Part shown: positions 1-64,000 of the stretch, one piece after another | Position numbering within the stretch: position 1 is the first letter of the stretch | Layout of the letters: each line of letters begins with the position of its first letter | Assembly (NCBI RefSeq): GCF_006345805.1 | Contig: NC_043000.1 | Coordinates: 94,798,001 to 94,862,000 of the forward strand | Direction: 5' to 3' | Length of the DNA: 64,000 bases | Source: Octopus sinensis | Taxonomy: Eukaryota | Program-made: the position numbers and the translations under genes | The notes under the pieces: generated by a model | The model's input: only the letters and a program-made list of their open reading frames with translations | Database searches by the model: none | What the model was told of the DNA's origin: nothing

Positions 1-774
1 CTAGGAATGTGCACCAAAGAAGAACAAAAAGCATTGATCCGATTTCTGTAATTGGAAAGTGTGTTGGATGCTGAAAATTATCCACGATCTCGAATTCCAT
101 AACTTCTTGAGGTCTGCCAACGTTTACTCGATCGCTACAACAATGAGGGCGAAGAATTTTTGAGCAGAATAGTCACAGGAGGGGAAGCGTAGGTCCATCA
201 TTATGAGGCAGAATCCAAAAGACAGAGTATGGAATGGAAACATTCTGGTTTGCTAGCAACGAAGAAATTCAAGACTCAGTTATCCGCTGAAAAGGTAGTG
301 CTCGCTCTTTTTCGTGACTCAAATTCGTCTATACTGGAAGACTACCTGGAAAAGGAGTGTACGATCAACAGCGCAAGATACAGTGCTATGTTAGCCAACA
401 AACTGAAGCCAGCAATGTGCACTAAACGCAGAAGCATATTCTCGAAAGATTTTTGTTGTTGCATGAAAATGGACGCTCACACACGGCCACCAAAACCGTT
501 GAAACCATTAATCAATTGTGCTAAAAGCCTCCGATGAATTTCAACACCTGACACACAGATCACTGCTCTTTGTTCTTTGGTGCACATTGCTAGTGGAACG
601 GCTATGCTTACCTTGTAAAGTCAGAAAGAAAAATGGCAGGATCAGGCTCAAACTTCGATTCGATCACGTAACCACAATAGTACCAACAATAAGCACGCAT
701 GCGCAGAAGACAGTGTGACAATAATAAAGATATTTTATAGCGAAAGTGCGGTTAATTTTTGACTTCACCTCGTA
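1..774 (+). mobile_element. Decayed mariner (DD34D-type) transposon, catalytic region plus right TIR; left part outside window
   Basis: Translation RIVTGGEA*VHHYEAESKRQSMEWKH..KKFKTQLSAEKVVLALFRDS..TINSARY matches mariner IVTGDETW..SMEW/SAGKVM..FWD motifs. Ends in ...GACTTCACCTCG followed by TA at 773-774. Confidence 0.85.
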
Positions 775-1118
775 TATATATATATGTGTGTGTGTGAGTG
801 TGTGTGTGAGTGTGTGTATGTATATATAACATTTGCACACACACAGACACACACACAATCACACACATATATATATATATATATTTAAACATAATACATA
901 GGGTAATAATAAATTATTATTACCAGTGGCCTAGCACAAAAACGAATTAGTCATTAGATTATATATTATTCATATAGAAATACAATAAGAGGCTTCCAAA
1001 TAGGATGCTACCAAATAAGAAAGCGTTGTTCTAGGAAGAGCAGTATAAATCTCAAAAATCACAAAAAGGGATAATTTCGAGAATTTCGAGAATTATCCTC
1101 TACTGCTCTTTCTAGCAC

Positions 1119-1166
<48 letters not shown>

Positions 1167-1175
1167 TATATATAT

Positions 1176-1310
1176 ATGTATTTACAGGTGCAGGGGTGAT
1201 CGTGTAGTAAGAAGCTTACAACCACATGGCAAGTGTCTTCTACTACACCCAGGGTCAAACCAAAGGCTTGTGAGTAGATTTGGTAGACGGAAACTGAAAG
1301 AAGCGCGCCA
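1176..1310 (+). mobile_element. SINE family 1, internally deleted 5' portion
   Basis: Matches the head/body of the copies at 29685-29848 and 53124-53287 (GCAAGTGTCTTCTAC..TTTGGTAGACGGAAACTGAAAGAAG). Confidence 0.7.
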
Positions 1311-1333
1311 TATACATACATACACACACATAT

Positions 1334-1412
<79 letters not shown>

Positions 1413-1489
1413 TGCATATATATTATATACAAAATACAAAATTTATATGTATATATGTATATATATATATATATAGATATATTTGTATA

Positions 1490-1525
<36 letters not shown>

Positions 1526-2359
1526 TATGCTATACACAAATGTATCTATACGTATGCATTTACTACCTAATTTGATTTAATCACATATCTAGAACTTTCT
1601 TAATGACAGTTAATATGTGATAGCATGTGAGTATGTATATATGAGTGCATACACATTTGTATTGTATATATGAGTTTGTGTTAGCTGTAGTTATATGTAG
1701 TGTTATATGTAGAGTTAGCTGTATGTTATATGTAGTTAAAGTGGTAGTTACTTCAATGATAATTAATGCCCAGATTGTAAAATGCGTGTTCGCGTCCCTA
1801 TGTGTTTGTATGTTTTTTTAATTATATCTCATATTTGTTTCTTTCTTTATCATTGGCTTGTCAACTGCATCGAATTAAATTTCTGCTCATTTTCTCTCGA
1901 TTTAATTTAATGTAATTTATTAAAAACACCGTTGATATAATTAAATATACACTGGAAGGCACAAGCATACGTGCATAAACAGGTAAGGACTCACACGCGC
2001 CTACATGCACAAATACCTGTACACAAGTACATGTACATAAATATTTAAACAGATAATCACCACTGTATTGGTAACCCACAGAACAACTGCACCCACAATG
2101 CAATTGGACACGTCGCACATTTTCACTGCAACGAACAATACAATATGGTACATCTTTTGCGCATCATACGAATATCACAATAGACACACATCGACTTCTA
2201 GAGACAGTAAGATTTACGTCTTATTACCCTTCGGAGGTTATAGTGTTCAAATACCCAGTAACTAGACCGAGACAGAGCTGCAGAAGTAATTGCCGGCACT
2301 ATTTATATATATATATATATTATATATATTATATATATATATACACACACACACACATT

Positions 2360-3233
2360 CACGATGCCTGGTCATTACGTTTTCGGACTCTTGCCATAGT
2401 AACGACGCTAAAGCACGCAGAATGAAGCCGCTTGGAGAAAATTAACCATAAATGCTGCATTAAGTTTTCACATTCTAGCTCACTCGCGTTATTTACAGCA
2501 GTGCTTCGAAGGAAAATGTGTAGCGTGTGATCGTCTCATTGACCATGACAGAGAAAGTTGTCATAGCGACACCTGCTCAGAGACTTACACAAAGTTGCAG
2601 AAAGTGTATAGAGAGAGTGTATGAGCCGCACACAATTGTACGAGTGGTTCAGATGTTTCCAAGATGGTCGAAAAATGTCGATATTGACGAACGTTCTGAG
2701 GGAGACCCAACCAGCAGAACTGAGAAAACATCGTAGATGAACGTACAGCTGTGAGGGGAAATCGTCGGATCACCATCCGTGAGTTATCAGAGGATGTGCA
2801 GATTAGTTACGGTTCAGTTCAGTCCATTATCACTGAAGATTTGCGTATGAGACGCGTGTCTGCCAAGTTTGTACCAAATCTTTCAGCTGATCGAGAAGAC
2901 ACCCGAGTTTCAGTTGCACAAGATCTCCATGATGGTGTCAAAAATGATGAAAACATTTTGAAACCTTTGCGTAGGCCTCTGAGCAGGCATCGCCAAGCTT
3001 TTGGCAAAATTTGATGCAGATTCTCTGCTCAGTTTTCTCTGTCATGTTCAATGCGACTATCACGCGCTACATACGTTCCTTCCAAGCACTACTGTAAACA
3101 GTGGAAGTAAGCTAGAATATTAAAACTTAGCGCGCATGGATAACAGATTTAAAGGTCAATCTCTGCCCAGCGGTTTCCCTCTGCGTGTAACAGTCTATAG
3201 CAACAGTACAGATATTATTGATCAGACCACGTA
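2360..3233 (+). mobile_element. Internally deleted mariner element (DNA-binding region only)
   Basis: ORF 2751-3014 RRITIRELSEDVQISYGSVQSIITEDLRMRRVSAKFVP is the mariner HTH/WVPH-linker region. Imperfect TIRs CACGATGCCTGGTCA / TGATCAGACCACG-TA. Confidence 0.8.
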
Positions 3234-3242
3234 TATATATAA

Positions 3243-3443
3243 CGTTGTAATCCTCTGTCGGTCTAGTATAACACCCACTCAGGTTACGGTATAGTTAGTT
3301 AGACAAGTAAGACCACGACTATCTATGACCGTCCACTTCGTACTCTCTACTTCTACTTCTATTGACTGACAATATGTATAATGACTACCACATACCGTTT
3401 GTCACGCGAGAGGGATATTCTATTATTACTATTATCCCCATAA
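3243..3443 (-). repeat. 3' LTR of Gypsy element
   Basis: Direct repeat of 7689-7882 (GTTGTAATCC..TATCCCCATAA); polypurine tract adjacent at ~3444-3455 on the minus strand. Confidence 0.85.
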
Positions 3444-3823
3444 ATTTCCCCTTTTAAGTTTTTCTCAGAGAGTGTAATTTTATTCCTATTAATAGCAATG
3501 ATTTTTACATCACCCCCATCTCCCTTTTTGTGCGGGTTTTTATACAGTTACACATTTACGATGTTTTTTGTTTGGCATCCCCTTCCAGGGACTCCGTACA
3601 TTTTCTTTTTCTTACGCTTGTGCGTCTGGGTTCAATCATTTGTAGTGGCCTTCATCTTGAAAAGTATCATATAACCATTCCATGGGTTCTTCCATTCTCT
3701 TGGTTTCCCTCTCAACGAATCATTTTTTAATTGGCGCACCTGTCTCTTGTATACCCCTTTTCTTCCTTTCACCAAGTCTAGCATTTTCCCTATGCGTTTG
3801 ATAATGACGTCATCTTCCCAACT

Positions 3824-6492
3824 TTATTTTCCGTTTTTATATGCCCTCACAAATACCTTTCCACCAATTTTGAAATATCTTACTGTATTATCCGTTGCAA
3901 TATTTCTTTTCTTTCTAAGCAACAATATGTCAAAGTCTAATTTTATTTTCCTCGCAAAGATCAGCTCCAACGGTGACATATATGCTGGGGTATCTAGATT
4001 TGGTGTCACACAGTATACTCTTAAAATTTGTGTTAAAGCTACCACATCCGACTTTCTTAAGACTCTCTTATTGACAAAGCGTTTTGCTTGTCTGTTAGAT
4101 CTGGAATGGTATGGCGCCGTCGTTACATGTTCAACAGCGAACGTTTTGCAAAGCTTTTTGAATTCAAAAGACACAAATTGCGTTCCTTTGTCAGACACTA
4201 TCGCGTCTAGGATGACAAATCTCGCTAACAGATCGAGTCAAAAATTTGTCGCAGTTGAGGAGGTTGGCTTTTTACACTTGCAAATTTCTGGTCATTTAGA
4301 GCAACTATCTTCTACCACTAAGTAGTATGAGCCGTTTAAGGGACAAGCAAAATCGATGTGTAGTCTCGACCACGGAACATGTACTATTGCTAAGGTTCAC
4401 TTTTTATCGTCGGTTAGTTTGCCGCGAGAGCACAGCTTCTACAGCCTTTCATTACATTTTAGATTTCTCTATCCGATTTTGGCCAGTACACGTAGCTACG
4501 CATTAAAGCATTCATCTTTGAAATACCAGGATGTCCAACATGAAATTCCCTCAGCATTTCCTTTTGTAATTTTTCAGGTGTTACTATTCTCTGTGCATAC
4601 ATCAGTACGTCATCATAAATTGAGTATAGGTTCAAGTCTTGGTTTAGTTTCGCACCAGTCATGTTCCTATTTACTTTTTCTGACCACAGTATTCTTTTAA
4701 TTTCTGTTATGGATTTATCCTTTACCGCATTCCGTTTTAGTTCTCCTAGATTTACCGGTAATTCGCGTACCACATTCCACATTACATTTTTCATTTCTCC
4801 TTCTGCTCTTAAAGCTGCGATTACCGTATCTTCGAATGGCTCCCTGTGTTTCGGTATCAGTCTGGACAAATCATCCGCATGCCCTAGTTTGTTGTACAGT
4901 AAATATTCCATTTTGTAATCATAATTCAATAATGTAGTGCTCCATCGCTGTAGTCTATTCGCTGTGTGTTGGTATTCCTTTTTAGAACCGTATATTGATA
5001 GTAATGGGCCATATCCGTTTGTAGACAGAAACTTCTTCCATGAATAAATCTATGGAATTTATTCACACCGAATATGATTGCTAATACTGTCTTTTCTATT
5101 TGACTATAGTTCCTTTCAGCTGGTAATAAAGATTGTGACGCATGGGCTATAGTCTTTTTACTGCCATCGTCATATTTGTGCAGAAGCACTGTTCCTATAC
5201 CGTAATCACTCCTACCTGTAGCCAATATAATATCCAACTTTGGATCAAAATGCATTGATGATAAATCCAATCTTAAAATGTTTTTAACTCGTCTTCTGGC
5301 ACTTATTAGTCTATTACCATTTTGCATTTTTCTTTAACAAATCGTTATGTATATTGGAAATATTAATTTGATAATAATTTACTAAACCCAAGAATGCTTG
5401 TAGCATAGTCACATTATTTGGCGTGAGCATATTTTTTATTGCAGTTACTCTGAATGGATCTGGTTTCCATCCGTTTTTATCAATTATCTGGCCCAAGTAT
5501 TTACCTGTTTTTAGAAAAGTCTCGCATTTTCCTTACGTTAACTTAAATCCGTATTCTCTAATCTTTTTTAATACCCTTTAACGTGCTCTGCATTTTGTTC
5601 ATGCTTATGGTTTTTTTATTAGAGTATCGTCTAAATAGACGATAGAAAAATCACAATCACACACCATTGCATCCATTATTTTCTGAAATATGGAAGGATC
5701 CACCTTTACAGCGAAGGGAAGCCACTTAAATTTAAATAGACTACGGTGTGTATTAAATGGTTAATAAATGTGAGCATTCTTCTACTAGGATTTGTAGATA
5801 TGCTTCCGAGAGGTCTAATTTTGAGAAGAATTTCCTTCCATTCAATTTTGCAAACACTTCTTCAGGATTCTGCAATGGGTAGTTATTTGAGATTAAGCAA
5901 TCAACAAGCCCATTTAAAAAACCCGCATGAATAATCTTCACTTATTTATATTTTTTACGAAAACCGTAGGTACTACCCAGTTTGAGTGGTTCGTCTTCTC
6001 GATTATTCCTAGGCTTTCAAGTGTTTCAAGTTCCTTCTTTATCTGTCCTATTGCCGTAAATGGTACATTCCGTTTTGGCTGTGATACAGGTATTGCACTT
6101 TGTTTTACCATAATCTTTGCCCAGTTTCTCCGGGAAAACTTCTGAAAATAAAGGTTTTGTTTATCGTCTCAGCCGGATTCGAACCTTCTACTGAACCGAC
6201 TATATTCCCACATAAAACACTTATGGGCATATTCCACAATTTGAATAGTTCTATCCACGAACAGATTGACTGAATTTTGTGACACATATACCTTTGCCGT
6301 TTTCATTTGGTCACGAAATGTCACATTACACACAAATTCACCTACAAAATACAATCTTTTACCCGTTACACCGTAAGCTACTTTTATAGATTTCCTTAAT
6401 TTTGACTTAACCATATACTTCCAAGTTTCTTCATTCATAATGGTAATATCACTTCCAGTATCTAACTGCATTTTTACAATGCATATTTTCAA
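3824..6492 (-). pseudogene. Gypsy pol (protease, RT, RNase H, integrase), frameshifted
   Basis: MQLDTGSDIT (protease); YPLQNPEEVFAKL..FFSKLDLSEAYLQI (RT); DYGIGTVL..AERNYSQIEK (RNase H); HVGHPGISKM..YVYWP (IN zinc region); TTAPYHSRSN (IN core). A CCHC-like gag knuckle lies near 6630-6730. Confidence 0.9.
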
Positions 6493-7688
6493 TTTTCACA
6501 TTTACAAAATGTGAAAATATAACAGAGAGGACTTACAAAATCCTCTTTGTTATATTACCATTTTCTTTCGACGACACCTTAGTTATTCTTTTTCCTTTAT
6601 TGCAACGTTTTGTCGTAGTTTTACAGAGCGCTTTTAGATGTTTAATTTTTCCGCAACGGAAGAATTCCGCTTTCTTAAATGAGCAGTTTTTTTCTTAGGT
6701 GTAGACCTTCACATGCAAAACATGGGTTTGTCTCCTGATTTTTTTTTACCTGTTTGTGTTGTATTTTAGTACACCCTGGATTTCTATTTGCCTGTTTTGT
6801 ATTTTCCGACGCTCGTGTTTCACTTGGGAGCGATCTTTATGTTCAGTTTCTCTGTATCGTGTCTTAAATTTATTGTCCTTTCACATGTTACTGACACATG
6901 TTGTAAGGTTACAGCATGGTTTTGTTCCAGCTTATCGAGAGATATTTTTCTTCTGCGTCTTTCTCTGCGGTTAGTCCCTAGGTAAATATCAGGCACTTGA
7001 ACATGTCTGGAGTTAATTCGTTCAGTTTGAACTTCACACATTCTCTTTTAACTCTACCAGCATGTGTTGTATTCCTCCTCGTTGTTCTTCTCTAGATTCA
7101 AATATTTCCAGTATCTCTTGAACAACGAGCTTTTCTCGCCAAAGATTTTGCACAATATGTCTATTATACTTTTAAAGTTTGTCAGAAGGCATTCTCGTAA
7201 GTACATAATTGCAGTAACGCTTATGATCTGCTGCAGCCAGTTTTATTAAGATTAAATGCGTTTTCATATTGTCGTCCTAATCTTTGCACTCTTTATTGAA
7301 AATCTGTCCCAATCTTCCATAGTACACCTCGAAGGTAACTCGTTCGTCTGAATTCCGCCATTGAGTTGCAAACTAATCTGGTGAGAACATTTTTTCAGCA
7401 TTTTTGGACGACTTACTTTTCATAAGTAGCAGCATTTTTTTGCTGCAATAGTAATGGGTGTTGTTGTTGCTTCTGCTGATCTTCCAGTAGTTGTAGCTGC
7501 AGCTGTTGTTGTTCTTTCAGTTGTTGATTTTACTGCTTTTGCAAATCAAGCGAAACCAACTAAAATTTTTTCTATAATTTTACAATCTGGTATACCGTAA
7601 AATTAAAACAAAGAACTTTCGTTCTGAGTTTAATAACTCCTTGTGAGTTTGTTAATTTCACGTGAGTTTGTTAATTCCTTGTCGCCAC

Positions 7689-7882
7689 TGTTGTAATCCC
7701 CTGTCGGACTATTATAACGCCCACTCCGGTTTAGCAGTGTACTTAAGTAAACAAGTAAGACCAAAACTATCTATTTCGTACTCTCTCTTTTTACTGACAC
7801 GGACTGGCAGTATATATAATGACCATCACATACCATTGGTCACGTGGGATGGGGTGTTCTGTTATTTCTATTATCCCCATAA
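7689..7882 (-). repeat. 5' LTR of Gypsy element with adjacent PBS
   Basis: Minus strand reads ..TTACAACA-G-TGGCGAC, a typical primer-binding site start. Confidence 0.85.
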
Positions 7883-7952
7883 GAATATATGTACATATAT
7901 ATATGCACACACACATATATTATACATAGATATAGATATACATATGTACATA

Positions 7953-8349
7953 TCTTTATATATAAAAGAGAAGTTGTGTGTCTGTCTCCTACGATTTAGA
8001 TTCCTAAGTACTCCCACATTTTGCGGTGCAGTTTAACCAAAAGCTGGTATCTTATAGTCGTGATTCATATCGAGCCCTTCTGGGTATTAGCGCGCGTCTA
8101 CGATGAGTCTACGATTTTTAAAAAAATACAATCATTTTTTTCCATTTTAATGCATTGTTTTTCGCTATTATATACGGGAAGTAACTCTCTAAAAATGTCT
8201 ACGATGAGTCAACGATTTAAAAAAAAAATTACCATCATTTTCTTTCCATTTTTAATGCATTTTTTGCTATTTTTTGGCTATAACTCTCTAAAAATGCTTA
8301 TATAGTTATTTCCCTTACAAACCCGAGCAACGCCGGGCGATACTGCTAG
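7953..8349 (+). mobile_element. Non-autonomous Helitron (~397 bp)
   Basis: A|TCTTTATATATAAAA 5' end, subterminal hairpin CCCGAGC-AAC-GCCGGG, 3' CTAG|T; inserted between A and T with no TSD. Confidence 0.8.
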
Positions 8350-9368
8350 TATATTTATATATACACATACATACATTATATATATATACACATACATACA
8401 TACATTATATATATATACACATACATACATTATATATATATATACACATACATACATTATATATATATATATATATATAATATATATATATATATATACA
8501 TACATTATATATATATATATACATACACTATATATATATTTATATACATCTATACAGACATTGTTTATATATACACGCACATATATATATATATATGCAC
8601 ATATATATGTATTTACATATACACATATACATATATATACATATATATGCATATATATTCATGGATACATTCATATTAATATATATGTGTGCATATGCAT
8701 AAACGTCTGCATTTATGGTGTATATATGTAAATGTATGTATGGATCGATGTATGGATGCATGCATGCATATATGTAAGGTATCCCTTTTCATCCTTGTCA
8801 TGTTTACTAAAAATTTAAATGATGAACGCCCACAATACCAGTTATATTGCCATTCTTTCCATAAGTTTCTGTTATTTTTATAGATCTGTTGAGATACAAT
8901 CAATTTGAATGAAATTATGAAATGTTCGTAAGAAAAAAAAGATTTCTGTGCAGTCGATGACGCAGTCTTCCAGCAAATTATGGTCACCACTTTTTAAATG
9001 TCGCTAAATTTAGCTGCAAGCTGTGCATACCTATTATCATACACACATATCTAGGTAGACAAGCTCACATATGTATGTAGACACATATGCTTTTGCGATG
9101 CATACACAAGCAGCTCCGTCAATGAACAAATCAACATACTAGCATTCGACTATAAACATATTCTATCCTTTCTACAATCAAAAATACTGTCATTCTCTCT
9201 TACACACACGCAGACACACATAGACACGTATACACACGCACATACACATCTACTATTCTTATTTGCCTCTAATACATATATACTCAAATAGACATCTTCT
9301 CTCTTTCTCTTTCTTTCTCACATTTTCTCTCATTCTCTCTCCCTCCCACGCTCTTTTTCTATCCCCCT

Positions 9369-9507
9369 AGTATCGACGTAGATTTTTTTAGATATATGGA
9401 AAGACAAATACAACACATACAGACAATACACAACGATACATATAGAATCGGGGAACTAAACTTATAAAATAGAAATTTAAGAAAAGAAGTAAAAATCCAA
9501 AAAAAAA
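9369..9507. repeat. Dispersed repeat, copy 1 (second copy at 10235-10375)
   Basis: AGTATCG(A/C)CGTAGATTTTTTTAGATAT..GGAAAGACAAATACAACACATACAGACAATAC.. shared by both copies. Confidence 0.75.
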
Positions 9508-10183
9508 GCAATGAATTGTGAAAAGATGATACAATGATTCAGAATGCCCACTCGACCCCGGAAGTCGACTGGTTACATTTAGACATCCTTTCCCGTCCTT
9601 TTTTTCATTCATTTTTAAGAACACATTTTTTCCAGTAAAGTTCAACAAAATTTTTTCCCCCTTTTTTTCCCTTTTGTCTCAAAAATGTTCATAACAAATT
9701 AATTAGCTTAAATCTGAAATTCTCGACCCTTTTATAATCCACGGCCGGCGGCCTTCTTTTAAAATACACCGGCCCCTCCATCCCCGTGATAAATTCCCGG
9801 CAATATTTTCACAGGTTATCGCTCATTTCCTAGTTCACCAATACACACCTTTCCTCTTCTCCGAACTTCTCCTTAGGTAGTTTCACTCTAATCAAATTGT
9901 TCTACTTCGATATTCTCTTCTCTACTTCTATGGATTTCTTGTAAAAGATTAAAGTTCCCTTATGCTCGCTTGACTTCACATCTTCTGGTCTCTCTGTGCC
10001 TAAAGTAGAAAAGATGATTGTTACAACGAGGGAAGAAAATCAATGTTAATTTATTGATGCGTTTCGGCAAGTCTATATCTGTATTATCAGACAAATGCAA
10101 AAAATTGTTTCAACCAAATTCAAAACTGCAAAAATACGGTGCAAATCCTTCATGGTTCAAAACGTTGGTTATTTTTACTCAAC

Positions 10184-10234
<51 letters not shown>

Positions 10235-10238
<4 letters not shown>

Positions 10239-10375
10239 TCGCCGTAGATTTTTTTAGATATGTGGAAAGACAAATACAACACATACAGACAATACACAAC
10301 AAGACATAACATAGAGTCGGAGAACTAAAATATAAAATAGACATTTAAGAAAAGAAGTAAAAATTTAAAAAAAAA
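10235..10375. repeat. Dispersed repeat, copy 2
   Basis: Direct, moderately diverged match to 9369-9507. Confidence 0.75.
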
Positions 10376-10423
10376 CAACGAACGTTATGTGGTCAAGCAA
10401 CTTGTTGCTAAACCCTTAATTAT

Positions 10424-10462
<39 letters not shown>

Positions 10463-10567
10463 TATGTATGAACTTTTTTGCGTAATGAGATAAAAAAACA
10501 AGGCTGTATAGATATTAGAGCATTTATAGATAGAAAATCTTACAGCTGTTTCTAGAATATTATATAC

Positions 10568-10606
10568 CTAGCATTATGACCCGGCGTTGCAGGGTCATAG
10601 TGCTAG
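10568..10606. mobile_element. Helitron-type 3' terminal hairpin with CTAG at both ends
   Basis: CTAGCATTATGACCC-GGCGTTGCA-GGGTCATAGTGCTAG|T. Confidence 0.55.
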
Positions 10607-11496
10607 TTTGGTATAAATTTGTTAAATTAAAGACTTGGTGTAATAAAACATACAATGACATATTAAAAAGACGAATTAAAATTCCAGAGAAAAATACATA
10701 GAAGATAAATATACAAATTTACAAAAATACATAAAAGTTTCGGAGATGCGCCAATTAATATGAAACATATCATATATTCAAAATTGACACTCCCCTCGTC
10801 ATGATGCTTTTTACACACAACACATAGTACACGGAAACAAATGTACAATTACATACCTGCTAAATGCGAAAGACCAGACATTACGTACTCACAAAAATTC
10901 TCATAGATGCTGAATGCTGCTTTATAAGCATATAATTCAATCTAGCAGCTATAGTAAATAGTATGCGCACAGCTCCATCTGGACTAATTCACTTCTGCAC
11001 TCAATTAAATTTTTCATCTTTTAATTTCTCCCATTCATGCAAAGCCACATATTCCTTGATACATTTTATACTAAATGCTATTTTTTCTTTTAATTGTTAT
11101 ATTACGATTTAATTACCATACTTTAGTTTTATTTTAATTACTACTTACTATATTTACTATATTTAATTCAATTGTTATTATTACCTCTAACTTTTATTGC
11201 AAATTTTATTTCTAAATTCTTATGGAACATCGAGTGGATCTTATGCGTACAATATATTTTTATATGAGGTTATATTTCTAAACGTCGGGCTTTATGTCTG
11301 TTCTGTAGATATAAATGAATATATGTATGTGATTGATCTTTCTGTGGATTTTGTAGTGTTCTTGTAGTTGCTGCTCGCATTGCCTCCCCTCGTATTAAAT
11401 AGTGTACACAGCTCATTTGAGCACTACTATTCCAGTCTATTATATATTTTGAACGTTGTTATCACTAACGATCTCAAGATATAACTTTATATTTTG

Positions 11497-11533
<37 letters not shown>

Positions 11534-11619
11534 CATATACATACAATAGAGAGATGTTTTTGTTTCACTTTCAACACGTAATACTGTAATAGTGGAGAAG
11601 ATATGATATTGCTGTGGGC

Positions 11620-11744
11620 TCGTCCTAGGCATGAAGTTAAGCATTTTTTTGTCCATGACACTACATGGACCATAAGTAAGCTATGTGTAAAATTTTAATG
11701 AAATTGATTGTGTAGTTCTCAAGTTTTAGGGAAACACACAGACA

Positions 11745-11787
<43 letters not shown>

Positions 11788-11810
11788 TCTCAGTTTTATA
11801 TATAGAGAGA
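11620..11810 (-). mobile_element. 5' part of a non-autonomous Helitron-like element
   Basis: Minus strand A|TCTCTCTATATATAAAACTGAGAA followed by a (GT)n/GTCT tract; same design as the element starting at 7953. Confidence 0.5.
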
Positions 11811-11823
11811 TAATATCCCTTCA

Positions 11824-12025
11824 TCGGAAACGGTGTGAGAGGAAAAATTAAGTCATAGTAAGTTTCGATGTGATACAAATAGAGAGTGAGGTGGAGGAAA
11901 GGAAATATATGTAAGATGTATAACCATACATATCTTACAACTATTTCCTTTCCTCCATCTCACTCTCTATTTGTATCACATCGAAACTTACTATGACTTA
12001 AGTTTTCCTCTCACACCGTCTCCGA
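11824..12025. repeat. ~200-bp fold-back hairpin (arms ~98 bp)
   Basis: TCGGAAACGGTGTGAGAGG..GGAAAGGAAATA pairs with TATTTCCTTTCC..CCTCTCACACCGTCTCCGA; about 3 mismatches in the outer 84 bp. Confidence 0.9.
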
Positions 12026-12116
12026 GTTCAGTCCCACTGCGGGACCCTCGGGAAAATGTCTACTACTATAGCTTCGGGCTTGTGAGTGGATTTGGTAGAC
12101 GGAAAATAATCTCTCC

Positions 12117-12182
<66 letters not shown>

Positions 12183-12420
12183 GTGTGTGTGTGTGTAGCT
12201 GTGTGCTGTGTGTCTGTGTTTCTCCCCCACCATCGCTTGACAACCGATGTTCGTGTGTATGGGTACCCGTAACTTGGCAGTTCAGCAAAAGTAGCGATAG
12301 AATTAGTACTAGGCTTACAGACAATAAGTCCTGGGGCGATTTGTTCGACTGAATGTAGTGCTCCAGCATGGCCGCAGTCAAATGACTGAAACAAGTGAAA
12401 AAACAAAAGAAAGAATAAAA
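12026..12420 (+). mobile_element. SINE family 1 (head remnant, internal microsatellite, 3' body and tail)
   Basis: GTTCAGTCCCACTGCG..TGGTAGACGGAAA, (TA)n(TG)n, ..CTCCAGCATGGCCGCAGTCAAATGACTGAAACAAGT. Confidence 0.75.
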
Positions 12421-12435
12421 GAATATGTGTGTGTG

Positions 12436-12492
<57 letters not shown>

Positions 12493-13415
12493 CAATACAG
12501 ACAATTGTCGGCTTTATAACGTGAGTTCTATAATAAAGATATAATTTTCTCTGAACGTACTCCTTGTTATACTTATATACATTCATGTCTGTCTGTCAGC
12601 TTGTACGCACACATGATGGGCTTTTTCTCAATTTCCACCAACCAAATCCATTCATAAAGTCGACCCCGCGGCACGGTAGATGATTGTTACCCAGGTAACA
12701 CGCAGCAGGGCTGAAACCGCGAAATATGTGGTTGTCAAGCAAACTTCTTACCACTGCTATGCCTACGCCTCTACAGATTCTAAGTTTTTTAAAAGGCCAT
12801 TGAAAAACGTATCTCGTTTTAATCAGCAATATACTCACCCATCGTGAATCAACAGTTATATCTACATTGAGAGATATTACTTCGGTTTTATTTTGTACTG
12901 ATCTCCTCTCGAACATTACCACCGCCGAAACACTATCAGTACCTGTTGTATAAGTAGGAATAATATTGTTTTTATACATTAAATTTCCCTGCTGTTCACT
13001 TACGTACAATTTGCGATTTCCAGAATATTCAACAATCTTTCCATTTCCAGACCACCGACGAAGTTTGTAATTGGGTTTCTTTGTCGTTGTTCCTGTTGTT
13101 TCTTTTTCCAAGATGAATATATTCATCATGCACGTACGTATTTTATGTGCATGTCAGAGGACATGCGTGTGTATGCGAGTGGGTGGGTGAGTGAGATAGT
13201 GCCGTGTGTATGTTCGTATGTGTGGGTAAGTGTGTGAGAGTTATTTTGTTGGTTGTTCACATTCTGAAAGCCATAGCATTCTTATATCAATGCTCGCTAA
13301 TGCTGTTTGTCATCACATACTTCGCTGAGATTTGTTAAATAGATTCTTTCAGGTAAGACCTTTTTCAGCAGTGTATCATGCATGTACATGTCTATATATA
13401 TATATATAATATATA

Positions 13416-13462
<47 letters not shown>

Positions 13463-13475
13463 TATATATATATAC

Positions 13476-13546
<71 letters not shown>

Positions 13547-13572
13547 TATATAGATACATATGTATATATATA

Positions 13573-13613
<41 letters not shown>

Positions 13614-13671
13614 CATTATTGGTGAATTGAAGAAATGGAGCTGAACGCAGATTGAACAGAAATCGTTTTAT

Positions 13672-13758
13672 TTCATTCTACACGTGTTTCGAAAGGCACA
13701 AATTACCAAAATCCGATTGAATAATGGGACCATATTGTGTCTTTCTCTTCAGGAAGAA
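13672..13758 (-). ncRNA. Type I hammerhead ribozyme (left arm copy)
   Basis: Reverse complement of the motif at 16126-16212. Confidence 0.8.
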
Positions 13759-14361
13759 AAAGGAAATCCGTTGGAAAAACAAAAACAGAACAGAGGCGGA
13801 GCAAAACACAAATCGAACTGTGCTCCTAAGAGCCCATGGCGAAACTGTTTATCAGTGTATGTTGAGAACCGGTGGCTGAAGAATTCAACGGGTCAGGCAT
13901 CGGTCAATCATGTGGGTGAGGGTGTATAGATGTTCTTTGTGACCGAGAATAAAGTTCTGACTATTTAAAGAATATTGGATGTTTTATAAGTGGCGAGAAA
14001 AAATCTACTTAGAGACGTGTGTGTGTGTATACTGTTCTATATATGTGTGTGTTGGCGTAGGGGTAGAAAACATTTTTTGTGTACGTGTGTGCGTTTGATC
14101 GTTCGGCTGTCAGTGGCTACTGCCGTGATAACCGTTGGGTGGCAGAAAGAAAAAAATAAAAAAATTTATATATATATATGTTTTATGTGTGTGTGTGTTC
14201 ATCTAAGCCTACCTTGTCAAGGAAACCCCCCGCTGTGAAAAAACCAAGCCCCGTTTGTCTTACAGGAGTAATTCCCCTTGCAGTGGTCAATCGTAGATAT
14301 CTTAAAGGCTATTTCAGAATTTGTTACCAAGGGCTATGGGTGCCGGTATTATTTATAAACG

Positions 14362-14932
14362 CTATTTAAAGGCCAGATAAGTGTAACGCCGCCAATGGGG
14401 GCATCGAAAAGCCGACTGTAAGAGCCCGTTTACCATCCGGCCTCTGGCAAACAAAATATGGAAGAGTTCGGAGACACAAAGGTTGCACTGTCTTCTGCCC
14501 CTATCAAATGGGAGGGCCACCGACAAAATTGACCATTCCAGCCTATAGCTTAAGTTCGCATCCTTCAGTCGCCATATTAGCTTACTGAGTCCCGTGGTCT
14601 GGCGCTTGTTCACGTCCCGAAAAGTTGCGTAATGGTTGGAGACACGCAAAGACAATCTTGAGGATGATGCCCCTACATAAGTGAAGGCATCTGAGTCCGT
14701 GTAAACCTTGCATTGGTAGACGGCGTTTTTGATCTTGGAGTTCGCCGACGTGAATCTTAATCTGCTAGGATTGGTTTCTGAAATTAGAACTGCGTTCCTG
14801 TCACTATATTCGTTCCGAGACCTGCAGCCGCTTACTACTCTATTTTCCACTACGTCACTATTAACTATAGGAATAACCCCTGATTCTCCACTATCTATCA
14901 GAGTGCTGTCATTGCTACTGCCCGTGGTACTG
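14362..14932 (-). CDS. GIY-YIG endonuclease frame (PLE type), left arm, no in-frame ATG upstream
   Basis: Mirror of 14950-15520 with identical translation; part of ORF 14362-15153. Confidence 0.8.
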
Positions 14933-14949
14933 CCGTGGTACCGCAATAG

Positions 14950-15520
14950 CAGTACCACGGGCAGTAGCAATGACAGCACTCTGATAGATAGTGGAGAATC
15001 AGGGGTTATTCCTATAGTTAATAGTGACGTAGTGGAAAATAGAGTAGTAAGCGGCTGCAGGTCTCGGAACGAATATAGTGACAGGAACGCAGTTCTAATT
15101 TCAGAAACCAATCCTAGCAGATTAAGATTCACGTCGGCGAACTCCAAGATCAAAAACGCCGTCTACCAATGCAAGGTTTACACGGACTCAGATGCCTTCA
15201 CTTATGTAGGGGCATCATCCTCAAGATTGTCTTTGCGTGTCTCCAACCATTACGCAACTTTTCGGGACGTGAACAAGCGCCAGACCACGGGACTCAGTAA
15301 GCTAATATGGCGACTGAAGGATGCGAACTTAAGCTATAGGCTGGAATGGTCAATTTTGTCGGTGGCCCTCCCATTTGATAGGGGCAGAAGACAGTGCAAC
15401 CTTTGTGTCTCCGAACTCTTCCATATTTTGTTTGCCAGAGGCCGGATGGTAAACGGGCTCTTACAGTCGGCTTTTCGATGCCCCCATTGGCGGCGTTACA
15501 CTTATCTGGCCTTTAAATAG
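14950..15520 (+). CDS. GIY-YIG endonuclease frame (PLE type), right arm, no in-frame ATG upstream
   Basis: NAVYQCKV..TYVGAS..LSLRVSNHY..TTGLSKLIWRLKD..LEWSIL..CNLCVSE..MVN..CPH; domain ~15152-15517, stop 15518-15520. Confidence 0.8.
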
Positions 15521-16125
15521 CGTTTATAAATAATACCGGCACCCATAGCCCTTGGTAACAAATTCTGAAATAGCCTTTAAGATATCTACGATTGACCACT
15601 GCAAGGGGAATTACTCCTGTAAGACAAACGGGGCTTGGTTTTTTCACAGCGGGGGGTTTCCTTGACAAGGTAGGCTTAGATGAACACACACACACATAAA
15701 ACATAATATATATATAAATTTTTTTATTTTTTTCTTTCTGCCACCCAACGGTTATCACGGCAGTAGCCACTGACAGCCGAACGATCAAACGCACACACGT
15801 ACACAAAAAATGTTTTCTACCCCTACGCCAACACACACATATATAGAACAGTATACACACACACACGTCTCTAAGTAGATTTTTTCTCGCCACTTATAAA
15901 ACATCCAATATTCTTTAAATAGTCAGAACTTTATTCTCGGTCACAAAGAACATCTATACACCCTCACCCACATGATTGACCGATGCCTGACCCGTTGAAT
16001 TCTTCAGCCACCGGTTCTCAACATACACTGATAAACAGTTTCGCCATGGGCTCTTAGGAGCACAGTTCGATTTGTTTTTTGCTCCGCCTCTGTTCTGTTT
16101 TTGTTTTTCCAACGGAATTCCTTTT

Positions 16126-16212
16126 TTCTTCCTGAAGAGAAAGACACAATATGGTCCCATTATTCAATCGGATTTTGGTAATTTGTGCCTTTCGAAACAC
16201 GTGTAGAATGAA
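16126..16212 (+). ncRNA. Type I hammerhead ribozyme (right arm copy)
   Basis: Helix I TTCTTC/GAA(T)GAA; core CTGAAGA 16132-16138; helix II GAAAGACACAA/TTGTGCCTTTC; GAAA 16194-16197; minimal helix III C-ACGT-G; predicted cleavage after GTA at 16205. Confidence 0.82.
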
Positions 16213-16423
16213 ATAAAACGATTTCTGTTCAATCTGCGTTCAGCTCCATTTCTTCAATTCACCAATAATGTTTTAATTTCAATTATCCGCACCAACGCAC
16301 GGTTGCAACACCAGATGGTTGTACCTCCAACCGTGCTGTTTACTGCTGTGATTTTTGCTACTAAGGTATCGGTTAAACTGTTGATTAATCTACTACAAGA
16401 TTATTCATCTTTCTATTTCACAT

Positions 16424-16470
<47 letters not shown>

Positions 16471-16738
16471 GTATATATATATATATATATTGACATACAT
16501 ATAGAGATATATATATAAAGGCATGTATATGTATACCTTAAGCATGTATATACATATGATTGTGAGAGCATATACATAAATATACATACACACATACACA
16601 CATACAAACATATATATATATACAAAGATACGCGTTCTCCTCGTGTCGCTGCGAGCACATACTGAGAACATTAGTTTCTAACCACGTTCTGTTCATAATG
16701 AATACATGCGAGTGTATGTATTCTTATGTGTATGTGCA

Positions 16739-16780
<42 letters not shown>

Positions 16781-17329
16781 TGCATGTGTGTGCGTGTGCG
16801 TTGGCGGGTGCCTAGTTGTGGGTGTTTGCGTGTACGTGTACGTATGTGTACGCCTGTGTCTAATTAAAAAGGAAAATACTATCCAATTTGCCTTTAATGG
16901 AATTTCAAGTTTATATTAGCACAATACTTATGCCTTAATCACATTTAGGCGAAAATACGATAGAACTATCGCTGAAATGATATTTAATGTGCTAAGAAAA
17001 TCGATTCTTACTTTATCCTAGAAGACATCAGCCAAGAATAACACAATATTATGTCAAGCAACATTAAGCTCAGTGCCATATCTCTTTGGATTGTGGTCTG
17101 AAAATAAAAATGTAATAAATTAATGGCGGCATCCTGTTTTCAATCGATATAGTCGTTAAGTAACATTGGCAGCTAGTGTGAGGCTGCATCATTTGGAGGT
17201 TGAACTTTTGCAAAAAAGATCAATTATTAAATACTTGCCACTATATCCACAGGATTTTTTTAACCGACACACACACACATGCCAACTCACAAACTCGCGC
17301 ACACACATAAACACACACACACACACACA

Positions 17330-17376
<47 letters not shown>

Positions 17377-17851
17377 GTACCTTTGTTCCATGTTTTACTG
17401 ATTTGAGTGCAACTATGCTCGGCCAACACCTTGAAAAATTTTAATCAAATAAGTTTACACCAGTACTTATTTTTGTTTAAATCTGGTATTTATTTCATCA
17501 GGACCTAGTGTCGAACCGTTAAGTTCCAGACATGTAAACACACCAACACTGATTGTCAAGCGGTAAAGGGAGAAAAGCAGACACCAACACACACACACAC
17601 AAACACGTACATACATACACAGACTCACACACACACACACACACGCATATATATACATATATATATATATATATAATATATATATATATATTATATATAT
17701 ATATATATATACTATGTGCTTACAATTCACTTGGTCGACCCGAGATCACTTACCCAAAGAAGACACTAGCCCAAACTACCACGCAGGAATTGAACCTGGA
17801 AGCAAGCTTCTTACCCCACAATCAATATTATATATAAGTGTGTGTGTGTGT

Positions 17852-17888
<37 letters not shown>

Positions 17889-18169
17889 ACATGATCATAC
17901 ATAATCATACCTGTCCGCTCGTGACTGAGGAAAACCATCACTGACTTTTAAGAACGTTGCGCGCTCAAGACTGCCTCATATTTTACACTTGCGGCTCCGT
18001 TGGTGACTAGCGAGCCTTGCTCTTGACAAACATACACGACTGCAAAAATTGCGAACCAAGTTTTCTCCATTAATTTTACGAGCTGTGCATTTTCGAGCAA
18101 TACAATTTAAATTATTCATGAAGAATACGTGCACTTTCAAAATTATCGACTCCAACCTTTATCTTTTTC

Positions 18170-19880
18170 CTCCATCCGTGGCAATGACAAGCATTGCTCT
18201 CCCAGTCAGCCTGTATTTCACAGGCCTTTAATGAGGACTTTACACATTTTTTACATCGCAGTATTGGCGTCTGCCCGGGTCACTTTCCACTAAGAAGTTC
18301 CCCATATAGTATCTGTTTAGGGATCTTGCTATCATTGTAACAAGATATCCAGTGCAACCGGTGTTTGTGCACCATCGCGTCAATACACAAGTTATCGGCT
18401 TTCCTTAGGACCTATGTATCTGGAGTTTTTAAGGTCCAGCCAACATTCAGAATGTGTCTCTGATAGAAACATTCAAGGACCCTTACATGACGTCAGTAAA
18501 GGGTCCATGTCTGACATGAGTAAAAGAATGATGTCAGTACACATGCACGGTACACAACAATTGTTGTTCGCCTTCTGATGCCATGTTGGGACCAGACACG
18601 AGGCTCAAGAGACCTGAAAGAATCAGTTGCTTTTGCAGTCTGAAATATATTTCATCATCCAGGGAGCAAGAACGGCTAGGTGTGCTGCCTACGTACACAA
18701 ACTTGTCTAACACTTTATGCATTGTGCCTTCAACCAAGACAGCTAGTTCCACATAGGGTTTCCTGGTGCAGGCTGGGACATTACAACAGTCTTGTCTAGA
18801 CTAATGCTGAATCCAACTACCTTGCAAGAAGCAGAAATATGATTCACAAGTATTTGCATATCATCTGCTGTACGAGTGACCAAGTCACAGTCATCTGCAT
18901 AAAGGAGGTTACTACTAATAAGAGACTGGAAAATGTTTGAATTGGCAGCAAATCCACGACGGTTAGAAAGACGGCCAGGAGATCGATACCTAACATATAT
19001 CCCAGGAGAGCTTTCCACAGCAAAAACATGAATACGAGTAGCATCAAAGTACAGAGAAAAGGGTTGGAGCAAGAATGATACCCTGCTTGACACTATTCTC
19101 TACAGGAATGGGTCCCGCCACGCCACCACCAACATTAACCCAAGACTCCATCCCATCATGAAATGAGTTGATTATTGATACAAAGTGATCCAGACATCCA
19201 AGTTTGCCAAGTAGTTTTCATAGGGAGGCCCTATTCACAGTATCAAAGACCTTGGTTAAATCAATGAAAACCTGGACAAGATCCATATTCTGCTCATAAC
19301 ACATCTGCAGCTGTCTCGCTTTGAAAATCATATCCTTCGTTCCTCTTCCAGATCGGAAACCACATTCAGATTCAGATTGGACATCATTTACAAGACACCT
19401 ATTCAGGCAGGTAAGAAGAATACTTGCCAGAACCTTGCCAGCTGATAGAAGAGTAATACCTCTGTAGATGTCACACTCTACTCTAGCTCTCTTTCCTTTA
19501 TAGAGAGGACTAATAATTGCATCATTCCATTCCTTATGCATTGCACAATCCCTCCAGATTACACTAAGTTCATGAAGGGTTTGTGTGATGTGAACATCAC
19601 CAAATCGCAGGACCTCAGCATAAATACCATCCTAACCAGGTGCCTTACCAAGATTCTATTAACTTATTGTTGTCATTACCTCATCTATAGAGGGCGTAGA
19701 ATTTAAAGAGCTAATGACAGGTCTCTGTTGTATAGTGCCATTCAATGCTTCGTCCACAACAGACTCACGGTTCAGACAAATATTCAATCCAGTGACCAGT
19801 GATCTCTGTTGATGTAATAAACAAGGTAGAAGATTCATTGGAAACAAAGGAGCTGATGCAGAGTTCTTAGGCCCATAAAC
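18170..19880 (-). mobile_element. RTE-clade LINE remnant (RT region)
   Basis: EWNDAIISPLYKGK..YRGITLLS..SECGFRSGRGTKDMIF..FIDLTKVFDTVNR and LLYADDCDL..ISLDKTVVM. Confidence 0.88.
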
Positions 19881-21074
19881 TTATTTCATAAGTAATTATT
19901 TCATAAGTAATTTTCATTTCATAAGTAATTTTCTTCAGCTGAATTCACGTCATTGATTGATTAAAATTACCCAAATACGACAACTTTAACACGAAATAAT
20001 TCTAAAATACAAAATTTTGTCAAAAGCGTTAAGAGTAAACCTTGTTCTATGTGACATATTCTACCAGTATCCAGAGTTTCAAAGAGTATAGTTAAAAAGA
20101 AACTAATTAAACATTCTGGCCATCAAATTGAATATATCCTCTTAACTTTTTTTAATTTTGGGAATTTTCAGAAAACGTTTGTGAATTTGTATCCTACACT
20201 CAGGATTTCAAAGGATTTTGAAAACACCAAAAGAATAGCTGATTTAAGGACTACTTGTCTGTTACTTTTAGCACATCTCTCGACCAGAGTACAGGCAGCA
20301 GATGAACACAGCATCGGCGCATATGATTTCGCGTAGAATATATTTGTCAACGCGTGCTCTCCCGCAGACAAAAGAGTATTTCATGTTTGGCTTGTTACTA
20401 TGGAAACAGACATGAAGGTGTCTGTGGCTTACAATTGGCTAAAATTACCCCAAATTTGCAAGTTTTAAAAGCTAATAGCACTTTGTTTATTGATTTATTG
20501 CGAAAATGAACTTCAAAGCAGTGATTAGCATATAAAACCATATCATTACATCGAATATGAAAACAATTCGTGCAAGAATTGAAGAGATTGAAAATTGGCA
20601 GCCAAACAGAAAATATTCCAATAACCTAACCACAAGGCCACGCATCTTCACGTAAGTTATACATCATGTTCTTAAATGTTTTCTTATTGTAGAAAACATA
20701 CCAGAATGTGCGGCAACGAGTGAATAAAAGTGTTCGGTGGGTCTATTCAGTACAGGAATCTGTAGAATATTTTAAAGTTGTTGGCACTACACTGCATATT
20801 CCAAATCTTATTTCATATTCAATACCAAGGATTACAATAGTTGGTGTTTTGAATTAAAGAGGTAAATCGATTTGAAAATGGAATTAGCTCAGCAAAGAGT
20901 TTTACTGACTATTGACAGAGCCGTCACAAATAACAGGCTACAAAATTAATAACTGCGGCTGACTTAAGCAAACGCCAGCTGCAGAATCTTCACATTATTA
21001 GAATTACATGAAATTATGAAATTATCACAAAATGTATACATACACAAATACACGCATACATGCATACATATATG

Positions 21075-21131
<57 letters not shown>

Positions 21132-21169
21132 CATGCAAACATACATATATATCTATGTATGTATGTAAG

Positions 21170-23330
21170 CAAGCAAATCACTAAAGTCCCACCAACAGAA
21201 AGTAAAGGAGATAGAAATGAAGTCTGGGGACAATAAAAAGAAAACACTCACTTGCAAATAGATTACCCTCAAGCAGGAGCTAAGCTGTCAGTGAAAAATT
21301 CCCACTTCAGAAGAGAATAACCAAGAGAAGGACAATAAACAAAATATTTAAGCGCAACCAGACAACAGTATACGTGAGCGGAGTAGTAAACATCACGGAA
21401 GCTCCTTCAGGAGAAGACATAGACTCATTCTGGAGGGAAATCTGGAGTAAAGAGAAGGAATTTAATCAAGATGGTCTGTGGCTGAAAGAAATCCGAAAAT
21501 GTTATTGTTCTTGTGTAAACCTCCAAAACATACAACATTCATAGTGAAACTTTTCAAATATCATCAAGAAACTCCAGGATGGTAAAGCACCTGGAAGAGA
21601 CTCGATTATTGGACATTGGTACAAGAAGCCAACATTCTACTGAACATAGCTTATCAATCTGTACCTGCAAGCTCTCATTGGGAACAGTAGCATACCACAC
21701 TGGTTAGCTCTGGCAGAGACAAAATTGATCCCCAAATGCAGAAACACCCACATGGCAAAACACTACCGGCCAATTGCATGCCAGAACTTAATGTATAAGA
21801 CATATACAGCATGTTTAAATCTCTTCCTTCAGGACCATTGTGAAATCAATAACATTATCACAACAGAGCAAGCAACTGGAAAGAAGGGAGTTTGGGGATG
21901 TGCCGAGCAACTGTTAATTAACAAGACTGTTATGTCAGAGGGGCGAGAGCATATGAACTTAGTTTTAACGTGGCCAGACTACAAGAAAGCCTTCGACTCT
22001 GTTCCCCACTCATTGATACTAGAAGCCCTTCAACCTGCTAAAGTTCCAGTGAGAATAATGAAAGCCATAGGTGACCTGACTTCATTGTGGGCCACCTTCT
22101 TGAAGTTAAACACAAAGAGTGACCGGATTATCAACCATAGAATACAGTATCGCTAAGGCATATTCCAAGGAGACAGCCTCTCTGTGATGTTGTTTATACC
22201 TTCTGTAAACCCCTTGTCATTCATGTTAAGGAAGTCTGATAGATATCTCAAAGGTTCACAAGGAAACAGAAATCCCAAAATTACACTGTTTCTTTGTGGA
22301 TGACTGAAAACTTTATGAAAAGAATATGCATGAGATGCAAAAGAGCCTTATCCAAGTTACAACATCCTTAAAAGACGAAGTGTTGGAATTTGGTCAGGAT
22401 AAATGTTGTTATATGGTTGTGAAAAGGAGGAAAACTATAAACCAGACTAGTAACATCTCCATCAATGATATGACTGTTTTCCCTGTATCTGATGATGCAT
22501 GGATATGTTAGTAGAAAGCTCCGTGATGACACTAACATCGATCATCAAATCTGTTTATCATGGACCAATAGCCGGATTACTACCTTCCACTTTGAAGGGA
22601 ATGCGTTTGCAATACAGTAACAGGAAATGTCAACCAAGTACCTGATGCACAAAAGGGATAGAGATGCAGGAAAAACAGTAAAATGTGACAACCGATGCAG
22701 ACTTTATGACGTTCCCACTGAAGATATCACCCACATCATAAGCAGTTGTCCACAAATTTCATCATGGTATTATCTAACAATGAGACATGATTTTGTAGCT
22801 TGGGCAATCTATAATGAAATCCGTCGGAAAGATAATCTCGAGGACAAAGAAATAAGAACCCATAATATGATAGAAGCCATAGCCACTCATAATAAAAAGG
22901 AATATTAGTGGAATGTCCCGGGGAAGACTTCCATATAATGTAAGCACAGCAGACCTGCTATAAGGATTTGGGATAGAGAAGAAAAACTTTGCAGCGGATG
23001 TTAACATAAAGCTGAAGATCAGTGAAAAGGAAAACACCTACGCTGAACTATAGAGAAATTTGCAGTTACTCAATCCAGATTACAAGTTCAGGTTAATACC
23101 AGTGATTATTGGGGTCCTGGGATATGTAACACACTGCTTAAATACCAATCTTGAGAAATTAGGTTTCTCAAAACCAGAAAAGAGAATGCTGATTCGAAGA
23201 CTACAGATCTAATCCATCACTGAAACTGTAAAAATCCGTAAAACTTTCCAGAAGTTTATCATTTAAATATATATGACCATGTTTGTATGCATTAGAATAT
23301 ATACATAAAACATATAAATCAGCACATACA
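21170..23330 (+). mobile_element. R4/Dong-like non-LTR retrotransposon remnant (RT, CCHC, restriction-like endonuclease)
   Basis: YRPIACQNLMYK..GKKGVWGCAEQLLIN..DYKKAFDSVPH; CRL..EDITHIISSC..MRHD; C-terminal IPVIIGVLG; followed by a (CATA)n tract. Confidence 0.85.
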
Positions 23331-23489
23331 TACATACACACATACATACATACTACATACATACATACATACATACATACATACATACATACATACATAC
23401 ATACATACATACATACATACATACGTGCATAATATGCACACATGCATTATCCTTCACTGGAATTTCAACATCAACAACAGGGTACTTTA

Positions 23490-24279
23490 GTACCTTGTTC
23501 TGGAAATTGCAGTTTATAAGCGACAGACTACGCTGAGGAACTTGCAGATATCTGCGTGTTTTATATACGTAGGTATTAACAAGTGAAACCAATTAGTATG
23601 TAGGTAATCGTTTATATCTCGTATATTTTCATTTGTATTGATCATTTTTACAATTTGGCGTTTTTGCTGAGATTTTTTTCTTGAGAACACATACTTCGTG
23701 GTAATGGTGATTTGCCGTCTATGTTTAGCATATAGGGTGTCCACTTTAGTGGTCATTCCTCTTAATTTTGTATGTAACACAGTTTTTAATCTTCGGATTT
23801 TTAAATATGCTAAGCCACTGGTTTTAATTGATTAACATCAATTTCTACTCCTATTTACTTTTAAATAAAATATGTTCTCTAACTGGTAAATTAGCTGCTG
23901 AAATTTATTAACTGCAGAGTAATTTCCGGCCTCAGCGCGCCAAAGTGAAGGCATTTGAAAGAATATACCCAAATATAAAGTATAGAACTTTCTACATGCT
24001 CTATTTCGATTGAGCATTCTGTACCTAGTTCTGGAAATTGTGTTTTGCAAGCGACAGACTACACTGAGGAACTTGCAGATATCTGCGTGTTTTATTTACG
24101 TAGATAGTAACAAGTGGAACCAATTGCTACGTAGGTAATCGTTTTTATTTCGTATATTTTCAATTGTCTTAATGATTTTTACACTTTGGCGCTTTTGCTG
24201 ACATTTTTTTCTTGAGAGCACATTCTTCGTGGTAATGGCGGTTTGACGTCTATGTTTAGCATAGTGGTCATTCCTCTTG

Positions 24280-24282
<3 letters not shown>
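23490..24282. repeat. Local direct duplication (~270 bp; 23490-23767 and 24021-24282)
   Basis: GTACCT(T/A)GTTCTGGAAATTG..GCGACAGACTAC..GTGGTCATTCCTCTT present twice with scattered substitutions. Confidence 0.85.
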
Positions 24283-24326
<44 letters not shown>

Positions 24327-24344
24327 TATATATATATGTATGCA

Positions 24345-25030
24345 TCAGGTCATCCCATAAGTTCTGTCCGAATTTTGAATAAAGAAAACAAGTGATCAAA
24401 TGATATATTTAATTGAAATTTAATCATCAATGTACTTTCCCTGATTATCTATGACTTTCTTCCTTCTATTTACAAGCTTTTTAATCTCATCAATGTATAA
24501 CTCTTGGTTTAAAAGCGAAGAACACTGTAATATCAGTTTCGACCTTCTGGCCTGCGAAAGTTATGTCCCCCAAATGATTCTTTAAACTGTGAAACAAATG
24601 TTAGTCTGATGGAACAAGGTCGGGAGAATAAGTTGGATGGGTAATGTTTCCCAACCAAGCTCTTCAATAAACTGTGATGTGATTTTTGCAGTGTGGGGTC
24701 GCGCATTGCCCTGATGAAACATCACTTCTTCTCGATTCACTAAAGCGGGTTATTTTTTCTTCAAAGCTTGGTTCTAATTACTGACAGTAGGCTTGAGCAT
24801 TGATTGTTGCATTAGGTGGTAACAATTCAAAGTGAATTACTCCTTTGCAATCCCACCAGATTGAGAGAAGAACCTTTTTCCCATTAAGTTCCCCTCTCGG
24901 TTATGGTTGAGCTTTTTCCCTTTCACCAAGCCACTGATTACGACGTTTAACATTTCTATACGAGATCCATTTTTCGTCACCAGTTACAAGTCTATCCAAA
25001 AAGGATGAAATGAATTCGCGAGAATGGAGA
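24345..25030 (-). mobile_element. Mariner remnant (catalytic domain plus TIR)
   Basis: Minus strand LDRLVTGDEKWISY, LLSIWWDCKGVIHFEL, HQGNARPH, PTYSPDLVPSD. Confidence 0.85.
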
Positions 25031-25262
25031 GAAGAGCAGAGATAGAAGAAGCTGAAAAAAAGTTAATTTTACAATTCACGGTTAGCAACAGGGATTGTTG
25101 TATCTGCGAATAAACATCAAACATTTAGGGAATAGAGTAGATAAAATCAAGGCTACATATGTTTCATAACTAGCAGAACTTCGGAACTAGCAAATGGTCC
25201 AAACGAGGGGTAGACAACAATCTACTCTTGAGGCCAAGGATACTTTGATTATGTGTGTATGG

Positions 25263-25293
<31 letters not shown>

Positions 25294-25378
25294 TGTGTGT
25301 ATTTAAGCATGCATATATGTGTGTACATAAACGAGACAGACAAACAGACAGACAAACAGACAGACAGAAAAACAAATC

Positions 25379-25760
25379 GTGGCATTCCGTCGGTTACGAC
25401 GACGAGGATTCCAGTTGATACGATCAACGGAACAGTCTGCTCGTGAAATTAACGTGCAAATGACTGAGCACTCCTCAGACACGTGTGCTCTTAACGTAGT
25501 TCTCGGGTAGATTCAGCGTGACACAGAGTGTGACAAGGCTGGTCCCTTTGAAATACAGGTACAGGAGAAATAGGAAGAAAGCGTGAGAGCAAGTAGTGGT
25601 GAAAGAGTACAGCAGGGTTCGCCACCCCCACCTGCCGGAGGCCTCGTTCCGCTTTACGTGTTTTCGCTCAATAAACACTCACAACGCCCGGTTTGGGGGT
25701 CGAAACCGCGATCCTACGACCGCGAATCCACTGCCATAAGCACTAGGCCATTGCGCCCCC
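25379..25760 (-). mobile_element. tRNA-derived SINE family 3
   Basis: Head GGGGCGCAATGGCCTAGTG..GGTTTCGACCCC; body and tail shared with 45251-45614 and 49247-49567. Confidence 0.8.
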
Positions 25761-25817
25761 ACAGAAAAACAAATAGACATTGACTGACCGACAATGAAAT
25801 AGAGGGAGAGAGGGGGC

Positions 25818-25850
<33 letters not shown>

Positions 25851-25869
25851 TAGACATATAGTCAGAATT

Positions 25870-26165
25870 CCTAGGATAGACCATGTTGAACGACTGGAAA
25901 ACAACAGGTTTCTAAAACAGTTGCTCTTTGCTGGAGTTTTCTTGAGTAGCACCAAATAGAATAACAACCAGCCTGAGCTTCAATGACACACATAACAGAT
26001 GCTGGTTAATTGTTGGTGTCATCACAAGTAACGGAAAGCGTTGCTTTGAGCGGAACAGCTCACAAGACATTAACCAACATAGGTACCATCTTGTGATAGA
26101 AATGCAATGCGGTTCTTCAGAAGAAACAGCAAAAGAAGAAAAAAGCAAGAACCAATTCAAATTCA
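25870..26165 (+). mobile_element. RTE-like LINE 3' fragment
   Basis: DHVERLENNRFLKQLLFAG and a basic C-terminal tract resemble the RTE GHV.RM..R.PKQLL region. Confidence 0.55.
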
Positions 26166-27012
26166 AACAGGTAAGAATTCATTGATCTGAAGTTTGTGTG
26201 ATGCAATTTCTTGTTCTGATAAGAGGAAGGATGTTACAATACCAGTTGCGTGTGTATGTATGTATGCATGTATGCATGTATGTATGTATGTATGTATGTA
26301 CGTACGTATGTATGTATGTATGATGTATGTATGTATGTATGTATGATGTATGTATGTATGTATGTATGTATGTACGTACGGGTTAGTGGACAAACTAAAG
26401 AGGCACTTAATACATTTATTAGGAGTTACATATACGTGTGTGTGTTTAATGTGAAATTATGGATGAAAACGTATTTAAATTTTCACAGAAGAGTCACTCG
26501 ATATTTTGTGGGATACATATATATTGACTTTTACGAGAAAGACATTAAGTACGAAATCGAAGTTTCGGCTTGATCACTGACGTCAAGAAGTCTAATGATG
26601 GTGAGGAGGCAGAAACCTCGAGGCCACCATCAAATTAACCTTGTGTCTGTGTGCGTATATATATATATATATATATACAAACACAAATGCACACGCACGC
26701 ATATTTGTCCTGGAATTATAGAAATAGTGAATAATTCATATCTTTCAAATACTTTGCACGTTACGCCGTTCAAAAAAGAAAAAAATAAGGAATATTTAAA
26801 GATATATGTGCAAACATCTGCACACATAAAGGAAAGTACGGAGAATATAAGTAAAGTATGTACATGAATACACGCACATAGACTTGAATATATTCAAACA
26901 CATGCGTCTTCATCAGTTCACACGCGCGTGAGCGCTCAGCTATGTATAAAAGATATAGAAACCAAAGTATACACACGTAGATGAAATGTACATAAATATA
27001 CAAAGATACATG

Positions 27013-27074
<62 letters not shown>

Positions 27075-27221
27075 ACTTATATATATACACACATGTATAC
27101 ACAAGCATATACTTATACATACACACCTATACATATACATACACTTATACACACACGTGTACATATATGTATATGTGAGTGTGTTGTGTAAATTCTTACA
27201 TGTATGACTATGCTCAAACAC

Positions 27222-27276
<55 letters not shown>

Positions 27277-27644
27277 ATATATATATCCACGCACACACTT
27301 ATACAGTGGAAAAATAAACTTAAGTAAATAAATAAATAAATAAAATATGATGAGGAAGATAATGAAATTAGTTGATTCTAATGTATAATGATTAGACGTG
27401 GATGCACACATATCTACATATATACTTGTAATCATATACATATGTACATATGTCCGAATGTTGAACCCATATAAATGTTGAGCGCATATAAACAAACACA
27501 CAATGCAACATATACAGTCAGATGTCTGTGTACAGTTAAATGTAACTATATTTGTAGTAAGGAGGAGATGGTAAATAAATGTTGTTAACTTTGCGGGCGA
27601 TTTTAAATAAAATAAAATTATTTCTATATGTAAACAGTGTGTAA

Positions 27645-27675
<31 letters not shown>

Positions 27676-27749
27676 TGCACGCACACAAACTCACTCATAT
27701 ACGCCTATACATATATACACGCACATACACATGTATATATAATATATAC

Positions 27750-27980
27750 ATTATTTACATTTGACGGGTATTTGTCCTCATCTTGTTTTTTTTAATACAA
27801 CCTTTCGGACATACTCTCCAGCATTTTTAAGGTGTCCTGGAGAAATTTCGAACCTGGATTCTCATTCCTAAGGTATTTTTTCGATATTATTATTATTATT
27901 GTTGTTGTTATTGTTCGAATTCGGAATCTTAGGGTTAGTAGCGTGCACTCTTAACCACTATGCCATATGCCCGTGGGCAA
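27750..27980 (-). mobile_element. tRNA-derived SINE (additional family)
   Basis: Minus strand head GCCCACGGGCATATGGCATAGTGGTTAAGAGTG with A-box and B-box-like motifs. Confidence 0.55.
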
Positions 27981-27989
27981 TTATAGAGT

Positions 27990-28480
27990 GAATGTTTGGG
28001 CTTATAACTCTAATATTTTCTTATCCTTCCTTAATACCAGTTCCTATATGCTACTCATATCTGCACTAGGTCTGTTTAAGAGGTTGTCGTGTCCAAGCAT
28101 ATGTGCTGTTTCTTTTAGTTTTCGTATTTCCCAGTGGTGTCCTCTGTTTTATTATTCTAACTTCATCCCACAGAGGGAGATGATCTGCTATACCCGCTTT
28201 ATCAATATCTCCCCGTGTCACAGCTATACGATGTTCCTCGACCCTTATTTTGAGGGGGCGGCAGGTTTCGCCTTTTTATAACCTACCACAGCTGCATATT
28301 CTTTTCTGTTGTTGGTTTTACTCGAAGGAAATATTTGCGAAGTGCTGTATTACTCTTGAATACTGTCCTGTTGTCCTATGGGCCGCATATCTTTTTCTTG
28401 AATCAGCGATAGTACTTCATCAGTTGGGACTTTGGTGGACAGACTTATAACATTAGACTCACCATCTGGTTGGATCCTTG
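27990..28480 (-). mobile_element. Heavily deleted Penelope/Poseidon-type PLE fragment
   Basis: Minus strand VISLSTKVPTDEVL (RT), ICSCGRL*KGETCRPLKIRVEEHR..GIADH (GIY-YIG). Confidence 0.65.
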
Positions 28481-29285
28481 ATCAATTTTAAAGAAATTAC
28501 TTTTGAGTGGGCATGTACTTTTGTTGCGGTATTTGCATTGAAAGGTTGGAACAATCAATTGTTAGGGGTAATTTCTGTATTTTTTCTATGAATTATGACT
28601 AGCGAAGAGGCGAATTTGTCCTTGCAACTGTAAATGTGTGAAATTTATGGTTGCTAAGGAATTGTTTGTTTATTAAGCTTTAAAAGGGCTGGCAATATTG
28701 CTTTTAATGCTTAAAGTGAAGTGGGCGTTAAGCCATATGCTTTTTCTTTTACTAATTTTGTTAGCATTAAGCGTTCCACGTTGAGGATTTATTTTATCAT
28801 ATCGCTAAAGCCGATTCTTTCCGGGCCTTCGTTCAGAATATAGCAGCAAAATCAAAAAATTCCTTATTAGAAAAAAAATTTAGATGTTTTTTATGATGTC
28901 TATTGGCAAGTTCTTTAATGATGTTAGGTGGGTGGTTAGAGTTTTTTATTAATATAATCTATTTTTAGTATAGGAGCAGTAGATTCCCATCGTTAGATTC
29001 ATTGTGATGCCTAAGAAGTATACTGAGCTAGCATTGGTAGTAAATGTAATTTCGAAATCGAAGCTCCTGCACTCGTTCATTAAGTCTTTTATAAGATTGT
29101 CTGACTGATCCTCCATTTTTATTGCGTGTTAATATAAAGCTGTCACTTGTGAACAATCCTAACTCTGTCAAGTTGAATATTGAATCTAAATACAATGTTG
29201 TCCAAAATAAATAGGTTTACAATTTTCCAAACCTCTGCTTCATCATAACAGCGTATTGGCACATCAAAGAAGTTTGGTCCACGTG
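28480..29285 (-). mobile_element. Decayed PLE RT/thumb/linker fragment (FDV.MG.YDGAEV-type lineage)
   Basis: Minus strand FFDVPIRCYDEAEVWKIVNLFIL, SNHPPNIIKEL, KRKSIWLN, CKYRNKSTCPL. Confidence 0.75.
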
Positions 29286-29370
29286 ATCGCTAGCCACAAC
29301 ACATTCTTTATTTTCTCTCCTTGTTTCTTTCGGTGTACCTTTCTGTGGAAGAGCGTAGGCTCGAAATGTT
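29284..29370 (+). repeat. pLTR-like repeat with hammerhead-like motif, inverted relative to the adjacent PLE RT
   Basis: TTTCTCTCCTTGTTTC..CTGTGGAAGAGCGTAGGCTCGAAA; same family on the minus strand at 50075-50165. Confidence 0.6.
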
Positions 29371-29451
29371 CCCGAGTGTTAAACTAATACATCTGTTTGT
29401 TGTCTACACTACCTGCCATCGTCTTTTGTTTTTATGAATTCTCATATATAT

Positions 29452-29846
29452 ACTCTTTTACTCTTTTACTCGTTTCAGTCATTTGACTGCGACCATGCTG
29501 GAGCACCGCCTTTAGTCGAGCAACTACATCCCGGGACTTATTCTTTGTAAGCCCAGTACTTATTCTATCGGTCTCTTTTTGCCGAATCGCTAAGTGACGG
29601 GGACATAAACACACCAGCATCGGTTGTCAAGCAATGCTAGGGGGACAGACACAGACACACAAACATACACATATATACATATATACGACGGCCTTCTTTC
29701 AGTTTCCGTCAACCAAATCCACTCACAAGGCTTTGATCGGCCCGAGGCTATAGTAGAAGACACTTACCCAAGGTGCCACGCAGTGGGACTGAACACGGAA
29801 CCATGTGGTTGGTAGGCAAGCTACTTACCACACACCCACTCCTGCG

Positions 29847-29848
<2 letters not shown>
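29452..29848 (-). mobile_element. SINE family 1, full length
   Basis: Minus strand GGCGCAGGAGTGG head with B-box GTTCAGTCC, internal CA/TA microsatellite, 3' body, (GTAAAAGA)n tail. Confidence 0.85.
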
Positions 29849-29889
<41 letters not shown>

Positions 29890-29891
<2 letters not shown>

Positions 29892-30098
29892 CTTTTACTC
29901 TTTTACTTGTTTCAGTCATTTGAATGCGGCCATACAGGAGCACCGCCTTTAGTCGGACAAATCGACCGCAGGACTTATTCTTTGTAAGCCTAGTACTTAT
30001 ATTTTCGTTCTCTTTTTCCGAACAACTAATTTACGGAGATGTAAACACACCAACATTGGTTGTCAAGCGATAGTGGGGGTACAAGGACAGACAAACAA

Positions 30099-30153
<55 letters not shown>

Positions 30154-30185
30154 CGACGGGCTTCTTTCAGTTTCCGTCTACCAAT
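29890..30185 (-). mobile_element. SINE family 1, 5'-truncated
   Basis: Same body and tail as 29452-29848. Confidence 0.8.
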
Positions 30186-30703
30186 ACAATTCTATAGTAT
30201 TCACAGGCCCACCGAAAATAAAACTTTTATTTCCATCCAGTCCCAACCAACATAAATGCAACTAATTATTCCGCGTGTATATTCACAAACAGATATATGA
30301 GTGCCTGTGTTGCAGTATTTGTATGTAATTTCGTGTATATACGTTCCACGCTTGTACACATGTGCATGTATATATGAATCCAGGCAGGTATGTAGATGTG
30401 TGCATCCACATTTAATCAGTATCCCTTAGAACATATTAGATGCTCATTATAGGTCTTATTATATATCGTATTTATATATCTTATACATCTTATTTAAAAT
30501 AAAACAAGATATATATTTATTATTCATCTTGTTTTATTTTATATATATTCATTTCATTTATTTATTTTATGTTGTCCTGTTCATCTAATACTGATACTTG
30601 TATATCTCTGCGTATATATATAAGTGTGTGTGTGAGCGTGTGTGAGTGTGTATGAGAGAGTGTGTGTGTGTTTGTGCTTGTGTGTGTGTGAGAGTGTGTG
30701 TGT

Positions 30704-30734
<31 letters not shown>

Positions 30735-31115
30735 TATGTGTGTGTTTCTGTTTGAATTTGTGTGTGTGTACATATGTGCGTCCGTGTATATATATATATC
30801 CATTTGCGAATATAAATACCTACGTATACGAGTGTGTTTACATGTGTATGTATATGTGTGTGTGCATGTGTGTGTACGCTCTTGTGTGCGCGTGTTTGTG
30901 TATGCGTGTTTATGTGAGTGTGCGTATGTGTATTTAAACGTACGTATACGGATATTTTTACGTACGTTCATGCATCTATGTATACTCTTCTATGTAAAGG
31001 TTTCTACGAACCAATGAATATGCATAATTGTGAAGATATTCAGGCATATAAGCACATGCTTATGTACATGTTGCATTGATATTCTCTAATACTATCTTTT
31101 ATCTGTGTATACGTA

Positions 31116-31154
<39 letters not shown>

Positions 31155-31385
31155 TATATATATATCTTTCTGTTTTCCCTATTGATCGGTATAACGGGCA
31201 AACCATTTCAAATATATGAATTAAACACATAACACGGCAATTGGATTTTATATTTTTCCCAGGAAAATGTCATTATGACCGGTATACACATACATGACCT
31301 CTTCAATTAAAACCAGCTTCATAAGTGCCAACGCAGGAAACTCTCAGCCCTTCAGTCTCTCTGTAACATTTGCCGATTATTAAAG

Positions 31386-31458
<73 letters not shown>

Positions 31459-31839
31459 TGTATGTATGCATGTATATTTCTGTGTATATATGTATGTATA
31501 TAGTTCTGCTTGTGTATGTGTATATATTTTTATGTGTATGTGTGTGCACGCGCATATTTTCATACCTGCATGTGAATGTATGAGTGCTTATGCAATTATG
31601 TGAATATCGACATGCAGATTCATCTATATCCATTTACAAAATCAAGATCAAAATCTGTCGATAATTAGAGACGATTCATCTCACCATTTCCTGCAGCATT
31701 GTGCAAATGGAAGTTAAACATAACTTTAGCTAGAACGCTTTCTTTTACGTCGAGTTTTTCTTGAGAAGGAACTGACTTCCTATTAGCATGCCAATAATCT
31801 ATCACTGGCATTCAAACGCCAAATAATATTTACCATACT

Positions 31840-32035
31840 GAAGGCGGCGACCTGACAGAAACGTTAGCACGTCGGGCGAAATGCGTAGCCGTATTTCGTC
31901 TGCCGTTACATTCTGAGTTCAAATTCCGCCGAGGTCGACTTTGCCTTTCATCCTTTCGAGGTCGATTAAATAAGTACCATTTACGCACTGGTCTCTTCCC
32001 CAAAAATTTCGGTCCTTGTTCCAAGAGTAGAAAAG
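31840..32035 (+). mobile_element. tRNA-derived SINE family 2 with 15-bp TSD
   Basis: GGCGGCGACCTGACAGAAACGTTAGC..GAGTTCAAATTCC; TSD AATATTTACCATACT at 31825-31839 and 32036-32050. Confidence 0.88.
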
Positions 32036-32249
32036 AATATTTACCATACTAGATTTTAATTAGAGCTTGGTAACTTTGGCCTTCGAGGACTTACAATAAG
32101 TCTTATGAAAATAATTCGTTTTGGGATTTGATTTGCAAGATTCTTCATGTGAGTTCGTGTGTCGAAGCATATTTTGTTGTGTCTGGGGAGAGTCATTCCC
32201 TTTTAGTGCCTTATTACTTACCATACTCAGTTAAAGTTTCTACTGATTT

Positions 32250-32665
32250 ACTTTTTTACTCCTTTACTCTTTTACTTGTTTCAGTCATTTGACTGTGGAC
32301 ATGCTGGAGCACCGCCTTTAGTCGAGCAAATCGACCCCAGGACTTATTCTTTGTAAGCCTAGTACTTATTCTATCGGTCTCTTTTGCCGAACAGCTAAGT
32401 TACGGGGACGTAAACACACCAGCATAGGTTGTCAAGCGATGTTGGGAGGAAAAACACATACACACAAACATATACACACATACATACATATATGTGTACA
32501 CATATATACGACGGGCTTCTTTCAGTTTCCGTCTACCAAATCCACTTAGAAGACTTTGGTCAGCCCGAGGCTATAGTAGAAGACACTTGGCCAAGGTTCT
32601 ACGAAGTGGAACTGAACCCGGAATCATGTAGTTCGTAAGCAAGCTACTAACCGCGCAGTCACCTC
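32250..32665 (-). mobile_element. SINE family 1
   Basis: Same architecture as 29452-29848. Confidence 0.82.
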
Positions 32666-33052
32666 TAGGCCCTTTATTTATTTATTTATTTATTTATTTT
32701 TCCTAAAATTTTCTTTGTGTCTTGCAACCTTTTCGTTAGTCGATGACTCTGCCGGAAATTTACCGGCGATTAGTAACAATAATTAGACACTATAAGAGAA
32801 TGACACTACCCCGACACAACGAAATATGAAAATATTGTTATACAATAACATTACACAGGGATTTTCGTGATTAGATTATGCAAATGGCTAAAAAAATGCT
32901 AGGAGAGTACATAAATTACTTGCACTTTACATTCAGATGTATATGAATACAATAAGCATTGATAAACATGAGAATATGTGTGCGTTTGTGTGTGTGCATG
33001 TGTGTGTATATATGTGTGAGTGTAAATGCATGTATGTATATATATGTATATG

Positions 33053-33115
<63 letters not shown>

Positions 33116-33289
33116 ACAATAGCATTCCAGCCAAATAAAGCACCGTGAAGGTAGAATAATAAATAGATAATAGTACGTATGTCATTATTCAGTTTATTTC
33201 AAGATTTCTTGCCAATAGAGAAAGAACCGGTTTCTAACCTAGATCCAAGGCTCCTTCATTGGAATTGTAACATCAACAACAGGGTATTT

Positions 33290-33321
<32 letters not shown>

Positions 33322-33360
33322 TGTATGTATGTATGTATGTATGTATGTATGTATGTATGT

Positions 33361-34015
33361 GCAGATTTGTATGTTTTATGTCTGTACTCTCATGCATAGA
33401 GTTACATATTTAAAAATGGTATTATATATATTTAAATGATAAACTTCTGGTAATTTTTGCGGATTTTTACAGTTCCAGTATATTAGCGTTTTTCTTTCTG
33501 GTTTTGAGAAGCCTAATTTCTCAAGTTCGGTATTTAGACAGTGTGTTGCATATCCCGGGGCCCCAATATTTACATGTATAAACCTGACCTTGTAATTTGG
33601 ATCGAGTTACTGTAGATTTCTCAATAGTTCAGCATAGGTGTTCTCTTTTTTCCTGATCGTCATCTTCATGTTAACAACCGCCGAGCAATTAATTTCTACA
33701 ACTGTGCACAGTTTTTCTTCTCTATCCCAAATCATTATATCAGGTCTGTTGTGCTTAGATTTTATTGAGGTCTTCACTAGTACATTTCATCAATATTCCT
33801 TATCATTATAAGTGGCTATGGCTTCTACCATATTGTGGGTTTTTATTTCTTTGTCTTTGCGATTATCCTTCCGACGGATTTCATTATAGAGTGTCCTAGA
33901 TACAACGTCATGTCTCATCGGTAGATAATACCGTGATAACATTTTCAGACAAATGCTTATGAAGTGGGTGATATCTTCAATGTGAACTCCACAATGTCTG
34001 CATCTGTTGTTACAT
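33361..34015 (-). mobile_element. R4/Dong-like element 3' end (same family as 21170-23330)
   Basis: Minus strand RCRHCGVHIEDITHFISIC..MRHDVV; nucleotide similarity to 22700-23330; (TATG)n tract at its 3' end. Confidence 0.8.
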
Positions 34016-34284
34016 TCTACGGATTTGTATGTATGTATGTATATTTTTATATTTATACATGATTATTGTGCTTATATACGTGCATGTGGATGTACAGTGA
34101 AAATAATTTATGCATTCTCCTTGCATTTCTTTCGCCACTTGCATAATCTAATCATGTATACATGTATGTACATGTATGCATGTAAGTATGTATGTGGATA
34201 TATAATTCTGCAAGCTTGCCGCCTTCAACTGAGAAGTCTTATTGATAAATTAAATAGTATAATTGCTGTTTTTGTCGTTACTGT

Positions 34285-34424
34285 TGTTGTTGTTGCTCTT
34301 CTTCTTCTTCTTCTTCTTCTTCTTCTTCTTCTCTTCTTCTTCTTCTTCTTCTTCTTCTTCTTCTTCTTCTTCTTCTTCTTCTTCTCTTCTTCTTCCTCTT
34401 CTTCTTCTTCTTCTTCTGCTTTTG

Positions 34425-34481
<57 letters not shown>
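34285..34481. repeat. Compound (CTT)n/(ATT)n microsatellite
   Basis: Directly visible. Confidence 0.95.
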
Positions 34482-34484
<3 letters not shown>

Positions 34485-34924
34485 TAGTTTTATTTTTATA
34501 GCGTGCTTTCACTTCACTACCGAGCGCAGCTCTGTGCGCCTTGGGTATGTGCTGTGATTTGTTGTGATGCTCTGATGGTTATTGTATGGAAAGCGTTCTG
34601 CGTAGGATGTGTGCAGTGCCTAGTAGTGCAATTTTCTGTATGTTATATGTGTTTGTAAGTCCTGGTGTTTTTGTTATGTATTTGTCTGAATATTTTTTTA
34701 TCATGCCTAATGCACCTACTATGATAGGGATTGTTTCTGTTTTCAGATTCCACATTCTAGTTACCTCTATTTCCAGGTCTTTGTATTTTGAGAGTTTCTC
34801 CATTTCTTTTAGAGACACGTTGTCATCTGCCGGTATTGATACATCAATTAGAAAGCATTTTTTTTCTTCATGATCTCTGACAACTATATCTGGTCTATTG
34901 GCCTTAATTTCTCTATCTGTGTGT
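34482..34924 (-). mobile_element. R4/Dong-like 3' end with intact restriction-like endonuclease, embedded in (TAA)n
   Basis: NRPDIVVRD..CFLIDVSIP..EKLSKYKDLEIEV..IPIIVGALG..; short 3' UTR; (TAA)n on both sides. Confidence 0.88.
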
Positions 34925-34934
34925 ATTATTATTA

Positions 34935-34968
<34 letters not shown>

Positions 34969-35199
34969 CATTATTATTATTATTTTCTATTTCTTCATAA
35001 TTTTCTTCTTTATTTTTCTTCCTTTATTTTCCTATTGTGAACCCATTTCTTTCTAGAAAGTCAAAAGATATTATTCCTAAGCAGCGAAATATACATGAAC
35101 TGCAATTGAATCTCATGCTTACTTCTTGCCAGTTACTTATACCTTCCCTTATGCGGTGCCAACGAAAGATATCCTATAAGCTTTTTCGATAATCCAGCA

Positions 35200-37000
35200 A
35201 AACAGTGAAAAGTTCTCTAAATGACAAGTAACAGTTTTTTAAACGATGGACACTTTGGGGTTGTCGCCCCTGATGTACAAAATTACGTAGGAATGATAGC
35301 TAAAATTTTTCTGAACATACGTCTACCGGATTAAAGCTGACTTCAAGTTAAACATTGACATGTATCAGATCGTGCTTACATCGTTTCTTGCCGGGGGAGA
35401 GTGCTAAAGTTGTATAAAGCGAGTAGAATTGTTGTTGATTTATGATGTTCTCCTCATTTGAGAGCAAAGAAATCTGAATAAATTTCGAGCTATGCTCAAA
35501 GTTAAATGAACTATAATAGAGTTTAAACAGTTCGCGTCTAATTACTCAAAGAATAAAGAAAAGTGTAACTGAAGTCGACAATTTTTCAATCTCTTTACCA
35601 GGATATTACAACAACATTAAGACGCTCATAACTTAGAATGAATGTATAATTAAAACAATAATTTTCAAACAAATATGAATGTTCTGTGCATCTCCTCGTA
35701 ATGATTTCTTACAAAGTTGATGGAGTCTCTTTATAAAAGTGGTGAACCAGAGACTTCATTGTGTTCATTGCTAACAATCATTCCTAATTACATTCGGAAC
35801 AGAAATGAATCGTTTTCATATCAATGAAGATAAAAATCGATTGCCCCCTTTCACATTCAGAATGATATGTATAAACCGACAAGATGAATGGCTGACTGAA
35901 CATGATTTTGGTGTATATCAGCCAGACAATTATCCGCCAAACGTAGGTGTATTTCAAACGATATGGTTTGGAGTTCATATACTCAGGCATAATGCGTTGT
36001 TTTTGTATTTGATATTATATAAAATAAAATTACTTGGTATTTGAATCTTCATTGCCGGTTAATCAATCATCCGTCTACTTAATCAAATACAATAGTCATA
36101 AAGTTGATTTATGCTTCTGATGAGCCGGGTCAATAATCCTGCTTCAAATCCCAATTAGTTACAATAATGTCATGTCCCTTACGCCCTTAATGATCCTGAG
36201 GAGAATCATAAACACCACTATTTACACCTCAATAATGAATTTAAAATGTTGTACTGATAAATTTAACTGTTGCGTTTCCACAGAAAAAGTATCTTCAAAC
36301 TCATTAATAAACTCAACATTCCTGTAAAACCGATGCCATAATCTGGTCACGTATGTAAAACTATATACACTATATAACTAACGAGTGTTTCATTAATTGC
36401 AGTACTGATTTCAGATCATTCCAGAGTCTCCTCTCTTATAGTCGAACTATTCACATTGCAATCGTTTCTCGACAAATCTAATTCTTAGCAGCCAAAGCAG
36501 ATGTGCAATCGATAAATTAGTGTCTTACACAATATTAATGACCATTGGATGAAATGATTCATTCGGCTGTAATTCGAAGTAGGAATGTAGAATCTTTGTG
36601 ACCTTGCCCTGGCGTTTCGCACCAGATCACCGACCTCTTTTGATCGGTGGAAAGAACCCTGCGTTAATTAAGAGGGTTGGCATATTTAATGCAGTTTACT
36701 AATAAAGACTTAATTAATGTTCACCAACATTGATACGGGAAGTTACTACAAGGAACTTCCATACTTTCGGCTAAATGGACTATTAATAAGAAAGAAACAA
36801 GATTTGTTGAGGCTACGGCATTTTAACCTTAATTCAGTCCTGAGATCAGAACACGTGTCTTTAGTGAGATTTTAAGCTGCATCCAGTAATGAGGCCAAAG
36901 GTTCGGGAGTTCCAGGGTTTTGAGGAATTTGGAACTATTACTTAGCCACTATTGATCCCAATTTACATTGGGTGCTCTGTAAATATGAAAAGAAACGCTT
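35200..37000 (-). pseudogene. Possible heavily decayed leucine-rich-repeat (TLR-like) gene
   Basis: Minus-strand fragments ELDLSRNDC (from 36484), LLMSLKILFLW and HLRLADNCLADIHQNHVQSAIHLVGLYIS (from 35949) fit LxxLxLxxN spacing; many stops and frameshifts. Confidence 0.35.
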
Positions 37001-37532
37001 GAATAACCATTTTTCGTCCTTCATACGTAGGCACAAAATTTGGGAACTCAAGGATAGTAATAGTGAATTTAACCTAAATATACGAAATATTCAAATATAG
37101 AGATAAGCAAAACGTAATTGATAATAAATTAGACCTTAGAGTATCATGTGTCCATAGGACTACCCGTACCACCAAGTAATAAGAAGTATATCATACTATG
37201 ATTTGGTAGCACGAGGTATTCGGGGTGTCATATTATTCATAGCATACCCTCTATTTTCTCGAAATATGTGTAGTATTAATTTCTAATAACCCTTATCTAC
37301 TTTAATCTGTATCGCTTCGTTAATGGGATTACCTTCCCTTAGAGTTAGTATAATATATAAAATTGCAATGAATTACTAAACCTTGCCACTCCCTTAAGTA
37401 TAAGGTATACACCCCTGGAACTGCTATTAATGTACGAAGACAAGTGTCTTTGATATATTTTATAAATATCGTACAAATCCATTTCCAAAGGTATCTTTAT
37501 CTTGATTTTATTTGATATTTTATACACACATA

Positions 37533-37628
<96 letters not shown>

Positions 37629-37630
<2 letters not shown>

Positions 37631-37792
37631 GACGGGCTTCTTTCAGTTTCTGTCTACCAAATCCACTCACAAAGATTTGGTCGGCTCGAGGCTATAGTAG
37701 ACAACAGTTGTCCAAGGTGCCACACAGTGGGACTGAACCCGGAACCATGTGGTGCGTATGCAAGCTTCTTATCACACAGCCACTCCTACGCC
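37629..37792 (-). mobile_element. SINE family 1 head half
   Basis: Matches 29685-29848. Confidence 0.8.
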
Positions 37793-38204
37793 TATATAGC
37801 AATATAATTTATAATATATATCATAATCTATAAAACAACCCTTATATCACTTGATTTATCATTTTGATTTATCTTTATCTTTTATTTCTGTTATACATTA
37901 TTTCTCATTCGCAAAGAAATAATTCAAAATATTTTATTTTTATATTTTTTATATTTTATATTATTAAATTTTTATATATCTATATTCCATTTGTGTAGCT
38001 TCTATAGATTATAAAGGGGTTTATAATTTCTTTTCATAAACGTCAATGTATAATACAATATTATATTTTATATTTATAATTACACATTGTTTTATAAATT
38101 TTATACCTATATGTGATATTTCTATATATTCATACATCCTTTCATAATTTTTCTACTTTGTAATTTATGAATAATCTTTTACTTGTTTTTTTATAAATGT
38201 TACT

Positions 38205-39523
38205 GGAAACCTATGTTGAGAAAAACAGCGAAATCTGCTCGTAGCATAACAGGCAACAAATTACATTTCATAGGCAAAATGTGGAGTAATGTCCCATTTC
38301 GAGGGAAAACATGCAAGGCGAAAGTCTTCGTCATTAAGAATGCAACCGATCTGTTTGGTACCGATTGGTTGGAATTATTAGATTTATGGCGCCTCCTAAT
38401 AAACCTCTAAAAACGTAAATGGTTGTCCCCGTAAAAATAATTCACCTGAAGAGTTAAAGAGAAAAGTAAAAAAAAAAATGTTTCCACAAGTACTCTCGCA
38501 CAAACTAGATTTATGCACAAAGACAGAGAGTCCATGGTCCAGGATACATATTACTACACTGGACCAGTATATAGAATAACGTGAAATCCAAATACCAATT
38601 CAGGAAAATAACCAGCAGTGGTAATCGCGCGTAAAGTAAAATCGCTCTTCGATAAATTTTTGCAAGGGAAAACTACATATTAAGGAAAGACAAAGTAACA
38701 CATTTGAAGAAACTACAAGAAATATTATAAAACATTTCGAAGTAGGACATAAAGTTCACTTTGAAAATAACAAAAATGGTAAATGAAGGTCGGGAGGATG
38801 GCTGTGTAATGAAAAGATTAGGTAACATGATGTATTTAATTAAAGGACAACGTTCGCAACATAAGAGACACTTTAACCACTTAAAGATGCGACATACAGA
38901 AGAATGAAGGGTTATACAAATGGAAGTCTTCTATGATATGTTTGAAGTGCCAGCACCGAGAGATAGTGAACCCCGTTGATCTAGCTTCCGAAAAAGAAAG
39001 CAGAGTGGATATCTGGAAGTAAAACCTAAACGAAAATGATATTATATTTTTAAAAACAACAGAAAAAAAACAAGAATGATAACAAAAGTGCTTCGTACAA
39101 CTAAAAGAAAAAGTGCTGTGTGCAACAAACTATACTACCTCAAAAGTCGAGCAACAATTACGATACAACAGCTAAAAAGAAAAAAGAGGGAGAGGTGCTG
39201 AAAGAAAACAATAATAAAATAAAAGAAATTCCAGCTCCTCACAGTAGTCAAAATCTCAAAAGGGGAGATGTGATGATACTTACAATGCAGCCTTGCGCGA
39301 GATATACTGTTGCGAGTAAAGTATAAATATTAACAATCCGAGAGAGTTACAAGTTCAAAGTTCTGAGTCGAGTGAAATTCGTGATAGTTCGCAGTGAAGT
39401 CGGAAGTTGTCGGTTGGTTAGTTCACAAGGAATATTTATTGTTGGTTCGTATTTATTAGTTCGTTACATTGTTTTTACTGTTGTCTGATTACCTTATCGT
39501 ACGTAACAAATTACGATACAACA
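38205..39523 (+). mobile_element. Deleted Gypsy relic with PPT and one LTR
   Basis: Protease-region peptide similar to the element at 3243-7884 (TGNKLHFIG..KAKVFV..DLFG); integrase pieces; PPT AAAAGGGGAGA 39258-39268; LTR TG..CA 39269-39523. Confidence 0.75.
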
Positions 39524-40011
39524 ATATATTTCATAGCGAGTGGAAAGTCTAATTTGTCGTTAGGAAGTTCACGTTAACACAAATTCGATCGAGCATATGT
39601 GTTAACATGGGCCTCCTAACGGCAAAGTAAATTTCAGTTAATAAAGAGACCCTTGGCCTGAATAGTAAAGTACAGTATAGATCTCGCTTGAATATTTACC
39701 ACTTCCAAAGTTCTGCTCGTTATTAATCATAAGTAGCCCGGATTTTATTTACTCCATTCCGCAACTACCGGATTTTTATTCGCATACCTGGCAACACTGG
39801 CTGCCAGCCGTGAAATATAAAGTAATTTTTTCAGTATATCATGCTTAGATACGAAAAAGATTTAAAACTCTGCGCCCCAATAAACCACCATTGATCCTGA
39901 AAGTTGATTTTTCTTTATATTTTCTACTTATTGTTTGAAGCTCACTTCCTACACCTCGATCATTGGACCTTACTTTAATGTATCTAGCTATGTGTATGTA
40001 TATACACATAC

Positions 40012-40220
40012 ACGAGGGTGCTAAGTTCCTGGATGAAAGGGTATCCTGAAAAGGTCTGGGTGGAGGCCCAAATTTGCCAGTTCTTTTACAGTTCTTAGAA
40101 AAACTGAAGGACCGCTGCATTAGGTGTGTTAATATGAGAGGAAAATACGTTGAATAAAATCATAATTTACTGATTCGCCTATATTTTCTTTTACTCCAGG
40201 AAATTTCAACATCTCCTATA
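40012..40220 (+). mobile_element. Short mariner deletion derivative
   Basis: Starts ..ACGAGGGTG and encodes LEKLKDRCIRCVNMRGKYVE*, the mariner C-terminus. Confidence 0.6.
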
Positions 40221-40489
40221 TCTTTTATGTTTCACGTGTTTCAATCAATGGAGTGCGGCAATGCTGAGGCCCCGCATTGAATGGTTTTACTTCGAATTAA
40301 TCGACTGGTGTACAAGCTTAGTACTTATTCTATTGGCCCCATATGCAGAGCCGCCAAGCTACGGGAGCTTCAATGAAGCAACACAGGTTGGTAAGTGGTG
40401 ACAGACAAGCTGAAAAACAGATATACACACGTATATATATATAACAAATGATACAGACGGAAAATGGAATATACGAGAAACACTATTGC

Positions 40490-40559
<70 letters not shown>

Positions 40560-40570
40560 ATGTATATATG

Positions 40571-40630
<60 letters not shown>

Positions 40631-41299
40631 TCTATCTATATATTTATATGTATGTCTAAATATCGTCAAAGGAGTGCCCCATTATGGTTACAGTTTAATA
40701 ATGGAAACATGTAAAAGATAAAAGGTAAAACACACACATAAAATACATACATGTATCCAGCCATACATACATACATACATACATACATACATACATTCGA
40801 GACTCGGACGTGTATAAATACTGTTCATATAAAGGCAACATGCCAAATATTGGAAAAGTTGTGCTTCAAAGGGCGGTAAGATTACATACGAATATATATT
40901 TGCATAGGTGTTTTAAACATTATATATATCACAGCATATGTATATAAACTATACATTCATCTTAATATATTTATGTAAACTCTTGACTGTTTTTTTTTTT
41001 GTTTGTGTGTTTGTTTTTTACGATACGCACGTAAATAACATTAGTCAAGTATAGTTTCAAAACAATTCAAGATAAAAACAAACACTTCTCAATTTGTATG
41101 TTTAAACAGAATTGCAGAATTAAAAACAGCCTGAAAGCAAAGATTACTCAAGTTGTGAAAAACTTTAAATTTAATTCTGACAAAACTGTCGAAACTTTAA
41201 AAAACAATCATTGTCTATTCTGAGAAACAAATAAAAATATCGGTGAAGTGACAAAAACATCATGGCTAAACGTATGTCTCCTTCGACCACATCGTGACT

Positions 41300-42670
41300 A
41301 CAATTACTGTTTACAATAGACCTACAATCCTAAGCTGTTATATGAAGCGTATATACAATCTGACCTCCAAAATTTCGGTTCTATACAAAGTATAAAAAAA
41401 AAAATTGTAACTCCAAACCCAGAATTTGCCAAAGATCCCAAATCATTTTATGACACCTTCAATACGAAAGGCTCAATCTCTGTAACAGACACCTTGACAA
41501 AATATCAGATTGAGGACGACTGAAGGGAAGTGAAGTATGAGTTCAACAAAAAAGCGATGTAGCTAAAAGAACTGGAGTCGGACTACAGCCAGCATGTCTA
41601 GCATAAACAATATGAAATAGATAGCGAAATACTGAAAATGTCAAGCAGGAAATCCCCAGGGCCAGACCTCATAAAAAATACTGGCTGAAGAAGTTCACCT
41701 TTTGTCGGCAAGGTCCTATACAGTTCTATGATGAACTGTCCCAATTTCTATCAACTGCAACTACTCTCCTCGTCCACAAAAATTGCCAAACGGTTTTTGC
41801 TAAAAACTTACCGTACAATAGCCCAATGTCAGAACAACATGTACAAATTATACACTGGCACTCTCAATTTGTTCTTGCAGGGACATTGTGTCACAAACAT
41901 TATAACACCTAAGTAAGCTGGAGGAAAGGAAGTATGGACTTGTATACTGACAAAATGATCCAGGAAGAACCAGTACAAAATCGCATGAGCTTAAACGTAG
42001 TGTGATGGAACTACCAGAAGGCTTTTGGTAGTATACCAAATGGTTGGATTATTAAGGCTTTACAGTTAGCCAAAGTCCCACAACTACTAGTGAGCTCTAT
42101 TGAACGCCTGACCAAGACTTAGTATACCACTTTGCTCCTTAGGGGACGTAAGGAACAAATTGAGTCGAGTAGCATTCATTACATCCTCGGTGATAGCCTG
42201 TCGGTGTTTCTCTTAGCCTTCTCATTAAACTCACTGTTATACCTGCTCACAATGCACTGGCCATGGAAATAGAGCCAGAAGTATTTCTCATCTTTTCTTT
42301 GTCGACCACCTGAAAATGTGTGGGCCAAATATCAGCCATATATAAAAAAAAAACGGGACCTTACTACGCAATTTTCTAGACGAAAATCAACTGCCCTCAT
42401 GACACTAATGTGGTTAGAAAAATACAAGAGAAAGAGGACATCTATGGACCATTATTAAGAAGTTTGCAAATCCAGTGCTTAGTATCCATTTTCCCCATCG
42501 TACTTATGATTATTGAAGCAACAGGACACATACCAACCCATATGAGGCAATGTAAGGCAGAACGTGGGTTCTTAGGGAGAGAATGCAAATCCTTAATTCA
42601 TACACCACAAACGAGCAAGATATGTTGGACTATAAAAATCTGAAAAGACCTTGTTAAGATTAAAAGGATG
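41300..42670 (+). mobile_element. Highly decayed R4/Dong-like LINE fragment
   Basis: YRTIAQCQNNMYKLYTGTLNLFLQGHC resembles the RT at 21725-22156. Confidence 0.6.
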
Positions 42671-43371
42671 ATGAAGAAAACAAGATGGTTTCCTTCACAA
42701 CCTTGCTACCAAGCAGAGGGTCGATCAAAATTTACTCTAAATCAGAAACAGAAAGAGAAGACTATTCATTCATAACAACTTACAAATTAGTCGAGCGCAT
42801 TTTAATCTTATCTACAAAAGAAGATACACCTTGTTCATAGATTTTCGTGTTTATGTATCTATGCGTAAGCCTATGTATATGCGCGCGCGTGTATGTATGT
42901 GTGCTTGTGTGTATGTGTGTGTGTGTTTGTGTGTATGTGTTAGTAATGAGCAACTATTCATTCCGTCATGTTGAGATGAAATCTTTAAGAAATTAGTTAT
43001 ATTTTTAAATATACACATTTATTCATAACCACGCTCTGTTGGAGTTTTAATATTAAATTCAGACGTCTACGTCGTAGAGTTATATGCATTTCTTTACGCC
43101 AATAATACCTTGTTTACGTATTTCCTAAGAAGATGTGTTCTTTTCTTAATTTCGGCAGTTAAGACATGAAGTGAATGATATCTAATGAGCATGAACGAAA
43201 TAAAAAAAACAGTCGTACACACTACTTTATCCTTCGTTTACTTTTAGCTGTCGAAGCTCCCGCGGGTTTTTCCATATCTATTTTAACGTAGACATACACA
43301 CACATAAGCCCAGACACGGCTGTGTATTAACACGTTTGCTTCCCAATCACATAATCTCGGCTTCAGTCCCT

Positions 43372-43422
<51 letters not shown>

Positions 43423-43454
43423 CGTGTGTGTGCGTGTGTGTGTGTGTGTGTGTG

Positions 43455-44252
43455 CAAGGAGGTACCTAAAAGTAACCGGAAACGTTCTCTGTGGGACAAA
43501 ACCCGTTGCAGTTCAGCCATCCAGTATCAGATGCTACTTGATGTGACATTCATGCATCAGTCAGCCGACCTGCGTCTTCAAGCAATGTCGAACTACCACG
43601 TGGTGCGTCTTTGTAATGCAGTGCTTATCTCCTGTTCATCGATTTTTGCGCTGAGTGAAACGAAAGAACAGCGTGCTTCTGAGAATTTCTGTTTTCTGTT
43701 AGAGAAAAATGGCGGCCGAAACAGTTGTTATGCCTCAAACAGCTTACAAAGACGCTGTCATGAGCAAAACACAAGTTTACGAATGGTTTTCATGCCTTAG
43801 GAATGGTCACTTGTTCGAAGACTAACCGTGCTCAGGGCGACCGTCGACCTCCTGAACGAATGAAACATTATGAAAATTTATGAGCCGTCTGGGAAGACCG
43901 TCACCGAACAATTAACGCTTTTGCTGATACGAACAGTTTGTCCTAGAGGTTCTGCCAACTACGTTTGAGCAAGGGATTGCGAATGAAAAGAGTTGCAGCA
44001 ATATTTGTGCCTCGCTTGCTCACTGAAGATCAAAAGCAGTCACGGCTGAGTGCGTGTCATGAACTAAAAGAACAGATGGAAGGTATCACTTTGCAAGAGT
44101 TCAACACTGCTTTGAACAGTGGAAAACGCTTCTGAACAAATGCTTTGCTTCAAATGGAGAATACTTTGAAGGCGATCAAACTGTAAACATGTAAAACTAA
44201 GTGAATGAAATAATATTGCAAAATTCCGGTTTCTTTTGGGTACACCCTCCTA
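43455..44252 (+). mobile_element. Internally deleted mariner element with TIRs
   Basis: TIRs AGGAGGTACCTAAAAGTAACCGGAA / TTCCGGTTTCTTTTGGGTACACCCTCC-TA; EQRASENFCFLL..MSKTQVYEWF N-terminus. Confidence 0.82.
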
Positions 44253-45250
44253 TATAAACTTTTAAACGTCCGGTGACAAAGAGCCCAAACTATGCTATTT
44301 CTTAAAACCTTTTCTGATGATCGTCGGTACGAACCCTTACATTGGCCATTGTGAGAATGCAATATAGTTTTTATTTTATATTGTATATAAGTATGTACGT
44401 ATGTATTTATAATGTATGGATATATGCATATAAATACTGTATTTAGACACACATGCATACATATCTATACGCACTTGTGCATAATTTTGTGTGTGCGTGT
44501 GTGTATGTGTGTGAGTGTATGTTTATGGGTATATGTGTATATGTATAAATGTCTATGTGTGTGTGCGCGTGCGTGTGTGTATGTTTATGGGTATATGTGT
44601 AAGTGTATAAATGAATGCTATGTGTGTAATAAACTTTATATCGGAATAGAATCATTTCTACAATTAATTTGTTTAAAACTTTTTGTTGACTTTTCACATT
44701 TAACAGATACAGCAACTGAAGCTATTGGATAAAATTTGTAAAACACTGAATACGTTTCGAATGTTCAAAACCATATCTCAAAATTTGGTTTAAATTCAAT
44801 ATATATTCGTTCGTCTTTTCTTCAGATAATGTATTCCGGAGAAAAAAGGAGGTATAGTCACGCTTGAACACCTTACTTCATATGCATGTATTTTTAAAGC
44901 TTTTCACGGAAAAAAATTTTCTCTACATTGAAGAGACATTTATTTCGATAATCTCTGTAACTGCTCATCCTAAATAAACTGAGTTTAAATTGCATTTCTA
45001 ATGGTAATTTTGACTATTAAATCCCTTCCTATAGAGATTTTTACAGGGGGGAAATGGAATCATCAATAGTTTAGTTATTATCGTTTTATTTTTTCCGGCA
45101 TTTACCAGAATGTACATAACCAGCGTGTGCGCGCGTGTGTGTGTGAGAGTGTATGTGTGTATGTTTGTGAGTGTGTGCTAAGAACATAAACTATCATCTG
45201 ATGACTGTTCCAGTAAGTTGATTATACATACATACGTGCATGCATTGGCT

Positions 45251-45614
45251 GGCACTGCGCCGGTTACGATGACGTGGGTTCCAGTTGATCCGATCAACGG
45301 AACAGCCTGCTCGTGAAATTAACGTACAAGTGGCTGAGCATTCCACAGATACGTGTACCTTTAACGAAGTTCTCGGGAAGATTCAGCGTGATACAAAGTG
45401 TGACAAGGCTGGCTCTTTGAAATATAGGTACAACAAAAACAGGAAGAAAGAGTGAGTGAAAGTTGTGGAGAAAGAGTACAGCAGGGTTTGCCACCATCCC
45501 CTGCCGGAGCCTCGTGGAACTTTAAGTTTTTTCGCTCAATAAACACTCTCAACACCCGGTCTGGGAATCGAAACCGCAAGTCCGCTACCCTAACCACTGG
45601 GCTATTGCACCTCC
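45251..45614 (-). mobile_element. SINE family 3
   Basis: Matches 25379-25760. Confidence 0.82.
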
Positions 45615-45807
45615 ACACATGCATGCATGCATACGTACTATATCTGCATACAGGATGTGGCGAAATCCTTTAATCCCCATCCTTGATAAACAAAATATTA
45701 GCTACATATCACTATCTTCTTGACTTTGTTAGCAACACACCAACTGTCGTGTGAATTATAGAATGTTTTCTGTCACGCCTTAATACATGCATGTACATAT
45801 ATATCCT

Positions 45808-46198
45808 TTCCCCTACAGGCACAGGGCCTCAAATTTGGGGGAGGGGGATAGCCGATTACGTCGACCCAGTTATTCACTAGTACTTAATTTATCAACCCCG
45901 AAAGGATGAAAGGCAAAGTCGACCTCGGCGGAATTTGAACTCAGAACGTAGCCGCAGACGATATACCTATTTCTTTACTACCCACAAGAGGCTAAACACA
46001 GAGAGGACGAACAAGGACAGACAAACGGATTAAGTCGATTTTATCGACCCCAGTACGTAATTGGTACTTATTTAATCGACTCTGAAAGGATGAAAGGCAA
46101 AGTGGACCTCGGCGGAATTTGAACTCAGAACGTAACGGCAGACGAAATACCGCCAAGCATTTCGCCCGGCGTGTTAACGATTCTGTCAGCTCGCTGCC
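45808..46198 (-). mobile_element. SINE family 2 with duplicated internal module
   Basis: GAAAGGATGAAAGGCAAAGT(C/G)GACCTCGGCGGAATTTGAACTCAGAACG occurs twice. Confidence 0.85.
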
Positions 46199-49100
46199 TT
46201 GCATATACATATATATGGTACTGAAAGCAACCTCTGTGTAGTAAAAGTATAATCATTATCATCCTAACTAACAATCTGATTGTGAAAATAGAAACCTCAA
46301 AATTGTAACTGCAAAATATTAAGTACGTATGTCCGTGAAATATTCTACCCAGAAACTAGATAATGCCTAACGACCTGAGTCAGTGGAAAACTTAGCAAGG
46401 ATCATCATCTCTCTTCCTCCACTCACCCAGTCACTTCTCCTCTACATTACTATGTGGATTCAGTACTGCAACGGGAATTTTCAAGTTTCGCCCACAATCC
46501 AAAATCCGCATTCCCAGATAGATGCTCCTGAACTGTACTCCGTCTCCAAGATGGCATGCACTATATTTTTTGCGCTCACGTCAGGTGCTCTCAGAACCCG
46601 TACTACCGATTTCCTCTGCAAAATAGGGATAATGACGATCCGTCGGAGAAATGAACACCCACGAGGTGGCGTGGCTGTTGCAGCGTGTATTGTTGGCCAT
46701 CCTCCGTGGTAATGGGATATGTGGCTCAACGCACCTCCTCCTCCATCTTCTGCTGTTTTATATACCCTTTTCGTTTCCTTTCTTTTCCCTTTTTATCTCT
46801 TTGATTTCTCGTTACTTTGCATTTTAATGTTATAATTTAATTTAAATTATCGAACTCTGAGTTCGTCTTCACGAAATTCATCCTGAAATGATGCGAATAA
46901 CTAAGCACTCACCCCAATAATCCTAATTATTTGAATGACCGCACCAGAAAATGGATTTCTAAAATGCACGGCAAATTCAACGTTGTCATCTCCTTCATCC
47001 ATGATTATAACACTGAACGCCCAAAAGCTTGCTATACAGTATTGTGATAATCGGGTCGATATTCTGAGCTTTGATCACTGTATTTTAAACATTTGATATT
47101 GCAATTTCTATTTTGTATTGCGCATGCTGAAATGCTGTATCCTTGTATCTTATATGTCATTATTATGCATATTGATGTTTGGAATTCTGTTTTGCTTTGT
47201 TGCATGTTGGAATTTTAATATTGCGACTTGCACTTTCAATTTTAGATTAGGTGTCAAGGATTATGTAGCACAAAGAATTTTGTATATGATTCCTGACCTT
47301 ATTATTATTTTTTAAATTATACTGCATATATGCGGCAGATCAGAAATACTCCACCTAACTTATTGAATTTATGGAAAATATTATAACGGTACTACGGTCC
47401 CTAGACTGTAAATACTTGATACCAAAAGCCTGCACATGTCTTTCTGTGGTAACAAGGAAAGATGTTTTGCAGAGAACACCACAAATTACATACCGCACTC
47501 CTCTGTTACAATCTGTTTTTGGTATTCTTTGTGAGTTTTGATATTTGAATATGGCATGGCTCCCGCCACAGCAGTAAGCGTCCCCACACCCCCTACTTCC
47601 CCATAAATATCTAATTTTACTAACTAACCAGCCATAGACATAGCTCAGTGCTGCATCTTCTTTTCATTGCATTATTACGTTGCCAAAACCTCCTCCAGTT
47701 AATAACAATTTCTTTTTACAAAGAGTTAAAATGACACCGCCACCTCAGTCACTGGCTATCATCAAGCCTTCTCATCTCTCACTTGCTATTTTTCTGTTGA
47801 ATCACGGCTTAAGCTTTTATATATTGCGGTCCTAGCAGATGGTTTGTTAACTGGCCATTCATGATTTGGCCAGTTGCATGCTCTCGTCTGTCTACCGCTA
47901 TAAGAAACGATTTGCTTGTCTTATACACGTTATACTTGGTGTCCCGAAAATTCCATAGAAACAGTTGAGATAAATAATTATACTCTAGCATGGTGTCCAG
48001 TATATATACATACATATGTACACGCATGTGTACGTGCATGAATATATGTGTACTCGTTATTTAGGCCTTTTGTTCGACAGTTTGATATCGTAAAATATAT
48101 TATAACTGTTTATAATTTATATGAATAGGATGTGTAACAAAAAGTGTTAATTCTGCTTTCTCTATATATAACTCCTGAAATAAACTGCCATCACTGCCAC
48201 TAGTTATTTTATCAACCACCATCATACCATTCACCCTTACACCTATCAGTCTTTTCTCCACGCTTTAGATAAAATATAAGAAATAAAATATAATAAGAAA
48301 GAGAATTTATAATAACGTTTTCTTAAGTAATACATGAAATAAGATTTACAAATTTATTCAATGTGTCTATCTGAAAAAAAAAAAAGAAAAGCTCTCTGGA
48401 TGCAACGAATGTATTATATTTTTTTCTTTTACTGGGAAATATTTCTAAATCGAGAATATTTCCTTTTCAAGTATTATTTGAAATTTGTTTTTTGTATATG
48501 TACGCGAGCATGTGTAGCCTTGCTTCTTTTTTCTAACAAGATATCACAGAACTAATGATTTAGCTGTTCAGCTGGTTTTTATTCTATTGCTTCGACAGAA
48601 ATGTAAAAATCTTATATACTGCAACACATGTAAAGGAAAGCGAGAAAATGTTTTTGCTTTTTTTTTTGTTCTATACAGCGTAGAAATTACAAAGAAGAAT
48701 AGATATCGGCCTGACATATATAGTATCACATATTTAAAGATGTTTTATAAAAGAAAAACTGAAAATCAAATCAAACTGGCATATTTTATATATGCTATCA
48801 TATTTCACTTCCAACATCTTATAGGTGATAGAAACAGTACTAAATAAACTATTCTTTAATCATTATCAGCACAATCAGTTTTGCTATCATCATGTGTTCT
48901 ATGCAGTCAGTCATTCCAGGGTCTTGTTTTTATTCATTCACAAGTGGTTTTTGGTTTTCAAATGTTCGGCAGAAAAACTTCTTTTCATGATATCAGCAAA
49001 ACCTTTTTTATCTGTTTGTCACATCTTGTTCATGTTCCTTTACACAGACTCACCCAAAGGTTTGTTCTGTACAATGACAGCTTACTTGATATCACTTCGA

Positions 49101-49246
49101 CGGAAACGAAATAATGACACCAACATTCAGTACACAGAAGCCCGCCATGAGTATCCCGGTGGCATATTACACGTTATATATATATATGTATGTATGTGTG
49201 TATGTATGTATGTATGTATGTATGTATGTATGTATGTATATATATA

Positions 49247-49567
49247 GGCGCGTGGCTTAGTGGTTAGGGCATTCGGCTCACGATTGTAAGGTCGTGAGTT
49301 CGATTCCCGGCGACGCGTTGTGTCATTGAGCAAGACACTTTATTTCATATTGTTCCAGTCCACTCAGCTAGCAAAATTGAGTTGTACCTGTATTTCAAAT
49401 GGCCCGCCTTGTCACACCCTGTGTCACGCTGAATCTCCCTGATAACTACGTTAGGGGTACACGAGTCTCTGGATTGCTCAACCACTTGCACGTTAATTTC
49501 ACGAGCAGGCTGTTCCGATGATCGTATCAACTGGGGCCCTCGTCGTCGTAACCGATGGAGTGTTCCT
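49247..49567 (+). mobile_element. SINE with different tRNA head but family 3 tail
   Basis: Head GGCGCGTGGCTTAGTGG..GAGTTCGATTCC, then TTGAGCAAGACACTT; 3' part TGTACCTGTATTTCAAA..CGTAACCGATGGAGTG shared with family 3. Confidence 0.8.
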
Positions 49568-50074
49568 GTGCTCCTATCCTATCCTATATATATATATATA
49601 TTATATTACGGCTTTTCCACGGCAGTACCAAAGACCAGTTAATATGCCTATATTTCATAATATAACAAAAGTTTCATGTAAAGGCGGCGTAAAAATACTG
49701 ACGTCTTCTCCGGATTCTTATAGAGCATAATATTAAATAATAACAAATACCGTAATTACTTTCAGTATCTTACAGCTGTTTCGACTAAAAGGAACCCTAC
49801 ATTCACATTTGAGTTGTGCCAGTGCAATAACATATATATTCATTAGAGCCTAACTCTTGTTCTTTTGTTATTATTATCCAAATATCTGTGTGCGCAAGTG
49901 TGTGCGTGTGTATGTGTGTATGTGTGTATGCATATATATATACACACATGTATATATATATATATATATATATATAACGGGAAGGTTTACGAACATAAAC
50001 AAAAGACGAAGGCAGGTGGAGTACAAACAAACAATGTATTAGTATGGCGCTCAGGAATAGAAGTAAAACAAGTA

Positions 50075-50165
50075 TTTTACGTTTCGAGCCTACGCTCATC
50101 GACAGAAAGATACACAGAAAAGAAACAAGGAGAGAAAAACATTGCGTGTAGGGGCTAACGATCCA
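50075..50165 (-). repeat. pLTR-like repeat with hammerhead-like motif
   Basis: Minus strand CTTTCTGTCGATGAGCGTAGGCTCGAAACGTAAAA; same family as 29284-29370. Confidence 0.6.
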
Positions 50166-50266
50166 ATATATATATATATTTAATATAAATGAATGATATA
50201 TATATATATATGCATGCATTTATACATATATATATGTACATATATACATATATATGTATATATATA

Positions 50267-50316
<50 letters not shown>

Positions 50317-51144
50317 ATATGGGTACAGGACGTCATAAAACGTAAATATGAAATACGAAGACAAGCTTTGGTATGCGAACAAGACAAAGAAAATGGAAAA
50401 CAAGACAAGTAACATAAAAAACGACCCTTCAACAGTTGTCGGCTGTCCATCGACTCCTCATTTCGAGCAATTAAGAATACTGTGAGGCTTCGAAAAGGCT
50501 TCGAAAGTTGCTCACGCGACGGGGCTAAAGTTGATGATTTTGAATGATCCCAATTTTCTTTTCAACAACAGCTAAATTTATTCGGAGTTGGTAAGTATAA
50601 AGATTGAAATTGTTATTGTTAGCTGATGTGGGGGACTGGAAGCCATTTGAATATTAGAAAAGAGATATTTGTATCATGACAATTCGCGCCGGGTATTAAA
50701 ATGTCAACATCATGGTTCCTGCCCAATGCTCCATGAAAACTGTAAAGGCTGTAAGACATGACAAGGACATTATGAAAAACAAGTTCCCAGAATCTGTGAT
50801 AGGCTTTGTATGTGTCCTCAGTGAGGACGAAGTCATACATTTATGAACAGAGTCTTAGGCCCATTTCAGGCGGCTAAGTGAAGCTACTGGAGACTTTGAT
50901 GAAACTTTGACTGGCGAGGGTTTTTGCTCGAAAGCCATAAGTGTGGCAGCTGGATATGGTTCCTTAGCATAACTCCGGAAAGAGGCAGAAATGCTAGTCG
51001 CAGAATTTCTACGACTTCACCAGCATCAATTTCTGGTCTACTAATTCCAGGGATTAATAATCCCATGCATTCCTTATCCCATGGATTAATATGTGTGGCG
51101 AATCGGTTGTCAAGCGATCTTGGGGGGACAAACACAGACGCACG

Positions 51145-51216
<72 letters not shown>

Positions 51217-51217
<1 letters not shown>

Positions 51218-52479
51218 CCTCTATCTCTGATTCCCAACACGGCTTCGTGCCGAAGAGATCATGCTTGACCAACCTACTAGTAATGGAAGAATTGGTGACG
51301 CGCATCCTCGATGATAGTGATGCTGTTGACATCGTTTTATTGGACTTTGCCAAAGCTTTTGACTCGGTAAACCACCGCCTATTGCTTGTCAAGCTTCAAG
51401 CATATAGTTTCCATCCGGATATTGTACGATGGGTTGGTGCCTTCCTCTCAGATCGCTCCTTCCAAGTCCAAGTTAATGGTTCGCGGTCCGACGTCTCCAG
51501 TGCGAGCAGTGGCGTGCCTCAAGGTTCAGTGCTTGGGCCCTTGTTGTTCTTAGTCTTCATAAATGACTTGCCCGACGACCTCACGCAACACACCCTTCTA
51601 TTTGCCGACGATATCAAACTGGTCGCTCCTCGCGGTAATATAGAGGATCTTCGTCGATGCCTCCACCAAATTTGGAAGTGGTCTAACAATTGGGACCTGT
51701 GTCTGAACGTGTCAAAGTGCTATCATCTGCCTGTCGGCTCTACTCCTGCAACTCAACTTGATTTCGAGCCGGGTCGTCTGCTGCTGGAGAGGACCGATCA
51801 GGTAAAGGACCTAGGTATCTTGGTGGATTCCTCCTTTTCGCCTTCGGCCCAGTGCGTCCATGCTGCTAACAAAGCACGCGGAATTCTGTTCTTGATTCGA
51901 CGGTCATTCGGAATGCTCACAGCAGCCATATTCCTACCACTCTATGTCACGCTGGTGAGACCCATATTGGAGTATGGGATTCAAGCCTCTTCTCCTTATC
52001 TTCTCAAAGACATACAGCATCTCGAAAGAGTCCAGAAGCTGGCTACCCGCATGGTTCATGGTCTCAAAAATTTGTCCTACGAAGAAAGGCTGAGGACGCT
52101 CGACCTTTATTCTCTTGAAAAACGCCGCCGCCGTGGTGATCTCATTCTCGCCCACAACATCATAAGCGGAAAGTGTAACCTCTCGAAAGAGCTGTTCTTC
52201 ACTCCTGCTCCGGAGCGTCGGCTGCGGGGTCATTCCGAAAAGCTCTACCTGCGACGATTTCATCTCAATCGAAGGAGAGGAGCTTTCTCCGTCCGGGTTG
52301 CGGATCCGTGGAACAAGCTGCCAGACGAGATGGTGAAGATGCCGACGACCGCTTTGTTCAAAGCCTCCCTTGACCTTAAGTGGCCTGAACTCTTTACATG
52401 AACACCACCCTGTACTTAACTCCATGTCCCCCTACATGGCCTTGCTATTTGCTTTTGAGCCAAATTAACTATCTAACTA

Positions 52480-52480
<1 letters not shown>
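51217..52480 (+). mobile_element. CR1-clade LINE, 5'-truncated, RT frame uninterrupted
   Basis: QHGFVPKRSCLTNLL..DFAKAFDSV..GVPQGSVLGPLLF..LFADDIKL..LERVQKLATR..WNKLP; stop at 52401; short 3' UTR; (CA)n on both sides. Confidence 0.93.
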
Positions 52481-52513
<33 letters not shown>

Positions 52514-52593
52514 TTTTTAATTTATTTATCTAGTTTTAGCTCACGAGCTGAGGCCATGCTGGAGCACCGCCATATATATATATATATATATAT

Positions 52594-52758
52594 ACGACGA
52601 GCTTCTTTCAATTTCCCTCTACCAAATTCGCTCACAAGGCTTTGGTCGGCCGGATGGCTAGAGTAGAAGACACTTGCCCAAGGTGCCACGCAGTGGGACT
52701 GAACCTGGAACCATGTTGTTGGTAAGCAAGCTACTTACCACACACCCACTCCTGCGCC
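52594..52758 (-). mobile_element. SINE family 1 head half
   Basis: Matches 29685-29848. Confidence 0.8.
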
Positions 52759-52879
52759 TGTGAATATATACATATACATATATATATATGTATAATTTAT
52801 TGAGGTGAGTATTCGCAATTTACAACCGAGAGGAAACAAGTATAGTCGTCACTAAAGTGACGGAGGGTGCTAGTCACTA

Positions 52880-53287
52880 TTCTCTTTACTCTTTTTACTC
52901 TTTTACTTGTTTCAGTCATTTGACTGCGGCCATGCTGGAGCACCGCCTTTTAGTCGAGCAAATCGACCCCGGGACTTATTCTTTGTAAGCCCAGTACTTA
53001 TTCTATCGGTTTCTTTTGCCGAACGGCAAAGTGACGGGGACGTAAACACACCAGCATCGGTTGTCAAGCAATGCTAGGGGGACAAACACATACACACACA
53101 CACATATATATATATACATATATACGACAGGCTTCTTTCAGTTTCCGTCTACCAAATCCACTCACAAGGCATTGGTCGGCCCGGGGCTATAGCAGAATAC
53201 ACTTGCCCAAGATGCCACGCAGTGGGACTGAACCCGGAACCATGTGGTTGGTTAGCTAGCTACTTACCACACAGCCACTCCTGCGCC
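52880..53287 (-). mobile_element. SINE family 1, full length
   Basis: Same architecture as 29452-29848. Confidence 0.87.
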
Positions 53288-53519
53288 TTTATTGTTAGAA
53301 ATAAAACTCAAAACAACTCTTAGCCACGTATGAGCAATTTTCTGACGACTGACAAGGGAGACAAGTGAGATGGAGTTGTATTATCACTGATTACAAATTT
53401 GATTAACCTTCATCACTGACCCATTACGCCATCATCGAGGTTTAAAGAACTTAACTCACATTGTCAGATTTACAGAGTACACCATAGGAAACATTGACTG
53501 ATTCCGAAAATGGTTATAT

Positions 53520-53523
53520 ATAT

Positions 53524-53614
<91 letters not shown>

Positions 53615-53615
53615 T
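53520..53615. repeat. (GATA)n microsatellite
   Basis: Directly visible. Confidence 0.95.
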
Positions 53616-53669
53616 AGATATTGATATTGCTATTGATATTCCTAGTATACTTTTCTACAAGGCCCGAAG

Positions 53670-54093
53670 CGGATCTTTTCGGTTTGAACGGCAGATTTTA
53701 AAATAATTTCTAGGTAACTAAAAAATGTTAAACTTTGTATACTGGTAGAATGTGTTTATAAAACATATTTTTCTCTTGGCTTTATTGAGAAAATTCTATA
53801 GTTTGTAAGATATTTGTTGTTTTTTTCTTCAATTTCTGCAGTTGCAATTAATCACTGACGTCCATTGAGGTAAACAACATTCTGTGCCGTATGAATATGT
53901 CCCTCGTTTAAGAAACAGATTGGGTTTATTTACATTTGTGAAGAAAAAAAGATACCCTTCTCCCCACCCTTAATTCTAACCCTAACCCTAAAATAGATTG
54001 AAATGCAATAGATCGATACTAGGGTCATAATTGTGGGTGACAATTTCATATGACACCGCGAGAAAAAGCTGCCGTTCAAACCGAAGAGGTCCC
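53670..54093. mobile_element. MITE with ~25-bp TIRs
   Basis: CGGATCTTTTCGGTTTGAACGGCAG / CTGCCGTTCAAACCGAAGAGGTCCC. Confidence 0.8.
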
Positions 54094-54423
54094 AGTGCGC
54101 AACTGCTACTTAATTTATCGACCCCGAAAGGATGAAAGGTAAAGTGGACCTCGGCGGAATTTGAACTCAGAACGTAAAGACAGACGAAATACCTATTTCT
54201 TTACTACCCATAAGGGGCTAAACACAGAGGGGACAAACAAGGACAGACAAACGGATTAAGTCGATTATATCGACCCCAGTGCGTAACTGGCACTTAATTT
54301 ATCGACCGCGAAACGATGAAAGGCAAAGTCGACCTCGGCGGAATTTGAACTCAGAACGTAACGGCAGACGAAATACGGTTACGTATTTCGCCCGGCGTGC
54401 TAACGTTTCTGCCAGCTCGCCGC
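54094..54423 (-). mobile_element. SINE family 2 (interrupted by the MITE; tail remnant at 53651-53669)
   Basis: Matches 45808-46198. Confidence 0.85.
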
Positions 54424-55289
54424 CTTAATGAGTTTCCTAGTATAACTCTAGTCGAAATAGACTAACCTGGAAATAAAGTCTAACAGCTCCCTGTTTTTAC
54501 GAGACAAATCCACCTTCAGCAGGTGTTGAACAGACCATGTATGAATAACTGTAGTTGCTTTTTCCGATACAATTACTCCTACCAGTACTTGTTCTGATCT
54601 ACCTTCGGTTATCTTTATTACTAGGTACATGTATATCAGTATAGTTTACCGAAACTCAAAATAATTGGATGGGGCGGTAAAATTTATTAAAATCTTTTAA
54701 CATTTTATTTTCAGTCTGTCTTAATAAAATTGTTCGTTTTATTGCTCATTTCAAACCCTATATTTAACTCGCTTGCTCTCTTCTTTTTTTTGTTATTGCT
54801 TTTAGCTCTCTTTTATTGCGAAAACTTCCTTACCATTTAATTTTTCCAATTTTTCAAAGCTTACATCCACTCCTACCCGCCAGTAAGACACACAATGTCA
54901 TCCGCTGGTGGAGATACTGTGTTTGAAAATATCACTTTCTTGTCTGTATCGTACGATACACAATCGGCGCTTCTAAAAAGAAAAACAAATGTAAGTTTGT
55001 TTCTAAACACAAGTGGTTGTTACATACAACAGATGTAACAAAGAAAACAAAGTAAAACTGTTCACATATACCGTGCAGAAGGCAAACGAAACATCTTTCA
55101 CATTTTACTGTTTTATGACATAAGGTATTTATTGTAAATTTTATTAAGTTATCAATATTTATTAGTTTCGATCTTCCTTATATATATCTAAAATTTATTG
55201 CGATGTTTTTCGTTTCACACTTTTATATGTTTCGATGTTTCTTTAAAAGTTAGAGCACTACACGTTCAACAATGTAATCCTATAACTAA

Positions 55290-55321
<32 letters not shown>

Positions 55322-57360
55322 ATGGGCGTATGCATATGTGTGTATATGTGGGTGTATGCGTATATGTATGCATACATACACATTTTTGTATGAATGTGTA
55401 TATATGTATACACATACATATGTACATATATTTGTGCGTATATATTTATATGTATATATTTATATATAAGTATATATATATGCATATATATAAATATTGA
55501 TGTGTGTGTGTGTCTTTATGTGTATTATTGAAGCTGGCATCTCATATCTAGTTATTCGAATTTTACGATTCCGATCATCAGACTGTTTTTCTTATTTTTT
55601 TTTCTTTTTGTCATTTCCTTCATTAGCTATTTGATGCTCGCATTTATTTCTGAGAGCGCGTACTGCTAACGAGTTTCCTTTGAAGTTATCCCTAGCATTG
55701 TTCGTGTCATGTTGGTTATTCAGAGAATGTATCATAATTTTTATTTGTCTTTTAGGATACATCAAGTATTGTTTTAGTCGAATGTATTTATTCTTTTTGC
55801 AAGATCGATGTCTAGAGCATAGCTAAGTTATACGACTATTACTTTTGTTTCCTGGTGAAAGCTACTCTATCATGAAATTCTAACAATTTCGGAGTTTTCT
55901 GATGTACTTATATTTCATTCACATCTATGTTTCTGTATATTTTGTAGATATTATTCGATAGATGGGCAATAGAAGTATAAGACTGTATAGAACGTCGTCG
56001 GTAAAACATCTTGTTGAATTTAGTTACCTGCTTTAAAATGGTGTTCAAGATAATTATACTTCTCGAGTCGATACATTAACTACCAAGCTAGAACAAGGTA
56101 AAAGTTATCCAAGACAATTCTCCTCAAAGCTGTGATGCATGGAACCTATATTAAAAATCAATGTTATTCATTAACGTTTTATTTCCATACCTTATTCAAA
56201 TATATCTGTATAAGTTGTTGACGTCATAAATATGTTGAAACTTTGGGAGAGCGTGAAAAATTTCAAGAAACAAAACCATTTCATATTCTCTTGCGCCTCC
56301 AACATCATTTAACCAAAGGGTTTTTAACCCAATATTTATTCGCTATTTTAAAAATCGTATCTGCTTCAAGTTTCACCGTTCCAAAATAATATTATATTGT
56401 ACGTATTTTATCAGCAAATATGTATACTTTTATATTTTCACCTATTGCCGAAAAATTTATTACTTCGCTTGTCGACTTCGAAACTTTCAAGCGCCTTCTA
56501 TGAGGAGGTATTTCCGTTATTACAACTAGCAGGAAAACCGCCCCCGGGCGATTCTCTGCTAAACACTTGATAATATTTTCACATTTGATTCCCAATTCTA
56601 ATAATTTTATAATATTTTGCGTCTAATTATGTTTTTGTATAATTATGTTCACTTGCTTAATAAATATTGCATTCATTATTTTATCACAGTCATAATCTCT
56701 CTTTTTTAAACAAGCATCAAGGTAGTCCAGCTACGGACAGGGAAGCAGTTTGTCAAGTTTTTACCTTGCCCATCCCATCTGTAAGTTTTGTAGTGTGTGT
56801 GAGAGAAAGAGGGGGAGAGAACATTGGAAGCAATGAATGAAATGAACATGAAATAAAAAAATTGCATAAATAAAAGGGCATAACTACAGATATATACGCC
56901 CCCGAATTTGTTGCCTCATGACATCAAGAAATTTTCTATAAATAACGCTTAGAAGTTGTGGCTTCAGCGTATATAGGGATTTACGAAAAACATTTTGCCG
57001 AGAAGGTGGAGAGAGGATTTTCGGAAAATTCACATGATCTGAATTCTTCCCTCATAACTTTCAGGAAAATGAATGTCTTTCAAAGAAAGTTTATAAAAAT
57101 ACCTTTTAAACGGCATAGATTACGGTTACAAAAAATTTGTGGGGGAAATTTTTTTCCGAGATGTGAAGAGGAGTTTCGGTAAAACGGAGTTTCGGATCAG
57201 GAAGACCAAATAAATTAGAATTTCTGTGTTTTGACGGGAATTTTTCCCACTTTTTTATACCACAGCCTTCGCAATTATGGGTGGGGGTGGGTCATCTTTG
57301 TATGAAACAAAGTTGTGAAAATATTTTTACAACCGTCCCCTCCCTCATCAGCCCACTTAA

Positions 57361-58040
57361 AAACCATGGGGAAGCCTTTTCTGTGAAAAAAATTTCAAAA
57401 TTGTTAATATTTTAAGACGGAAAGGTGAGTGTTTTGGCTGTTGTTTCTAGCACATCCCAAGACAACCGTGCTTGTTTCTTGATCACTTTCACATGTATTA
57501 ATATTTTTCAATATTTTTCTCGCCATAAATAATACATTTATATGCTATAAAAAATAAAATTTGAAAAATTATGATTTTTTTGCAAACTCACTCTCTACCT
57601 CCGATTGTTTCTGTGTATAATTTAAAATATTGAAGAGCCTGAGAGGGTAATTGCTGCCATTTATCCACAATGATTTATAACAAAGAGTTGCGCTAACGAT
57701 AATTCATTTTAAGAGCATACTTTTCTGTTAGAAAATGTTTGTTCATACACACACACACGGCTTCACTTGATTGAGGTGGGGGTAAAAATTTAGACTACAA
57801 TTTCTTTCGGTTTCCTATATACCACAAATGGACTACGCATACTTTGGCATCATCATTTCGTAAAATGTGTTTAATGGGAGAAAAAATATTGAAAAAAAAC
57901 AGTTCATGTGAAAGGGAAAACGGAGGGTGGTTTGGGTTGTGCTAGAAACAACAACCAAACCTCCCCTGAAGTGTTCACCTTTTCCTCTGAAAATATTTAC
58001 AATTTCTCTTTTTTACCAAAAAGTCTCCTCCAATGGTTTT
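57361..58040. repeat. Diverged inverted repeat (arms ~57361-57545 and ~57850-58040)
   Basis: AAGGTGA..GGCTGTTGTTTCTAGCACATCCCAA..CTTTCACATG pairs with CATGTGAAAG..TTGGGTTGTGCTAGAAACAACAACC..TCACCTT. Confidence 0.65.
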
Positions 58041-59207
58041 GAATTTTAAAATAATGGTCAAAATCGGCCCGGGTAGTTATTATTGTAAGGCTTATCGCGT
58101 TCCAAATTAACCATAACAACAAAATCACGTCTTCATTTTTTTAATAAAATTTATACTGGTATATAAAAAAAATTTCATTCAATAAATAATGTTTTACATT
58201 ACGTATATAGAATAAACTGTGGGCTTTGTAAGTAGCAAATTAAAACTTGAAATGAAAACACTGAAATAGAGAATGAGAGACTTTGCAAATGAAAACGGAA
58301 TACTCCGCAGTGAATGCAAATAATATTTAAATTTGTGAAAAATTGGAGTGCAAAAATTCAATAAACGTCAGAAATCGAAATCATAGGTAATTTCTTGGAA
58401 CATGAATTTATAAATAAATTTCCAGGTGGTTAAGACTTTAACAATTGCTTTACATACTTAATCAATAAGCAGCTTTATCCATTATATTATTATAAGGGTA
58501 GATATATCTGTTGTTGGTATATTGGTATCTTGTTTGTCATGAAAGTATGATTTCATTCTCTTTACGGTATTTTCTCCTTTTGAATAAGTCATTTCGTACA
58601 TTGCTTTTCTTAGAGGTTACTAGTATACGCTTTCTTGGTTGTTCGAATATGTTATTCCTGGTTAACCACGCTAATCTATAGAGACTCTGAATGCTGTGCT
58701 TGTAATTTAACACGCATTTGTGTAAGAAGGTTATATTGCGTGTCTGATATATTTATGTGCTTCGACATTTCTCTTGTAACATAGCATCTTATATAAAGAA
58801 ATATTTAAAACTTCACTTATTTGCGCTGATAAAACTTTCGACTATGACCGCAGTTCTGAGATATTATCTGTTCTTCACAATCTTCTTCAACTGCCCCAAA
58901 AGGTGAGAGGGAATAAAAACAACGAATATCTTTGTAAGTTGAATTGGTGAGAAATTTGCTCTCTTTAATGTAGTTAAAACATTATCTAAGAAATTTCAAA
59001 TCGATTGTACTCAACGATATTTAACGACTAGTATTCGTTTCTTTTGTTCATGTATATTTTTAATTTGTGAAGCATTGCCAAGAAACCTATTACAAAGAGA
59101 TTTAAATCTAATTTCGGGAAAACTTTTCATTGGGTCTATATCAAAATTTGTTTTGTATTTTCTGCACGATTTTAATCAGAAGAAATCATTGCTATTTTGA
59201 ACAGAAT

Positions 59208-59340
59208 CTACTACTACTACTACTACTACTACTACTAATACTACCACCACCACCACCACCACCATCACCACTACTACTACAACTACTACTACTACCGCAA
59301 CCACTAATACAAGTAGTAGTAGTAGTAGTAGTAGTAGTAG
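59208..59340. repeat. Compound (CTA)n/(CCA)n/(GTA)n trinucleotide array
   Basis: Directly visible. Confidence 0.9.
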
Positions 59341-59780
59341 AACCACGAATGAGCGTTAAATTCCTTTCCATCACGTGTGTATCTACGGCTTCTCTTCAAT
59401 TAAATTCGAAGTGCAGTCCAAGATATCCAAAAAATGAGTCGATCACAACTAGTTTGGCATTCTAGTAGAACTCTACTCGAATGGGACTAACTAATGGGAA
59501 CTAACAGCTCGGTATTTATACGAAACAGAGAAAACACAAAACCGAATAAACGTTAGCCTCACGCTGATCCCAGGTAGCCATCTACTTTTGATTTGAGACT
59601 ATTTTGTTCTTTATTAATTACATATGTAATTTGCTTAAGGTTATGAAGATGGCAAAATGATCGGAATAATAACATTTTGAATGAACAATAAATAAATAAA
59701 CAATTTTTGCATTAACGATATGTTATGAACATGCCAATATATGAACGAAAATGCTGTTAGGAAACTTTAGGTAGAACATA

Positions 59781-60072
59781 AAGGCACCCTTTTCAAGCCT
59801 AGCCAGGCTCATGGGCCCGGTTTCCCAGTCTCTGTGGCGCATGCGTTCCCCCTAGCTGGACCGGACGCCAGTCCATCGCAGCGTTACTCAAGAAACAGGA
59901 AGAGAGAGTGAGAGAAAGTTGTGGCGAAAGAGTACAACAGGTGTCGCCACTACCCCCTGCCGGAGTCTCGTAGAGCTTTTGGATGTTTTCACTCAATAAA
60001 AACACACAACGCCCGGTCAGGGAATCGAAACCGCGAGTCCGCTGCCCTAACCACTGGACCATTTCGCCTCCA
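59781..60072 (-). mobile_element. SINE with family 3 head and a different 3' domain
   Basis: Minus strand GGAGGCGAAATGGTCCAGTGGTTAGGG..; 3' part GCTGCGATGGACTGGCGTCCGGTCCAG..GAAACCGGG. Confidence 0.78.
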
Positions 60073-61463
60073 GGTAGAACATAGCGCCAGTATTATTCTA
60101 TAAAAACTTCCATGAGAGATTTCGATAAGTATTTATATCTTTGTAACAAATGAAATATGCTTGTATGTATATTGGAGAATGTTTATGTATGAGTGGCCGT
60201 GTGGAACTCGTTCTTTTTATTCGCAAAATATGCATTTTTTAAAAGACAGGAAAAAATCTGAAAATTGGCTATAATAATATAGTTTTCCAGTCTAATTTCA
60301 ACGAAGGTACGATATGGTGGAAAAAAACGTTGGAGGAAAAGGTTGCAGAGATTTAAAAATCGAAACAACTATATTTTTAGCAAATAGCGAGACAAAAATT
60401 TTCTGCGTTTAGCGGAGCAGTGTCAACTTTAAGGTTGTATCCTGTGAAATTTATAGTTCAAAGTCTGTGAAATTACCTCTTAGTTGTAGGTTTCTACATA
60501 AACAGAAATACCTAATAAATAAAATCAGCTTCTTTTATCTTACTGTTTCTTTTGTCTCTTCATTGATTGTATGTTTTTATTATTTTTTAAACATGTTATA
60601 TTAACATATTTGTCTGCATATGTTTACTTTATGCGTATATCAGTATTATGTATACCTGTCATCTCTTTGCGTACAACATTAATATATAAGTGCATGTGTA
60701 TGTGTGTGTGGAAAGGAGGTGTCTGTCTCTAAATCTTCAAAGTTGAGTAACGTTTTCATGCTTGGATTTGTAAACTACGATAAGAATAACACCGGTCACC
60801 AAAAAGTTTGTTCCAAGAAAAAGAATACCTGTATCTTATATGTTTTTTCATGCAGAATTAAAAAATAATGTCAAATTATCTGTACTAATTTCACATATTC
60901 TATTCATCTTCATAATGCCAAGAAATTGAATCAACATCGCAAACAATTTTCTCTATATATGAAAAATATGTAAAGTATTAAGACAAATGATGAAAAATAG
61001 CTATAGTAAAATTCTAATTGATAAATATAAATTTTTTATTAAAGAAAAATACTCGGATGAAGTGAATCTCGTGGTGTGAAGAATCAACACAACAATCGAG
61101 TGAAACACAAAACAACGTGCGGTTGTCATGGCAACAAGCTGTTAATACTTTTGAAGCAGGAATTTTACGACTAGCTTCATCTTTTTAAGTTATTTTTGAG
61201 CTTTGCTTTTGTTTTCAGAATATAACTTGAAGCAACTTTTACAGATCAATTTTTAGACACTATTTTCTGAACATTGCAAAGGTATATGTAGGTAGTGCAA
61301 ATATTTCATTTTCCAACACATAAAAATTCTAGCTGGTGCAAATGCACCCCCTGCATCCCCTGTTCCCGGGCCCTTGTCTGTGTATGTATATATGTTTATA
61401 ATGAACATAGATGTATGATCGTATATAAGTAAGCACACACACACATATGTATCAATATATATA

Positions 61464-61498
<35 letters not shown>

Positions 61499-61819
61499 AA
61501 AGAGATAGCAAGGGAATAAATGATTATCTTATTCACTTCACTAGCTTACAGCTGTTTCCGCTATTGGTTAAGGTGAACCATCAACATCAAGAACAATTTG
61601 CAAGTGAATTCAACTTTGAGTCCGCCGCATTTTATAATGGAAACACTTATAAGTTATTGAAATTCATGAGTTAATCACTTATTTCTTTCTCATCTCTTTT
61701 CCTATTAAGACTGTACTCAACTAACGCTTCGTTCGGAATCGTACGTACATTGAGTTCAACGCCAAGTTATGCCTAAGTGAAATCTATATATATATATATA
61801 TATATATATATAGATATAG

Positions 61820-61850
<31 letters not shown>

Positions 61851-62530
61851 CATATATAAATATATATACATACATATATATACATATATATACTTACATA
61901 CATATCTCTCTATATATATGTATATATGTTTGTGTGTGTGTATATGTATAAATGTATGCATGTGATTTCTAGCGGTATTTATGGTTGGTGTCGATTAACA
62001 TTTTGAGTATTGTATTATCGACTATTCTCTAGATGTTCCCTTTCTCAATGACATGCAAAATATCAGTCGGTTGTTGGTATTACTATTATATAATTATAAA
62101 CAGCAAAACATAAGTTTGTTGGAGAAAATGTCTACATGTTTGAACGGCACACATTGAACGTACCATCCGAATTATTTAGTTCTTGTAAACAGGTCGTTAA
62201 TTATTTTCAATTTATTTATGTCGGGTTTCTACTAATAATCCTTAACCTAGTACTTTGATTCCTTATTTAATGTCAAATCAACACTTCCTTCTCAAATAAA
62301 CAAGTCCTTTTTTCATCAAGTAGCTGTTGGTACTAATTTTTACTCGTAGCATATCCTTATGTAAGTTCTGGTTGAAGAGGACTTAACAACTGATCTTGTA
62401 AGCCATGACGCTTTCGACATTTTTTAAAGCATATTGCATGAAATACCACACTAGGCAATGGGTCATTACACATTTAAGGCGGCTGAGTTTCAGTTGAGAG
62501 AGAGAGAGTGAGGGCGAGAGAAAGAGTCAA

Positions 62531-63047
62531 TACCGTAAATCCTCGAGTATAGTCCGTCCTTGAGTATAATACGCAGGGGATTTTTAATGGGCTGTACCTC
62601 TGAAAAACCTAAACCTTGTGTATAATACGCACCCCTTCTCTAACTTGAGACAAGGAGGTCCATATAACGTCCTTGGTTTGTAAAACATTATACGTTAACA
62701 TCCTTTATTATTATTGTATATATAACATAATGCAAACGTGTAGCTTTTTTGTGCATTTTGTTTGCAGAAAATAAAGAAATAACAGTAATAACGTTTAATA
62801 AATGTTGCTTACTGCATGTTATGGATGATTCTTTTACGACTTCATTGCGTTCTGGCTTAGCTTAAGGTATTTTCGCGCTCGACATCACAAAATGTGTCTG
62901 AATAAAAACTTTTGGACAGTAAATAGAGACTCGGACATTGCTGAGAAAAAAATTTTTATTTTTAACCTTGTATATAGTACGTACCAGGGATTTTGACCTT
63001 TAAATTTCGGGGAAAAAAACGCGGATTATACTCGAGGATTTATGGTA
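62531..63047. mobile_element. Tc1/mariner-superfamily-like MITE, TA-bounded
   Basis: TACCGTAAATCCTCGAGTATAGTCCG / CGGATTATACTCGAGGATTTATGGTA. Confidence 0.85.
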
Positions 63048-64000
63048 CTATTAGCGCATCTACCTATCAAATGAAGTCTGCTTCAGTATAACATCCCAAA
63101 AGTAAATGCGTCAATTTGATCTACCAAGTAGAATTCCCTTTTCCGTGTAGTTTGCTGCGCACCTACTGAAGCATAAAACGGATATGATCCTCAAAAGTTG
63201 AAATTTTTGTCAATAAACATAATACAGTGTCGATGATAGAATGCGAACCATTAAAATTTTGGCTATTTTTCTAATACACTAGCTTATGTATCACTTTTAC
63301 GTTTCTGTGATGAAATATGATTTTGTAATGTTTATTAAATTTTGATAGCAATAACAGGAATGAAACATTTACAATTGAGGACATATGTGTCCTGTTTAAT
63401 AAGTGCACATATGTGTTTGCCAATTATGTGTGTTCTTAGTTTATATGTGTTTCGTATGTGTTTGTCGTTGTTTGTGTGAGTTTAACTGTGCTCACATATG
63501 CGTATAGTGGAAGGGAAAAAAACCGAACATTGATTTTGCTTAATTAAACTCGATATTAATTGCGACTGTTTTTAGTACTTTTTTTTCCTATTTATGTTCT
63601 TGAGAGTGTTTCCAGATATGTTCGACGCTCAAGACAACAACTTATACAATAAAATAATAAATTATACGATAAAATATTAAATTATATAATAAAGCAATCT
63701 TCAAAACGAAAACAATGGAAATGAATTCACACATAAAATTCGTCTGAACGAAGGATTTTGCAGTTAATTTTTGTATTAATCAATACAAGTACATCCCCCT
63801 CTTAGAATGAGAGAAACATTACAAAATTTCTTATTGTTAAAAATGAAGCAGCTGAAATCTATAACAATATGATTCAGTAAATTTTATCTAAAAAATTATT
63901 TAAATTTAGAATTAAAGCACACATGATGTGCATATGATTCAAAATTAGCTGCTCATTTGTTTTAGTAAAATAAAGACAGTCTAGCATGTAAAATTTACCA

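What the first reader, a model, noticed from the sequence alone, without database searches (positions are those of the whole stretch)
13612..16272. 2.66-kb palindromic, RT-less Penelope-like unit: two outward-facing GIY-YIG frames capped by hammerhead ribozymes
Seen: two ~1.32-kb arms in head-to-head orientation around a 17-nt spacer. Only 4 differences noticed by eye, all in the outer non-coding part. Both arms end at the same base (..CACCAATAATGTT), ~67 nt past the predicted hammerhead cut site. Left flank is (TA)n and no TSD is visible. Established: PLEs encode GIY-YIG, carry hammerheads in their pLTRs and often show inverted partial copies. Inference: here the inversion covers the entire inserted unit and is co-terminal, as expected if a complete hairpin cDNA was made and integrated. 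If such palindromes recur with a fixed centre, this would be a non-autonomous endonuclease-plus-ribozyme hairpin element that borrows RT in trans.
Basis: partly seen in the sequence, partly recalled or inferred. Interest (0 to 1): 0.88.

Follow-up and report, generated by a model that had tools for sequence, protein, structure and literature searches.

The report
Head-to-head Penelope-like retrotransposon insert, octopus-type
The palindrome is real, but it is an ordinary product of Penelope-like retrotransposons: two 5'-truncated copies inserted head-to-head in a (TA)n microsatellite, one with an extra 3' "tail", not a new RT-less hairpin element.

Summary
The inverted repeat exists: arms 13612-14933 and 14949-16275 around a 15-nt spacer, with 5 internal differences, all in the outer non-coding part. 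Each arm holds the open 3' end of an ORF whose 2,543 homologues form a GIY-YIG endonuclease family, and the longer homologues carry a reverse transcriptase upstream. Each arm also has a type-I hammerhead. Rfam misses it, but three diverged copies support it with a complete core, 91% pairing and six compensatory pairs. Two parts of the interpretation fail. The arms are not co-terminal: the right copy runs ~146 nt further, to ~16421, through sequence homologous to an Octopus sinensis relative, and both ends of the 2.8-kb insert abut (TA)n. The unit lacks RT only because both copies are 5'-truncated; relatives extend into RT, have no inverted partner, and the arms' frame has no ATG. The endonuclease features, hammerhead and (TA)n target fit the Hydra clade of Penelope-like elements. 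Head-to-head inverted copies with a one-sided tail are a published hallmark of these elements. The short and long 3' ends recur in independent copies, matching the two reverse-transcription start sites shown in vitro. It is a new member of a known kind. A genome-wide census of copies could not be run.

The parts
13400..13611 (.). Left flank: (TA)n microsatellite, the target site
   Evidence: Sequence read directly; TA/AT dinucleotide fraction 0.88.
13612..14933 (-). Left arm: an inverted, 5'-truncated PLE copy (EN 3' part, 3'UTR, hammerhead) that ends at the 'short' 3' end and has no tail
   Evidence: It matches the reverse complement of 14949-16275 at 99.6%. Its outer end lies within ~13 nt of the tail-less end of the independent copy in L001, which also abuts (TA)n.
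14362..14933 (-). Left-arm remnant of the GIY-YIG endonuclease ORF (stop codon 14362-14364)
   Evidence: tblastn gives 100% identity to the right-arm frame. The mechanical ORF list runs it across the centre to a TTG, which has no biological meaning.
13662..13764 (-). Left-arm type-I hammerhead (core 13752-13679, predicted cut after 13679)
   Evidence: Motif scan; covariance-model hit of 119.8 bits.
14934..14948 (.). 15-nt spacer CGTGGTACCGCAATA at the head-to-head junction. It overlaps a second direct copy (14933-14941) of the 9-mer CCGTGGTAC (first copy 14922-14930); the inverted copy is at 14952-14960
   Evidence: The 9-mer occurs nowhere else in the 64-kb window. The spacer cannot be assigned to either arm.
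14949..16421 (+). Right copy: 5'-truncated PLE copy with a complete 3' end (EN 3' part, 3'UTR, hammerhead, tail)
   Evidence: for the palindromic part. Homology to L003 runs through 16129-16420, up to (TA)n in both loci.
14948..15520 (+). Right-arm remnant of the GIY-YIG endonuclease ORF (190 codons plus stop; no ATG upstream of the domain)
   Evidence: Translation. There are 2,543 homologues. Y, Y-x-G, R, H, CxxC-x2-E and N are conserved. Pfam GIY-YIG hits 6 of 80 homologues. The predicted fold is beta-beta-alpha-alpha-beta-alpha, and its top structural hits are Hpy188I, I-TevI and T4 EndoII.
15521..16119 (+). 3'UTR / pLTR-equivalent region; fast-evolving, with internal (CA)n, (TA)n and A-rich runs
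   Evidence: No detectable similarity to the same interval of L003, although the spacing is similar (~676 vs ~688 nt).
16120..16222 (+). Right-arm type-I hammerhead: helix I, CUGAAGA, an 11-bp helix II with a conserved 33-nt loop, GAAA, a 2-bp helix III with palindromic loop ACGU, GUA, and a predicted cut after 16205
   Evidence: Rfam is negative.
16276..16421 (+). 'Tail': 3'-terminal element segment present only on the right copy. It contains an AC-rich stem-loop (16299-16336) and a conserved ATG (16315) that opens a frame to the element's end
   Evidence: 74% identity to the L003 3' end. It is absent from the left arm and from L001. Stem-loop.
16422..16500 (.). Right flank: (TA)n microsatellite
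   Evidence: Sequence; TA/AT fraction 0.79.

Best explanation
The feature is one insertion of a Hydra-like Penelope-like retrotransposon (PLE) into a (TA)n microsatellite. It is a by-product of PLE integration and has no function of its own.

The insert consists of two 5'-truncated copies joined head to head, each running EN C-terminus, 3'UTR, hammerhead.

Proposed mechanism (inferred):
1. The element's RT-EN protein, supplied by a full-length copy elsewhere, cut both strands of the AT-rich target.
2. Each 3'-OH primed reverse transcription of element RNA.
3. The top-strand cDNA started at the proximal ('short') initiation site, giving the left arm's end ...CACCAATAATGTT.
4. The bottom-strand cDNA started ~146 nt further 3', at the distal ('long') site, giving the right copy's end at ~16421 and its one-sided 'tail'.
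5. Both cDNAs ended at the same place in the low-complexity region between RT and EN, most simply because the template RNA ended there.
6. They were joined by a template jump of one cDNA onto the 3' end of the other, leaving a 15-nt offset.

Shown here: the anatomy, the family assignment, the two alternative 3' ends and the truncation.

Inferred: the order of events, and the choice of two-strand priming over snap-back.

The frames lack a start codon. PLE hammerheads with such a short helix III are thought to need a second copy in the same RNA, which this unit cannot supply. The unit is therefore most likely inert.
For: Family:
- EN homologues number 2,543, and the long ones carry RT motifs upstream.
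- L003 and L009 show RT, linker and EN on one strand.
- Hydra-clade EN traits are present: no Cys pair between GIY and YIG, CxxC before the conserved E and CxH after the conserved N, and a CxCX5C linker in relatives (criteria from PMC8557442).

Hammerhead:
- The core is complete.
- 91% of cells are paired, against 39-53% in slid controls.
- Six pairs have compensatory changes, against 0-1 in controls, across three diverged copies.
- The long helix II and short palindromic helix III match those described for PLE hammerheads (PMC4209133).

Target:
- (TA)n lies at both ends of the window insert, at both ends of L003 and at the 3' end of L001.

Two alternative 3' ends, each seen twice independently:
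- Long end: window right copy and L003.
- Short end: window left arm and L001.

Literature:
- A purified PLE protein cleaves and extends both strands, starts reverse transcription at two internal sites, and the tail is the sequence between them (PMC11167929).
- An inverted 5'-truncated copy and a tail at one end are typical of PLEs (PMC8557442).
- Head-to-head repeats with palindromic junctions are abundant in PLEs (PMC3846280).
Against: - Two independent cDNAs need not stop within 15 nt of each other. The model requires a template RNA that ended there, or a shared block, and I could not test this.
- The tail is ~146 nt here, against the 30-40 nt reported for other PLEs.
- The two short ends differ by up to ~13 nt.
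- Only three family copies from one other genome could be examined.
- The biochemistry comes from a Poseidon-clade element of a lizard, not a Hydra-clade element.
- The junction shows no clear microhomology for either model.
Confidence: 0.5

Rival explanations
1. Snap-back (self-priming) during a single target-primed reverse transcription. The bottom strand primed a cDNA from the long site to the truncation point. The cDNA's 3' end folded back and copied itself outward, making the left arm. That strand was then joined to the upstream (TA)n at an AT-rich patch ~146 nt short of the template's end.
For: - It explains at once why both arms share the same inner end.
- Self-priming was proposed for PLEs because palindromes occur at inverted junctions (PMC3846280).
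- The spacer region holds a second direct copy of the 9-mer found at the arms' inner ends (also present inverted in the right arm), a non-random trace of slippage or switching at the turn.
- The arms are almost identical.
- The tail means the right copy must be the primary one, which this model allows.
Against: - The left arm's outer end falls within ~13 nt of an independent tail-less 3' end in L001. Snap-back does not predict this: its joining point should be arbitrary, and many AT-rich patches are passed earlier.
- The observed junction is not the one predicted from priming on the 8-9-bp self-complementarity. There are 11 extra nt, and the actual primer end would have almost no pairing (analysis of the sequence).
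Confidence: 0.28
2. DNA-level inverted duplication after an ordinary single 5'-truncated insertion, through fold-back repair of a break or replication template switching.
For: - Palindromes can arise this way.
- The near-identity of the arms and the short spacer with a repeated 9-mer are compatible with a template switch at a short inverted repeat.
Against: - Such events copy whatever lies next to the break. Here the palindrome stops at element landmarks: the inner end lies inside the element, and the outer end lies at a recurrent short 3' end.
- (TA)n lies on both sides of the whole insert.
- No flanking host sequence is duplicated.
Confidence: 0.08
3. Assembly or chimeric-read artefact: one real 5'-truncated copy was mirrored by a fold-back read.
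For: - PLE tandem and inverted structures are known to cause assembly problems (PMC8557442).
- Two or three of the differences between the arms are run-length differences, typical of long-read consensus error.
Against: - A mirrored read would also mirror the flank. Here the two sides have different unique flanks.
- The arms end at different, biologically meaningful 3' ends that independent copies in another genome confirm.
- Two true substitutions separate the arms.
Confidence: 0.07
4. One reading: a mobile, non-autonomous palindromic unit (endonuclease plus ribozyme) that is copied as a whole and borrows RT in trans.
For: - PLE pLTR sequences can be mobilised in trans (PMC3846280).
- HHR-bearing non-autonomous derivatives of PLEs are described in vertebrates (bioRxiv 10.64898/2026.07.22.740005).
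- The EN frame is intact over 190 codons.
Against: - The window holds no second copy.
- None of the relatives' loci is palindromic.
- The frame has no ATG.
- The ends are asymmetric.
- An RNA spanning the unit would fold into a 1.3-kb perfect hairpin, a poor template.
- The closest copies are ordinary truncated RT-EN elements.
Confidence: 0.04

Closest known systems
Hydra clade of C-terminal-EN Penelope-like elements (Craig, Yushenova, Rodriguez & Arkhipova 2021, PMC8557442)
   Same: - C-terminal GIY-YIG EN without the CCHH cysteines between GIY and YIG.
- CxxC before the conserved E and CxH after the conserved N.
- Relatives carry the CxCX5C linker.
- Hammerhead present.
- Insertion into (TA)n.
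- Reported from Mollusca.
   Different: - The window's subfamily (with Octopus sinensis P0001/P0002 and Logan P0003/P0004) has no cysteines in the linker (NP-x-R-h-R-F-x-S-x-N-S-K), yet still sits in (TA)n.
- It has an N/S-rich low-complexity stretch before the EN.
- RT-based phylogeny and the clade's RT motifs were not tested.
Canonical PLE insertion architecture: an inverted 5'-truncated copy or inverted pLTR next to the element, with a 30-40-bp 'tail' at one end (Arkhipova et al. 2013, PMC3846280; Craig et al. 2021; Frangieh et al. 2024, PMC11167929)
   Same: - Head-to-head orientation.
- A near-symmetric junction with a short offset. A 15-bp overlap is reported for Pen2a_Av; a 15-nt spacer is seen here.
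- A tail on only one side.
- An AT-rich target.
- No clear TSD.
   Different: - Both copies are truncated at the same internal ORF position, so the insert is almost entirely palindrome, with no full-length copy or direct pLTR.
- The tail is ~146 nt rather than 30-40 nt.
PLE minimal / type-I hammerhead ribozymes (Cervera & de la Pena 2014, PMC4209133)
   Same: - Complete catalytic core.
- G10.1-C11.1 closing pair.
- A helix II that is longer than usual.
- A 2-bp helix III capped by a palindromic loop (ACGU, or AUAU in L003), as expected for ribozymes that act as dimers.
   Different: - Helix II is 11 bp and carries a 33-nt loop that is more conserved than the stem (invariant AUG and UUAUUC).
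- No Rfam hammerhead model reports it, even at E<=10.
L1 'twin priming' 5' inversions
   Same: Both target strands prime reverse transcription in one event, which produces inverted segments.
   Different: Twin priming uses one RNA and yields an inversion without duplication. Here the same ~1.3 kb is present twice.
Non-LTR retrozymes, non-autonomous HHR-bearing derivatives of PLE pLTRs (Li, Clavereau & Pollet 2026 preprint)
   Same: They are RT-less, contain a hammerhead, and derive from PLEs.
   Different: - Retrozymes are short tandem non-coding repeats thought to propagate through circular RNA.
- This unit is a single inverted pair with a coding remnant and no sign of amplification.

Membership tests
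Penelope-like element (EN+) | GIY-YIG endonuclease domain | tested here: met
   - Y73, Y86-x-G88, R97, H101, C150-x2-C153-x2-E156 and N169 are conserved in 80 homologues.
- Pfam GIY-YIG is the only recurrent family: 6 of 80, best E 1.2e-4.
- The model has GIY-YIG topology, and Hpy188I, I-TevI and T4 EndoII are among its top structural hits, none individually significant.
- Pfam is negative on the window protein itself.
Penelope-like element (EN+) | Reverse transcriptase in the same ORF as the endonuclease | tested here: met
   Met in relatives only:
- P0032 and P0014 have RT motifs (YRDD) upstream of the EN.
- L003 has RT C-terminal sequence upstream of the EN.
- L009 has RT motif C, linker and EN on one strand.

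The window copies have no RT because they are 5'-truncated. They are fragments of such an element.
Penelope-like element (EN+) | RT groups with PLE/TERT-like RTs in phylogeny | not tested
   No reference RT set was available. Pfam RVT_1 did not report the relatives' partial RTs.
Penelope-like element (EN+) | Hammerhead ribozyme motif in the terminal repeat region | tested here: met
Penelope-like element (EN+) | Direct pseudo-LTRs flanking the ORF | tested here: not met
   No direct repeat of the 3' region exists in the window or in L003. This is expected for 5'-truncated copies, so it does not argue against membership.
Penelope-like element (EN+) | Inverted or tandem insertion structure with a one-sided 3' tail | tested here: met
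   Head-to-head arms. The tail is on the right copy only.
Hydra clade of PLEs | [quoted passage not shown] | tested here: met
   No conserved Cys lies between VY and Y-I/V-G in 80 homologues. The window has a single Cys there.
Hydra clade of PLEs | CxCX5C linker upstream of the EN | tested here: not met
   - Present in relatives: P0005 CNCRDKNKC, P0008, P0041, P0014.
- Replaced by the Cys-free NPSRLRFTSANSK in the window and in P0001-P0004.
- I therefore call the element Hydra-like rather than a certified member.
Hydra clade of PLEs | [quoted passage not shown] | tested here: met
   CNLCVSE and N...RCPHW in the window protein; conserved across homologues.
Hydra clade of PLEs | Insertion into (TA)n | tested here: met
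   The window at both ends, L003 at both ends, and L001 at its 3' end.
Hydra clade of PLEs | RT peculiarities (DKT instead of DKG, RWK motif) | not tested
   There is no RT in the window. Relatives with an RT are fragments of unknown origin.
Type-I hammerhead ribozyme | Conserved core C3-U4-G5-A6-N7-G8-A9, G12-A13-A14, and an A15.1-U16.1 pair followed by H17 | tested here: met
   All core positions are present and invariant in three diverged copies; the cut site is GUA or GUC.
Type-I hammerhead ribozyme | Three helices supported by covariation | tested here: met
   91.2% of cells are paired against 39-53% when partners are slid. Six pairs change on both sides, against 0-1 in controls. 0 of 500 shuffles reach the observed pairing. 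Only three sequences were available.
Type-I hammerhead ribozyme | Match to an Rfam hammerhead covariance model | tested here: not met
   No hit at the gathering score or at E<=10. The likely cause is the 55-nt helix II insert and the minimal helix III.
Type-I hammerhead ribozyme | Self-cleavage | not testable with these tools
   Needs an in vitro transcription and cleavage assay.
- The window holds no second copy.
- L001 and L003 show no inverted partner; the Logan contigs L004-L012 show none either, but are too short to be informative.

The most novel reading that the evidence does not exclude
The insert may be an in vivo record of a single PLE integration in which both target strands primed reverse transcription. 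One strand would have used the proximal and the other the distal RT start site on a truncated template. If inverted pairs across the genome show all short/long combinations, that would extend the two-strand, two-start-site model, so far shown only in vitro for a lizard Poseidon element, to a mollusc Hydra-like lineage. That lineage has a ~146-nt tail and has lost the cysteine linker thought to direct (TA)n targeting. The more radical reading, a self-propagating palindromic EN+ribozyme unit, is not excluded but has no support.
Probability: 0.3. Interest if true: 0.45.

Novelty: new member of a known kind. Interest (0 to 1): 0.25.

Why it matters
For general biology this is an ordinary transposon remnant.

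For PLE specialists there are four modest points:
1. One locus shows both alternative 3' ends, short and long, flanking a head-to-head pair. The in vitro two-strand, two-start-site model predicts exactly this.
2. A cephalopod sublineage of Hydra-like PLEs has lost the CxCX5C linker cysteines but still inserts into (TA)n. This weakens the proposed link between that linker and target choice.
3. The family's hammerhead has an unusually long helix II with a conserved loop and escapes the Rfam models, so motif-based censuses will undercount such elements.
4. RefSeq annotates relatives as 'dyrk1' or 'DDB_G0288805-like' proteins, and these names are annotation errors.

Tried and rejected
- **Rfam.** Neither the gathering threshold on the whole window nor E<=10 on the region gave a hammerhead. 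The only hits were spurious miRNA-like matches to the palindrome centre and the TA repeats.
- **Pfam on the window protein.** Nothing.
- **Word-indexed protein search.** The window protein found nothing. Two profile searches returned only six relatives in all: P0001-P0004, P0006 and P0064.
- **Profile search against PDB sequences.** No meaningful hit.
- **Scans of metagenome and prokaryote genome collections.** I searched for a 19-mer conserved between the window and L003. The 37 hits were all chance matches limited to the 19-mer.
- **Exact-protein look-ups.** Four window ORFs were tried in order to locate the source genome or sibling copies. None is on record.
- **Assigning the 15-nt spacer to one arm by comparison with L003/L001.** Undecidable, with scores of 54 vs 52.
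- **Simple snap-back priming on the 8-9-bp self-complementary motif.** The predicted junction lacks 11 nt that are observed (from the sequence).
- **Other hammerhead-like pattern hits in the window (23533, 52090).** Rejected as chance: the second lies inside a LINE RT ORF, and neither was found by the family covariance model.
- **The PLE RT fragment at 28682-29268 as the missing RT of this family.** Rejected: it has no similarity to the L003 RT/linker.
Full report
**1. The observation**

The window contains a near-perfect inverted repeat. The arms are 13609/13612-14933 and 14949-16275, separated by the 15-nt spacer CGTGGTACCGCAATA. The inner 757 nt of the arms are identical.

The arms differ by two substitutions, one extra T in a T run and one extra base in a (TA) run. 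One further base at the outer boundary is ambiguous. All of these lie in the outer, non-coding 570 nt.

No other copy of the arm occurs in the 64-kb window. The left flank is (TA)n.

**2. The frames**

A 190-codon frame runs outward from the centre in each arm and ends in a stop codon at 15518-15520, or 14362-14364 in the left arm.

Pfam reports nothing for this protein, and a word-indexed search found nothing. An exhaustive HMMER search of 1.84 billion representative proteins found 2,543 homologues, 352 of them at E<=1e-10.

- **Conserved residues.** The alignments show Y, Y-x-G, R, H, CxxC-x2-E and N. This is the GIY-YIG catalytic pattern.
- **Pfam on homologues.** GIY-YIG is the only Pfam family that recurs among the homologues: 6 of 80, best E 1.2e-4.
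- **Predicted structure.** The AlphaFold model is moderate, with pLDDT 70-85 over the core, and has the order beta-beta-alpha-alpha-beta-alpha. Its best structural matches, none individually significant, include three different GIY-YIG nucleases: Hpy188I, I-TevI and T4 EndoII.

The longer homologues carry reverse-transcriptase motifs (for example YRDD) and a conserved linker upstream of this domain. The frames are therefore the C-terminal endonuclease of an RT-EN polyprotein.

**3. The clade**

Craig et al. 2021 (PMC8557442) define the Hydra clade of Penelope-like elements by these features:
- a C-terminal EN that lacks the CCHH cysteines between GIY and YIG;
- a CxCX5C linker;
- CxxC and CxH motifs around the conserved E and N;
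- hammerheads;
- insertion into (TA)n.

They report the clade from Mollusca, among other phyla.

The window protein has no Cys pair between GIY and YIG, and it has CNLCVSE and N...CPHW. Its more distant homologues have CNCRDKNKC-type linkers. The window protein and its closest relatives have a Cys-free linker instead (NPSRLRFTSANSK and similar). Those relatives are Octopus sinensis P0001/P0002 and Logan P0003/P0004.

I therefore call the element Hydra-like. RT-based placement was not possible.

**4. The hammerhead**

Rfam finds no hammerhead, either at the gathering score or at E<=10. Both arms nevertheless carry a complete type-I hammerhead:
- helix I;
- CUGAAGA;
- G10.1;
- an 11-bp helix II with a 33-nt loop;
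- C11.1-GAAA;
- a 2-bp helix III with the palindromic loop ACGU;
- GUA, with the predicted cut after 16205 (13679 in the left arm).

A related O. sinensis copy (L003) is 72% identical in the EN and has no detectable similarity in the 3'UTR. It is 74-78% identical across the hammerhead and the sequence after it.

A covariance model built from these two sequences found a third hammerhead at the expected place in a more distant copy, L001, with a CUGAUGA core and a GUC cut site (E 8e-14).

On a plain MAFFT alignment of the three sequences:
- 91% of cells are paired, against 39-53% when partners are slid by 1-3 columns;
- six pairs change on both sides, against 0-1 in the controls;
- no shuffle out of 500 reaches the observed pairing.

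The core is invariant. The long helix II and the short palindromic helix III match the description of PLE hammerheads (PMC4209133). The hammerhead call stands.

**5. The ends**

The 146 nt to the right of the palindrome (16276-~16421) are not flank. They are 74% identical to the 3' end of the L003 element, and in both loci the similarity runs up to a (TA)n tract. The inserted unit is therefore ~13612-16421, lies in (TA)n on both sides, and is asymmetric. The right copy has a 3'-terminal segment that the left arm lacks.

The L001 copy also lacks this segment. It ends ~50 nt after the hammerhead cut site, directly at (TA)n, within ~13 nt of the point where the window's left arm ends.

The family therefore has two alternative 3' ends, each seen twice independently:
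- short: the window's left arm and L001;
- long: the window's right copy and L003.

This is the PLE 'tail', an extension found at only one end of an insertion (PMC8557442; PMC3846280). Here it is ~146 nt long instead of 30-40 nt.

**6. Why the unit lacks RT**

Both copies are 5'-truncated.
- L003 starts ~1 kb further 5', inside the RT C-terminal region, right after a short (TA) run. It has no inverted partner.
- L009 has RT motif C, linker and EN on one strand.
- The arms' frame has no ATG before the domain.
- None of the relatives' loci shows an inverted partner, although the Logan contigs are too short to be informative.

**7. Mechanism**

A purified PLE protein cleaves and extends both target strands. 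It starts reverse transcription at two internal RNA sites, and the tail corresponds to the sequence between them (PMC11167929).

Two-strand priming gives exactly the observed orientation: the 3' ends point out and the 5' ends meet. It also explains why each outer end falls at a recurrent 3' terminus next to (TA)n.

The shared inner end, offset by only 15 nt, is then best explained by a template RNA that ended in the low-complexity region between RT and EN, followed by a jump of one cDNA onto the other.

The main rival is snap-back self-priming, which Arkhipova et al. 2013 proposed for PLE inverted repeats.
- It explains the shared inner end directly.
- It fits the second direct copy of the 9-mer CCGTGGTAC that overlaps the spacer.
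- It does not predict that the left arm stops at the short-end site.
- The junction is not the one expected from priming on that self-complementary motif.

My estimates are:

| Explanation | Probability |
|---|---|
| Two-strand priming | ~0.5 |
| Snap-back self-priming | ~0.28 |
| Later DNA-level inverted duplication | ~0.08 |
| Assembly artefact | ~0.07 |
| Mobile palindromic unit | ~0.04 |

That the feature is a PLE insertion product of the known inverted type I hold at about 0.85.

**8. Comparison with known systems, and novelty**

Every component is already described: the GIY-YIG EN remnant, the hammerhead, the (TA)n target, the head-to-head inverted copies and the one-sided tail.

Three things are particular to this locus and family:
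- the equal truncation of the two copies, which makes the insert almost entirely palindrome;
- the long tail;
- the Cys-free linker, and a hammerhead that escapes Rfam.

This is a new member of a known kind.

**9. Limits**

- The source genome could not be searched.
- Only three family copies, all from one other species, were available.
- Read-level support for the assembly could not be examined.
- No ribozyme or protein activity was tested.

Noticed in passing
window 16139-16193 (helix II and its loop); L003 7420-7474; L001 7543-7596: The 33-nt loop of hammerhead helix II is more conserved than the stem. AUG (16151-16153) and UUAUUC are invariant in all three diverged copies. In the lizard PLE studied in vitro, the ORF starts at stem II. 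Here the AUG opens only 8-21 codons.
   Followed up: partly
window 16299-16421: The tail contains an AC-rich stem-loop (CACGGTTG...CAACCGTG, 16299-16336). It also contains an ATG at 16315, conserved in L003, whose frame stays open to the element's end ~107 nt later. This resembles published PLEs, where RT starts ~111-118 nt into the ORF, and it may be the polyprotein's N-terminus.
   Followed up: partly
window 15113-15160 (protein residues ~56-71); P0001-P0004: The window's subfamily has replaced the CxCX5C linker cysteines of Hydra-type relatives with a conserved Cys-free motif (NP-x-R-h-R-F-x-S-x-N-S-K). All three copies examined still abut (TA)n. This argues against the linker cysteines being needed for (TA)n targeting.
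   Followed up: partly
window 14922-14960: The 9-mer CCGTGGTAC occurs twice in direct orientation (14922, 14933) and once inverted (14952) around the palindrome centre, and nowhere else in the window. The junction can also be drawn as a 9-bp stem, a 10-nt loop and an 11-nt duplication.
   Followed up: partly
window 28682-29268 (- strand): A fragment of a PLE-type reverse transcriptase from a different family. It matches P0032 residues 199-398 and has no similarity to the L003 RT/linker.
   Followed up: partly
window 51091-52401 (+ strand): A 436-aa ORF with a Pfam RVT_1 domain (E 3.8e-27), LINE-like, preceded by a (CA)n-encoded His/Thr run.
   Followed up: partly
window 4459-4929 (- strand): An ORF fragment with an integrase H2C2 zinc-binding domain (E 7.4e-9); a remnant of an LTR retrotransposon.
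   Followed up: partly
L001/L002 2965-4083 (- strand) and 6022-6957 (+ strand): Two PLE copies of different families lie head-to-head ~1.9 kb apart in Octopus sinensis. Their ENs are only ~25% identical. The minus-strand copy has (TA)n about 0.6 kb beyond its EN, at 2039-2392. This is probably nesting in a TA-rich region rather than a single event.
   Followed up: no
P0001, P0002 (Octopus sinensis RefSeq proteins); L001-L003: RefSeq names these proteins 'uncharacterized protein DDB_G0288805-like' and 'probable serine/threonine-protein kinase dyrk1'. They are N/S-rich PLE linker plus EN fragments, and the gene models even splice across them. The N/S-rich stretch between RT and EN recalls the N-rich inserts reported in rotifer Penelope elements.
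   Followed up: partly
window 23533-23598 (+ strand): A loose hammerhead-like pattern (CTGAGGA...GAAAC...GTA). The family covariance model does not support it, and it is probably chance.
   Followed up: partly
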